The position numbers and the translations under genes were made by a program. This document shows positions 1 to 42,859 of a stretch of DNA of 42,859 nucleotides, piece by piece (the first letter of the stretch is position 1; each line of letters begins with the position of its first letter). A model generated the notes under the pieces. It was not told the origin of the DNA. It worked only from the letters and a program-made list of their open reading frames with translations, and did no database searches. Source of the DNA: Nitrospirae bacterium CG2_30_53_67. Its GTDB lineage: Bacteria > CG2-30-53-67. The stretch covers positions 1 to 42,859 of the forward strand of contig MNYV01000035.1 in assembly GCA_001873285.1 (NCBI GenBank), in the 5' to 3' direction.

Positions 1-150
1 TACAAGGAGTTAAAGGAAAGGCCCCAGTCATATCAATTATGCTTGGAGATTTACAAAATAACAAAAAGACTTAAGAGTGATATCGAGGAGGTTGAGCGGA
101 TGCTCAAGGCACTGATCAAGTCACTGGAAAACAAACACTTGACCCCTTGA
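1..150 (+). pseudogene. Four helix bundle (23S rRNA IVP/Avd-like) protein remnant with internal deletion; 5' end outside the window
   Basis: Frame 1 reads YKELKERPQSYQLCLEIYKITKR-LKSDIEEVERMLKALIKSLENKHLTP*. The family's N-terminal and C-terminal helices are joined directly, with no central SQxRRAAxSxxSNIAEG core. Confidence 0.7.
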
Positions 151-170
151 ACCCTGGAATCCTTGACCCC
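139..170 (+). repeat. Imperfect 8-bp tandem repeat x4
   Basis: ttgacccc ttgaaccc tggaatcc ttgacccc. Confidence 0.8.
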
Positions 171-222
171 TTTTTTTACCCACTAAATGGGAGAAGAACC
201 TATATATTGAAATCCGCATAAT

Positions 223-277
223 TGTAAACTTTACATAAAAGTGGAAAAAATTTACATAAAAGTGGAAAAACTTTTCA
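223..277 (+). promoter_or_regulatory. Probable enhancer (bEBP, PrsR-like) sites for the PEP-CTERM gene
   Basis: Perfect 20-bp direct repeat tttacataaaagtggaaaaa at 230-249 and 251-270, plus TGTAAAcTTTACA palindrome at 223-235, ~120-170 bp upstream of a sigma54 site. Confidence 0.55.
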
Positions 278-391
278 CACTCATTTTTAAGCGGTTCCTG
301 ATGCCGGGGACGGAGCTTGGATCCCATGAAAATATCTTCAAGGAAAACAGATAGTTAAAAAAAACAAAAAATATTTTTGCGGTAGGGAAAG

Positions 392-408
392 TTGGTACGA
401 TAATTGCT
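392..408 (+). promoter_or_regulatory. Sigma54 (-24/-12) promoter
   Basis: TTGGTACGATAATTGCT with GG-N10-GC, upstream of a PEP-CTERM gene. Confidence 0.8.
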
Positions 409-505
409 CACTAAAAGCATGAAGGTTTAGCGTTTTCAAAAAAGGATACGAATAAAACTATTTTTGTTTTGAAATTTTTTTGAAACAAAGCAAGGGGGAT
501 TACTT

Positions 506-1201
506 ATGTTTAAGCCAAGAAAACTCTTACTATTACTTCCGGTTCTTTTATTGACCTTTCTCTTATCGGCCGGCGAGGCGTTAGCCATTCCGTTAGCGGA
601 TTTCGGTGGGGCTTTTTCTTTCACCATGGCCTATTCGGAGAAAGACAAAGGTAATACTACATACTATCCTTCCACGCTCTCTCTAAATTCCATGGACATC
701 ACCGCCGTGGAGACCTGGGCCGGTGGGGTTAATTCAACGGACCCGATCGTGACCAATCGTGCCTACATCTACATCGGGGGAATGCTGACAACCCCGTATG
801 GAAGCCCCGCAAACCCGTTCCAGTCCCTGACCGGGGGAGACGGTGTTTTTAGAATTACCGACGGGACGAATACCTATCTGACCGGTAGCTTAGCCCTTCC
901 GGTTGATTTCTACGTGCAAGGGTCTGCTCAAAAGGCTGTTGTCACTGTAAGCGGGATCTCTGTTTTCAATACCATCGGGTCCGCTTACCTAAGCGAACTC
1001 TCCGGCGTCAGTTCGTTCTCCTTTGCACCAAACCTGACTTTTTGTAACCCACATGCCAATAATTTTCTATCCAGCGGTACGGGAAGCATAGGGGGGAAAC
1101 TTAACGCCTATACGGCCCCGCCGGTAATTCCTGAACCGTCCAGTCTGGTCCTGCTGGGGTCGGGGGTGGCCGGGCTGCTGTTGCTGCGCAGAAAAAAATA
1201 G
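506..1201 (+). CDS. PEP-CTERM sorting domain protein (exosortase substrate)
   Basis: Signal peptide, Ser/Thr/Gly-rich body, C-terminal IPEPSSLVLLGSGVAGLLLLRRKK. Confidence 0.93.
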   Translation: MFKPRKLLLLLPVLLLTFLLSAGEALAIPLADFGGAFSFTMAYSEKDKGNTTYYPSTLSLNSMDITAVETWAGGVNSTDPIVTNRAYIYIGGMLTTPYGSPANPFQSLTGGDGVFRITDGTNTYLTGSLALPVDFYVQGSAQKAVVTVSGISVFNTIGSAYLSELSGVSSFSFAPNLTFCNPHANNFLSSGTGSIGGKLNAYTAPPVIPEPSSLVLLGSGVAGLLLLRRKK

Positions 1202-1265
1202 AATAGAAGGGTTTATACCCATTAGCTTTATAAAACGATTATAACCTAAAGGAGGAAGACAAACC

Positions 1266-2327
1266 ATGAAGCGCCAAATCAGAAATCTAAAATCGTTCTT
1301 GCTCTTGCCCATATTTTTTTTACTTACGGGGTCAATGAGCGCCTATGCAACCCCTTCACTTCCAAGTGCCAATATCACCGGCCGTCTGGTGACCGATGCC
1401 AACAACACTCTATCACTTTCTTTGAGTTTCATCAGCCAGGTTAATTACCTGGACACAAGCTATGCCCAGGGCAATACCCCGGGGATTGAGAGTATCATCG
1501 GGGCAACGGTGACCATGACCGGGGCCACAAGGGTTTCACCGGGAAGCCTGACATTTACTGATGGCCTGCTGGAGGTCAAAGGTTCGGACAGTTATACCTA
1601 CATCAGTGCCACGGTTAACAGTATCTCCCTGACGATTTTCCCGGATGGGACCGTGGCCCTCAATCCGAATCTGGACGCAACAAACCCCGCCACGCTGAAC
1701 CTCGTCATGAGTGCCCTGAACACGGACACAACCCACCCGTCCCGGTTTGTGGATGAGTGGAGAACGGCCCTGAATGGGGGGACAATAGCCGGGATGCTGA
1801 TCATGGCCGAGCTTCAGAGGGATAATTATGGGAATATCATCGGCGATCCCACGGGGGTCAGTAATTCGAACATCTCTATGGGCCTCCTGGATGGGTCGCC
1901 TGCAGCCCCTCCGGCTCCGATTACGGCCAGAAGCATGGGGTATTGGAAGACGCATGATGCGGAGCGCGGGCAGTATCTGTCTTCGGCAATTGCCGTGGAT
2001 AATAGACACAAGGGAGCGTTTCATAACTCATCCTCCCAGTTGGAAGATGCCGTGATCACCAAAGGTAAGAAGACCATGTTACAGAAGGCGCAGCAGGAGT
2101 TGGGCGCGCTTTTGTTGAATATCGCTGCGGGATTGAGTGAGGGCAATCTACTGAGTGTTTCACAGCTTGAACTGATTGACCCGGTACTGAATACGCCAAC
2201 GGTTGTGGAGGATACAGTCGGTGAGGCCGTGGATGATATCGAGGCGGTGATCCTGAATCCTCTCAGCACTTCAAGCGACCTGGAAAGGGTCAAGGATCTT
2301 GCGGAATCGATCAATACGGCGGAATAG
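1266..2327 (+). CDS. Secreted hypothetical protein with Thr/Ser-rich N-domain, PAAPPAP linker and C-terminal SMGYWKTH-motif helical domain
   Basis: RBS aggagg, signal peptide ending AYA, 353 aa, followed by terminator. Confidence 0.8.
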   Translation: MKRQIRNLKSFLLLPIFFLLTGSMSAYATPSLPSANITGRLVTDANNTLSLSLSFISQVNYLDTSYAQGNTPGIESIIGATVTMTGATRVSPGSLTFTDGLLEVKGSDSYTYISATVNSISLTIFPDGTVALNPNLDATNPATLNLVMSALNTDTTHPSRFVDEWRTALNGGTIAGMLIMAELQRDNYGNIIGDPTGVSNSNISMGLLDGSPAAPPAPITARSMGYWKTHDAERGQYLSSAIAVDNRHKGAFHNSSSQLEDAVITKGKKTMLQKAQQELGALLLNIAAGLSEGNLLSVSQLELIDPVLNTPTVVEDTVGEAVDDIEAVILNPLSTSSDLERVKDLAESINTAE

Positions 2328-2351
2328 ATCAGGTATTTAAGGTATTACCGT

Positions 2352-2390
2352 AAAAGGCGGCGTATCGAAAATCATACGCCGCCTTTTTTT
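2352..2390 (+). terminator. Rho-independent terminator
   Basis: aaaaggcggcgtat / atacgccgcctttt stem followed by T-run. Confidence 0.9.
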
Positions 2391-2528
2391 ATCCCTCCCT
2401 GAGAAGAGAAGAAAATCCTATAATTGACAAATATATTGCAGTTGTTTAGAGTACCTCCTGCAGATTGAATCATAAGAAGGACCCTGCGGCCTTTTGAAGA
2501 GACGTGCAGGAACACGTCATACAAAGTT

Positions 2529-2682
2529 GACGGCTTCGTAAAAAGTCCGTCTGCGGCGTTGCGCTTCATTCTTCGTCGTTGCAGCGTACTTCTAAGTACG
2601 CCTCATTCCTCAGAATTCGCGCGCCTGGCATCCGGAGCTTTTTACTGTGCCGTCCCACTTGTGGACTTTTTACGAGTCCATC
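2529..2682. mobile_element. MITE-like element 1
   Basis: TIRs gacggcttcgtaaaaagtcc (2529-2548) / ggactttttacgagtccatc (2663-2682), 17/20 match, flanked by aaagtt direct repeats (2523-2528, 2683-2688). Confidence 0.8.
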
Positions 2683-2735
2683 AAAGTTGATCAGCCCATG
2701 TTCACGGATCGGGTTGAAGGGGCATTCAGTTCTCT

Positions 2736-5700
2736 ATGGTCTTAAAAATTCTTAAAAAAAAGATCCTTTTACCCCTGATCCTGGCGTCTGTCCTGATTCT
2801 CTTCCTTTTCACGCTTCAGACTACGCTTCAACGGATACTTCCCCGGAATACGATCACAAACTGGGCCGCCCAAACCATGGGAAAAAAGCTTTCCGTGCGG
2901 ACCTCCATCGAGGATGTGCGCCTGAGCGTCTTTCCCCGCCCGTCCATACGGATGCGCAACATCCGGCTCTCGGACCTGAAGACGGGCACGGACTGGATCA
3001 GGGCCGAATCCCTGGAGGTCAAACTGAAAATTTTTCCCCTTCTCTTCGGCCAGGCCCTTGCTTACAAGGTCTATCTGAAACACCCGGAGATCCAAATCCT
3101 GAGAGACGACCATGGACGATGGCTCTTTATGAGCCCCGCCCCACCCGTAACTTCCGAAGAAGGGGTCAAAAAACACGAACCGGCGCTTAACCTGCAGACG
3201 ACGATCAAAAGCATCTTTTTCAAGAACGCCTCCCTCGTGATTCTGGACCGGCGGGATCCATCTAAAAGGCCTCATCTTGTGCTTCAGGAAGTTGACGGTT
3301 CCTTGAAACGGCCCTCCGAAGGGGCCCCGGTCCAACTGAAGATCAAGGGGCGGTTCCCGCACAGGCTCCTCGAGCTGAACTCCTTTTCCATCAAGGGAGA
3401 GATCGAGCCTGATGCCGGGACACTGGACCTAAAACGCGTGAAGGTTGATGCCGGCCTTGACCTCTACCGAATGCCGGCGGAAATCTCCAGGCCCTATCTG
3501 CGTGAATTCCTCGATCTCCAGCAGATTTCAGGAACGACCGATCTGAAGGCACATTTTATCATCCATCCGGACCACGGGCTCGACCTATCCGGAGATCTCT
3601 CGATGAATCATTTTCATTTCGTGGTCCCTCAATATGCCTCCCATCCCCTCATGGGGAAAGAGGCCCTCCTGAAATTTTCCCTCCATACCGCTGAAGGCAT
3701 CGTCAACGTCAAACACCTGGATCTCAGGCTGGGGGATCTCTCGGCCTGGGGGCATGGCATCTGGACCGGGAATCTCAATGGAAAACCCTGGTACGGGATT
3801 TCCCTGCACGCATCGAATCTCTCCTTCGAAGGAGTGCGGGGTTACCTTCCGGACCGGCTCCTGCCTGAAAAAATAGCACGCTCCATCAGGCATGTCTCTT
3901 CAACCGGAAGCCTGGATATTCCTTTACTTGAGATCACGGCAGCCGGCAAACCGCCATCGGAGACCGCCCAGGAGATAGCCGCCGGAGAAGGTCTTGCAGG
4001 ATACGAAAAGCGTTTCTCCATCAAGGTCGCCTTTCATGATTTCGGTTTGAAACAGGGCGGAGACATCCTGACCCTCTCACCGGTCAACGGGGAGATCTCC
4101 GTGGACCAGGATGCCGTTCAATTCCTGGACCTGAGCGGGGGGTATGGGAACTCCCGCTTCAATAAAATCACCGGGACTTTTTCCAGGACCGGGTCCAGGG
4201 AGACGGACCTTGAGATTGATGCAGGCCTGAACCTCCAGGAGATCCAGACTCTTCTTCTGCAATTACCGGAACCCATACGCGATACACTCCCTTTCTCACA
4301 CGTCCGTCAGTCCATAGGGTATGCCGGCGTACAGATCAGCCTGCGCTCTTCAAAAAACAAGGAGACGCCGTTTTCAATCCAGGGAACCATGGACCTAACT
4401 GGGGCGGGGTTCGCTTTCCCCCTGTCTCCTTTTGCCATCTCCGGGATCGAGGGAAGGCTGACCTTCAAAGAGAACGAAGTCCTCCCCTTCTCCCTGAAGG
4501 CAAAGATCGGCAATCTCCCGACCCTGATCCAAGGGAAGGTCTCCAGGGTCGGGAGCAACGACCCCTCTATCCGGCTGAAAATCTCTGCCATCCCCACGGA
4601 ACAGGATCTGACCTCATGGTTTCCCATATTTCAGAGAATCCTGAAGATCAGGGATGGGAATCCTGAACTCATCCTCCTGCTGGACGGAACCCCCAGCGAC
4701 ATGAATATGGATACCAGTCTTGACCTGACCAAGACCTCCTTTTCTCTCTCGGACTGGATGTCTAAGACCGCCGGGACCGGGAGCCGCTTAGGTTTTACCG
4801 GCCATGTGCTAAACGGGAAGGAGATGATCATTCAGAAGGGGGGATGGAGGCTTGGCGGGGAATCCCTCCTTTTTACAGGGAGTGTCAAGGAGAGCGCCGG
4901 GCTTTCCATTAAACTCGACATCAAAAATGCGGGAATCTCATTGCAGTCTCTTGCCGGGATCTTCCCCGTTTTGTCGGACAATCCGCCGGACTCCCATGTG
5001 TCAGGAGATCTCACGCTTTCATACAAGCCAAAAGATAAAGACCCCGTGGACGTGAAAGGAGACCTTCTCCTGAACCATGTCTCGGCGCATCCCCGCATGA
5101 GCCCCTGGACATTCCGCAAGATTGACGGGACCCTGCATTTTGCCGGCAAGGAGGTCTCGGCCAGGGGTGTCCAATGTGAATGGGGGGATGTTCCCCTTTC
5201 TTTTGACCTCAGGATCCCGAGGTTGGGCTCACCGGAACCGGAGCTCCGGATCGTTTTCCCTGACCTGGACCTGGCCCCCTTGGAAAAGGAATTCTTCTCC
5301 CCCGAAAGCGCCCTTCATAAGACCGACAGGGCGGCCTTGAAAAAAACCCGATTCAAGGCCGATCTCACCATGAACAAGGTCCGGTACAAACAATATGAAC
5401 TGCAAAACTTCCTGGCCGGCCTGGACATGAAAGACGGGGCGCTGACGATCCCATCCTTCACAACAGCCGGACTGGAGGGCACAGCAACGGGCAAGGCCGG
5501 TATCGACTTCCTTTCCGCAGAGATCCCGCGGTTCCAGGCCGAGGCGCAGATCGCCGGGGTGAGCGCCGAAAAGTACCTCCAGCTTTTCCCGGACAACCGC
5601 ACCTTCTATACCGGCGAGATCAGCGGATTCATCCGGGTGGAAGGCCATCTTTATCCGTCCCTTGAAGAAACATCCCGGCAAATGACCGGCGGGGCGCATC

Positions 5701-6236
5701 TTAGGATCCGATCCACACGGGAACGTAATTACCTCTTCAATCTCATCAAAGAGATCATCAACCGTGTTGAGATCATGGCAGGGAGGAAAGACGATCTCTT
5801 TCGTATCCTTGAATACGATACCATGGGCGGGGATTTCACCATCCATGATGGAAAATTTCATTCAGAGAACTTTTACATCAGTCAATACAACAAATTCGAT
5901 GTATCGGGGCTGACCCTGGACAAGCTGACCGCAGCGGTCCCAATCCGTGTCAAATACAACGTCGGGGCGGCAGGGAGCTATAATTTTCTCAATTCATACA
6001 TCGACTGTTATATCATGGCCCAGCCATTCTCCATGGCCACCGATATCATCAAGATGGTCCCTATCGCCGGCAAGGTGCTGACCGGCAAAGATGAAAGCCT
6101 CTATGCCGTTTATTATCATTACAAGGGACTGACTTCCAATGCGTTCCAGGATAAAAAGGAAGAGGCGCAGATGAAGAGCATCTCTTTCAAAGAGATCCCT
6201 GAACCGTTCAAAAATTCCCTGATCAAGAAGGAGTGA
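2736..6236 (+). CDS. AsmA-like (AsmA/YhdP/TamB superfamily) protein
   Basis: N-terminal TM, AsmA-type N-terminus (LSVFPRPSIRMRNIRL), repeated beta-rich segments, AsmA-like C-terminus, 1166 aa. Confidence 0.8.
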   Translation: MVLKILKKKILLPLILASVLILFLFTLQTTLQRILPRNTITNWAAQTMGKKLSVRTSIEDVRLSVFPRPSIRMRNIRLSDLKTGTDWIRAESLEVKLKIFPLLFGQALAYKVYLKHPEIQILRDDHGRWLFMSPAPPVTSEEGVKKHEPALNLQTTIKSIFFKNASLVILDRRDPSKRPHLVLQEVDGSLKRPSEGAPVQLKIKGRFPHRLLELNSFSIKGEIEPDAGTLDLKRVKVDAGLDLYRMPAEISRPYLREFLDLQQISGTTDLKAHFIIHPDHGLDLSGDLSMNHFHFVVPQYASHPLMGKEALLKFSLHTAEGIVNVKHLDLRLGDLSAWGHGIWTGNLNGKPWYGISLHASNLSFEGVRGYLPDRLLPEKIARSIRHVSSTGSLDIPLLEITAAGKPPSETAQEIAAGEGLAGYEKRFSIKVAFHDFGLKQGGDILTLSPVNGEISVDQDAVQFLDLSGGYGNSRFNKITGTFSRTGSRETDLEIDAGLNLQEIQTLLLQLPEPIRDTLPFSHVRQSIGYAGVQISLRSSKNKETPFSIQGTMDLTGAGFAFPLSPFAISGIEGRLTFKENEVLPFSLKAKIGNLPTLIQGKVSRVGSNDPSIRLKISAIPTEQDLTSWFPIFQRILKIRDGNPELILLLDGTPSDMNMDTSLDLTKTSFSLSDWMSKTAGTGSRLGFTGHVLNGKEMIIQKGGWRLGGESLLFTGSVKESAGLSIKLDIKNAGISLQSLAGIFPVLSDNPPDSHVSGDLTLSYKPKDKDPVDVKGDLLLNHVSAHPRMSPWTFRKIDGTLHFAGKEVSARGVQCEWGDVPLSFDLRIPRLGSPEPELRIVFPDLDLAPLEKEFFSPESALHKTDRAALKKTRFKADLTMNKVRYKQYELQNFLAGLDMKDGALTIPSFTTAGLEGTATGKAGIDFLSAEIPRFQAEAQIAGVSAEKYLQLFPDNRTFYTGEISGFIRVEGHLYPSLEETSRQMTGGAHLRIRSTRERNYLFNLIKEIINRVEIMAGRKDDLFRILEYDTMGGDFTIHDGKFHSENFYISQYNKFDVSGLTLDKLTAAVPIRVKYNVGAAGSYNFLNSYIDCYIMAQPFSMATDIIKMVPIAGKVLTGKDESLYAVYYHYKGLTSNAFQDKKEEAQMKSISFKEIPEPFKNSLIKKE

Positions 6237-6268
6237 CCGGCATCGGGGTTATCTTCCAAGGATCTCAC

Positions 6269-6316
6269 TGCATAAATTTTAAGCACATTCCCATATTCGG
6301 GCATCATGGATAGGCA
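6269..6316 (+). promoter_or_regulatory. Two putative NtrC-type activator sites
   Basis: TGC-N11-GCA at 6269-6285 and GGC-N11-GCA at 6300-6316, 31 bp apart, upstream of the sigma54 site of glnB-glnA. Confidence 0.55.
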
Positions 6317-6497
6317 GCTCGGCGCTTCCTCATAACTATTTAAAATTTCAGATCCATTTATCCACAGGCTGCCGTAAGACCGGGCAGGGTGACTAAGAAA
6401 TAAGCTCATCACGTATAGGCCATGTCGTGAAGCTGGCATAACTGCCGGATTTCCTATGATATTTCAAATGGTTGTTTTTTCTGTAATTCAGAGGGAG

Positions 6498-6514
6498 TTG
6501 GCATCAGGGTTGCA
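6498..6514 (+). promoter_or_regulatory. Sigma54 promoter of glnB-glnA
   Basis: TTGGCATCAGGGTTGCA with GG-N10-GC. Confidence 0.8.
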
Positions 6515-6753
6515 AAGACCGAATAAAAGGGATCCGTTGTTTTTGAGCCGTATCTCCATAGGATGGAGGGTCGGACGGATGCTGCTTTTTGATTCGTCAA
6601 GACTGGATTGGATCAAAGCGGGTTCTAAGATCAGGAGACGAGCGGGAATGATCTCTTGTGGAAGAATCCCGGCTGGAGGAGGTGATAAAGCCTTTACAAA
6701 AAAACAGGTTCTGTGATATTTTTTAACCTCTTCATCCGGTTTTATTCCAATAA

Positions 6754-7113
<360 letters not shown>

Positions 7114-7151
7114 ATTTAGATTTTAATTATCTCTCAGAAAGGAAAACGGCA

Positions 7152-8564
7152 ATGACACCACAAAAGGTTCTGGAGTATGCCAAAAAGAACAATGCAAAGA
7201 TGGTGGATCTTCGGTTCATGGATTTCCCCGGATTATGGCAGCATTTTTCCGTGCCCATCTGCAAACTGGAGCTTTCCATATTTGAGGAGGGATTGGGATT
7301 TGACGGGTCCAGTATCCGGGGATGGCAGGCCATCCATGCCTCGGACATGCTGGTCCTGCCGGACTCTGAGACGGCCATCATGGATCCCTTTACCGAGCAA
7401 CCCACGCTCATCTTGATCTGCAACATCGTGGACCCGATCACCAAGGAACGCTATTCCAGAGATCCGAGATACATCGCCCATAAGGCCGAGGCCTATCTCA
7501 AATCCACAGGGATCGGGGACACGGCCTATTTCGGTCCGGAGGCGGAGTTCTTCATCTTCAATGACATCCGTTACGACCAGAACCAGCACTGCGGTTACTA
7601 TTTTCTGGATTCCGACGAAGGGATATGGAATTCCGGCCGGGAGGAAACCCCCAACCTCGGCTACAAGCCCCGAAACAAAGAGGGTTACTTCCCTGTTCCC
7701 CCCACGGATAAATATCAGGACATCCGAACAGAGATGAGCTTGGTGCTCGAACAGATGGGGATTGATATCGAGGCGCAGCACCATGAAGTCGCCACAGCCG
7801 GGCAGGCCGAGATCGACATGAAGTATGCCCCCATGTCCAGGATGGCGGATCAGCTCCTTGGTTTCAAGTATGTGGTCAAGAATGTGGCGCGGAAACACGG
7901 CATGACCGCCACCTTTATGCCGAAGCCGATCTTCGGTGACAACGGTTCGGGCATGCATGTCCATCAATCCATATGGAAAGATGGTAAGCCCCTTTTCTCC
8001 GGCAACAAGTACGGCGGCATGAGCGATATGGGCCTTCATTACATCGGCGGGATCTTGAAGCACGCGGCAAGCCTCGTGGCCCTGACCAACCCCACCACCA
8101 ACTCTTTTAAACGGCTGGTGCCCGGATACGAAGCGCCGGTGAACCTGGCTTACTCATGCAGGAATCGAAGCGCCGCCATCCGAATTCCCATGTACTCTGC
8201 CAATCCCAAGGCCAAAAGGATTGAGGTCCGCTTCCCCGATGCATCCTGTAACCCATACCTGGCCTTTTCGGCCATGCTCATGGCCGGTCTGGATGGAATA
8301 GAGAACAAGATCGATCCGGGAGACCCGCTCGACAAAAACATCTATGACCTTGCGCCTGAGGAATTGGCCGGGGTCCCGTCGGTTCCAGGCTCTCTTGATG
8401 CGGCCTTGGAGTCGCTCGAAGAGGATCACGAATACCTTCTCAGGGGGGATGTCTTTACTCAGGACGTGATTGACACCTGGATCTCTTACAAACAGGAAAA
8501 CGAGATCGATGCCATCCGGCTTCGCCCTCATCCCTATGAGTTTTACCTTTACTTTGATATTTAA
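7152..8564 (+). CDS. glnA: Type I glutamine synthetase
   Basis: [43 protein letters not shown]. Confidence 0.98.
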
Positions 8565-8752
8565 GACGCAAGACTTTTCTCCTCTCCGGCGGCCATAAAC
8601 ACGGCCGCCGGATGATCTTCTCACGGCATCGTTATCCCTCAATGAAGATTTTTTAGTTTGTGCTTTACATTCTTTAAAAACGTGGTATATTCTCAGACTT
8701 AAAAACAGAGGAAAAAATTTTATTTACACTCTGTTATGAAAGGAGGTGATAC

Positions 8753-9160
8753 ATGATGAAAAAATCCATACTCTTTTTATCCTTGGCTGTAAGTTTGTTT
8801 ATTATGATCGGTCTTTTTGGACTGACTTCGTGCAAAAAAGCAGAAGAACAGGCACAAGACGTCATGGGGCAGGCTGGACAGGCGGTTGAGGAGACAGGAT
8901 CGGCCAAAGAGGAGAAGGCCGGCGAAATGGGGAAGGCTGAAGAAGCGGGTCCCGCGCCCACTGAAGAGGTAGCCCCTCAGGCTGAAACCCCGCCGAGCGC
9001 AGGAGCACCCGAAACAGAGCCCAGTGGAGTAGCGACCGAAACCCCGCCGGCCGAGGAGGCCCCTGCAGGCGCCGCCAATCCTGACACGGAGGCCGGTCAG
9101 CCCATGGAGAAAAACACCCAGGAAAATATGCCGGGAATGCCAGAAACTGAGCCAAAATAA
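8753..9160 (+). CDS. Lipoprotein, acidic Pro/Ala/Glu-rich and low-complexity
   Basis: RBS aggaggtg, lipobox LTSC, disordered body, followed by terminator. Confidence 0.8.
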   Translation: MMKKSILFLSLAVSLFIMIGLFGLTSCKKAEEQAQDVMGQAGQAVEETGSAKEEKAGEMGKAEEAGPAPTEEVAPQAETPPSAGAPETEPSGVATETPPAEEAPAGAANPDTEAGQPMEKNTQENMPGMPETEPK

Positions 9161-9187
9161 CCCAAAGCTCAGAACGATTGTTTGATG

Positions 9188-9225
9188 AAGAGGGGCTCAA
9201 AAAAAGTGAGGCCCCTCTTTTTTTT
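9188..9225 (+). terminator. Rho-independent terminator
   Basis: aagaggggctc / gaggcccctctt followed by T-run. Confidence 0.8.
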
Positions 9226-9366
9226 ACGCCTCTTGATTTGAACCCCTTCAAACAGAAGGACCCTCTCCCACCTTCAATAATCTCTTGACAAATTCCATAA
9301 GATGCATATAATACAAATATGATATTAGTAATATGTATTGTATTGTATTATGACTCTTTATAGAAT

Positions 9367-9585
9367 ATGGAGAAAAACATGACCTGCCCAAAATGTTCAT
9401 CAAAAATGTATAAGACCAATCTCATGTATGAATCCAATGGCACGGGTAATTTTTCAATTTCAGACGAGCCTTTTTTTTATAAATGTCTGATGTGCGGTCA
9501 TAATCATTTTCTGACAGAGCCGGGCTCAAAGAAGACTTTTATTAACGGCCAGAAAATCAAGGGGGTCCTGGTGGACGTGGATTAA
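9367..9585 (+). CDS. Small zinc-ribbon protein
   Basis: CPKC...CLMC; own promoter TTGACA(9285)-16-TATAAT(9307). Confidence 0.7.
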   Translation: MEKNMTCPKCSSKMYKTNLMYESNGTGNFSISDEPFFYKCLMCGHNHFLTEPGSKKTFINGQKIKGVLVDVD

Positions 9586-10529
9586 GCGGGTTTCATTCCC
9601 CCCCCGGATTCCGGATGATACAAAAATTTGCATGCTTCCTTTCGGGCCGGGCATTCCAAGTGACAGGGCTCTACATGGATGACCACATCAGAGTTTTTGA
9701 TGAGCGCCTCGATCTCCTTCTCAATATGGTCCGTAATCCTGTGCGCCTCGTCCAGGTTTTTGTCCTTGCAGGTAACCAGGTGAAGGTCGATCAGTTTCAG
9801 GGAGCCTGACCGCCTTGTTCTCATCTTGTGATATTCAATGATTTCCGGGGAGTGGCTCAGAATAATTCTGTTGATCTCTCGTTGAATATCCTCGGGTATA
9901 TATTTGTCCATGAGGGCATCCGTGGAAGAACGAAAAATCTTAAATGCCGAATAGATCACCCAGAGCCCGATCAGGATCGCGATGATCTGGTCGAAGATGA
10001 TCCTCCCTTGCAGTTGAGCGAGGATCAGGGCGATCACTACACCGGTGTTGGTGTAGGTATCCATGACAAAATGAAAGGAATCGGCTTGCAGGAGCGGAGA
10101 ATCGGTCTCCTTGCCGATCCTTGCCAATCTCCTCCCCACCCAAAAGCTGATGATACTGGAGCAGATCATGACCAGGATGCCCGCGCCGAAATCAGGGGCC
10201 CGGCGAACGTAAAGCGCCTCACGGATGCCCTCTCCGATCAGGAGTAATCCGGCGATCCCAAGGAACAGGGCTTGAAACAGAGAGGCGATGTTCTCGACCT
10301 TTCCATGACCGTATGGATGTTCCGAATCGGCCGGCTGGACCGATTGCTTCATGGAAATAAAATTGATCGTCGAGACAAGAACGTCCATCAGAGAATCCAC
10401 GCCTGACGAGAGCATCCCCAGAGAGTTGAGCATCAAGGCGGTTGAAACCTTGGAGACAGAGAGGAAAATGGCTGCCGCAACTGAAAATCGCGCAGCTTTC
10501 ATTTTTTTCACTTCATCCGCAAGCTTCAT
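9582..10529 (-). CDS. Cation diffusion facilitator (FieF-like) transporter
   Basis: DSLMD, HPYGHGKVE, HFVMD, C-terminal dimerisation domain IHVEP. Confidence 0.93.
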   Translation of the reverse strand: MKLADEVKKMKAARFSVAAAIFLSVSKVSTALMLNSLGMLSSGVDSLMDVLVSTINFISMKQSVQPADSEHPYGHGKVENIASLFQALFLGIAGLLLIGEGIREALYVRRAPDFGAGILVMICSSIISFWVGRRLARIGKETDSPLLQADSFHFVMDTYTNTGVVIALILAQLQGRIIFDQIIAILIGLWVIYSAFKIFRSSTDALMDKYIPEDIQREINRIILSHSPEIIEYHKMRTRRSGSLKLIDLHLVTCKDKNLDEAHRITDHIEKEIEALIKNSDVVIHVEPCHLECPARKEACKFLYHPESGGGMKPA

Positions 10530-10550
10530 GATCCCATATCTCCGAATCTC

Positions 10551-11081
10551 TTACCGGGTATCCCCGCAGATGCGGCGCTCCAGGTCCAGGAGAGATTTTT
10601 TGATCTTCAATCCTGCGCTGAAACCGCCCAGGGCGCCATCCTTGGAAATCACCCTATGGCATGGAATCAGGATGGGAACCGGGTTGGCCGCGCAGGCCGC
10701 ACCCACGGCCCGGCATGCCTGGGGATGACCGATCTGCTCCGCCACCCATTGATAACTTCTTTTCGCCCCGAAGGGGATCTCACGCAAGGCGTTCAGGACC
10801 CGCTGCTGGAAAGGGGTCATCCTGTTCAGATCGATTTTTGAGTGAAACTGCCGGATTCTCCCTTGGAAGTAGTTCTCCAGTTCTCTTGCCGTCTCATGCA
10901 ATGGGTCACATTCACGCGCGGGTGTCATATGGAACGCATTTACGGCCTCGTTTAAAAAATCCTGGAATGTGCTTTCCTGTAATGTAATCCTGCAGATTCC
11001 TCTCCCCGTGGAAAAAACGCCCACGGCTCCGAAAGCCGCAGGAACCCGGATATAAGATAGGGATAACGGGCGGGCCATCAC
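10551..11081 (-). CDS. ogt: Methylated-DNA--protein-cysteine methyltransferase
   Basis: IPCHRV active site, RAVGAAC, HTH. Confidence 0.93.
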   Translation of the reverse strand: MMARPLSLSYIRVPAAFGAVGVFSTGRGICRITLQESTFQDFLNEAVNAFHMTPARECDPLHETARELENYFQGRIRQFHSKIDLNRMTPFQQRVLNALREIPFGAKRSYQWVAEQIGHPQACRAVGAACAANPVPILIPCHRVISKDGALGGFSAGLKIKKSLLDLERRICGDTR

Positions 11082-11259
11082 TGCTCCTGATTCAATTTTT
11101 TCAGGTTAACACAAAAATCCGATATATCACAATGATTTTTGAATGGGGCGCTTGAAAGGTCCGCCCGCAAGGTCTTTTCAAAACGTTTTGACCTTGACAC
11201 GTCTTCACCCCTATTATATATTTCATCAGAATTTTATCGTTATTTTGGAGGTGTTATTC

Positions 11260-11709
11260 ATGAAAGTCATTCTCAGAGAGGATGTTGAAAATCTTGGAAG
11301 GATCGGCGATATGGTGCAGGTCAAACCCGGCTATGCACGGAACTATCTGATCCCTCAGGGAAAGGCCGGCGAGGCTACGGTGCGTAATATCAAGGCGCTT
11401 GAACATCAGAAGAAGCTGGTGCAGGACCGGATCATGAAGACCGTCAAGTCGGCCGAGGCGCTTGCACAGAGGATAGAATCCGTTTCCGTGACGATCTCAC
11501 AAAAGGTGGGTGAAAACGACCGCCTCTTCGGTTCCGTCACGACCTTGCATATTGCAGATGCCTTGAAGGAAGAAGGGATCGAAGTCGACAAAAAGAAAAT
11601 CCTTCTGGAAGAACCGATCAAACAACTCGGAGTCTATAGTGTCCCCATCAAACTGCATACGGAGGTGACTGCGAATCTGAAGGTCTGGATCGTAGAAGAT
11701 AAGGAATGA
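11260..11709 (+). CDS. rplI: 50S ribosomal protein L9
   Basis: MKVILREDVENLG...VKPGYARNYLIP, RLFGSVT; start reassigned to the ATG after ggagg. Confidence 0.97.
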   Translation: MKVILREDVENLGRIGDMVQVKPGYARNYLIPQGKAGEATVRNIKALEHQKKLVQDRIMKTVKSAEALAQRIESVSVTISQKVGENDRLFGSVTTLHIADALKEEGIEVDKKKILLEEPIKQLGVYSVPIKLHTEVTANLKVWIVEDKE

Positions 11710-11783
11710 CTTCTTTTGATGTCTCAACCATGAATTGATCGGAAAGATTCGCCGGCTGCTTCCCAAAAAAAACTTATGAATTC

Positions 11784-13178
11784 GTGAGGAAACAAACCTT
11801 GCTCCCATCCGGAGAAATCCTGGAGAAAGTCCCTCCTCAGAACATCGAGGCCGAACAGGCGGTGCTGGGGTCGATCCTGCTTCAGAACACGGCCATGAAC
11901 AAGGCCCTGGAGCAGATCGTCAGCGCCGATTTCTATACGACCGGCCACCAGAAGATCTTCGCCGCCATGACCCAGATGAACATGGCCGGCGAGGCCATAG
12001 ACCTGGTGACCCTGCGGGAGCACCTCTCACGAAAGAACCTCATGGATAGCGTGGGCGGAACGGCGTATCTCTCCCAACTGACCGATGTCGTTCCTACGGC
12101 GGCAAACATCCTGCATTACATCCGTATCGTCAAGCAGAAATCGATCGCCCGCAGATTAATCCACGTGGCCACAGATATCGTCCGAGAGGGATTCAGTGAG
12201 GGGTTGAGCGTGGAACAACTGCTGGAGTCCGCGGAAAAGCGGATCTTCGAAATCTCAGGCGAGAACATCCGCAGGGGATTCGTGGATATCCGCAGCATCC
12301 TTAAAGACAGTTTCGAGGTCATCGAGCGCCTTTATGAGAAGCAGGAACTGATCACCGGCATTCCGACCGGATTTACGGATCTGGATATCAAGACATCGGG
12401 ATTCCAACCCTCCGACCTGATTGTCGTCGCAGGACGTCCATCCATGGGAAAGACGTCCCTTTGTCTGAACATCGCCCAGTATGCGGCAATCAAGGCAAAA
12501 AAACCCGTGGCTATTTTTTCCCTGGAGATGTCCAAGGAACAGTTGGTCTTACGCATGCTTTGTGCAGAAGCAAAAGTGGACGCCCACCGTTTACGCACCG
12601 GCCAGCTTTCGAAATCCGACTGGCCGAGGTTGACGCTGGCAGCGGGAGAACTCTCCGAGGCGCCCATTTTTATCGATGATACGCCGGCCATCTCCGTGCT
12701 GGAGATGCGGGCCAAGAGCCGAAGACTGACCATGGAACACGGCATCTCTCTGATCATCGTGGACTACCTGCAACTGATGCGCGGGCAGACCTCCTCGGAA
12801 CGGCGTGAACAGGAGATCTCCGAGATCTCCCGTTCTCTCAAGGCCCTGGCCAAGGAACTGCGTATTCCGGTCATCGCGCTGTCCCAGTTGAACCGGGGCG
12901 TGGAGACCCGGCAGGATAAAAAACCTCAGCTTTCGGACCTTCGCGAATCGGGCGCCATCGAGCAGGATGCGGATGTGATTCTATTTGTCTACCGGGATGA
13001 AGTCTATAAAGAGACCGAGGACAACCTGGGCAAGGCCGAAATCATTATCGGGAAACAGAGAAACGGACCCACAGGAATGGTTCCCCTTCATTTTGAAAAG
13101 AAATATACCCTGTTTCAAAACTACAGCCCCCGGGAACAGGAAAAGGACTATGCCGAGTCCACGTCCCACTATAGCTGA
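11784..13178 (+). CDS. dnaB: Replicative DNA helicase
   Basis: PPQNIEAEQ, GRPSMGKT, DYLQL, LRESGAIEQDAD; no intein. Confidence 0.98.
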   Translation: MRKQTLLPSGEILEKVPPQNIEAEQAVLGSILLQNTAMNKALEQIVSADFYTTGHQKIFAAMTQMNMAGEAIDLVTLREHLSRKNLMDSVGGTAYLSQLTDVVPTAANILHYIRIVKQKSIARRLIHVATDIVREGFSEGLSVEQLLESAEKRIFEISGENIRRGFVDIRSILKDSFEVIERLYEKQELITGIPTGFTDLDIKTSGFQPSDLIVVAGRPSMGKTSLCLNIAQYAAIKAKKPVAIFSLEMSKEQLVLRMLCAEAKVDAHRLRTGQLSKSDWPRLTLAAGELSEAPIFIDDTPAISVLEMRAKSRRLTMEHGISLIIVDYLQLMRGQTSSERREQEISEISRSLKALAKELRIPVIALSQLNRGVETRQDKKPQLSDLRESGAIEQDADVILFVYRDEVYKETEDNLGKAEIIIGKQRNGPTGMVPLHFEKKYTLFQNYSPREQEKDYAESTSHYS

Positions 13179-14286
13179 AATCAACCTGCAGGCCCTGCGG
13201 CATAATCTTCATCAGGTCATGCGGTTGGCGGGCCCTGAGAGAGCAATCCTTGCTGTCGTCAAGGCGGACGCCTATGGGCACGGCGCCGTCGAAATCAGCC
13301 GGGCGCTGAAGGAGGAAGGGATCCGGTTCTTCGGTGTGGCGACCGTAGAAGAAGGGATCAAACTCAGGGAGGCCGGCATAGATGGATCCATCACGGTTTT
13401 AGGGGGGGTCTTCCCTGAAGAGCATAGCCTGCTTTTGGATTGGAATCTCACCCCGGTTCTCTACCATCTTCCCTGGGCCCAAGAACTCTCCCGGATGGTT
13501 CAGGGCCTGGGACATGGGATCCCGGTCCAGATCAAGGTGGACACCGGCATGGGACGCCTGGGGCTGAACCCGGATGAGGCCCTGAAGGACATTCCGAAGA
13601 TCGCCCAACTCCCGGGGCTGAACGTGGAGGGGATCATTTCCCATTTTGCCGATGCAGACCTGGAGGACAAGGCCTTTACAGAAGGGCAGCTCAAGAAGTT
13701 CCAGGCGCTTCTCGATCATCTTTCAGATCTCGGGATCCGGATTCCATTCCGGCACATCTCCAACAGCGCGGCCGTCATGAGTTTCCCGCCGGCGCTCTTC
13801 AATATGGTACGGCCGGGGATCATGCTCTATGGGTATATGCCGTCGGATTCGTTTCCAGGCAAAGTGGACCTGCAGCCGGTCCTCTCGTGGAATACCAGAA
13901 TCATCCACCTTAAGGAAGTCCCGGCCGGAACCCCGCTCAGCTATGGGCGCACCTTCGTCACCCGGCGGAAGAGCCGCATCGCCACCCTTGCCGTGGGATA
14001 TGCAGACGGGTATTCCCGATCCCTCTCCAACCGGGCCGAGGTCCTGGTGAACGGGAGAAGGGCCCCCGTGGTGGGGAGGGTCACCATGGACATGACCCTG
14101 ATTGATGTCACCGATATCCCGGAGGCAAACCTGGGAGGCCGGGCGACCCTCATCGGAGAGGACAAAGGAGACCGAATCACGGCATGGGACCTCGCCCGAT
14201 GGGGGAATACCATTGCCTATGAGGTCCTCTGCGGCATCGGCCGCAGGGTCCCCCGTGTCTACGGAAGAGGTGAACATGGAGAATAA
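13150..14286 (+). CDS. alr: Alanine racemase
   Basis: AVVKADAYGHG, KVDTGMGRLG, GYADG, GRVTMD. Confidence 0.96.
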   Translation: MPSPRPTIAEINLQALRHNLHQVMRLAGPERAILAVVKADAYGHGAVEISRALKEEGIRFFGVATVEEGIKLREAGIDGSITVLGGVFPEEHSLLLDWNLTPVLYHLPWAQELSRMVQGLGHGIPVQIKVDTGMGRLGLNPDEALKDIPKIAQLPGLNVEGIISHFADADLEDKAFTEGQLKKFQALLDHLSDLGIRIPFRHISNSAAVMSFPPALFNMVRPGIMLYGYMPSDSFPGKVDLQPVLSWNTRIIHLKEVPAGTPLSYGRTFVTRRKSRIATLAVGYADGYSRSLSNRAEVLVNGRRAPVVGRVTMDMTLIDVTDIPEANLGGRATLIGEDKGDRITAWDLARWGNTIAYEVLCGIGRRVPRVYGRGEHGE

Positions 14287-15076
14287 AGGTCAAGGGACCG
14301 GTTATGTGTCTGACTTCCTGGAACTCCTGGGCGGCTGGATCCTGAATGGCATTGAAGAGATCGGAAAGGTGATCATGCTTTTCTTCAATGCCCTGGTCTG
14401 GACTTTCCAGCCCCCTTTCTTTTTCAAGAATACCATTAAACAGATGCTGGAGGTCGGCGTCCATTCGATCCCGGTTGTCCTGATCACGGCCACCTTTACC
14501 GGGATGGTCCTCGCCCTTCAGACCCATACCGGATTCCAGCGCTTTAATGCAGAAAGCCTGGTCGGCACGGTAGTGGCCCTCTCCATGACCCGGGAACTCG
14601 GACCTGTGCTGACCGGATTGATCGTCGCCGGCCGGGCCGGATCGGCCATGGCGGCGGAACTCGGAACCATGCGGGTGACCGAACAGATTGACGCCCTCTA
14701 CACCCTGGCAACCAATCCGATCAAATATCTGGTCGTTCCCCGGCTGATTGCCGGCCTGGTGATGCTCCCGATCATGACGGTCCTTTCGGATATCGTGGGA
14801 ATCTACGGGGGGCTCTTTGTGAGCGTGACCATCCTGGACGCGAATCAGACGGTTTATCTCCGTAGGACCTGGGACTACCTGGAGTATAACGACATCTACA
14901 GCGGCCTCTTGAAGGCCGCCGTCTTCGGCCTGATCATCTCCCTGATCGGCTGCTACAAAGGTTTTTACACCCAGGGGGGAGCCGAAGGGGTGGGAAAAGC
15001 CACCACGGGTTCCGTGGTCATCTCCTCCATGCTGATCCTGATCTCGGACTATTTCATGACGGCCATCCTGTTTTGA
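14276..15076 (+). CDS. mlaE: MlaE family ABC permease
   Basis: RELGPVLTGLIVAGRAGSAMAAELGTMRVTEQIDAL. Confidence 0.95.
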   Translation: MENKGQGTGYVSDFLELLGGWILNGIEEIGKVIMLFFNALVWTFQPPFFFKNTIKQMLEVGVHSIPVVLITATFTGMVLALQTHTGFQRFNAESLVGTVVALSMTRELGPVLTGLIVAGRAGSAMAAELGTMRVTEQIDALYTLATNPIKYLVVPRLIAGLVMLPIMTVLSDIVGIYGGLFVSVTILDANQTVYLRRTWDYLEYNDIYSGLLKAAVFGLIISLIGCYKGFYTQGGAEGVGKATTGSVVISSMLILISDYFMTAILF

Positions 15077-15146
15077 TCCGGTCCGGAGCAGGGGAAAGAA
15101 AAAAACCGAGATGGGGAGAACCCGGACTGCTGGAAATTAAAAAGCC

Positions 15147-15926
15147 ATGATTAAAATTGTAGAGTTGAGCAAATCCTTTGGCGAGAACCATGTGCTTCAG
15201 GGAGTGGACCTGGAGATCAAGGAAGGTGAGAGCATGGTCGTTATCGGGGGGAGCGGATCCGGCAAGAGCGTCCTGATCAAGCACATCATCGGCATCCTCC
15301 GTCCGGACACGGGGCGGATCTACGTGGCCGGAGAAGATATTGCTCAGGTCAGTGAACATGAGCTGAACCAGGTGAGAAAAAAATTCGGGATGCTCTTTCA
15401 GGCGGCCGCCCTGTTCGACTCTCTGTCCGTATGGGAAAACGTGGGGTTCGGTCTGAAACAGCATACCCGCCTGTCGAACAAGGAGATCCGGGAAAAAGCC
15501 CGTGAAAAGCTGGCCATGGTCGGGCTCTATGATGTGGAAGACCTTCGCCCGTCGGAACTTTCCGGCGGTATGCAGAAACGGGTGGGTCTGGCCAGGGCCA
15601 TCGCCATGGAACCTCAGATCCTCCTGTATGATGAACCGACCACCGGCCTCGACCCCATCAACGCCGATATGATCAACAACCTGATCATCGACATGCGGGA
15701 AAAGCTGAATGTGACCTCCGTAGCCATCACCCATGACATGGTCAGTGCGTACAAGATAGCGGACAGGATTGCCATGCTCTACAGGGGGAAGATCCTGCAG
15801 ATCGGCGCCCCCTCGGAGATCCAGGCCACGGAGAATCCCTATGTCCGCCAGTTCATAGCGGGCAGCGCGGTGGGCCCGATCACTGAAGATCTTGAAAAAG
15901 AATTGATGGAAAGGAGCGCCAAATGA
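15147..15926 (+). CDS. mlaF: MlaF family ABC ATPase
   Basis: GGSGSGKS, LSGGMQKRVGLARA, YDEPTTGLDP. Confidence 0.94.
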   Translation: MIKIVELSKSFGENHVLQGVDLEIKEGESMVVIGGSGSGKSVLIKHIIGILRPDTGRIYVAGEDIAQVSEHELNQVRKKFGMLFQAAALFDSLSVWENVGFGLKQHTRLSNKEIREKAREKLAMVGLYDVEDLRPSELSGGMQKRVGLARAIAMEPQILLYDEPTTGLDPINADMINNLIIDMREKLNVTSVAITHDMVSAYKIADRIAMLYRGKILQIGAPSEIQATENPYVRQFIAGSAVGPITEDLEKELMERSAK

Positions 15927-17338
15927 AACTCAGTGCCGAGGCCAAAGTAGGCCTCTTCGTATTCATGGGGATCCTGATCCTGACCTATATGTCTTTTCGT
16001 GTCGGGGAAATTCATGTAGGGAAAAAATCGGGGAAGATGATCAATCTTCTCTTCGATTCCGCGGCCGGGCTGAGCAAGGATTCCTCGGTCCAAATCGCCG
16101 GTGTGGAGGTGGGCAAGGTCTATGACATTCAGCTCAAGGATGGGAAGGCCAATGTCATTGCCAGGATTGATCCCGGGATCTCGATCGACCGGGACTCCAA
16201 GGCCTATATCCGCTCGCTCGGCCTCCTGGGCGACAAGTATCTGGAGATCTCGCTCGGCAAATCCGGGGAGTCCATCAAGGAGGGGGAGACCCTTATGGCG
16301 CCGCCGGGAAGCGAGGATATCGGGAAGCTGGTCAGCAAGCTCTCCTCGATCGCGGACGACGTCAAGGCCGTCTCCTCTTCCCTCCGCGGGGCGCTGGGAA
16401 CCCAGGAAGGCGAACTCTCGATGCGTGAGATCGTGCAGAACTTTCGGGACCTGAGCGGAAACCTGAACCGTATTGTGGAGCGGAACAATGAACGCTTTGA
16501 CCGCGTTCTTGCAAACATCGACGAACTCACAGCGAACCTGAACCAGACGGTCAAGCAAAACAGGGATGATTTCCGAAAAACCGTAAGCCACGCCCGAACG
16601 GCAAGCGAGTCCATCGACAGCATCTTCAGAAAAGTGGACGAAGGCAAAGGGACACTGGGGCGGCTGGTCAATGAGGACGACATCTCGGGAAACCTGAACA
16701 ATGCCCTGGTCTCGGCCAACGACGTTCTCGGCGTCAAGAAAAAATACAAGACCTTCGTGTCGCTGCGCAATGAAGATCTTGTTGAAGCCAAGGATTCCAA
16801 GGCATACGTCTCCCTCAAGCTGCAGCCCAGAAAAGACAAGTTCTACCTTTTCGAGCTGGTCAGTCCTGAAGGGTCCAAGGGTGATTTTTCCCAAACCTTG
16901 ACGACCTCCCATATCACCAATACCGGAACCGGCGCCGGGTCGGCCTACTACCCGACCGACGTGACCCAGACCGTATTGGAGGAGAAGACCTCGGACAGGT
17001 TGATGTACACGGCGATGTTCGGAAGGAGTTTCGGCCAGACCTCCTTCCGGATCGGCCTTGAGGAGACTACCGGCGGTCTCGGGGTCGATCATACCTTCTT
17101 CGGCAATCAGGCAGCGCTCCATCTGGATGTCTGGGACCTGAAGGGAGAAAACAGCTTCGGGGGCGGGCCCCATTCCAAGGTCCGAGGCGATTACAATTTC
17201 CTGAAATTTTTCTATCTGACTGCCGGATATGACAACTTCCTGAACAACGAGGACTCTTCCCTGTTCTACGGGGCGGGGATCCAGTTCGAGGACGAGGATA
17301 TCAAGGATCTCTTGAGCCTCCTCCCGGTCAAGAACTGA
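15923..17338 (+). CDS. mlaD: MlaD/MCE family protein with long helical region and beta-rich C-terminus
   Basis: EAKVGLFV, VQIAGVEVGKV, GLLGDKYLEI. Confidence 0.9.
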   Translation: MKLSAEAKVGLFVFMGILILTYMSFRVGEIHVGKKSGKMINLLFDSAAGLSKDSSVQIAGVEVGKVYDIQLKDGKANVIARIDPGISIDRDSKAYIRSLGLLGDKYLEISLGKSGESIKEGETLMAPPGSEDIGKLVSKLSSIADDVKAVSSSLRGALGTQEGELSMREIVQNFRDLSGNLNRIVERNNERFDRVLANIDELTANLNQTVKQNRDDFRKTVSHARTASESIDSIFRKVDEGKGTLGRLVNEDDISGNLNNALVSANDVLGVKKKYKTFVSLRNEDLVEAKDSKAYVSLKLQPRKDKFYLFELVSPEGSKGDFSQTLTTSHITNTGTGAGSAYYPTDVTQTVLEEKTSDRLMYTAMFGRSFGQTSFRIGLEETTGGLGVDHTFFGNQAALHLDVWDLKGENSFGGGPHSKVRGDYNFLKFFYLTAGYDNFLNNEDSSLFYGAGIQFEDEDIKDLLSLLPVKN

Positions 17339-17423
17339 TCCGGTTGACGTTTCATGTTTAAAAATATTGATTTCCAATTTCTGCATGGTTAAACTTAAAC
17401 ACGGAAGAGAGTAAAACCCCATC

Positions 17424-18770
17424 ATGACCAAGATAAAGAGCTATTTCGCCTGCCAGTCCTGCGGATACCAGACTTACAAATGGATCGGCCGGTGTCCGGA
17501 CTGCGGCAAATGGAACAGTTTCATAGAAGAACGTGAGGCATCCGGAACTTTTTCCAAAAATCATGTCCGGCCCGAACCGGTCTCGCTCGGTGAGGTCAGC
17601 AAGGATCAGGAAGAGAGGATCCCGATCGGACTTTCTGAAATGGACCGCGTCCTGGGGGGCGGGCTGGTCCAGGGCTCGGTGACCCTGATCGGGGGCGACC
17701 CCGGCATCGGAAAATCCACCCTGTTGCTTCAGATCGCCGACTCCTTGTCACGTCAGGGACAGGAGATCCTATATGTCACGGCCGAAGAATCCCTCCGGCA
17801 GGTGAAGATCCGAGCCGACCGTCTCGGCATCAACCGCTCTTCACTTAAGCTCTTATCCGAAAACTGTCTTGAGGGGGTCATGCAGGTCATCTCCGACCTT
17901 TCCCCCGGCATGGTCGTTATCGATTCGGTACAGACGGTCTACACGGACACCATCCAGTCCGCCCCGGGCTCTGTCAGCCAGGTTAGGGAGGTCGCCGGCA
18001 TCCTCACCCGCATGGCCAAGCAAAAGGATATCTCAGTCTTTCTGATCGGCCATGTGACCAAGGACGGAAGCATTGCAGGGCCCAGGGTCCTCGAGCATAT
18101 CGTGGATACGGTCCTCTATTTCGAGGGGGACCAGGGACATGCCTACCGGATCATCCGAACCATCAAAAACCGTTTCGGGTCCACTCAGGAGATCGGCGTC
18201 TTCGAGATGAAGGAACAAGGCCTTGTAGAGGTCAAGAACCCTTCGGAGATGTTTCTTGCAGAACGCCAGAGCGCCGTCCCCGGGTCCGTGGTCGTGGCCA
18301 GCATGGAGGGAACCCGGCCGATCCTTGTCGAGCTTCAGGCCCTGGTCACACCCGTGGAGTTCGGCGTTCCGAGGAGGATGACCACCGGAGTGGACAAGAA
18401 CCGGGTGAATCTCCTGATCGCCGTCCTGGAGAAGCGGGCCGGCATCCCCCTGAACAGCCAGGACGTCTTCGTCAATGTGGTGGGCGGGATCACCCTGACC
18501 GAACCGGCCGCGGAGCTTGGAATCATCTCCGCCGTGGTCTCCAATTTCAGGGGGATCCCCATGGGAGAGAAGACCCTTGTTTTCGGAGAGACCGGTCTCG
18601 GAGGAGAAGTCCGTTCGGTCAGCCGGCCCCAGGCCAGGATCCGTGAGGCCGCCAAACTCGGATTCAGGCGCTGCATTTTACCCAAGCGTTCACTCTCCGA
18701 AGTGGATGCCCTCGGCATGGAACTCGTCGGCGTGGACGGGATCGATGCCTTGCTCGAGATTCTTCTATGA
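17424..18770 (+). CDS. radA: DNA repair protein RadA/Sms
   Basis: CQSC..CPDC, GDPGIGKST, KNRFG, Lon-like C-terminus. Confidence 0.97.
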   Translation: MTKIKSYFACQSCGYQTYKWIGRCPDCGKWNSFIEEREASGTFSKNHVRPEPVSLGEVSKDQEERIPIGLSEMDRVLGGGLVQGSVTLIGGDPGIGKSTLLLQIADSLSRQGQEILYVTAEESLRQVKIRADRLGINRSSLKLLSENCLEGVMQVISDLSPGMVVIDSVQTVYTDTIQSAPGSVSQVREVAGILTRMAKQKDISVFLIGHVTKDGSIAGPRVLEHIVDTVLYFEGDQGHAYRIIRTIKNRFGSTQEIGVFEMKEQGLVEVKNPSEMFLAERQSAVPGSVVVASMEGTRPILVELQALVTPVEFGVPRRMTTGVDKNRVNLLIAVLEKRAGIPLNSQDVFVNVVGGITLTEPAAELGIISAVVSNFRGIPMGEKTLVFGETGLGGEVRSVSRPQARIREAAKLGFRRCILPKRSLSEVDALGMELVGVDGIDALLEILL

Positions 18771-18780
18771 GGGGACAGGG

Positions 18781-20487
18781 ATGCTCCGTGATCTTCGTAT
18801 CCAGAATTTCGCCATCATAGAAGATATCTCACTCACATTCGACCTCGGACTGAACATCATTACCGGAGACACCGGGGCGGGGAAATCCATCCTCGTGGGC
18901 GCCCTGGGCCTGATTCTGGGAGGACGGGGCTCGCCTGAAATGATCCGGACCGGAGAGGAGCAGGCCCGCATCACCGCCTGCTTTGATCTGCGCGGACAGC
19001 CCGAACAGATCCAGCGGATCCGGGACTTGGGCATCGAGATACCGGACGGAGAGCTCATGGTCCACCGGAACCTCAGCCGATCCGGAAAAGCAAAGATCAC
19101 GCTGAACGGGGATCCTGCCACGGCCGGGATCCTTTCCCAGATCAGCGAGAACCTCGTGGACATCCATGGTCAGCACGAACACCATTCCCTCCTGAACCGG
19201 GAGCATCATATTGATCTCCTCGATGCGTTCGGCGGTCTTTCCCCCATATTGTCGCAATACAAAGAAGTCTACCTTGAACTCACCCGCCTTAAAGAAAAGC
19301 TGCATCGTCTTGAGAGAGAAGGGAAGGACCTCCCGCGCCGGATCGATTTTCTTCAGTACCAGATCAGGGAGATCATGGATTTCAATCCGGAACCCGGCGA
19401 AGAAGAGGACCTAATCCGGGAAATCCAGGTGCTGAGGAACACGGAACGGATCGCATCCCTGGCCCAGGGGGCCTATGCCGAGCTTTATGAATCAGAAGGC
19501 GCGGTTTCGGACCGGATCGGCCGGATCATAGGGAGCCTGAGCGAACTCTCCTCCATCGATATGAGGATCGAGGCATTGTCCAAGCAGGGGGAAGAGGTAA
19601 AGTACCGTATCGAGGACATGGCGCGTACCCTCCGGGACTATCTCTCCCGCATAGAACCGGACCCGGACCGGCTCGCAGCCGTAGAGGAGAGGCTGGAGGG
19701 CCTTCGTCACCTGAAACGTAAGTACGGCCCGACCATCGAAGAGATCCTGCAATTCAGGCAGGCCGCGGAAGAGGATCTGAAGGGGCTGACCGGAGACGAG
19801 GCGGACCACTCTCTCTTGAATGAGGCCTGCAATAAGGCCCTCACTGCCGCAGCAAAGCTGGCTGAAGATCTCTCGAAATCCCGCAGGAGCTCAGCTCGAA
19901 GCATGGAGCGCGCGCTGGAGAAGGAACTCGCCGTCCTGGGGATGTCCGGGACGCGGTTTGTGGCGCAGATGGAAAAATATCCGGCCAGGCCCGAAGATCC
20001 TGCGGATACACGAGGCCGGGCCCTCACCTCAAAGGGCATGGACCAGGTGGAATTCCTGGTCTCACCCAATGTGGGAGAGGAACCCAAAGCGCTCTCCCGG
20101 ATCGCCTCCGGCGGGGAACTCTCTCGGATCATGCTGGCCATCAAGACGGTGCTCGCCGGCGTGGACCGGGTCGGGATCCTGGTTTTCGATGAAGTCGACT
20201 CCGGTATCGGCGGGGGCATTGCGGAAGTCCTCGGGAAAAGGCTTGCCTTTGTGGCCCGGGACCGCCAGGTCATCTGCGTTACCCACCTTCCCCAGATCGC
20301 CAGTCAGGGAAACACCCACTACCATATTGCAAAAGAAGTTCAGGACGGACGGACCCGGGTCACGGCCCGCCGCCTCGAGAGCAAGGATAGGATTCAGGAG
20401 ATCGCCCGGATGCTCGGCGGGATCGAGATGACCCGGACCACGGTACAGCATGCCAAAGAGATGTTGAAACTTTCAAATGGCCTATGA
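18781..20487 (+). CDS. recN: DNA repair protein RecN
   Basis: TGDTGAGKS, IHGQHEH, ASGGELSR, FDEVDSGIGG, THLPQIA. Confidence 0.96.
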   Translation: MLRDLRIQNFAIIEDISLTFDLGLNIITGDTGAGKSILVGALGLILGGRGSPEMIRTGEEQARITACFDLRGQPEQIQRIRDLGIEIPDGELMVHRNLSRSGKAKITLNGDPATAGILSQISENLVDIHGQHEHHSLLNREHHIDLLDAFGGLSPILSQYKEVYLELTRLKEKLHRLEREGKDLPRRIDFLQYQIREIMDFNPEPGEEEDLIREIQVLRNTERIASLAQGAYAELYESEGAVSDRIGRIIGSLSELSSIDMRIEALSKQGEEVKYRIEDMARTLRDYLSRIEPDPDRLAAVEERLEGLRHLKRKYGPTIEEILQFRQAAEEDLKGLTGDEADHSLLNEACNKALTAAAKLAEDLSKSRRSSARSMERALEKELAVLGMSGTRFVAQMEKYPARPEDPADTRGRALTSKGMDQVEFLVSPNVGEEPKALSRIASGGELSRIMLAIKTVLAGVDRVGILVFDEVDSGIGGGIAEVLGKRLAFVARDRQVICVTHLPQIASQGNTHYHIAKEVQDGRTRVTARRLESKDRIQEIARMLGGIEMTRTTVQHAKEMLKLSNGL

Positions 20488-21202
20488 GAAAAGGGCATAC
20501 CGCAGCTTCATGCAAGGCGCCGGCCTTGTCCAGTTCCATGTGATGGTCAAGGAGACCGACCTCTGGATCTCCGCCGACTCCGACCTTAAGGACTCGGCCC
20601 TCTCAATCGTCAGGCAATATCGCCGCCATCTCGAGCATTATATCCGGAATCATCCCGAATTCCTGACTACCCTTGAACCCCTGGACGTGGAACCGGAGGC
20701 CTTTGATCTGATTCAGGTCATGGCCACGGCCGGCAAGACCGCGGGCGTAGGCCCCATGGCCGCCGTAGCCGGCGCCATTGCCGAATTTGTGGGAAGGGAC
20801 CTTCTCAGGGAATCCAAAGAGCTGATCGTGGAGAACGGAGGGGACATCTTCCTCGCGTCCGCTGAGGAGCGGACGGTCTCCATCTTTGCAGGCCGTTCCT
20901 CTTTCAGCCGCCGGATCGGAATCCGGATTAAACATGACCAAACCCCTTTGGGGATCTGTACCTCCTCCGGGACCGTGGGGCACTCCCTCAGCTTCGGGAA
21001 GTGTGACGCCGTCACGGTTCTCTCCTCGTCTGCGGCCCTGGCCGATGCGGCCGCCACGGCTGCCGGAAATCGCGTGCAGAGCCCCCGGGATATCCAGAAG
21101 GGGCTCGATTTTCTTGCATCCATCCCCGGCGTGCAGGGCGGGCTCATCATTGCAGGAGAATCCATGGGGGTTTGGGGGGACGTGGAGCTTATGAAGCTAT
21201 AA
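20477..21202 (+). CDS. UPF0280 / ApbE-like family protein
   Basis: VGPMAAVAGAIAE, VENGGDIF, CTSSGTVGHSLSFG. Confidence 0.88.
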   Translation: MAYEKRAYRSFMQGAGLVQFHVMVKETDLWISADSDLKDSALSIVRQYRRHLEHYIRNHPEFLTTLEPLDVEPEAFDLIQVMATAGKTAGVGPMAAVAGAIAEFVGRDLLRESKELIVENGGDIFLASAEERTVSIFAGRSSFSRRIGIRIKHDQTPLGICTSSGTVGHSLSFGKCDAVTVLSSSAALADAAATAAGNRVQSPRDIQKGLDFLASIPGVQGGLIIAGESMGVWGDVELMKL

Positions 21203-21211
21203 GCGTCACCC

Positions 21212-21757
21212 TCAAATCCCATTCTTTTTATATCTTTGAACAAACCGCTCCCGCATCCGGTGAAAGATCTCCAGGGTCTCCCCGGAACGGTAGTCCGGAT
21301 AGGTATGATCAAACGGGCGGAAGCTCCCCCGGACAAAGCACAGGGTCACCTCGGCATAGATCCCATGGGCCAGATAGATCCTGTGGGAAAAATCCTTGGT
21401 CGTAGCCAGAACAATCCTCGATGCGTCGAGATACCCGGGGTCCAGATTGATCCGACGGAGAGGCTTCCCCTCTACTCTCCTCATATACCGTTCTTCGATC
21501 CGGTTGGTCTCGACCTTGATGCCGGCGATCCTGTCCGGCAGGATCAGGTCTTGAAAAAACAGAAACCTCCGGAAGATATTTTCGCCCAGCTCTTCAACAT
21601 AATAATCGGTGTGCCTCCAGGAGAGATCCGAAGTTTGATGAAGAATCGGGCCGAACGCAGTCTGAAGCAGCATGACTGCTTCGTCCATAAGGACGACATC
21701 CGAGGAGAGCATCCCGATAAAAAGCATGACCGGATGCGGTTTTCTTATCTTACCCAT
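21212..21757 (-). CDS. DUF4416 family protein
   Basis: TDYY.EELG, RRINLDPGYL, LATTKDFSHRIYL. Confidence 0.8.
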   Translation of the reverse strand: MGKIRKPHPVMLFIGMLSSDVVLMDEAVMLLQTAFGPILHQTSDLSWRHTDYYVEELGENIFRRFLFFQDLILPDRIAGIKVETNRIEERYMRRVEGKPLRRINLDPGYLDASRIVLATTKDFSHRIYLAHGIYAEVTLCFVRGSFRPFDHTYPDYRSGETLEIFHRMRERFVQRYKKNGI

Positions 21758-22050
21758 TCCCTTTTCACTCCTTCTTTCAATCTCGGATTGTAGAATTTCA
21801 TACCCACGGCAATACCTGTTTATCATACGGCAAAGAGAAGAGAGAATCAATCTTGAAGAAGGCCCTTCTGATCCATCCCTGGATTTACGACCGGCACGGC
21901 CGGCTTATGATTTTCTGAATCAAGCCTGACGGTCTTCCAGCCATCGTGACTCGGTTCAGCGGCCGTCTCTTGTTTCAGAAAAGCGCTTTACAAACCCGCA
22001 AAGGTTGATTACAATCCCGAACATATTCATAATCGGCATAGGAGGAAGGA

Positions 22051-22983
22051 ATGATCCGTCATATCTTGATTATCGGCTCAGGACCCGCAGGCTATACCGC
22101 GGCAATCTATAACGCGAGGGCTGATCTCGCACCCCTGCTGATAGAAGGACCCCAGCCCGGCGGGCAGCTGACCATCACCACCGAGGTAGAAAACTTTCCC
22201 GGTTTTTCCCAGGGGATCATGGGCCCTGAGTTGATGGAGGAGATGAAGAAACAGGCCCTCCGGTTCGGCGCCGAAATCATCTCCGCACAGGTCGAATCCG
22301 CGGACTTCTCAACCCGCCCTTTTATGATCCGGCTGGATAACCATGAGGAGATCCGGTCCAAGACGGTGATCATCGCCACCGGGGCCTCGGCCCGGCTGCT
22401 CGGAATTCCGAGCGAAAGACGTTTGATGGGCCGAGGGGTTTCGGCCTGCGCGACCTGTGACGGGTTCTTTTTCCGAGACAAAGAGATCACCGTGATCGGG
22501 GGCGGAGACACGGCCCTGGAAGAGGCCATCTTCCTTACCCGATTTGCGAGCAAGGTCACGGTCGTACACCGGAGAGATGAATTCCGGGCCTCGAGAATCA
22601 TGCAGGACCGGGCCTCGGCCAATAAAAAAATCCATTTCGTTTTGGACTCAGTGATCGAACAGATCCTCGGCGAGGACAAAGCACAGGTCACGGGACTCCG
22701 GATCAGAAATGTCAAGAGTGGAGAGGTCACGGACATCCCCTGCGAAGGGGTCTTCATCGCCATCGGGCATGCGCCCAACACCAAAGTCTTCCAGGGACAG
22801 ATCGAGCTCGATGCAAAGGGGTACATCGCTCTCAAGGGGAAAACGCGCACCAGCGTATCCGGTGTCTTCGCGGCAGGTGACGTGGTCGATCCGGTCTACA
22901 AGCAGGCCATCACCGCGGCGGGCATGGGGTGCATGGCCGCCCTGGATGCAGAGCGCTTTTTAACTGAGGAGGGAGAGACATGA
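22051..22983 (+). CDS. trxB: Thioredoxin-disulfide reductase
   Basis: [31 protein letters not shown]. Confidence 0.97.
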
Positions 22984-23438
22984 AAAATTTCAGCCGGCGG
23001 GAATTTATGGAAACGGGGATGGCGCTGACTGCAGGAACTTTGGCTCTCATGGAAGCACATCCTGCCTTCCCCCAGATGACTCAACCATCGCAGGAAGTCT
23101 ATCAGACCCTGAAAGACCCGAAGATCATTTCGGAACTGGAGATGAAGCACGTCCCCTTGATCGACGTCCCCGACCTGGTAAAAAAAATGGAGTCCTTCAA
23201 CCTCCATATCCGAATCGGCAGGGTCATCCACCCCATGGAAAAGCCGCACCATATCGAATGGATTCATGTCATGAAAAAGGGCGGCATCCCTCTGGCCGAG
23301 ATCAATCTCTCTTACGAGGGGGTCACCCCGTCCATTGTCCTGAATCTTGCTCTTTCAGAATCCACGGAGATCCATGTCAAGATCCTCTGCAATATCCACG
23401 GATACTGGATGGAGACCAAAAAGATTGAGGTGGTCTGA
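22980..23438 (+). CDS. Tat-exported class II superoxide reductase-like (neelaredoxin/SORL domain) protein
   Basis: Twin-Arg [26 protein letters not shown] Fe ligands. Confidence 0.85.
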
Positions 23439-23552
23439 TCCCGAGGCGAGGTTTTTCTATATCAGAAAGACCCCGTGATGGAACCTATTTTGTAAAAATG
23501 AAAAAACAAATTTCTCCTTTTTCAAATTCTTTATTAAGGAGAGCGAAAAACC

Positions 23553-24524
23553 TTGAAGATCCTGGTCATGGGCGCTGGATCCATCGGAAGCGTGTTCGGC
23601 GGGTTTCTGGCCGAAGGCGGCCATGAAGTGACCCTGGTCGGGCGTCCCTGGCACATGGAGGCCATTCAGGCCAAAGGCCTGCACATCTCCGGGATCTGGG
23701 GCGATCATACGGTCACCAACCTGCGGACACTGAGTTCGCTACCAGACGAAGGGGGGCTCGATCTGGTCCTCCTCACGGTCAAGTCCTACCAGACCCGGGA
23801 GTCGGTTTCCGAACTTGACCGCCATATCCTGGATCCGGTTCCGATCCTCTCCCTGCAGAACGGTCTGGGAAACCTGGAGACCATTGCCGAAATCGTGGGC
23901 CCGGACAGGACCCTGGGGGGGCGGGTCATCTTCGGAGCGGAGATCCGCAATCCCGGCGAGGTTGCGGTCACGGTCTATGCAGACCGCGTCGTGGTGGGAC
24001 CCATGAGGGGGAGCCGGTTTCCTGCCCGGAAAACAGAAGAAATTGCGGCGGCCGTCGATGGGGCCGGAATCCCCTGCATGGCTACGCGGGAAATAGAACG
24101 GTATATCTGGGGCAAGGTGCTCTACAATGCGGCGCTGAACGCTCCTGCATCCATTCTTGAGATCAACTACGGAAAACTTCTTGAAAACGAATCTACAAAA
24201 GCGCTGATGCGGGAGATCATCGTGGAGGCCTTTGCCGTGGCCAATGCAGATCACATCACTCTGGACTGGCCCTCCCCGGAGGCCTATCTGGAGATTCTGT
24301 TTGACAGGCTGATCCCCCCGACCGCTTCTCATTTTCCTTCCATGCTCCAGGATATCCGCCATGGGAAAAAAACGGAGATTGATGCCATAAACGGCGCCAT
24401 TGCCCGCCTGGGTCAAAAACATGCGATACCCACGCCGGTCAATGAGACCCTATCCGGACTGGTTCGGTTCAAGGAGTCCGGCAGGAGGAATTTTTTCAGG
24501 GAATCAAAAAAACAAAATCAATGA
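23553..24524 (+). CDS. panE: 2-dehydropantoate 2-reductase
   Basis: GAGSIG, TVKSY, SLQNGLG, SMLQD..KTEIDAING. Confidence 0.92.
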   Translation: MKILVMGAGSIGSVFGGFLAEGGHEVTLVGRPWHMEAIQAKGLHISGIWGDHTVTNLRTLSSLPDEGGLDLVLLTVKSYQTRESVSELDRHILDPVPILSLQNGLGNLETIAEIVGPDRTLGGRVIFGAEIRNPGEVAVTVYADRVVVGPMRGSRFPARKTEEIAAAVDGAGIPCMATREIERYIWGKVLYNAALNAPASILEINYGKLLENESTKALMREIIVEAFAVANADHITLDWPSPEAYLEILFDRLIPPTASHFPSMLQDIRHGKKTEIDAINGAIARLGQKHAIPTPVNETLSGLVRFKESGRRNFFRESKKQNQ

Positions 24525-24871
24525 ACCATGCCCGATCCCCCCAGAGGGGGCATAGAGTGGGCGGTGTAATTAAAGCTGATCTTGTCCTGGGCGAGAACCT
24601 GGCGGACATACTGGAAGAACTGAAGGCTTTCCGGGCCGGGATTCTTTGTACAGAAGAGGGTAATCATCACATTCTCGGGTTGGATCCCGGGATATTCCCT
24701 GGCAAAGGCCGGATCCATGATGTAACCGTAGTAGGTATCGATCTTGGCTCTGAGCTGTCTGTGCATGGTCCGGACATCGGCCCACGGGCGGTCCTCCTGA
24801 ATAATCAGAACCAGCTTGTTATGGACCTCGTCCTTGGCCACATAATCAATGACTGAAGGGTCCGACATCAT
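24518..24871 (-). CDS. Hypothetical protein (DUF6572-like)
   Basis: VIDYVA..LVLIIQEDRPW...LRAKIDTY pattern; overlaps the MCP stop. Confidence 0.6.
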   Translation of the reverse strand: MMSDPSVIDYVAKDEVHNKLVLIIQEDRPWADVRTMHRQLRAKIDTYYGYIMDPAFAREYPGIQPENVMITLFCTKNPGPESLQFFQYVRQVLAQDKISFNYTAHSMPPLGGSGMVH

Positions 24872-26895
24872 GGCTGGATCTCCTTGACCTCTGAAGACAA
24901 GACATGAATCCCCTGAATAATGAGTTCGCTTTCCTGTTTCCTCTTTTCCGCTTCCATAAACAAAGCGTCCACCATGTCGGAGACCTGGGTCACCATCCGG
25001 TATACGGTCTGAAGCCCATCAGACTGGTCGGCAGTGGCTTTGGCCACATCCTCGGTAAGCTTTCTCATGTTCTCATTGGCCTGGGCGATGACACGGCTCC
25101 CCTGATTCTGTTCACCGATACTCTTAGTCATCTGCTGGATCATTTCCTTGACCCGGTCAAAAGCATGGGAGACCACCTCTGTGCTCTTGACCTGCTCACG
25201 AGCGGCCTGTTCAATTTTCTGTGTCATCTCCATGGAGTTGAGCGCCCGCTTCAATATCTTGTCCAGGGCATCGGCGGATCGGCGGGAAAGCTGGACACCG
25301 ACTTCAATATGGCTGGGAATGGACTGGATCATGGTGACGGCCTTACGAACCTCATCCTGTACCGATATGATCATGAGTTCAATCTCTTTGGATGAGGTCG
25401 CCGTCTGTTCTGAAAGGGCCCTGATCTCGTTGCTGACTACAGCAAAACTCTTCCCCTGTTCGCCGGCCTGGGCAGAAATGATGGATGCATTCAGCGCCAG
25501 GACATTGGTTTTTTCATTAATATGATTAATGACCTCTAAAAAATGCCCGATCTCTTCTGCTTTCCGGCCGAGTTTCCCCATGACTTCAACGGACTCCATG
25601 ACGATATCATGGATTTTCCCAATCCCCCGGATCGAGTCCTGTACCAAGGAGACCGCTTCATCGGCTTCCTTCTTGACCTGCTCGGAGAGAGAACTGGACT
25701 CCTTGGCGTGGGTTTCCACCTCCCGGATCGACTGGTTCATCTCCGTGGTGGAGGAAACGGTATTCTCCGCCTCTTCAAATAAGATCTTCACACCCAAAGC
25801 CACTTCATTCAGCGAACCGGACATCTCGTGCACAGAAGCGGATGTATTGTTGACCGTCTCTGAAAGTCCTTCGGTGCTCCTTGCAAGCTGCTGAATATGG
25901 GTTGATATCATCTCGGCCCGGTTTGAAAGTTCCTTGACGATCTTTGAAAACTGCCCTTTCTGATTGAGAAGTTCCGTGAAGTTCCGCCCCAATTCCCGGT
26001 GCAGCCCATGGATCCCTTGAAACAGAGAGATGTTGGTCAGGGCAATAGACCCCTGATCGGCAAGGATCTGCAGCGTCGAGAGGTTTTCGTCCCGAATCGG
26101 ATTTCTCCGGTACTTATTGTCCACCGCGATCAGGCCGATCGGTACGCCCCGCTCCCGGAGGGGGATGCAGGCAAAGGATTTGGACCGGAGTTCGGGGATC
26201 CGGTCAAACGGCGGTCCCAGACGAAAGTCGGGAGACATCTCTGATATATCTTGGATGAGATAGACCTTATTCTCCTGGATCGTCTTGATCAGGGCCCCCC
26301 TTTTTTCGGAAAGGGGAATCCGCAGGTTTCTCCAGCCTGTCCCCTGATGCCCTCTGGACTCCCTGCATTCGAGAACCTTTCTCTCCTGATCAAGCATGAA
26401 GATATTGATCCTGTCAAAGCTCAGGATTCGGTTCGCTCCCTCGGCGATCAGTTTCAAAACCTGGTCCTTGCTCAGGGTCCTTTGTATGTCGGCTCCGATC
26501 TGATACAGATTGGACATGTCGCTGCGGAGCTGTTTAAACCGGGATTCGAATTCCTTCTTCTGTTCTTCAATCTGACTTTGAACCCGGTGCAGTTGATCCG
26601 TTTTCTCTTCATTCCAGTCAAAGCCTCTGCCGACCAGATACCCGGTCACACTCATCACTAAAGAGGTTCCGAAGGTCATATACAGGTATAGAAAAACCTG
26701 CTGTGGTGAATACGTGATCTCATGAATCATGAAATCCGCTATGGAGAAACCCGGAGGACGGAAAAACAGGAGGAGTATAAAAAGCCAACCCAAAGGCGCT
26801 CCCAGTCCCATGATCACGCCGTTGATGGTATAGGAAATTCTCTTATATGGAGACCAGATCGAAAAAAGATCGTAGATATCCTTTGGTCTTGTCAT
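24868..26895 (-). CDS. Methyl-accepting chemotaxis protein with GAF domain
   Basis: Two TM helices, GAF (FACIPL...IGLIAVDN), MCP signalling TNVLALNASIISAQAGEQGKSFAVVSNEIRALS. Confidence 0.92.
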   Translation of the reverse strand: MTRPKDIYDLFSIWSPYKRISYTINGVIMGLGAPLGWLFILLLFFRPPGFSIADFMIHEITYSPQQVFLYLYMTFGTSLVMSVTGYLVGRGFDWNEEKTDQLHRVQSQIEEQKKEFESRFKQLRSDMSNLYQIGADIQRTLSKDQVLKLIAEGANRILSFDRINIFMLDQERKVLECRESRGHQGTGWRNLRIPLSEKRGALIKTIQENKVYLIQDISEMSPDFRLGPPFDRIPELRSKSFACIPLRERGVPIGLIAVDNKYRRNPIRDENLSTLQILADQGSIALTNISLFQGIHGLHRELGRNFTELLNQKGQFSKIVKELSNRAEMISTHIQQLARSTEGLSETVNNTSASVHEMSGSLNEVALGVKILFEEAENTVSSTTEMNQSIREVETHAKESSSLSEQVKKEADEAVSLVQDSIRGIGKIHDIVMESVEVMGKLGRKAEEIGHFLEVINHINEKTNVLALNASIISAQAGEQGKSFAVVSNEIRALSEQTATSSKEIELMIISVQDEVRKAVTMIQSIPSHIEVGVQLSRRSADALDKILKRALNSMEMTQKIEQAAREQVKSTEVVSHAFDRVKEMIQQMTKSIGEQNQGSRVIAQANENMRKLTEDVAKATADQSDGLQTVYRMVTQVSDMVDALFMEAEKRKQESELIIQGIHVLSSEVKEIQP

Positions 26896-27134
26896 ATCGT
26901 CTGCCCGATGACGCTATTGAAGATTTTTAAAATGTTTGGTTATCTTCTAAGTTGTTTATATACATTATAATTCAACTTTTTAAACATTCAAAGAATTATC
27001 TCGAACTTTCGGCCCTTATTTGGAATAAATAATTCTTTTGTCATGCTCTTCCTGAAACTCTCCGGAACCTCACCGGGCGATTCCGTGATTCCCCTATTCG
27101 ACTCTAATCGCATACTCATGGGTGTATAGAAGCA

Positions 27135-27163
27135 TTGACAAACTGACATAATTAATCTATAAT
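27135..27163 (+). promoter_or_regulatory. Sigma70 promoter for riboswitch-sqr
   Basis: TTGACA-17-TATAAT perfect consensus. Confidence 0.8.
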
Positions 27164-27210
27164 AAAACTATAAGTCAGACAAAATGATATTATAAGTTAA
27201 AATAGTATTA

Positions 27211-27293
27211 TATCCACCGATAAAGGCGACCCGTCACGGGGAGCAAAGCCATGGGCCGGAAAATAAAGGCATCCATGGCTGCCGAAGTGGATA
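27211..27293 (+). ncRNA. c-di-GMP-I (GEMM-I) riboswitch aptamer, shortened variant
   Basis: P1 tatccac/gtggata; cgataaaGGC...GCAAAGCC junction; P3 agccatgg/ccatggct; 3' gctgccga. Confidence 0.8.
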
Positions 27294-27303
27294 GGAAATC
27301 AGG

Positions 27304-27344
27304 AAGGCCTATCCATAGAATTTTAGATGGATAGGCCTTTTTTT
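27304..27344 (+). terminator. Riboswitch expression-platform terminator
   Basis: aaggcctatccat / atggataggcctt followed by T-run, upstream of the sqr start. Confidence 0.88.
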
Positions 27345-27384
27345 AATTTCGTTTTGATAACCGGCAGCAAAAGGAGAAAAGACC

Positions 27385-28641
27385 ATGAAACGACTTCTGA
27401 TCTTAGGGGCTGGCACAGCAGGAACCATGATGGCACACAAGATGCGCCGGAGACTCAAAGTCTCTGAATGGGACATCACCGTCATAGACAAAAGCGAAAA
27501 ACATTATTATCAACCGGGCCTGATTTTTGTTCCTTTCAAATTACACGGTTACACCGATGAAAAAGGAAGCGTGAAAAATACCAAGGATCTTCTCCCCAAG
27601 GACGTAAACTTTATAAATAAACCTATCACCCGACTCGACCCGGAAAATAACCGCGTGGAGACCGCAGATGAGTCGTTTGAGTATGATTGGCTGATCCTCG
27701 GCCTCGGCTGCAGGATCGCGCCGGAAGAGGTTCCGGGGCTTGAGGAAGGCTACGGCAAAAACGTATTTTATTACTATACCATGCCGTCAGCCCTGGATAT
27801 GCAGAAGGCCCTGGAGGATTTTGATGGAGGGAGGCTGGTCCTGAACATTGCAGAATATCCCATAAAGTGCCCGGTTGCGCCGATCGAGTTTATCTGCCTG
27901 GCCGACTACTTCTTTCACCTCAAAGGGATCCGCCATAAAGTGGACTTGGAAGTGGTCACCAGCGCGCAGGGAGTTTTTACCAAACCGGTGGCCGGACGTA
28001 TGCTGGGGGACATGTTCAAGGCAAAGGGGATCAAGGTAACCCCTAACTTCCCTGTGGCCGAGGTCCGTTCGGACCAGGGGAAGATCATCTCCCATGATGG
28101 GCAGGAGGTCCGTTTTGACTTCCTCGCCTCCATTCCGCCCAATGTGGGGGCGGAAGTCATCGATCAGGCCGGCATGGGAAATGGAAACGGCTATGCCCTC
28201 ACGCATCCGAACACCCTGAAATCCCAGAAGTACGACAACATCTATGTGATCGGCGACTGCACCAACGTCAATACCTCCAAGGCCGGATCCGTGGCCCACT
28301 TCGAGGCAGGAATCGTGGAGAGAAACCTCCTGAGGGAGATGGAAGGAAGGGCGCCGCTCCCGGATTTTGACGGGCACTCCAACTGTTTTATTGAAACCGG
28401 CTTCAAAAAGGCGCACTTGATTGATTTCAACTACAAGCAGGAGCCGATTCCCGGAAGATTCCCGCTCCCTACTTTCGGCCCCTTCTCATTGTTGAAAGAG
28501 ACACGGCTAAACCACATGGGAAAGCTCTTTTTCCGGTGGTTTTACTGGAATATGCTGCTGAGTGACTTGGTGGATCTGGAGATGATTATTCCTACGAGCA
28601 TGAGCTATCTCGGAAAGGATCTCTCATACGTAACAAAGTAG
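27385..28641 (+). CDS. sqr: Sulfide:quinone oxidoreductase (type III-like)
   Basis: GAGTAG, YQPG, IKCPVAPIE, IGDC, SKAG, GHSNCFIETG. Confidence 0.85.
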   Translation: MKRLLILGAGTAGTMMAHKMRRRLKVSEWDITVIDKSEKHYYQPGLIFVPFKLHGYTDEKGSVKNTKDLLPKDVNFINKPITRLDPENNRVETADESFEYDWLILGLGCRIAPEEVPGLEEGYGKNVFYYYTMPSALDMQKALEDFDGGRLVLNIAEYPIKCPVAPIEFICLADYFFHLKGIRHKVDLEVVTSAQGVFTKPVAGRMLGDMFKAKGIKVTPNFPVAEVRSDQGKIISHDGQEVRFDFLASIPPNVGAEVIDQAGMGNGNGYALTHPNTLKSQKYDNIYVIGDCTNVNTSKAGSVAHFEAGIVERNLLREMEGRAPLPDFDGHSNCFIETGFKKAHLIDFNYKQEPIPGRFPLPTFGPFSLLKETRLNHMGKLFFRWFYWNMLLSDLVDLEMIIPTSMSYLGKDLSYVTK

Positions 28642-28660
28642 TGCATGGCCTCTTGCACCA

Positions 28661-28838
28661 CAGGCCGGCAGACAAGAGGCCCGTTCCGGAGATATGACGA
28701 AGCATCGTTTGACCAGGCGCTGTCCTTGAAAAACATGCCTCCTTGCCCGGTATGTCTCAAAGCCTTTCTTGAAATCATGGATGGCGCATGAGACGCATCG
28801 GCATATCTCCGGGACGGGCCGCAGAGTCTGCCGGCCTG
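28661..28838. mobile_element. MITE-like long inverted-repeat element 2
   Basis: caggccggcagac..ggcccgttccggagatatg (28661-28696) pairs with catatctccgggacgggcc..gtctgccggcctg (28802-28838). Confidence 0.65.
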
Positions 28839-28957
28839 CCCTCCCTATTCAATTGAACCTCATCGAATATCCTTTTCTGGACGGCAGATCCAAAATATGA
28901 AATACTCATGAACCGTCTTCATCCGATCGGTTTTTTTCTCTCATTAGTTTTTTCAAC

Positions 28958-29011
28958 TTGACAGCCGGAAAAACTTGGTTATAATTAAGACAAATTGGAC
29001 ACTTTTTGTCC
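28958..29011 (+). promoter_or_regulatory. Sigma70 promoter of rrf2-iscS-iscU with putative Rrf2 operator
   Basis: TTGACA-16-TATAAT overlapping tataattaagacaaattg and agacaaa...tttgtcc dyad. Confidence 0.65.
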
Positions 29012-29029
29012 TGTGTTCAGGGAGATTTT

Positions 29030-29449
29030 ATGAAACTCACACGGGCTGGAGAATATGGCATACGAGGAATGCTTTACCTGGCCATGCAGCCCAAGGATCG
29101 GGTGACGCTTCTCAGTGATATCTCCAATACCCAGAATATTCCTGAAAGTTATTTATCAAAAATTTTTCAGATACTGACCAAGGCCGGGCTCGTCCGATCC
29201 CACCGCGGGTTTAAAGGGGGATATACCCTTGGGCTCCCTCCGGAAGAGATCACGATCAAAGATATCATCGAAGGAATTGAAGGCCCCATTGCGCTAAACC
29301 GCTGTGCCATGGAAGAGAGCCTGTGCAGTGAGGACACCGGCTGCCGGATTCAGGATGTCTGGAAAGATGCTCAAAACGCCATGGTCGGCGTCCTCGCAGG
29401 GACTACCCTTGCGAATTTGGTGGAAAAGTCGTTGTCCGGAGGGTCATAA
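29030..29449 (+). CDS. Rrf2 family transcriptional regulator (IscR/NsrR-like, 3 Cys)
   Basis: MKLTRAGEYGIR, YLSKIFQIL, SHRGFKGGY, C..C..C tail. Confidence 0.92.
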   Translation: MKLTRAGEYGIRGMLYLAMQPKDRVTLLSDISNTQNIPESYLSKIFQILTKAGLVRSHRGFKGGYTLGLPPEEITIKDIIEGIEGPIALNRCAMEESLCSEDTGCRIQDVWKDAQNAMVGVLAGTTLANLVEKSLSGGS

Positions 29450-29489
29450 AGATCTCAAAAGAGGTCTTTCTCAGCAAAAGGAGCGCGCC

Positions 29490-30662
29490 ATGAACAGAAT
29501 CGTCTACCTTGATTATGCTGCATCTACACGCCCTTATCCCGAGGTCATTGAGGCCATGCAGCCCTTTTTTCTGGAGCATTTCGGGAACCCTTCCAGCTTC
29601 CATGTTTTCGGTACGGCCCCGAAGAAGGCTATCGAGCAGGCCAGAGCGGAATTGGCGGACCTCATCCATGCCAAACCTGAAGAGATCCTCTTCACGGCAT
29701 CCGGCACAGAGGCCAACAACCTGGCTGTCAAAGGGATTGCCATGGCCATGGAAAAGAAAGGAAAGCATATCATCACATCGGCCATTGAGCACTACGGTGT
29801 GCTTCATTCCTGCAAGATGCTGGAACGGCTGGGCTTCGAGATCACCTATCTCCCTGTGGACGAATATGGGATGGTAGACCCTGATGAGGTAGGCCGTTCC
29901 ATCAGGAAAGATACCATCCTGGTTTCCGTGATGCTGGCCAACCATGAAGTGGGAACCATCCAGCCGATCCGTGAAATTGCAGAAATCACACGCGGGAAAA
30001 AGATCCCCCTCCATTCCGACGCCCGCATGGCCGTGGGACATATCCCGGTCGACGTGGGAGCATTGGGCGTCGACCTGCTCACCATCTCAGGGCAGCACTT
30101 TTACGGACCCAAAGGGTCCGGCGCCCTTTTCATCAGTAGGGGGACCCGCATCCAGCCGCTGATCCACGGGGGCATACAGGAACAGGGGCGGAGAGCCGGC
30201 ACCGAAGATGTCCCCGCCATTGTCGGGCTGGGAAAAGCCTCGGTCATGGCAAAAGAAAAAATTCTTGAAGAGATGAAACGTATCGCCGCATTACGAAACA
30301 AACTGGAAAAGGGGCTGATCAATCAAATCGATGAATTGAAGGTGAATGGTCATCCGGAGAAACGTCTTCCCGGCTTTCTGAATATTTGCGTTAGATATGT
30401 GGAAGGTGAAGGGATGATCATGATGCTGGTCTCCAGGGGGATCATGGCGGCCAGCGGTTCAGCCTGTTCTTCCAAGGCATTGAAGGCGTCTCATGTATTG
30501 ACGGCCATGGGTGTGGACCATGCCACGGCACAGGGATCCCTCCTGTTCAGTCTCGGCAGGGAAACCCAAGAAGAAGATATTGATTATGTCCTTGCCGAGA
30601 TGCCCCCGGTCATTAAAAGGCTCAGAATGATGTCTCCCATCTATCCCGGGAATCGTTCCTGA
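29490..30662 (+). CDS. iscS: IscS/NifS-type cysteine desulfurase homolog lacking the PLP-binding Lys
   Basis: YLDYAA, GNPSS, SGTEANN, EH, GGIQE..RAGTE, SGSAC; SGQHFYGPKG in place of SGHKxYGPKG. Confidence 0.9.
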   Translation: MNRIVYLDYAASTRPYPEVIEAMQPFFLEHFGNPSSFHVFGTAPKKAIEQARAELADLIHAKPEEILFTASGTEANNLAVKGIAMAMEKKGKHIITSAIEHYGVLHSCKMLERLGFEITYLPVDEYGMVDPDEVGRSIRKDTILVSVMLANHEVGTIQPIREIAEITRGKKIPLHSDARMAVGHIPVDVGALGVDLLTISGQHFYGPKGSGALFISRGTRIQPLIHGGIQEQGRRAGTEDVPAIVGLGKASVMAKEKILEEMKRIAALRNKLEKGLINQIDELKVNGHPEKRLPGFLNICVRYVEGEGMIMMLVSRGIMAASGSACSSKALKASHVLTAMGVDHATAQGSLLFSLGRETQEEDIDYVLAEMPPVIKRLRMMSPIYPGNRS

Positions 30663-30691
30663 CATGGATAGGGAATCGAAAGGAGAAGACT

Positions 30692-31084
30692 ATGCAGCAT
30701 TCAGATTACAGTGAAAAGGTCATGGACCATTTTAATAATCCCAGAAACATGGGGGAAATCCGGAATCCGGATGGAGAAAGCCAGGTCGGAAATCCAACCT
30801 GCGGGGATATGATGCAGATCCAGATCAAGGTGGAGGATGGCAAGATCAAGGAGGCCAAGTTCAAGACCTTCGGCTGTGTTGCGGCCATTGCCACCAGCAG
30901 CATTTCAACGGAAATGATTATCGGAAAGACCCTTGAAGAGGCTGAAAAACTGACCAACGATGCCGTGGCCCTGGCTCTTGACGGGCTTCCTGCGCATAAG
31001 CGGCATTGCTCGGTTTTGGCGGCGGAGGCTATCCAGGCCGCCATCCAGAACTACCGGGAACATGCCCTCGGCGGCGCGAAATAA
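30692..31084 (+). CDS. iscU: Fe-S cluster scaffold IscU/NifU-N
   Basis: YSEKVMDHF.NPRN, NPTCGD, FGCVAA, KRHCS. Confidence 0.95.
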   Translation: MQHSDYSEKVMDHFNNPRNMGEIRNPDGESQVGNPTCGDMMQIQIKVEDGKIKEAKFKTFGCVAAIATSSISTEMIIGKTLEEAEKLTNDAVALALDGLPAHKRHCSVLAAEAIQAAIQNYREHALGGAK

Positions 31085-31102
31085 AAATAAAAAGGAACCT
31101 GT

Positions 31103-31498
31103 ATGGCGGAAAAAATGGCCCTGATCGTCTTCAGCAATGAGATTGACAAACTGATCGCTACCTTTAATCTTGCCTTGGGCGGGGCTTCCATGGGGATGGA
31201 TGTGGTTCTCTTCTTCACCTTTTGGGGGCTCGAACTCCTAAAAAAAGACAAGACCGGAGACAGTTATCAGAAACCGAATCCTTCACTGGAGAAGATGATG
31301 GCCCATCCTAAGTTTCCATCCATCGACCAGATGGTGAAGATGTGCAAGGAGATGGGGGTCAAGTTTATCGCCTGCACACAATCCATGGAATTCATGGGAC
31401 TCACCAAGGATGATCTCCTCCCTGTGGTGGACAGTATAGCCGGCGTTGCAACGTTCCTGGCCGATGCTGAAAACGCTAAAATCAATCTTCTGATATAA
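31103..31498 (+). CDS. DsrE2-like (DsrE/DsrF/DrsH-like) sulfur relay protein
   Basis: LFFTFWGL, IACTQSM, AGVATFL. Confidence 0.88.
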   Translation: MAEKMALIVFSNEIDKLIATFNLALGGASMGMDVVLFFTFWGLELLKKDKTGDSYQKPNPSLEKMMAHPKFPSIDQMVKMCKEMGVKFIACTQSMEFMGLTKDDLLPVVDSIAGVATFLADAENAKINLLI

Positions 31499-31513
31499 GG
31501 TAAGGAGGAAGCA

Positions 31514-31816
31514 ATGGGAACAAAGCAAACGACAGCCGTAAAAGCGGATGTAGTCCTTGACGCCTTTGGATTGATCTGCCCGATGCCGATCGCCAAGACC
31601 TGTCAGGCCATCAAGGGAATGGAGGTCGGACAGGTCCTGGAGGTCATCGCCGACGACCAGGGAATCGTTGAGGATATGCCGAGCTGGTGCCATACCACGG
31701 GGAATGAATTCCTCGGGATTGCGGAAGACCATGGTGAATATCATGCCTTCGTACGTAAGAGAGTCATCGACAGCAAAGAATGCCGTAGGCCCCCATGCAA
31801 TCATCCGTCTCAATAA
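31514..31816 (+). CDS. tusA: Sulfur carrier TusA/SirA
   Basis: LDAFGLICPMPI, LEVIADD, DMPSWC. Confidence 0.92.
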   Translation: MGTKQTTAVKADVVLDAFGLICPMPIAKTCQAIKGMEVGQVLEVIADDQGIVEDMPSWCHTTGNEFLGIAEDHGEYHAFVRKRVIDSKECRRPPCNHPSQ

Positions 31817-31887
31817 GGTTTTTCTATTGCTTTATGCAATTTTTTTTGTTACAAAGATATACAAGATGATCCCTATTTGAGGAGCCT

Positions 31888-32244
31888 ATGTCCGAAAAGA
31901 GAAGGGTTGCAAGAAAGATCAGCCGGACCAGAATCAGGTTCGGACAAGGCCGATGTGACAAAACCGCATTTACCAGCAACCTTTCAGTCAACGGCTTCTT
32001 TATTCGAACCAACCGGCCCTTTGCCCCGGGAACCCTGCTCGAGTTCGAGATAGATCATCCCAACGGCCATGTAATCCGTCTGGAGGGGCAGGTCGTGCAT
32101 GCCAGCCGTACCCTGGCGTCAATCTCCAGGGTCCGCCGGAGCGGAATGGGGATTGAACTCTTGGAAAAACCCGAAGAATATCTTGACTATCTTAAAAATC
32201 TAAGAAAAACGACCATCAGAGAAGAACCTGAAGACCCATCCTAA
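31888..32244 (+). CDS. Stand-alone PilZ domain protein
   Basis: RxxxR (RRVAR) and NLSxxG c-di-GMP motifs, GMGIE. Confidence 0.88.
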   Translation: MSEKRRVARKISRTRIRFGQGRCDKTAFTSNLSVNGFFIRTNRPFAPGTLLEFEIDHPNGHVIRLEGQVVHASRTLASISRVRRSGMGIELLEKPEEYLDYLKNLRKTTIREEPEDPS

Positions 32245-32406
32245 GTGGCCCTATTCGTAAATACGGTCGCATTCGAGTGCCGTAGGGCGGTCGGATCAGC
32301 GTTCCGCTCCTTGCGGCGTACCACAGGGGTACACCTCAGTCGCGCGCCTTGATGAGACCGCCCTACGACCCTCTCGGTACGTTACCATATTTACGAACAG
32401 GACCAC
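32245..32406. mobile_element. MITE-like element 3
   Basis: TIRs gtggccctattcgtaaatacggt / accatatttacgaacaggaccac (20/23), flanked by TAA on both sides; inner perfect 12-bp IR cgtagggcggtc / gaccgccctacg. Confidence 0.8.
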
Positions 32407-32583
32407 TAAGGATAAGACTTTCCCTTCATTTTCGTGCGCCTGCCTGTTACAGACAAAATAAAACTTTTCATTTATTTTTCAGAAAAAGTCGGTTTTTTAT
32501 CATTTTTTTTGTGACTTTCCCCCTTTTCAAACCACTATATAGACAGAAACGGATTGATTAACCAGGCAAAATTAGGGGGCGAT

Positions 32584-32961
32584 ATGCAATTTCCGGATAC
32601 CACGCTTATTGAGGGGGTTCTCTCAAAGGACAAGAAGGCATTTGAAATGATGTATGAGACCTATTTCCCGAAGATTTATAATTATACTTTTTTTCATGTG
32701 GGCGAGAAAAAACTGGCCGAACAGATGACCGAGGAGATTTTTATCGAATTGGTCGGCACACTCGATCAATATACCAAGGGATTCTCTCTGGATCAGTGGA
32801 TCTTCAGGATCACTAGAAGGCACATGAACCCAGTTAAATCGCGGCAAAAGGAGGGGGATGCCCATCCGATCCGGAATGAAGATATCAGCCTCACCGATTT
32901 TTTTAAATTCGAGGAGGCCCTGTTGGCACATCGTCATCATGAAGTCATATACGGAGGTTAA
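32584..32961 (+). CDS. ECF sigma factor region-2-only protein
   Basis: D..AFE.MYE.Y..KIYNY, AEQMTEEIF, QWIFRITR; no region 4 HTH. Confidence 0.75.
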   Translation: MQFPDTTLIEGVLSKDKKAFEMMYETYFPKIYNYTFFHVGEKKLAEQMTEEIFIELVGTLDQYTKGFSLDQWIFRITRRHMNPVKSRQKEGDAHPIRNEDISLTDFFKFEEALLAHRHHEVIYGG

Positions 32962-32967
32962 AGCAGC

Positions 32968-33192
32968 ATGGCAAAGAAAGTCACCAAACATTCATGGCTG
33001 CATGATCCTGATCAGAAACAGCAATTGAACTGTTCAGATGAGATTGAGGAGCTTGAAAAATTTCATGAGGCGGATCAAATGCCGATTAAACCGTCTGAAA
33101 AGTTCAAATCAGATCTCAAGGAAGAGCTTTGGAAAATCCTGAAGAATAAATACTACATCGTCTTTGCCTTAAGTATATTCTTCTTCGGGTGA
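32968..33192 (+). CDS. Small protein with C-terminal TM, possible mini anti-sigma
   Basis: RBS ggagg; PSEKFKSDLKEEL followed by a hydrophobic tail; coupled to the sigma2 gene. Confidence 0.6.
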   Translation: MAKKVTKHSWLHDPDQKQQLNCSDEIEELEKFHEADQMPIKPSEKFKSDLKEELWKILKNKYYIVFALSIFFFG

Positions 33193-33318
33193 GTTCTTCT
33201 TCCGGAATTTTTAGAACCCCCCTGACAGGTAGTTAAAGAATAAGCTATAAATTCTCTTTATTCTTTCCCAAATAATACTTAATTGCTTTTCCCGCCCTAT
33301 CATCCCATACTGAATGAT

Positions 33319-34107
33319 ATGGATACGAGTCTTCTGGCCATACTCTTCTTGCTCGGCCTCTCCGGAGGTTTTGTCTCAGGACTTCTGGGAATCGGGGGAG
33401 GGATCATCATGGTCCCCCTCCTGCTCTATGTCCCCCCGGCGCTGCGCCTGGGCGCCCTCTCCATGAAGGAAGTGGCCGGCATGACTTCGGTCCAGAGTTT
33501 TTTCGGCGCAGCGTCCGGAGCCGTCGCCCATAAAAGACATCGACAAGTCAGCGCTCCTTTGGCCTGGGTCATGGGATCCGGCATGGGAACCGGGTCCCTC
33601 GCAGGGTCCTTCGGCTCCAAGGTCGTCTCTTCGGAGGCCATCCTCATCCTCTTTGCGCTCATGGCCCTGACGGCTTCCATCCTGATGTTCTTCCCAATTC
33701 CCGAATATGACGGGCAGGAGTCCGATGTACGGAATCTGATATTCAACAGGCCTCTTGCCTTGGCCGTCGGCTTGTCCATCGGCCTTCTATCCGGCATCAT
33801 CGGTCAGGGAGGCGCCTTCCTGTTCATTCCGGCCATGATTTATATCCTCCGCATCCCCACAAGAATCACCATCGGGACAGCCATGGTCATCGGTATGGTC
33901 TCCTCGGTCTCGGTTCTGATCGGCCGGATGGGAACCAACCAGATCCCCTATCTAAAAGCAGGGGTCCTGGTTGCAGGGGTACTGATCGGGGCGCAGGCCG
34001 GCGCGGCCGTAAGTCAGAAAACACCGACAGCCGTCCTCCGTAAAATCCTGGCTGTGATCATTGCAGCCACGGCCGTCAAGATCGGGTATGAACTTCTCAT
34101 CACATAA
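33319..34107 (+). CDS. Sulfite exporter TauE/SafE family
   Basis: SGLLGIGGG..VP, SGIIGQGG..IP, IGAQAGA; multiple TMs. Confidence 0.9.
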   Translation: MDTSLLAILFLLGLSGGFVSGLLGIGGGIIMVPLLLYVPPALRLGALSMKEVAGMTSVQSFFGAASGAVAHKRHRQVSAPLAWVMGSGMGTGSLAGSFGSKVVSSEAILILFALMALTASILMFFPIPEYDGQESDVRNLIFNRPLALAVGLSIGLLSGIIGQGGAFLFIPAMIYILRIPTRITIGTAMVIGMVSSVSVLIGRMGTNQIPYLKAGVLVAGVLIGAQAGAAVSQKTPTAVLRKILAVIIAATAVKIGYELLIT

Positions 34108-34132
34108 AGGATTCATAGAAAAGGAGAAAAAC

Positions 34133-34459
34133 ATGAATAAAATTAAAGTTAGATTCTTCCTAAATGAACCGAATGGCAAAACGTGAAACCATTTTAAGCA
34201 AATGATGCCCAGTTTGGGCATCAAATACGAAATAGAAATAGAAACCATCACAAAACCCCGGGCGGAATACCGCACCAGAGAGTATCTTAAGCAGGGTTTA
34301 CCAGCGGCGCCGGCCATTATGGTGGGGAACGAAATTGTTATCGCGGGATCGAATATTTCGGTGGATAAACTTGAAGCCGTTATCTGCCGACATTTGGGAT
34401 TATCCACACCGGAGCCGCAAAAGAAAAGTTTGACTGATCGTTTATTCAAGAGTAACTAA
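34133..34459 (+). CDS. tsoC: Selenoprotein with thioredoxin-like fold, NEPxGxxU motif (TsoC-like); UGA at 34184-34186 read as Sec
   Basis: RBS aaggag + ATG; MNKIKVRFFLNEPNGKT-UGA-NHFKQMMP continues in frame into ORF 34202-34459; SECIS-like hairpin follows; PAAPAIMVGNE cis-Pro motif. Confidence 0.82.
34203..34223 (+). promoter_or_regulatory. Bacterial SECIS-like hairpin
   Basis: tgatgccc-agttt-gggcatca, perfect 8-bp stem with loop G (34212) 26 nt after the UGA. Confidence 0.72.
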
Positions 34460-34528
34460 TGCAATAACCGGGATGAAGACATAGTATCAGATATTGAGGG
34501 GCTGTTAACTACAGATGGGGGTGTAAAG

Positions 34529-34951
34529 ATGGAGAAGATAATAAAGAACGTGTCGGTAATGTGTTTTCATGATGAATTATGTCAGGTTTACAATGCGCTT
34601 ATGACGGCGCTGAGCCTTCTGAGGGAGGGCTCAAAGGTAACTATCTTTTTCGGCTCGCGCGGCGTAAATGCGATTCACAAGGATAAAGTAAAAGACCTTA
34701 AATGTATGCCCGACGCACCGGAAGAGGTAAGCAATGCAGTGATGAAGAAGATGGAAGAGATGAACCTCCCGACCGTGGAAGATCTGTTTGTTATGTTGCA
34801 TATGGAAGGTGCAAGGCTGCTCGCCTGCCCTTTGAATGTCCCGTTGTTCGGTATGAACAGAGACAACTTTGTGGAAGGAGTTGAAATCGCGGACCCCGCT
34901 ACATATTATAAAGAAGTGGTTGTGAAGGCTGACATGAACCTGACATTTTAA
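34529..34951 (+). CDS. DsrE-like family protein
   Basis: VTIFFGSRG, LLACPLN, ADMNLTF C-terminus. Confidence 0.78.
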   Translation: MEKIIKNVSVMCFHDELCQVYNALMTALSLLREGSKVTIFFGSRGVNAIHKDKVKDLKCMPDAPEEVSNAVMKKMEEMNLPTVEDLFVMLHMEGARLLACPLNVPLFGMNRDNFVEGVEIADPATYYKEVVVKADMNLTF

Positions 34952-35085
34952 AACCAAAAAAAGAGGTTGTCCCTGATTTTCCTTTGAGAGTCTCTATGAT
35001 ACCTAAAAAACATGGATGAAGATGTCTTAAAAAATTCATCAGGAAGGTTCCCAAGCAAATTACGCTGTGAGAATGGAGGTCAAAG

Positions 35086-35874
35086 ATGACGGCAAACTTA
35101 GGTATCACCTTATTTACCCTTGGCCTGGGCGGCGGGTTTCTATCCGGTCTTCTCGGTCTCGGCGGTGCGATCTTCATGATTCCCTTGCTGCTTTATGTGC
35201 CGCCGTTCCTCCACGTGGGACAGCTCACCATGAAGACCGTGGCGGCCATCTCCATGGTCCAGGTCCTGTCCGCGTCGATCTCGGGTGTGATCGTCCATCA
35301 TAAGAACCGTTTTGTCAGCAAGAAACTGATTGCAACCATGGGAATCACCATGGTCGCCGGCGCTCTTTCCGGTTCTATCTTGTCCAAAAGATCGAGTTCT
35401 ATCTTTCTTCTCGGCATCTTTGCTGTAATGGCCTTGATTGCAGCGGTGATGATGTTTATCCCGAAACGGGAACAGGGTTCGGAGATTGACCCGGAGTCTA
35501 TCACTTTCAATAAGCCGGCCGCGGCGCTTGTCGGTTTGTTTGTGGGTTTTTTCGGCGGAATGGTGGGCGCGCCCGGTGCGTTCATTCTCATCCCGATCAT
35601 GATTTATATCCTTAAGATTCCAACACGAATTGTCATCGGATCCACACTCGGGATTGTCTTACTGGGGGCTGCTGCCGGGACCATTGGAAAACTTGCGACT
35701 GGGCAGATTATCTGGCCCATGGCGCTTTTGCTCGTTGCAGGAACCATACCTGGGGCGCAGATCGGCGGCGCCGTGAGCAAAAAGACAAAGGTTCAGACGC
35801 TGCGTATTCTGATCGCCGTCATCATTGCGATCACCGGTTTGAGAATGTTCTATCAGGTCTTTACCGGGAGGTAG
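35086..35874 (+). CDS. Sulfite exporter TauE/SafE family (second paralog)
   Basis: SGLLGLGG..IPLLLYVPP, GGMVGAPG, PGAQIGG. Confidence 0.9.
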   Translation: MTANLGITLFTLGLGGGFLSGLLGLGGAIFMIPLLLYVPPFLHVGQLTMKTVAAISMVQVLSASISGVIVHHKNRFVSKKLIATMGITMVAGALSGSILSKRSSSIFLLGIFAVMALIAAVMMFIPKREQGSEIDPESITFNKPAAALVGLFVGFFGGMVGAPGAFILIPIMIYILKIPTRIVIGSTLGIVLLGAAAGTIGKLATGQIIWPMALLLVAGTIPGAQIGGAVSKKTKVQTLRILIAVIIAITGLRMFYQVFTGR

Positions 35875-35939
35875 AGAATTCGGATGCACATAGGGAGTAA
35901 CCCCGTATTTGCGAATCCATGAAAAGAAAGGGAAACACC

Positions 35940-36299
35940 ATGAGCAAAAAAATCACTTTAGTCATCACGCACTCCACGGATAATCACGACCGGGCCAACG
36001 CGGCGATTGCCTTGGCAGCGTCTCTGATCAGTGAAGGGGCTGATCTGACCCTCTTTTTTATTTTCGAGGGGGCCCTAATGGCAAGAAAGGGCGTGGCCGA
36101 GACCATTGAAGGGAGATATTTGACGCCGGTTCGGGAACTCTTCCCCATGATTCTTGAAGCAAAGATCCCTATGTATGTCTGCGGGGCCTGTGTGAAGGCT
36201 TATGAGATCCCTGCGGACGAGATCATGGATGGGTTCCTGATCACCCATATCCCGACATTGGCCGGAGAGATGATGCAGGGAGAAACCATCACCTTCTAA
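35940..36299 (+). CDS. DsrE family protein
   Basis: LFFIFEG, YVCGAC, TITF C-terminus. Confidence 0.85.
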   Translation: MSKKITLVITHSTDNHDRANAAIALAASLISEGADLTLFFIFEGALMARKGVAETIEGRYLTPVRELFPMILEAKIPMYVCGACVKAYEIPADEIMDGFLITHIPTLAGEMMQGETITF

Positions 36300-36391
36300 A
36301 AAATCGGCGTCCGTTTTCCGCTCTTTTTATGCTGTAAACAACGCGGGTTATTTCTTTATTGTTTTTTTAATTCATATTTTCCTTGACTTAT

Positions 36392-36415
36392 CGTTATTCC
36401 ATGCTGTATATAACG
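36392..36415. promoter_or_regulatory. ModE operator overlapping a promoter
   Basis: CGTTAT-N12-ATAACG matches the ModE consensus; TTGACT at 36383. Confidence 0.8.
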
Positions 36416-36418
36416 CTA

Positions 36419-36793
36419 ATGCACAAAAAGCACAAAGGAAAGATATCGCCGGGTTTTCGAGGACGTATCTGGATTGATGGGGAAAAAGGAACCTTCCTGG
36501 GATATGGAAGAATTGTCCTTCTCGAAAGAATCCATGAGTACGGCTCTATTACAAAGGCTGCCAAGTCTATGGAGATGTCTTACCGAAACGCCTGGGAACT
36601 TGTGGACTCGATGAATACACAATCCAGTCAGCCGCTTGTTGAAGCAGCGACCGGCGGCAGGGGAGGCGGAGGCGCCATTCTGACTGTTGAAGGAGAGCAT
36701 GCAATCAAACTTTTCTGGGAATTTCATAAGGATTTCCAAAACTTCCTCAGGCATGAGGAACAAAAACTGATGCGGTCGAAAAGTAAACGGTAA
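36419..36793 (+). CDS. modE: ModE family regulator (winged-helix only, no TOBE domains)
   Basis: GRIVLLERI...GSITKAAKSMEMSYRNAW, GGRGGGGAILT. Confidence 0.88.
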   Translation: MHKKHKGKISPGFRGRIWIDGEKGTFLGYGRIVLLERIHEYGSITKAAKSMEMSYRNAWELVDSMNTQSSQPLVEAATGGRGGGGAILTVEGEHAIKLFWEFHKDFQNFLRHEEQKLMRSKSKR

Positions 36794-36824
36794 ATTAAGA
36801 CAAAAGATAAGAGGCGGTAACAAT

Positions 36825-37598
36825 ATGCTTAGAGGATTTTCACGTATATCAGTAGTTGTGCTTTTTATCGCAGTGATATTCTCATCTGTGACGTTTGCAG
36901 AATCACCAAAGGAAATAATCGTATCGGCGGCCGCTGATTTAAGCCGTGCCTTCAAGGAGATCGGGGCAGTATATGAAAAGGAAACCGGAGTAAAGGTGTT
37001 ACTCAATTTTGGCTCCACAGGCCTGCTGGCGCAGCAGATAGAAGGTGGCGCTCCAGTTGATCTTTTTGCCGCTGCAAACAAAAGCTACATTGACTCCCTC
37101 GAAGGAAAAGGTCTCATACTGCCTGAAACCAGGAAGCTTTATGCAGTCGGACGAATTACCCTCGCCACGCCAAAGTCATATGCAAAGTTAAGTTTTTTGC
37201 AGGATTTATTAAGGCCTGAGGTCAAAAAAATCGCTATTGCCAATCCGGCTCATGCGCCTTACGGAATGGCTGCGAAGGCTGCAATGGAGAAGATCGGCAT
37301 CTGGAAAAGGCTAAAAGATAAGTTGGTATTGGCTGAAAATATACGTCAGACCCTTGATTATGTTGAAACCGGGAGTGTGGATGCAGGAATTGTCGCCCTC
37401 TCCGTCAGCATAGGTTCAAATACAAACTTTACCCTTATTCCTGAAGAACTGCATCCTCGGATTGAACAGGCAATGGCTGTAATAAAAAACGGCCGCAATC
37501 CCAAAGAAGCAAAGGGATTTGCTGATTTTATAAACGGACCGGCAGGCAGGCCAATCATGAAAAAGTATGGCTTTGTTCTTCCAGTTGGAATGAAGTAA
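36825..37598 (+). CDS. modA: Molybdate ABC transporter substrate-binding protein
   Basis: SAAADL, FGSTG.LAQQI..GAPVDLF, IANPAHAPYG. Confidence 0.94.
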   Translation: MLRGFSRISVVVLFIAVIFSSVTFAESPKEIIVSAAADLSRAFKEIGAVYEKETGVKVLLNFGSTGLLAQQIEGGAPVDLFAAANKSYIDSLEGKGLILPETRKLYAVGRITLATPKSYAKLSFLQDLLRPEVKKIAIANPAHAPYGMAAKAAMEKIGIWKRLKDKLVLAENIRQTLDYVETGSVDAGIVALSVSIGSNTNFTLIPEELHPRIEQAMAVIKNGRNPKEAKGFADFINGPAGRPIMKKYGFVLPVGMK

Positions 37599-37602
37599 TA
37601 AC

Positions 37603-38280
37603 ATGGATGGGGACTTGAATAATTCTATCCTTTTTTCAGCGAGACTTTCACTACAGGTGGCATGGGTTGCCACGGCGTTCATCATCGTGACCGGTGTGCC
37701 GGCCGCCTATTTTCTCGCACGGAAAGATTTCAAGGGCAAAGAGCTTATTGATATTATTTTTACCCTTCCTCTTGTTCTTCCGCCTACGGTTACCGGGTAT
37801 TATCTTATTGTTATATTCGGGAGAAATGGATTGATCGGTAAAATGATATATGACCGGACAGGCTTCACAATCATGTTCACATGGTATGCCGCCGTCCTTG
37901 CGTCATTTGTTGTTGCCTTGCCGCTTATGGTCAAGACAGCCAGAGCGGCGATTGAGTCAGTGGATAGAAATCTTATCAATGCCTCTTATACACTCGGACA
38001 CGGAGAGATTGAAACAGCGCTCAGGGTTATTCTGCCTCTTGCCAAAAAGGGCATCATTGCCGGGATCGTTCTTTCTTTTGCACGGGCTATGGGAGAGTTC
38101 GGGGCGACTCTTATGCTTGCAGGCAATATACCGGGCAAGACAGACACGATGCCGCTTGCTATCTACAGCCTTGCAATCAGCGATGAATGGACTCAAGCGC
38201 ATACCATGGTTATCCTGCTTACTATCATGTCCGGCCTATTTCTCTATATCGCAAATATCTACACGAAGCGGAGCATATGA
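37603..38280 (+). CDS. modB: Molybdate ABC transporter permease
   Basis: LPLVLPPTVTGY, FARAMGEFGAT, AGNIPGKT. Confidence 0.95.
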   Translation: MDGDLNNSILFSARLSLQVAWVATAFIIVTGVPAAYFLARKDFKGKELIDIIFTLPLVLPPTVTGYYLIVIFGRNGLIGKMIYDRTGFTIMFTWYAAVLASFVVALPLMVKTARAAIESVDRNLINASYTLGHGEIETALRVILPLAKKGIIAGIVLSFARAMGEFGATLMLAGNIPGKTDTMPLAIYSLAISDEWTQAHTMVILLTIMSGLFLYIANIYTKRSI

Positions 38281-38996
38281 TGGGACTCTCGGTCAGTCTG
38301 AAAAAGAAGGTCAAAGGCTTTACTCTTGATGCGGCATGGGAGATTGGGGATGAACTCGCAGTCCTGTTTGGATACTCCGGGTCGGGTAAGTCACTGACCT
38401 TGCAGATGATCGCAGGACTGATAAGGCCTGATGATGGCATGATCCGTTTGGATAGTAAAACCTATTTTGACAACTCCGCCGGTATTGATGATCCGCCACA
38501 GCTTCGCGCGTTCGGCTATGTATTCCAGGACCTTGCCTTATTTCCTCACATGACGGTTTTCAGAAACATTATCTTCGGAGCTCCTGAGATACCCAAAGAC
38601 GAAAAAGTCTCAAGGGCCAAAGAAATGATCGAGGCATTTAAGCTTACAGGCCTTGAGGACCGCTATCCTTCCGAGATATCAGGAGGACAGAAACAGAGGG
38701 CCGCCTTTGCGCGTGCGCTTATCCGTCAGCCGGATGCTTTGCTGCTTGATGAGCCGTTCTCCGCCCTCGATCATCCCCTCCGGCTGGAAATGCGGGGCTT
38801 CCTCCAGGAGGTGAGGAAACGGTTTGCCATACCCGTCATCCTCGTAACCCATGATTTTGATGAAGCCTCATTTCTTGCGGATAAAATTATCGTGTACTCT
38901 CATGGGAAGGTTGCTCAGGTTGGTTCACTGAAGGAGGTGATGAATCAACCGTCAAGCGCTGAGGTTCAGATGCTTGCCGACACAAAGAAAGTTTAA
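38277..38996 (+). CDS. modC: Molybdate ABC transporter ATPase
   Basis: GYSGSGKS, ISGGQKQR, LLDEPFSALD, VTHD. Confidence 0.92.
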   Translation: MMGLSVSLKKKVKGFTLDAAWEIGDELAVLFGYSGSGKSLTLQMIAGLIRPDDGMIRLDSKTYFDNSAGIDDPPQLRAFGYVFQDLALFPHMTVFRNIIFGAPEIPKDEKVSRAKEMIEAFKLTGLEDRYPSEISGGQKQRAAFARALIRQPDALLLDEPFSALDHPLRLEMRGFLQEVRKRFAIPVILVTHDFDEASFLADKIIVYSHGKVAQVGSLKEVMNQPSSAEVQMLADTKKV

Positions 38997-39031
38997 ATAT
39001 TTTTCTATGAATTTAAAAAAGGAGCCATAAT

Positions 39032-40387
39032 ATGGAGGTCAAATATCCTCAGCCGACCCTGCTACGTATATTTCTTCCTGTCTGTTTGACCGCTTTAATG
39101 TTTCTGCCGGGAATCTCCTCGGCAGACGGCATGGAAAACAGCGGCACGGACACCCAGCAGCTCATTCAGATCCTCAAGGATAAGGGGCTTCTGACGGACG
39201 AGGATCTCGCCAAGATCCAGACTCGGATCAAGGAACAGAAAGAAAAAAAAGCACAAGATGAGATGGCCCCCGTGAAGATCCAGGGGAGGGTTCAGTTCCG
39301 ATATATGAATATCGAGGACTTCGACCCATCCACGAAGATCCCCCCTCTCGACGCCAACGGCTTTCGACTGCAACGCGTCCGACTCTTCTTCTCGGGCACG
39401 GCCGTTCCCAAGGTGGACTATTACATCCACCTGAATTTTGACCAGGGGACGGACGGGCGTGTCTGGGATGCCTATCTGCAGTACAATATCAGCCCGGAAT
39501 GGGGGCATGTCCGCATGGGCCAATACAAGGTCCCCTTCGGCAGGCAGTGGCTGGCCTCCTCTGCCAGGTTTCTATTTATGAACCGGTCCAACATAGGAGA
39601 CTATGCGGGTTTCCGGAGGGACATCGGGGTGATGTACGAGAAGTATTCCTTTACCGAACATTATCAGGATGCCTTTGCCGAAGCGGACATGACGGAGCCG
39701 AGCGTAAATTATGCCTTCGGTATTTTCAACGGGAATCACATCGCCGACGGGAACGGCTTCCTCTCCGGGTCCGATCTGACTTCAGCGCGTGTGGGTTCTG
39801 GAAACGATAATGATCAGTATCTCTACGTAAGCCGCCTGAGCCTCACGCCGGTGAAGAGGGAAGAGGGATTCAAATACCTTACGTTCGGTGCCAGCGCCGC
39901 CTATCAGAAACAGCCGACCAACGGTGAGCGGTTCATTCAGGACGACACCAAGAAGGCCTTATTCGATGTGACTTCGGGGAACCCCTGGAAGGCCTCGGAT
40001 TGGGAGGCGGCATGGGAAGTGGACAGCCAGTGGATCATCGGACAGGCGGTGTTCCAGGCCGAATATCTGCGGAGAAAACTCGCTGCCGATGGTCTGCTCA
40101 CGTTCACCAATGCACGGCAGGCCAGGTCCGTGACCGCTGACGGATGGTATGTTCAGGGAGGGTATTTTGTGGTCCCCAAGAAGCTCTCTTTGAATGCACG
40201 CTATGAAACCTATGACCCGAACAATCAGGTGAAATCCCAGAACGATTATGACCGGTATACCCTCGGGTTTAATTACTACATCAACGGGAATAACTTCAAA
40301 CTCCAGGGGGACTACAACTGGCAGGACGAGGCCGTGGAAGATCTGAATAATGATTTCTGGGAACTTCAGCTTCAACTGCTTTTCTGA
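39032..40387 (+). CDS. Outer-membrane porin (OprO/OprP anion-selective family-like)
   Basis: Signal peptide, LIQILKDKGLLT, GRVQFRY, FRLQRVRL, GQYKVPFG, RDIG, C-terminal Phe. Confidence 0.85.
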   Translation: MEVKYPQPTLLRIFLPVCLTALMFLPGISSADGMENSGTDTQQLIQILKDKGLLTDEDLAKIQTRIKEQKEKKAQDEMAPVKIQGRVQFRYMNIEDFDPSTKIPPLDANGFRLQRVRLFFSGTAVPKVDYYIHLNFDQGTDGRVWDAYLQYNISPEWGHVRMGQYKVPFGRQWLASSARFLFMNRSNIGDYAGFRRDIGVMYEKYSFTEHYQDAFAEADMTEPSVNYAFGIFNGNHIADGNGFLSGSDLTSARVGSGNDNDQYLYVSRLSLTPVKREEGFKYLTFGASAAYQKQPTNGERFIQDDTKKALFDVTSGNPWKASDWEAAWEVDSQWIIGQAVFQAEYLRRKLAADGLLTFTNARQARSVTADGWYVQGGYFVVPKKLSLNARYETYDPNNQVKSQNDYDRYTLGFNYYINGNNFKLQGDYNWQDEAVEDLNNDFWELQLQLLF

Positions 40388-42859
40388 TTATGCAGAGCCG
40401 GCCACAATCCTCCCTTCGGAAAAACGATAGGGATGGTTCTGCGAGAGACTGGAAATTTCGGCTTCGGAAAAATGGTCCGGATGGTACCGGCAGATCAGGA
40501 CAATCGGTTTCCTGCACTGCTTCAAATAATCATCCATCTTCTTTTCAAAATAAAAGATCTCCTGCTTTGCCTTTTCATCCGGTATAAGCCTTGTCATGTC
40601 CCTCGCAATCACAAGCCCATTCCAGGGGAGCTGCATGATCCGGTCGCAGAACCGGCTGGCGCATTCATACAGGTGCTCGCCGTCGCACTTTCCATGACTC
40701 AGAAGCGGCTCCTTGGCAGGACTGAAGATGATCTGTTCGTTTTCCATGAGTTCATAGACATTGAGGCTCTGGGCTGATAGGGTTTCCTTCATCCGGTCGA
40801 TATCCATGGGCGAGCCGAAATAGGCACAGATGTAATTTTGGTCCAGATAATCCTTCCAGATCGGTCCCATCTGCCGGATAAGCTCCGTGGTATCTCCATT
40901 CACGGAAATCACGTGCTGCACCTGGACGGATCCTCTATCCAACGGGAGTGTGAACATAAAGCAGGAACCTTCCCCCTTCCGGCTCTCCACCCATACATTC
41001 CCGCCATAATGTTTTACAATGGTCTTGACGATGGAAAGCCCGAGACCGCTCCCCTGGTACTGCCGGATGTCTCGGTCCATGGCTTTGCCGAACTTTTTAA
41101 ACAATATTTTCTGATCCTTTTCGTCAATCCCCGGTCCGGAATCCTGAATACTGAAACGGAGGAGCCGCTGTTTTTCCAGGACTTCTCCGACGATATGAAT
41201 CTCGCCTCCTGCGAGGGTGTACTTGACGGCATTGTCTATGAGATTGACAAAGACCTGCCGGATTCTGTCGGCATCCGCTTTCAAACCGGGCATGGACGAA
41301 GGAAGTTTAGAGATCATCCGGATCTGCTTGGCTTGAATTCTTGATTCAAAGGCCGGTAAAATCTCTCTGATCAGCGTATGAATATCGACCTCTTGTTCCT
41401 GAAAGTCCACAAAACCCGATTCCAGTTTGGAGAGATCCAGATAATCATTGATCAACTGCTTCATCCGGAAGCTCTCTTTCATGATAATATCCAGAAATTC
41501 CGTTCGGGTCTCCTGGGACTCTTCATGGTATTTAAGCAGGAGGTCGGCGTAGCTGATGATGGAAGTCAACGGGGTCCTGAGGTCATGCACGGCGATATCG
41601 ATAAAATCCGATTTTTCCCGGTTCAGTTCCTTGAGCCTGTCGTTTACCACCCTTAATTCCGTATTGGCCTTGCTGAGCTCCAGGGTCCTTTTCTCAACCT
41701 CTTTCTCCATATGCTGGTTGATCTGTTCAATCTGTTCCGTATATTGCTTCCGCTCCTCTTCAAATTTCATCTGCTTAGTCACATCCTGGCGTATCTGGAT
41801 CATGGAGAGGGTCCCGTCCGGATTCTTAAGCGGGGCGGAGGTCATTCGGTAGTATTTCCCGTCTCCGTTTTTCTTGGTGATTTCATATCTCATCTTTCCT
41901 TTGATTAAAATCTCCTGCAAAGAACAGATTTCTCCCGGACAGGCGCTGTTGAATCCCCTGAGCGCCTGATAGCATTTCTGTCCGACGACCTCTCCGAATT
42001 CCCTTTTCAGCGGATCATTGGCAAATTCGATATCGTGGTTCTCTTTGATAACCACAACCCCTTCGGCCATATTCATCAGAATGGAGCTCATCTGATCCTT
42101 CTGATCCTGTAGCTCCCGGTTCAGCCTGATTACTTTGGTGACGTCGTTGATGGTCTCAAGGACACGCGCCACATGGTTTTCCTTGTCGAAAAGAGGGGTC
42201 GTCGCAACATCAAGAATGATCTCGGTTCCGTCATTCCGGACGTGCGTGTGATGGTACTTGGTCGTGGTTCCTGTTTGAAAGGTCTGTTCTACGGGGCACT
42301 TTGGGCAAGGTTCTGAAGCGCCATGAAAGATCCGATAACAGTAGGAACCGATCAAATCGGATTCCGTATAACCCATCATCTCTTCCAGGGCGTGATTTAC
42401 GGATTCGATTTTGTAGTCACGGCCGATCACACAGATCCCGCTATGGGTATGACGGATCATGCTGTCCAGATAGTCTCGGGCATCTTTCAACTCCTCATTC
42501 TTCCTCTCCAGAAGTTCTCTGGCCTGTGTCAGATCTCTCGCCGTGGTCTCCAATTCCTGGTTGGAGACATTCAGTTCTTCGTTGGTTGACTCCAGCTCTT
42601 CGCTTGAGATCTGGAGTTCTTCATTGGTTGACCCCAGCTCTTCATTGCTCAATTGAAGTTTTTCATTGGTCTCCTCTAATTCTTCAATCACCTTTTTAAG
42701 TTCCAGGTTTTTACCGACCAGGGCGCCTTCCCGTTCCTTCAGGGCGTTCAACATAAAATTAAAGGTCTTGTTCAAGGTTCCGAACTCATCTTTCCTCTTT
42801 TCATCCAGCAATTTAGAGAAATCCCCCTCCCCTACACGTTTTGCCGCCTGCATCAAAAG
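40388..42859 (-). CDS. Sensor histidine kinase (HAMP, coiled coil, 2x PAS, HisKA, HATPase, C-terminal MEDS-like domain); 5' end outside the window
   Basis: DEFGTL..TFN.M HAMP, HDLRTPLTSI, NLIDNAVKY, GSGLGLSI, ICRY in tail. Confidence 0.92.
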   Translation of the reverse strand, partial: LLMQAAKRVGEGDFSKLLDEKRKDEFGTLNKTFNFMLNALKEREGALVGKNLELKKVIEELEETNEKLQLSNEELGSTNEELQISSEELESTNEELNVSNQELETTARDLTQARELLERKNEELKDARDYLDSMIRHTHSGICVIGRDYKIESVNHALEEMMGYTESDLIGSYCYRIFHGASEPCPKCPVEQTFQTGTTTKYHHTHVRNDGTEIILDVATTPLFDKENHVARVLETINDVTKVIRLNRELQDQKDQMSSILMNMAEGVVVIKENHDIEFANDPLKREFGEVVGQKCYQALRGFNSACPGEICSLQEILIKGKMRYEITKKNGDGKYYRMTSAPLKNPDGTLSMIQIRQDVTKQMKFEEERKQYTEQIEQINQHMEKEVEKRTLELSKANTELRVVNDRLKELNREKSDFIDIAVHDLRTPLTSIISYADLLLKYHEESQETRTEFLDIIMKESFRMKQLINDYLDLSKLESGFVDFQEQEVDIHTLIREILPAFESRIQAKQIRMISKLPSSMPGLKADADRIRQVFVNLIDNAVKYTLAGGEIHIVGEVLEKQRLLRFSIQDSGPGIDEKDQKILFKKFGKAMDRDIRQYQGSGLGLSIVKTIVKHYGGNVWVESRKGEGSCFMFTLPLDRGSVQVQHVISVNGDTTELIRQMGPIWKDYLDQNYICAYFGSPMDIDRMKETLSAQSLNVYELMENEQIIFSPAKEPLLSHGKCDGEHLYECASRFCDRIMQLPWNGLVIARDMTRLIPDEKAKQEIFYFEKKMDDYLKQCRKPIVLICRYHPDHFSEAEISSLSQNHPYRFSEGRIVAGSA

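Follow-up and report, generated by a model that had tools for sequence, protein, structure and literature searches.

In Escherichia coli, sulfur is handed from IscS to TusA. IscS-type proteins without the catalytic Lys are represented in archaea: according to the accessible part of PMC7585200, the IscS of Archaeoglobus fulgidus is inactive as a desulfurase and its Cys is a ligand of the [2Fe-2S] cluster on IscU, and IscS1 of Methanosarcina acetivorans, which formed inclusion bodies, also lacks this Lys, is paired with IscU and has been suggested to act like the A. fulgidus protein. MIS, the minimal iron-sulfur system (MisS-MisU; Garcia et al. 2022), called the least studied system, is found in anaerobes and archaea, can use sulfide and consists of a two-gene core, IscS-like and IscU-like, without chaperones or carriers; MisS is described as a cysteine desulfurase, and the accessible portion of this source mentions neither Lys-less members nor TusA or DsrE2 partners (PMC13066941). 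Persulfide relay is a well-established function of TusA and of DsrE-type proteins, and in the rhd-tusA-dsrE2 relay of sulfur oxidisers (Allochromatium vinosum) the adjacent genes for TusA and a DsrE2-type protein specify partners that transfer persulfide from protein to protein, feeding DsrC/DsrAB or sHdr for energy metabolism in a rhodanese-linked pathway (PMC11094781, accessible part).

Here we describe IscS*, an IscS/NifS-fold protein without the Schiff-base Lys that is encoded by a groundwater bacterium, on a contig stretch of 42,859 nucleotides, hereafter the window. Given that the pocket is lost in a protein that is nevertheless strongly conserved, and that its operon encodes IscU and two sulfur carriers, the conserved IscS* operon points to another sulfur feed into Fe-S cluster assembly. 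In the literature searched, including the accessible parts of PMC8300815, PMC3543383 and PMC13066941, we found no description of a bacterial Lys-less IscS or of a link of such a protein to TusA/DsrE2; the supplements of Garcia et al. 2022, Marinoni 2012, Yamanaka 2013 and Pagnier 2014 may bear on this point.

The active site of IscS*

The position of the Schiff-base Lys in IscS* is occupied by His203 (cac, 30096-30098), within the motif SGQHFYGPKG (residues 200-209), and the other signature motifs read ANHE (residues 150-153), HSDARM (175-180) and SGSAC (322-326), exactly as an earlier note made from the sequence alone had stated. When aligned to E. coli K-12 IscS, as that note proposed, and to PDB 9wep, H203 falls on K206, Q202 (cag, 30093-30095) on H205, M180 on Q183, H152 on N155 and L352 (ctg, 30543-30545) on R354, five residues of the E. 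coli enzyme that we take to be PLP and substrate contacts. The claim of several PLP-pocket changes next to an intact Cys loop is thus borne out, and the replacement of R354 is an addition to it. Both K206 and R354 are found in every Lys-bearing homolog (234 of 234, 100% in each case), so that their combined loss in IscS* is far from chance. Among the positions conserved in at least 90% of these 234 homologs, those lost in the 25 non-redundant members of the Lys-less clade are N155, Q183, H205, K206 and R354, plus T12 and S323, and the R354 position is L or V in all 25. E. coli H104 and D180 are retained as H101 and D177, and Cys326 (tgt, 30465-30467), the equivalent of C328 in the long mobile loop, is invariant in alignments A1 and A3. 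Two further residues of IscS*, K332 and R220, are specific to the clade, K332 being nearly invariant within it. The C-terminal LRxMSP motif, which has a putative role in IscU contact, is also retained.

The overall architecture of the family is preserved. IscS* matches the class-V aminotransferase fold (Pfam Aminotran_5, 250.7 bits, residues 5-367), and its AF2 model (pLDDT 90, pTM 0.89), in which loop 325-330 alone is disordered or of low confidence, gives TM-scores of 0.92-0.97 to NFS1 and to the IscS proteins of E. coli and A. fulgidus. The closest solved sequence is a 406-residue 'cysteine desulfurase' (PDB 9wep series; E 9.3e-133, residues 3-388 aligned), but it carries the canonical motifs HTDAVQ, SAHKMYGPKG and NNE. 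With E. coli IscS and its IscU and TusA complexes (PDB 1P3W, 3LVL, 3LVJ; E 2.1e-101, TM 0.94-0.95), IscS* shares the group-I fold and the long mobile Cys loop and differs in the replacement of all five contacts. The NCBIfam equivalog cut-offs are missed for both NifS (TIGR03402, 510.7 vs 530.75) and IscS (TIGR02006, 409.7 vs 643.2). Measured against the group-I cysteine desulfurases (EC 2.8.1.7), IscS* therefore has the fold and the Cys loop but not the Lys, the other contacts or the equivalog scores. With PLP-free IscS proteins such as A. fulgidus IscS2 it shares two features, a replaced Lys and pocket with a retained Cys loop, and an adjacent IscU. The A. fulgidus IscS2-IscU structures (PDB 4EB5, 4EB7, 4HVK; D199K variant 4R5F) display the same fold (TM 0.92-0.97, E 2.3e-114), and in 4eb5 the equivalents of Q183, H205 and R354 are replaced as well (HIDATA, SSNDIYGPKG, GTLLLTLGR), although the Lys position holds Asp rather than His. 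The earlier note's appeal to this Lys-less non-desulfurase that ligates the IscU cluster (PMC7585200, accessible part) is hence apt. As a whole, these features are best explained, in our view with moderate confidence, by IscS* belonging to a PLP-free branch of the IscS/NifS family that would no longer be able to take sulfur from cysteine.

The replacement is a genuine property of the gene. Codons 202-203 are identical in an independent DNA assembly from a separate study (run X4) and in RNA-library contigs X21 and X23 (the X22 contigs leave these codons uncovered), which rules out an assembly error; the 6 differences observed within the gene are 4 synonymous changes plus V187I and R217K, with the codons derived by hand. 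The motif SG[Q/L]H[F/L]Y is present in 7 of 7 orthologs from the genome's own family. The dN/dS ratio is 0.064 against the same-genus ortholog and 0.063 in the other of the only two pairs with unsaturated dS. IscS* is under strong purifying selection, and these values rule out a decaying pseudogene. The view that an intact ORF with several pocket changes does not result from sequencing error, put forward in the earlier note, is accordingly upheld.

The operon and the Lys-less clade

The IscS* gene lies in a tight cluster with short gaps in which a promoter-like site is followed by genes for an Rrf2-family regulator, IscS*, IscU, a DsrE2-like protein and TusA (Table 1); iscU starts 29 bp past the IscS* stop codon. 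Two such sites were found vs 3.1 expected in shuffles, and the one upstream of the Rrf2 gene, a perfect match that is correctly placed, is likely to be the operon promoter, as predicted from its sequence.

Table 1. Features of the IscS* operon and of the SQR-like gene upstream of it (window coordinates)
Feature	Position	Strand	Supporting matches and remarks
Type III sulfide:quinone reductase-like flavoprotein (SQR)	27385..28641	+	NCBIfam NF049943, 554.7 bits vs cut-off 525 (over)
Sigma-70-type promoter-like site, TTGACA-16-TATAAT	28958..28985	+	12/12; consensus match only; just upstream of Rrf2 gene
Rrf2-family (IscR-like) regulator	29006..29449	+	Pfam Rrf2, 133.2 bits; match begins at residue 11
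IscS* (IscS/NifS-fold protein, 390 aa)	29490..30662	+	No internal stop
IscU/NifU-N scaffold, 130 aa	30692..31084	+	Pfam NifU_N, 158.8 bits; NCBIfam TIGR03419, 192.3 vs cut-off 187.9 (over)
DsrE2-like sulfur carrier, 131 aa, Cys in FIACTQSM	31103..31498	+	Pfam DrsE_2, 118.9 bits
TusA-family sulfur carrier, 100 aa	31514..31816	+	Pfam TusA, 79.7 bits; alignment A2

The Rrf2 ORF opens at TTG 29006, the likelier start being ATG 29030 (MKLTRAGEYG...). The protein exceeds the cut-off of NCBIfam TIGR00738 (130.5 bits) and stays below that of IscR (TIGR02010, 98.3 vs 207.55). Its three Cys lie close together (C-x6-C-x5-C), an arrangement shared with Fe-S-sensing members of the Rrf2 family, and we infer that they bind a cluster; relatives in f1 and f2 likewise have an Rrf2 gene upstream of IscS*. 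The IscU protein has the canonical three Cys, Asp and His (GNPTCGDMM, FGCVAAI, HCSVLA). The DsrE2-like protein matches the broad Pfam DrsE_2 family only and scores 57.9 against the DsrE2 equivalog NF047629, for which the cut-off is 210. TusA has its active-site Cys22 in a CPMP motif; a second Cys, Cys59 (DMPxWC), is likewise invariant, and the C-terminus forms a family-specific C-x-RPPCN tail. All operon-linked TusA sequences (17 of 17) share C22, P23 and P25. RNA-library contigs (X21-X23) extend over most of the operon; such contigs can establish neither transcription nor a single transcript, and the gaps between them are uninformative. Elsewhere around the operon, a selenoprotein gene (TsoC, with an in-frame TGA) and a family match of the 'selenoprotein subtype' for SQR occur nearby, and modE and modA are located 4.6 kb downstream.

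This arrangement resembles several known systems without coinciding with any of them. As for E. coli IscS, genes for IscU, TusA and a regulator of the Rrf2 type lie close by, but no hscBA, iscA or fdx was found in the operon or in the window. With all five contacts replaced, sulfur could not move between IscS* and TusA in the direction that it takes in E. coli. An IscS-like plus IscU-like pair without HscAB, IscA and Fdx, which characterizes MIS, is observed within the operon and the window. In contrast to the rhd-tusA-dsrE2 relay, TusA and DsrE2 (the latter below its equivalog cut-off) are linked to IscS* and IscU and there is no rhodanese in the operon. Compared with A. fulgidus IscS2, the IscS* operon additionally encodes Rrf2, DsrE2 and TusA, the A. 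fulgidus side of this comparison being at the level of the protein only.

The linkage of Lys-less copies to tusA, often together with dsrE2 and iscU, spans distant bacteria and one archaeon. In the survey of Lys-less homologs and their neighborhoods that the earlier note had suggested, a TusA HMM match was detected at 19 of 22 Lys-less loci vs 0 of 98 Lys-bearing loci; of the three exceptions, the L010 locus is truncated, L018 carries DsrE2 without TusA, and both are absent from L030. Within 2 kb, TusA is encoded at 6 of 7 Lys-less vs 0 of 73 Lys-bearing loci in a sample of 80 loci from named genomes, drawn from at least 600 stretches, which is broad, unselected, not composed of nearest relatives and devoid of the window's own family. 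As the Lys-less copies form one clade, the TusA linkage reflects shared ancestry rather than repeated co-evolution: the loci provide only 2 independent contrasts, so that the counts are descriptive and no sign test is possible. In one Methanomicrobiales MAG, 1 of 5 IscS paralogs is Lys-less, and TusA, DsrE2 and IscU neighbors occur at that paralog only (L157). DsrE2 adjoins IscS* in f1 and in distant loci, and iscU adjoins it in this genus, in f2, at the loci L018, L035, L039 and L040, and at the archaeal locus L157. Four f1 relatives (G002, G003, G005, G008) have no iscU between IscS* and dsrE2, which implies that IscS* may act without an adjacent IscU; G003, G005 and G008 carry a separate canonical IscS-IscU pair. 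In two Nitrospira/Nitrospirota loci, tusA is the sole such neighbor of the Lys-less copy. The remaining neighborhood is unconserved across six distant Lys-less loci. Synteny of the SQR-like gene is confined to L006 and L007, the two closest relatives that show it, and such a gene was found beside none of these six copies, so that we reject it as a member of the conserved module; its product is possibly a local accessory. Of the SQR/DsrE/TusA neighbors invoked in the earlier note, TusA and DsrE2 are thus conserved partners and SQR is a local one.

Before the trees were built, we removed hits that spanned less than 300 residues of the query (L003, L024, L101), as well as rows duplicating the window (L001, L005, L129). 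FastTree yielded a Lys-less clade of 32 rows, 31 of them Lys-less, with support 95, and IQ-TREE recovered a 25-row subset of it with SH-aLRT 95 after removal of the trait columns. The A. fulgidus-like representative P0035 (E 1.9e-128 to 4eb5) was placed outside this clade, without support, in the free IQ-TREE search, but a tree constrained to unite the Lys-less clade with P0035 and P0107, a group named after the trees had been seen, had a lnL 32 above that of the free search (p-AU 0.795). When the archaeal Lys-less L157 was added (FastTree), a superclade that includes the A. fulgidus-like rows was obtained, with 35 rows, 34 of them Lys-less, and support 93. The A. fulgidus-like rows have EPS or QPS and no K332/R220, both of which are present in the bacterial subclade. 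The Lys-less clade may therefore be shared with A. fulgidus IscS2, although convergent relaxation could mimic such kinship.

Possible sulfur donors

If IscS* no longer takes sulfur from cysteine, its conserved neighbors are candidate donors. We consider it an evenly balanced proposition that TusA/DsrE2 load a persulfide on Cys326 of IscS*, which then serves IscU. Under this model, TusA and/or DsrE2 would carry sulfane sulfur as cysteine persulfide, the source probably being sulfide/polysulfide chemistry in a dsrAB-bearing organism or possibly another, canonical desulfurase, and would pass it to Cys326; IscS* would dock on IscU like canonical IscS and deliver the sulfur, might also provide the cluster with its fourth ligand, as happens in the complex from A. 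fulgidus, and the Fe-S-sensing Rrf2 protein would close a feedback loop. Several observations weigh against such a relay: the two Nitrospira/Nitrospirota loci with tusA only fit poorly with a need for sulfidic habitats, the TusA link is close to a single phylogenetic event, and the work on A. fulgidus favors a ligand role, with sulfur that does not come from IscS (PMC7585200, accessible part).

Nor is independence from cysteine, suggested as a possibility in the earlier note, forced by the genome. That note proposed looking for a canonical iscS/sufS, and a second group-I gene was indeed found, at the end of contig C131; it is truncated by the contig end, with its N-terminal half absent from the assembly. 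Its same-genus ortholog has the motifs SSHKIYGPKG, HTDAAQ and ASAAC. The genome thus probably keeps a canonical PLP-competent group-I desulfurase, the Lys of its own gene being deduced from the ortholog, and cysteine may still be the ultimate source of sulfur. A Lys-bearing desulfurase is present in all other IscS* genomes whose paralogs were read (G001, G002, G003, G005, G007, G008, G009, G010, G011, G012), and the f2 genomes examined (G009, G010, G012) keep SufS-SufU, so that here too cysteine independence is not forced; no SufB was detected in the genome of the window. The same genome encodes two dsrAB loci and 6 TusA paralogs above the Pfam cut-off, including another TusA-DsrE pair.

The most serious alternative to the relay, which we nevertheless regard as unlikely, is a purely structural IscS* on the A. 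fulgidus model, which would stabilize IscU and contribute a Cys ligand, with free sulfide as the sulfur and TusA/DsrE2 reserved for sulfane-sulfur buffering or for tRNA/cofactor thiolation. The A. fulgidus protein is a ligand provider and not a sulfur supplier (PMC7585200, accessible part), IscS* and the A. fulgidus-like P0035 may fall in one clade, the two dsrAB loci indicate that the organism makes sulfide, and both MIS and SMS can use sulfide (PMC13066941, section 2.4 and Fig. 3 legend, accessible part); yet this scenario leaves unexplained why tusA is kept beside Lys-less copies and at none of the 98 Lys-bearing ones, and why IscS*-DsrE2-TusA persists without iscU in four f1 relatives. Somewhat less probable still is a relay fed by cysteine, in which the canonical group-I desulfurase loads TusA and TusA passes the sulfur to IscS*-IscU, IscS* being an adaptor. 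Transfer from IscS to TusA is textbook knowledge, and the C131 gene with its motif-bearing ortholog and the Lys-bearing desulfurases of the other IscS* genomes agree with this route, but it is roundabout, given that canonical IscS can serve IscU directly, and the own-genome paralog lacks its N-terminal half in the assembly, so that its Lys is predicted from the ortholog.

It is improbable that IscS* works independently of IscU, either as a hub or regulator of sulfur traffic (Moco, thiolated tRNA, DsrC) or by titrating TusA/IscU off the canonical enzyme. The operons without iscU in G002, G003, G005 and G008, the Nitrospirota loci with tusA alone, the multiple TusA paralogs with their additional TusA-DsrE pair and the downstream modE and modA would all suit this idea, whereas the adjacency of iscU in this genus, f2, L018, L035, L039, L040 and L157, a regulator of the Fe-S-sensing Rrf2 type and the conserved LRxMSP motif, with its putative role in IscU contact, argue against it. 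Finally, we see hardly any room for an IscS* that is still a PLP enzyme by virtue of another Lys, is an artefact or pseudogene, or handles selenium. K332 is nearly invariant in the clade, and the nearby TsoC gene and SQR subtype match could hint at selenium, but five pocket residues including R354 are lost together, independent assemblies, 7 of 7 orthologs and a dN/dS of 0.064 concur, and no selenium genes are found beside six distant clade members. These explanations are largely refuted, and the selenium option raised in the earlier note finds nothing outside the window that ties the module to selenium.

Where anaerobes and archaea that bypass cysteine obtain the sulfur of their Fe-S clusters is not settled, and the work on A. 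fulgidus IscS, the one PLP-free IscS studied, did not establish the sulfur donor. An operon that joins a PLP-free IscS-type protein, IscU and two persulfide carriers offers concrete candidate donors, and the five-gene set is small, soluble and directly testable. If the TusA/DsrE2 relay is true, the annotation 'cysteine desulfurase' would be wrong for a whole clade; among the 150 nearest cluster representatives, this would concern about 9%. More tentatively, and with a probability that we put clearly below that of the relay itself, PLP-free IscS could constitute one ancient family of Archaea and Bacteria defined by its partnership with TusA/DsrE2 rather than by cysteine. Such a family would provide a distinct entry of inorganic sulfane sulfur into Fe-S assembly as protein persulfide, which would travel opposite to the E. 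coli direction, from TusA/DsrE2 via the IscS Cys loop to IscU. This route would meet much of the need for Fe-S clusters in anaerobes exposed to sulfide, and it might reflect a condition that preceded or accompanied the recruitment of PLP chemistry.

The PLP pocket of IscS*

The Lys-less IscS-type protein of the window (IscS*) is encoded by a stop-free ORF of 390 residues and has the full-length class-V aminotransferase fold (Pfam Aminotran_5, 250.7 bits, residues 5-367). Its best match among solved structures is 9wep, a 406-aa 'cysteine desulfurase' (E 9.3e-133), and it also matches Archaeoglobus fulgidus IscS2 (4eb5, E 2.3e-114) and Escherichia coli IscS (1p3w, E 2.1e-101). The motifs named in the earlier note, ANHE, HSDARM, SGQHFYGPKG and SGSAC, all read as it had stated, with His203 encoded by cac (30096-30098) and Cys326 by tgt (30465-30467). 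Alignment to E. coli K-12 IscS, from which the residues were mapped, places H203 at the position of the Schiff-base Lys, K206, and Q202, M180, H152 and L352 opposite H205, Q183, N155 and R354, respectively; the last of these substitutions was absent from the earlier note. These five E. coli residues are the PLP and substrate contacts. In 234 Lys-bearing homologs, conservation is 100% for each of the K206 and R354 equivalents and 94-98% for those of N155, Q183 and H205. IscS* also misses the NCBIfam cut-offs (510.7 vs 530.75 and 409.7 vs 643.2). Judged by Lys, pocket residues and NCBIfam cut-offs, the protein lacks what defines a cysteine desulfurase.

Assembly error or chance as the cause of the Lys loss is ruled out by the orthologs, by the agreement of assemblies and by the conservation in the 234 homologs. 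All seven orthologs of the genome's own family (74-92% identical) share SG[Q/L]H[F/L]Y, H[S/T/A]DAR[M/L] and [A/G]NHE. Among the matches listed, the window stretch is present in 24 public runs from 21 groundwater and aquifer studies; codons 202-203 are identical in a DNA contig (X4) from a study other than the probable source and in RNA-library contigs of X21 and X23, those of a further RNA library, X22, not extending over these codons. The earlier note's argument against a sequencing error was thereby borne out. The six differences within the gene, with codons derived from the gene sequence, comprise four synonymous changes, V187I and R217K. Comparison with the same-genus ortholog gave a dN/dS of 0.064, and that between two other orthologs 0.063. 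Furthermore, an AlphaFold2 model built from 27 clade sequences (pLDDT 90, pTM 0.89; the Cys loop 325-330 being its sole low-confidence part) reaches TM 0.92-0.97 when superposed on NFS1 and on the IscS proteins of E. coli and A. fulgidus. Collectively, orthologs, assemblies, dN/dS and model indicate that IscS* is intact, is under selection and has a dismantled PLP pocket.

Phylogeny of the Lys-less homologs

The Lys is missing in 13 of the best 150 representatives (50% clustering) of 54,698 matches. In a FastTree phylogeny of 270 homologs, from which the trait columns had been removed beforehand, 35 rows are Lys-less, 31 of which group in one clade of 32 rows (support 95); the 25 members sampled in an 87-row IQ-TREE analysis (LG+C20 by PMSF, quick search) were recovered with SH-aLRT 95. 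The single Lys-bearing member, P0002, has lost the Q183 and R354 equivalents (HTDAAA, SLLFS) and could represent either an intermediate state or a reversal. Clade-specific residues are K332 (E. coli E334; 96% of members) and R220 (E. coli R225; 92%). The residue at the Lys position is Q, R, H, T, S, G, L or P, free variation of the kind that would be expected once the pocket is unused.

P0035, which among the representatives is nearest to A. fulgidus IscS2 (E 1.9e-128 to 4eb5), shows the same losses. Free searches left it outside the clade, in a placement without support; a tree constrained to unite P0035, another representative (P0107) and the clade had a log-likelihood 32 above that of the free search (p-AU 0.795). 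When an archaeal Lys-less copy was added, FastTree joined the clade, P0035 and P0107 in a group of 35 rows, 34 of them Lys-less, with support 93, a grouping that was named after the trees were seen and into which parallel relaxation could draw such rows. The higher constrained likelihood and this support make a single origin shared with A. fulgidus IscS2 likely.

Gene neighborhoods

In the window, IscS* lies in an Rrf2-IscS*-IscU-DsrE2-TusA operon with short intergenic gaps throughout.

Features of the window and of other contigs of the same genome
Feature	Position	Strand	Remark
Type III SQR-like gene	27385-28641	+	Upstream of operon; NF049943, 554.7 bits vs cut-off 525
TTGACA-16-TATAAT	28958-28985	+	Promoter-like candidate; perfect match, by consensus only
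Rrf2 gene	29006-29449	+	Likely start ATG 29030; 40 bp to IscS*
IscS* gene	29490-30662	+	29 bp to IscU
IscU gene	30692-31084	+	18 bp to DsrE2-like
DsrE2-like gene	31103-31498	+	15 bp to TusA
TusA gene	31514-31816	+	Last of operon
TauE gene	33283-34107		
TsoC-family selenoprotein gene	34133-34459	+	NF045708, 95.6 bits vs cut-off 45; in-frame TGA 34184-34186, motif NEPNGKTU
DsrE_2 gene	34529-34951		
TauE gene	35086-35874		
DsrE gene	35919-36299		
ModE-like regulator and molybdate-binding ModA	36383-37595	+	After sulfur and selenium carrier genes
Group-I desulfurase piece	C131, locus L003 1441-1971	-	Starts just after Lys position; beside hisA and hisF
Second IscU gene	C182, locus L128 1199-1651	+	150 aa; solitary, directly upstream of nuoA, nuoB, nuoC
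dsrA-dsrB pair	C174:552-2842		
dsrA-dsrB pair	C88:3155-5432		
TusA paralog	C52:19967-20179, locus L163	-	Adjoins 325-aa PALP-family enzyme

As read from the sequences, IscU retains its Cys, Asp and His ligands and TusA its CPMP, and the DsrE2-like protein has a Cys in FIACTQSM. The Rrf2 protein carries three clustered Cys, as in Fe-S-sensing members, which suggest that it binds an Fe-S cluster. A C-terminal tail of TusA with two extra Cys (K-x-C-x-R-P-[PV]-C-N, residues about 88-97), noted in the window and in L006-L011, is kept in all six aligned family orthologs and absent from 11 more distant operon-linked TusA. The SQR-like gene exceeds the cut-off of a 'type III SQR, selenoprotein subtype' model, yet its ORF is uninterrupted; its product would presumably be the Cys version of a protein family with Sec-containing members elsewhere. 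The TauE-TsoC-DsrE_2-TauE-DsrE run lies 1.5-4.5 kb downstream of the operon.

Searching 120 fetched loci with a TusA HMM built from 17 operon-linked sequences yielded matches in 19 Lys-less loci, with three lacking one, and in none of the 98 Lys-bearing loci. Locus L010 ends 150 bp past the gene, L018 has no TusA in 4.2 kb (DsrE2 and IscU are present) and L030 gave no TusA match in the fetched locus. DsrE2-like matches were found in 17/22 Lys-less loci and, weakly (E 0.0006), in 1/98 Lys-bearing ones. An unselected set of 80 loci, drawn from named genomes with a pattern shared by every IscS, contained seven Lys-less ones (Deltaproteobacteria, Nitrospira and Nitrospirota MAGs, Anaerolineae, Aminicenantes, Saganbacteria and a cut Actinomycetota locus); TusA lies within 2 kb in 6/7 of these vs 0/73 Lys-bearing loci, and the complete IscS*-IscU-DsrE2-TusA order was found again in the Deltaproteobacteria and Anaerolineae loci. 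Outside the operon genes, a comparison of six distant Lys-less neighborhoods revealed nothing shared. As the Lys-less rows group in a single clade, the 120 loci provide only two independent contrasts, and the counts point to one clade's gene order kept across phyla, not to a demonstration of repeated co-evolution. The best within-genome control for the linkage is a Methanomicrobiales MAG with five IscS paralogs: none of the four Lys-bearing ones has TusA, and the only Lys-less one (SGNQLGGPDG, with V for R354) is flanked by three TusA-HMM matches, a DsrE2-like gene and IscU.

Two loci have additional features. In the Saganbacteria MAG (L064 2460-5464), glutaredoxin and thioredoxin-reductase-like genes touch or overlap IscS*-DsrE2-TusA, a possible built-in reductant supply. 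In the Aminicenantes MAG (L040 6170-6733), the IscU encoded beside the Lys-less IscS is extended at its C terminus by ~60 aa containing four CxxC pairs that resemble a zinc ribbon.

Sulfur supply

The genome assembly (2.37 Mb, 183 contigs, 95% complete) contains two IscU genes and no SufB match. Apart from IscS*, the only group-I desulfurase gene is represented by a C-terminal piece of 176 aa where contig C131 ends; the N-terminal half was not found anywhere in the assembly. The search for a canonical enzyme thus recovered a candidate, but one with the Lys position beyond the contig end, and the Lys motif comes from the ortholog in a same-genus genome (76% identical), which reads SSHKIYGPKG, HTDAAQ and ASAAC. 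Therefore, the organism very probably keeps a working desulfurase. Three relatives (G003, G005, G008) each have three paralogs, IscS*, canonical IscS and an ASAAC type; their IscS* is accompanied by DsrE2 and TusA without IscU between, and IscU lies beside canonical IscS. Three same-class genomes (G009, G010, G012) carry SufS-SufU in addition. There are two separate dsrA-dsrB pairs in the window's own genome, both dsrA copies exceeding the TIGR02064 cut-off (577 and 488 bits), and six TusA paralogs above the Pfam cut-off, including another TusA-DsrE pair. The PALP-family enzyme beside one TusA paralog may be cysteine-synthase-like.

A. fulgidus IscS is described as devoid of desulfurase activity, its Cys ligating the IscU cluster (PMC7585200), and TusA and DsrE-type proteins as handing persulfide sulfur from one protein to another (PMC11094781). 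E. coli TusA is loaded by IscS, for which IscU and TusA compete (see PMC11302665). IscS* would be unable to load its own Cys, so that any persulfide on Cys326 would have to come from a carrier. The carriers would be TusA and DsrE2, encoded together with IscS*, and IscS* would in turn supply IscU in the manner of canonical IscS. We consider the chances of such a relay, from TusA/DsrE2 through Cys326 to IscU, to be evenly balanced. This organism carries dsrAB, and the sulfur could originate from sulfide/polysulfide chemistry, possibly entering through the local SQR-like enzyme, or from the canonical desulfurase acting via TusA. Of the cysteine-independent supply proposed in the earlier note, the loss of the desulfurase pocket stands; with a canonical desulfurase probably retained, cysteine could still be where the sulfur comes from.

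By its pocket losses and Cys loop, IscS* fits the PLP-free type already known from A. fulgidus, a type also suspected for Methanosarcina acetivorans IscS1. In the accessible literature searched, no description came up of a bacterial Lys-less clade or of its tie to TusA/DsrE2. The finding puts names to testable sulfur donors for PLP-free IscS.
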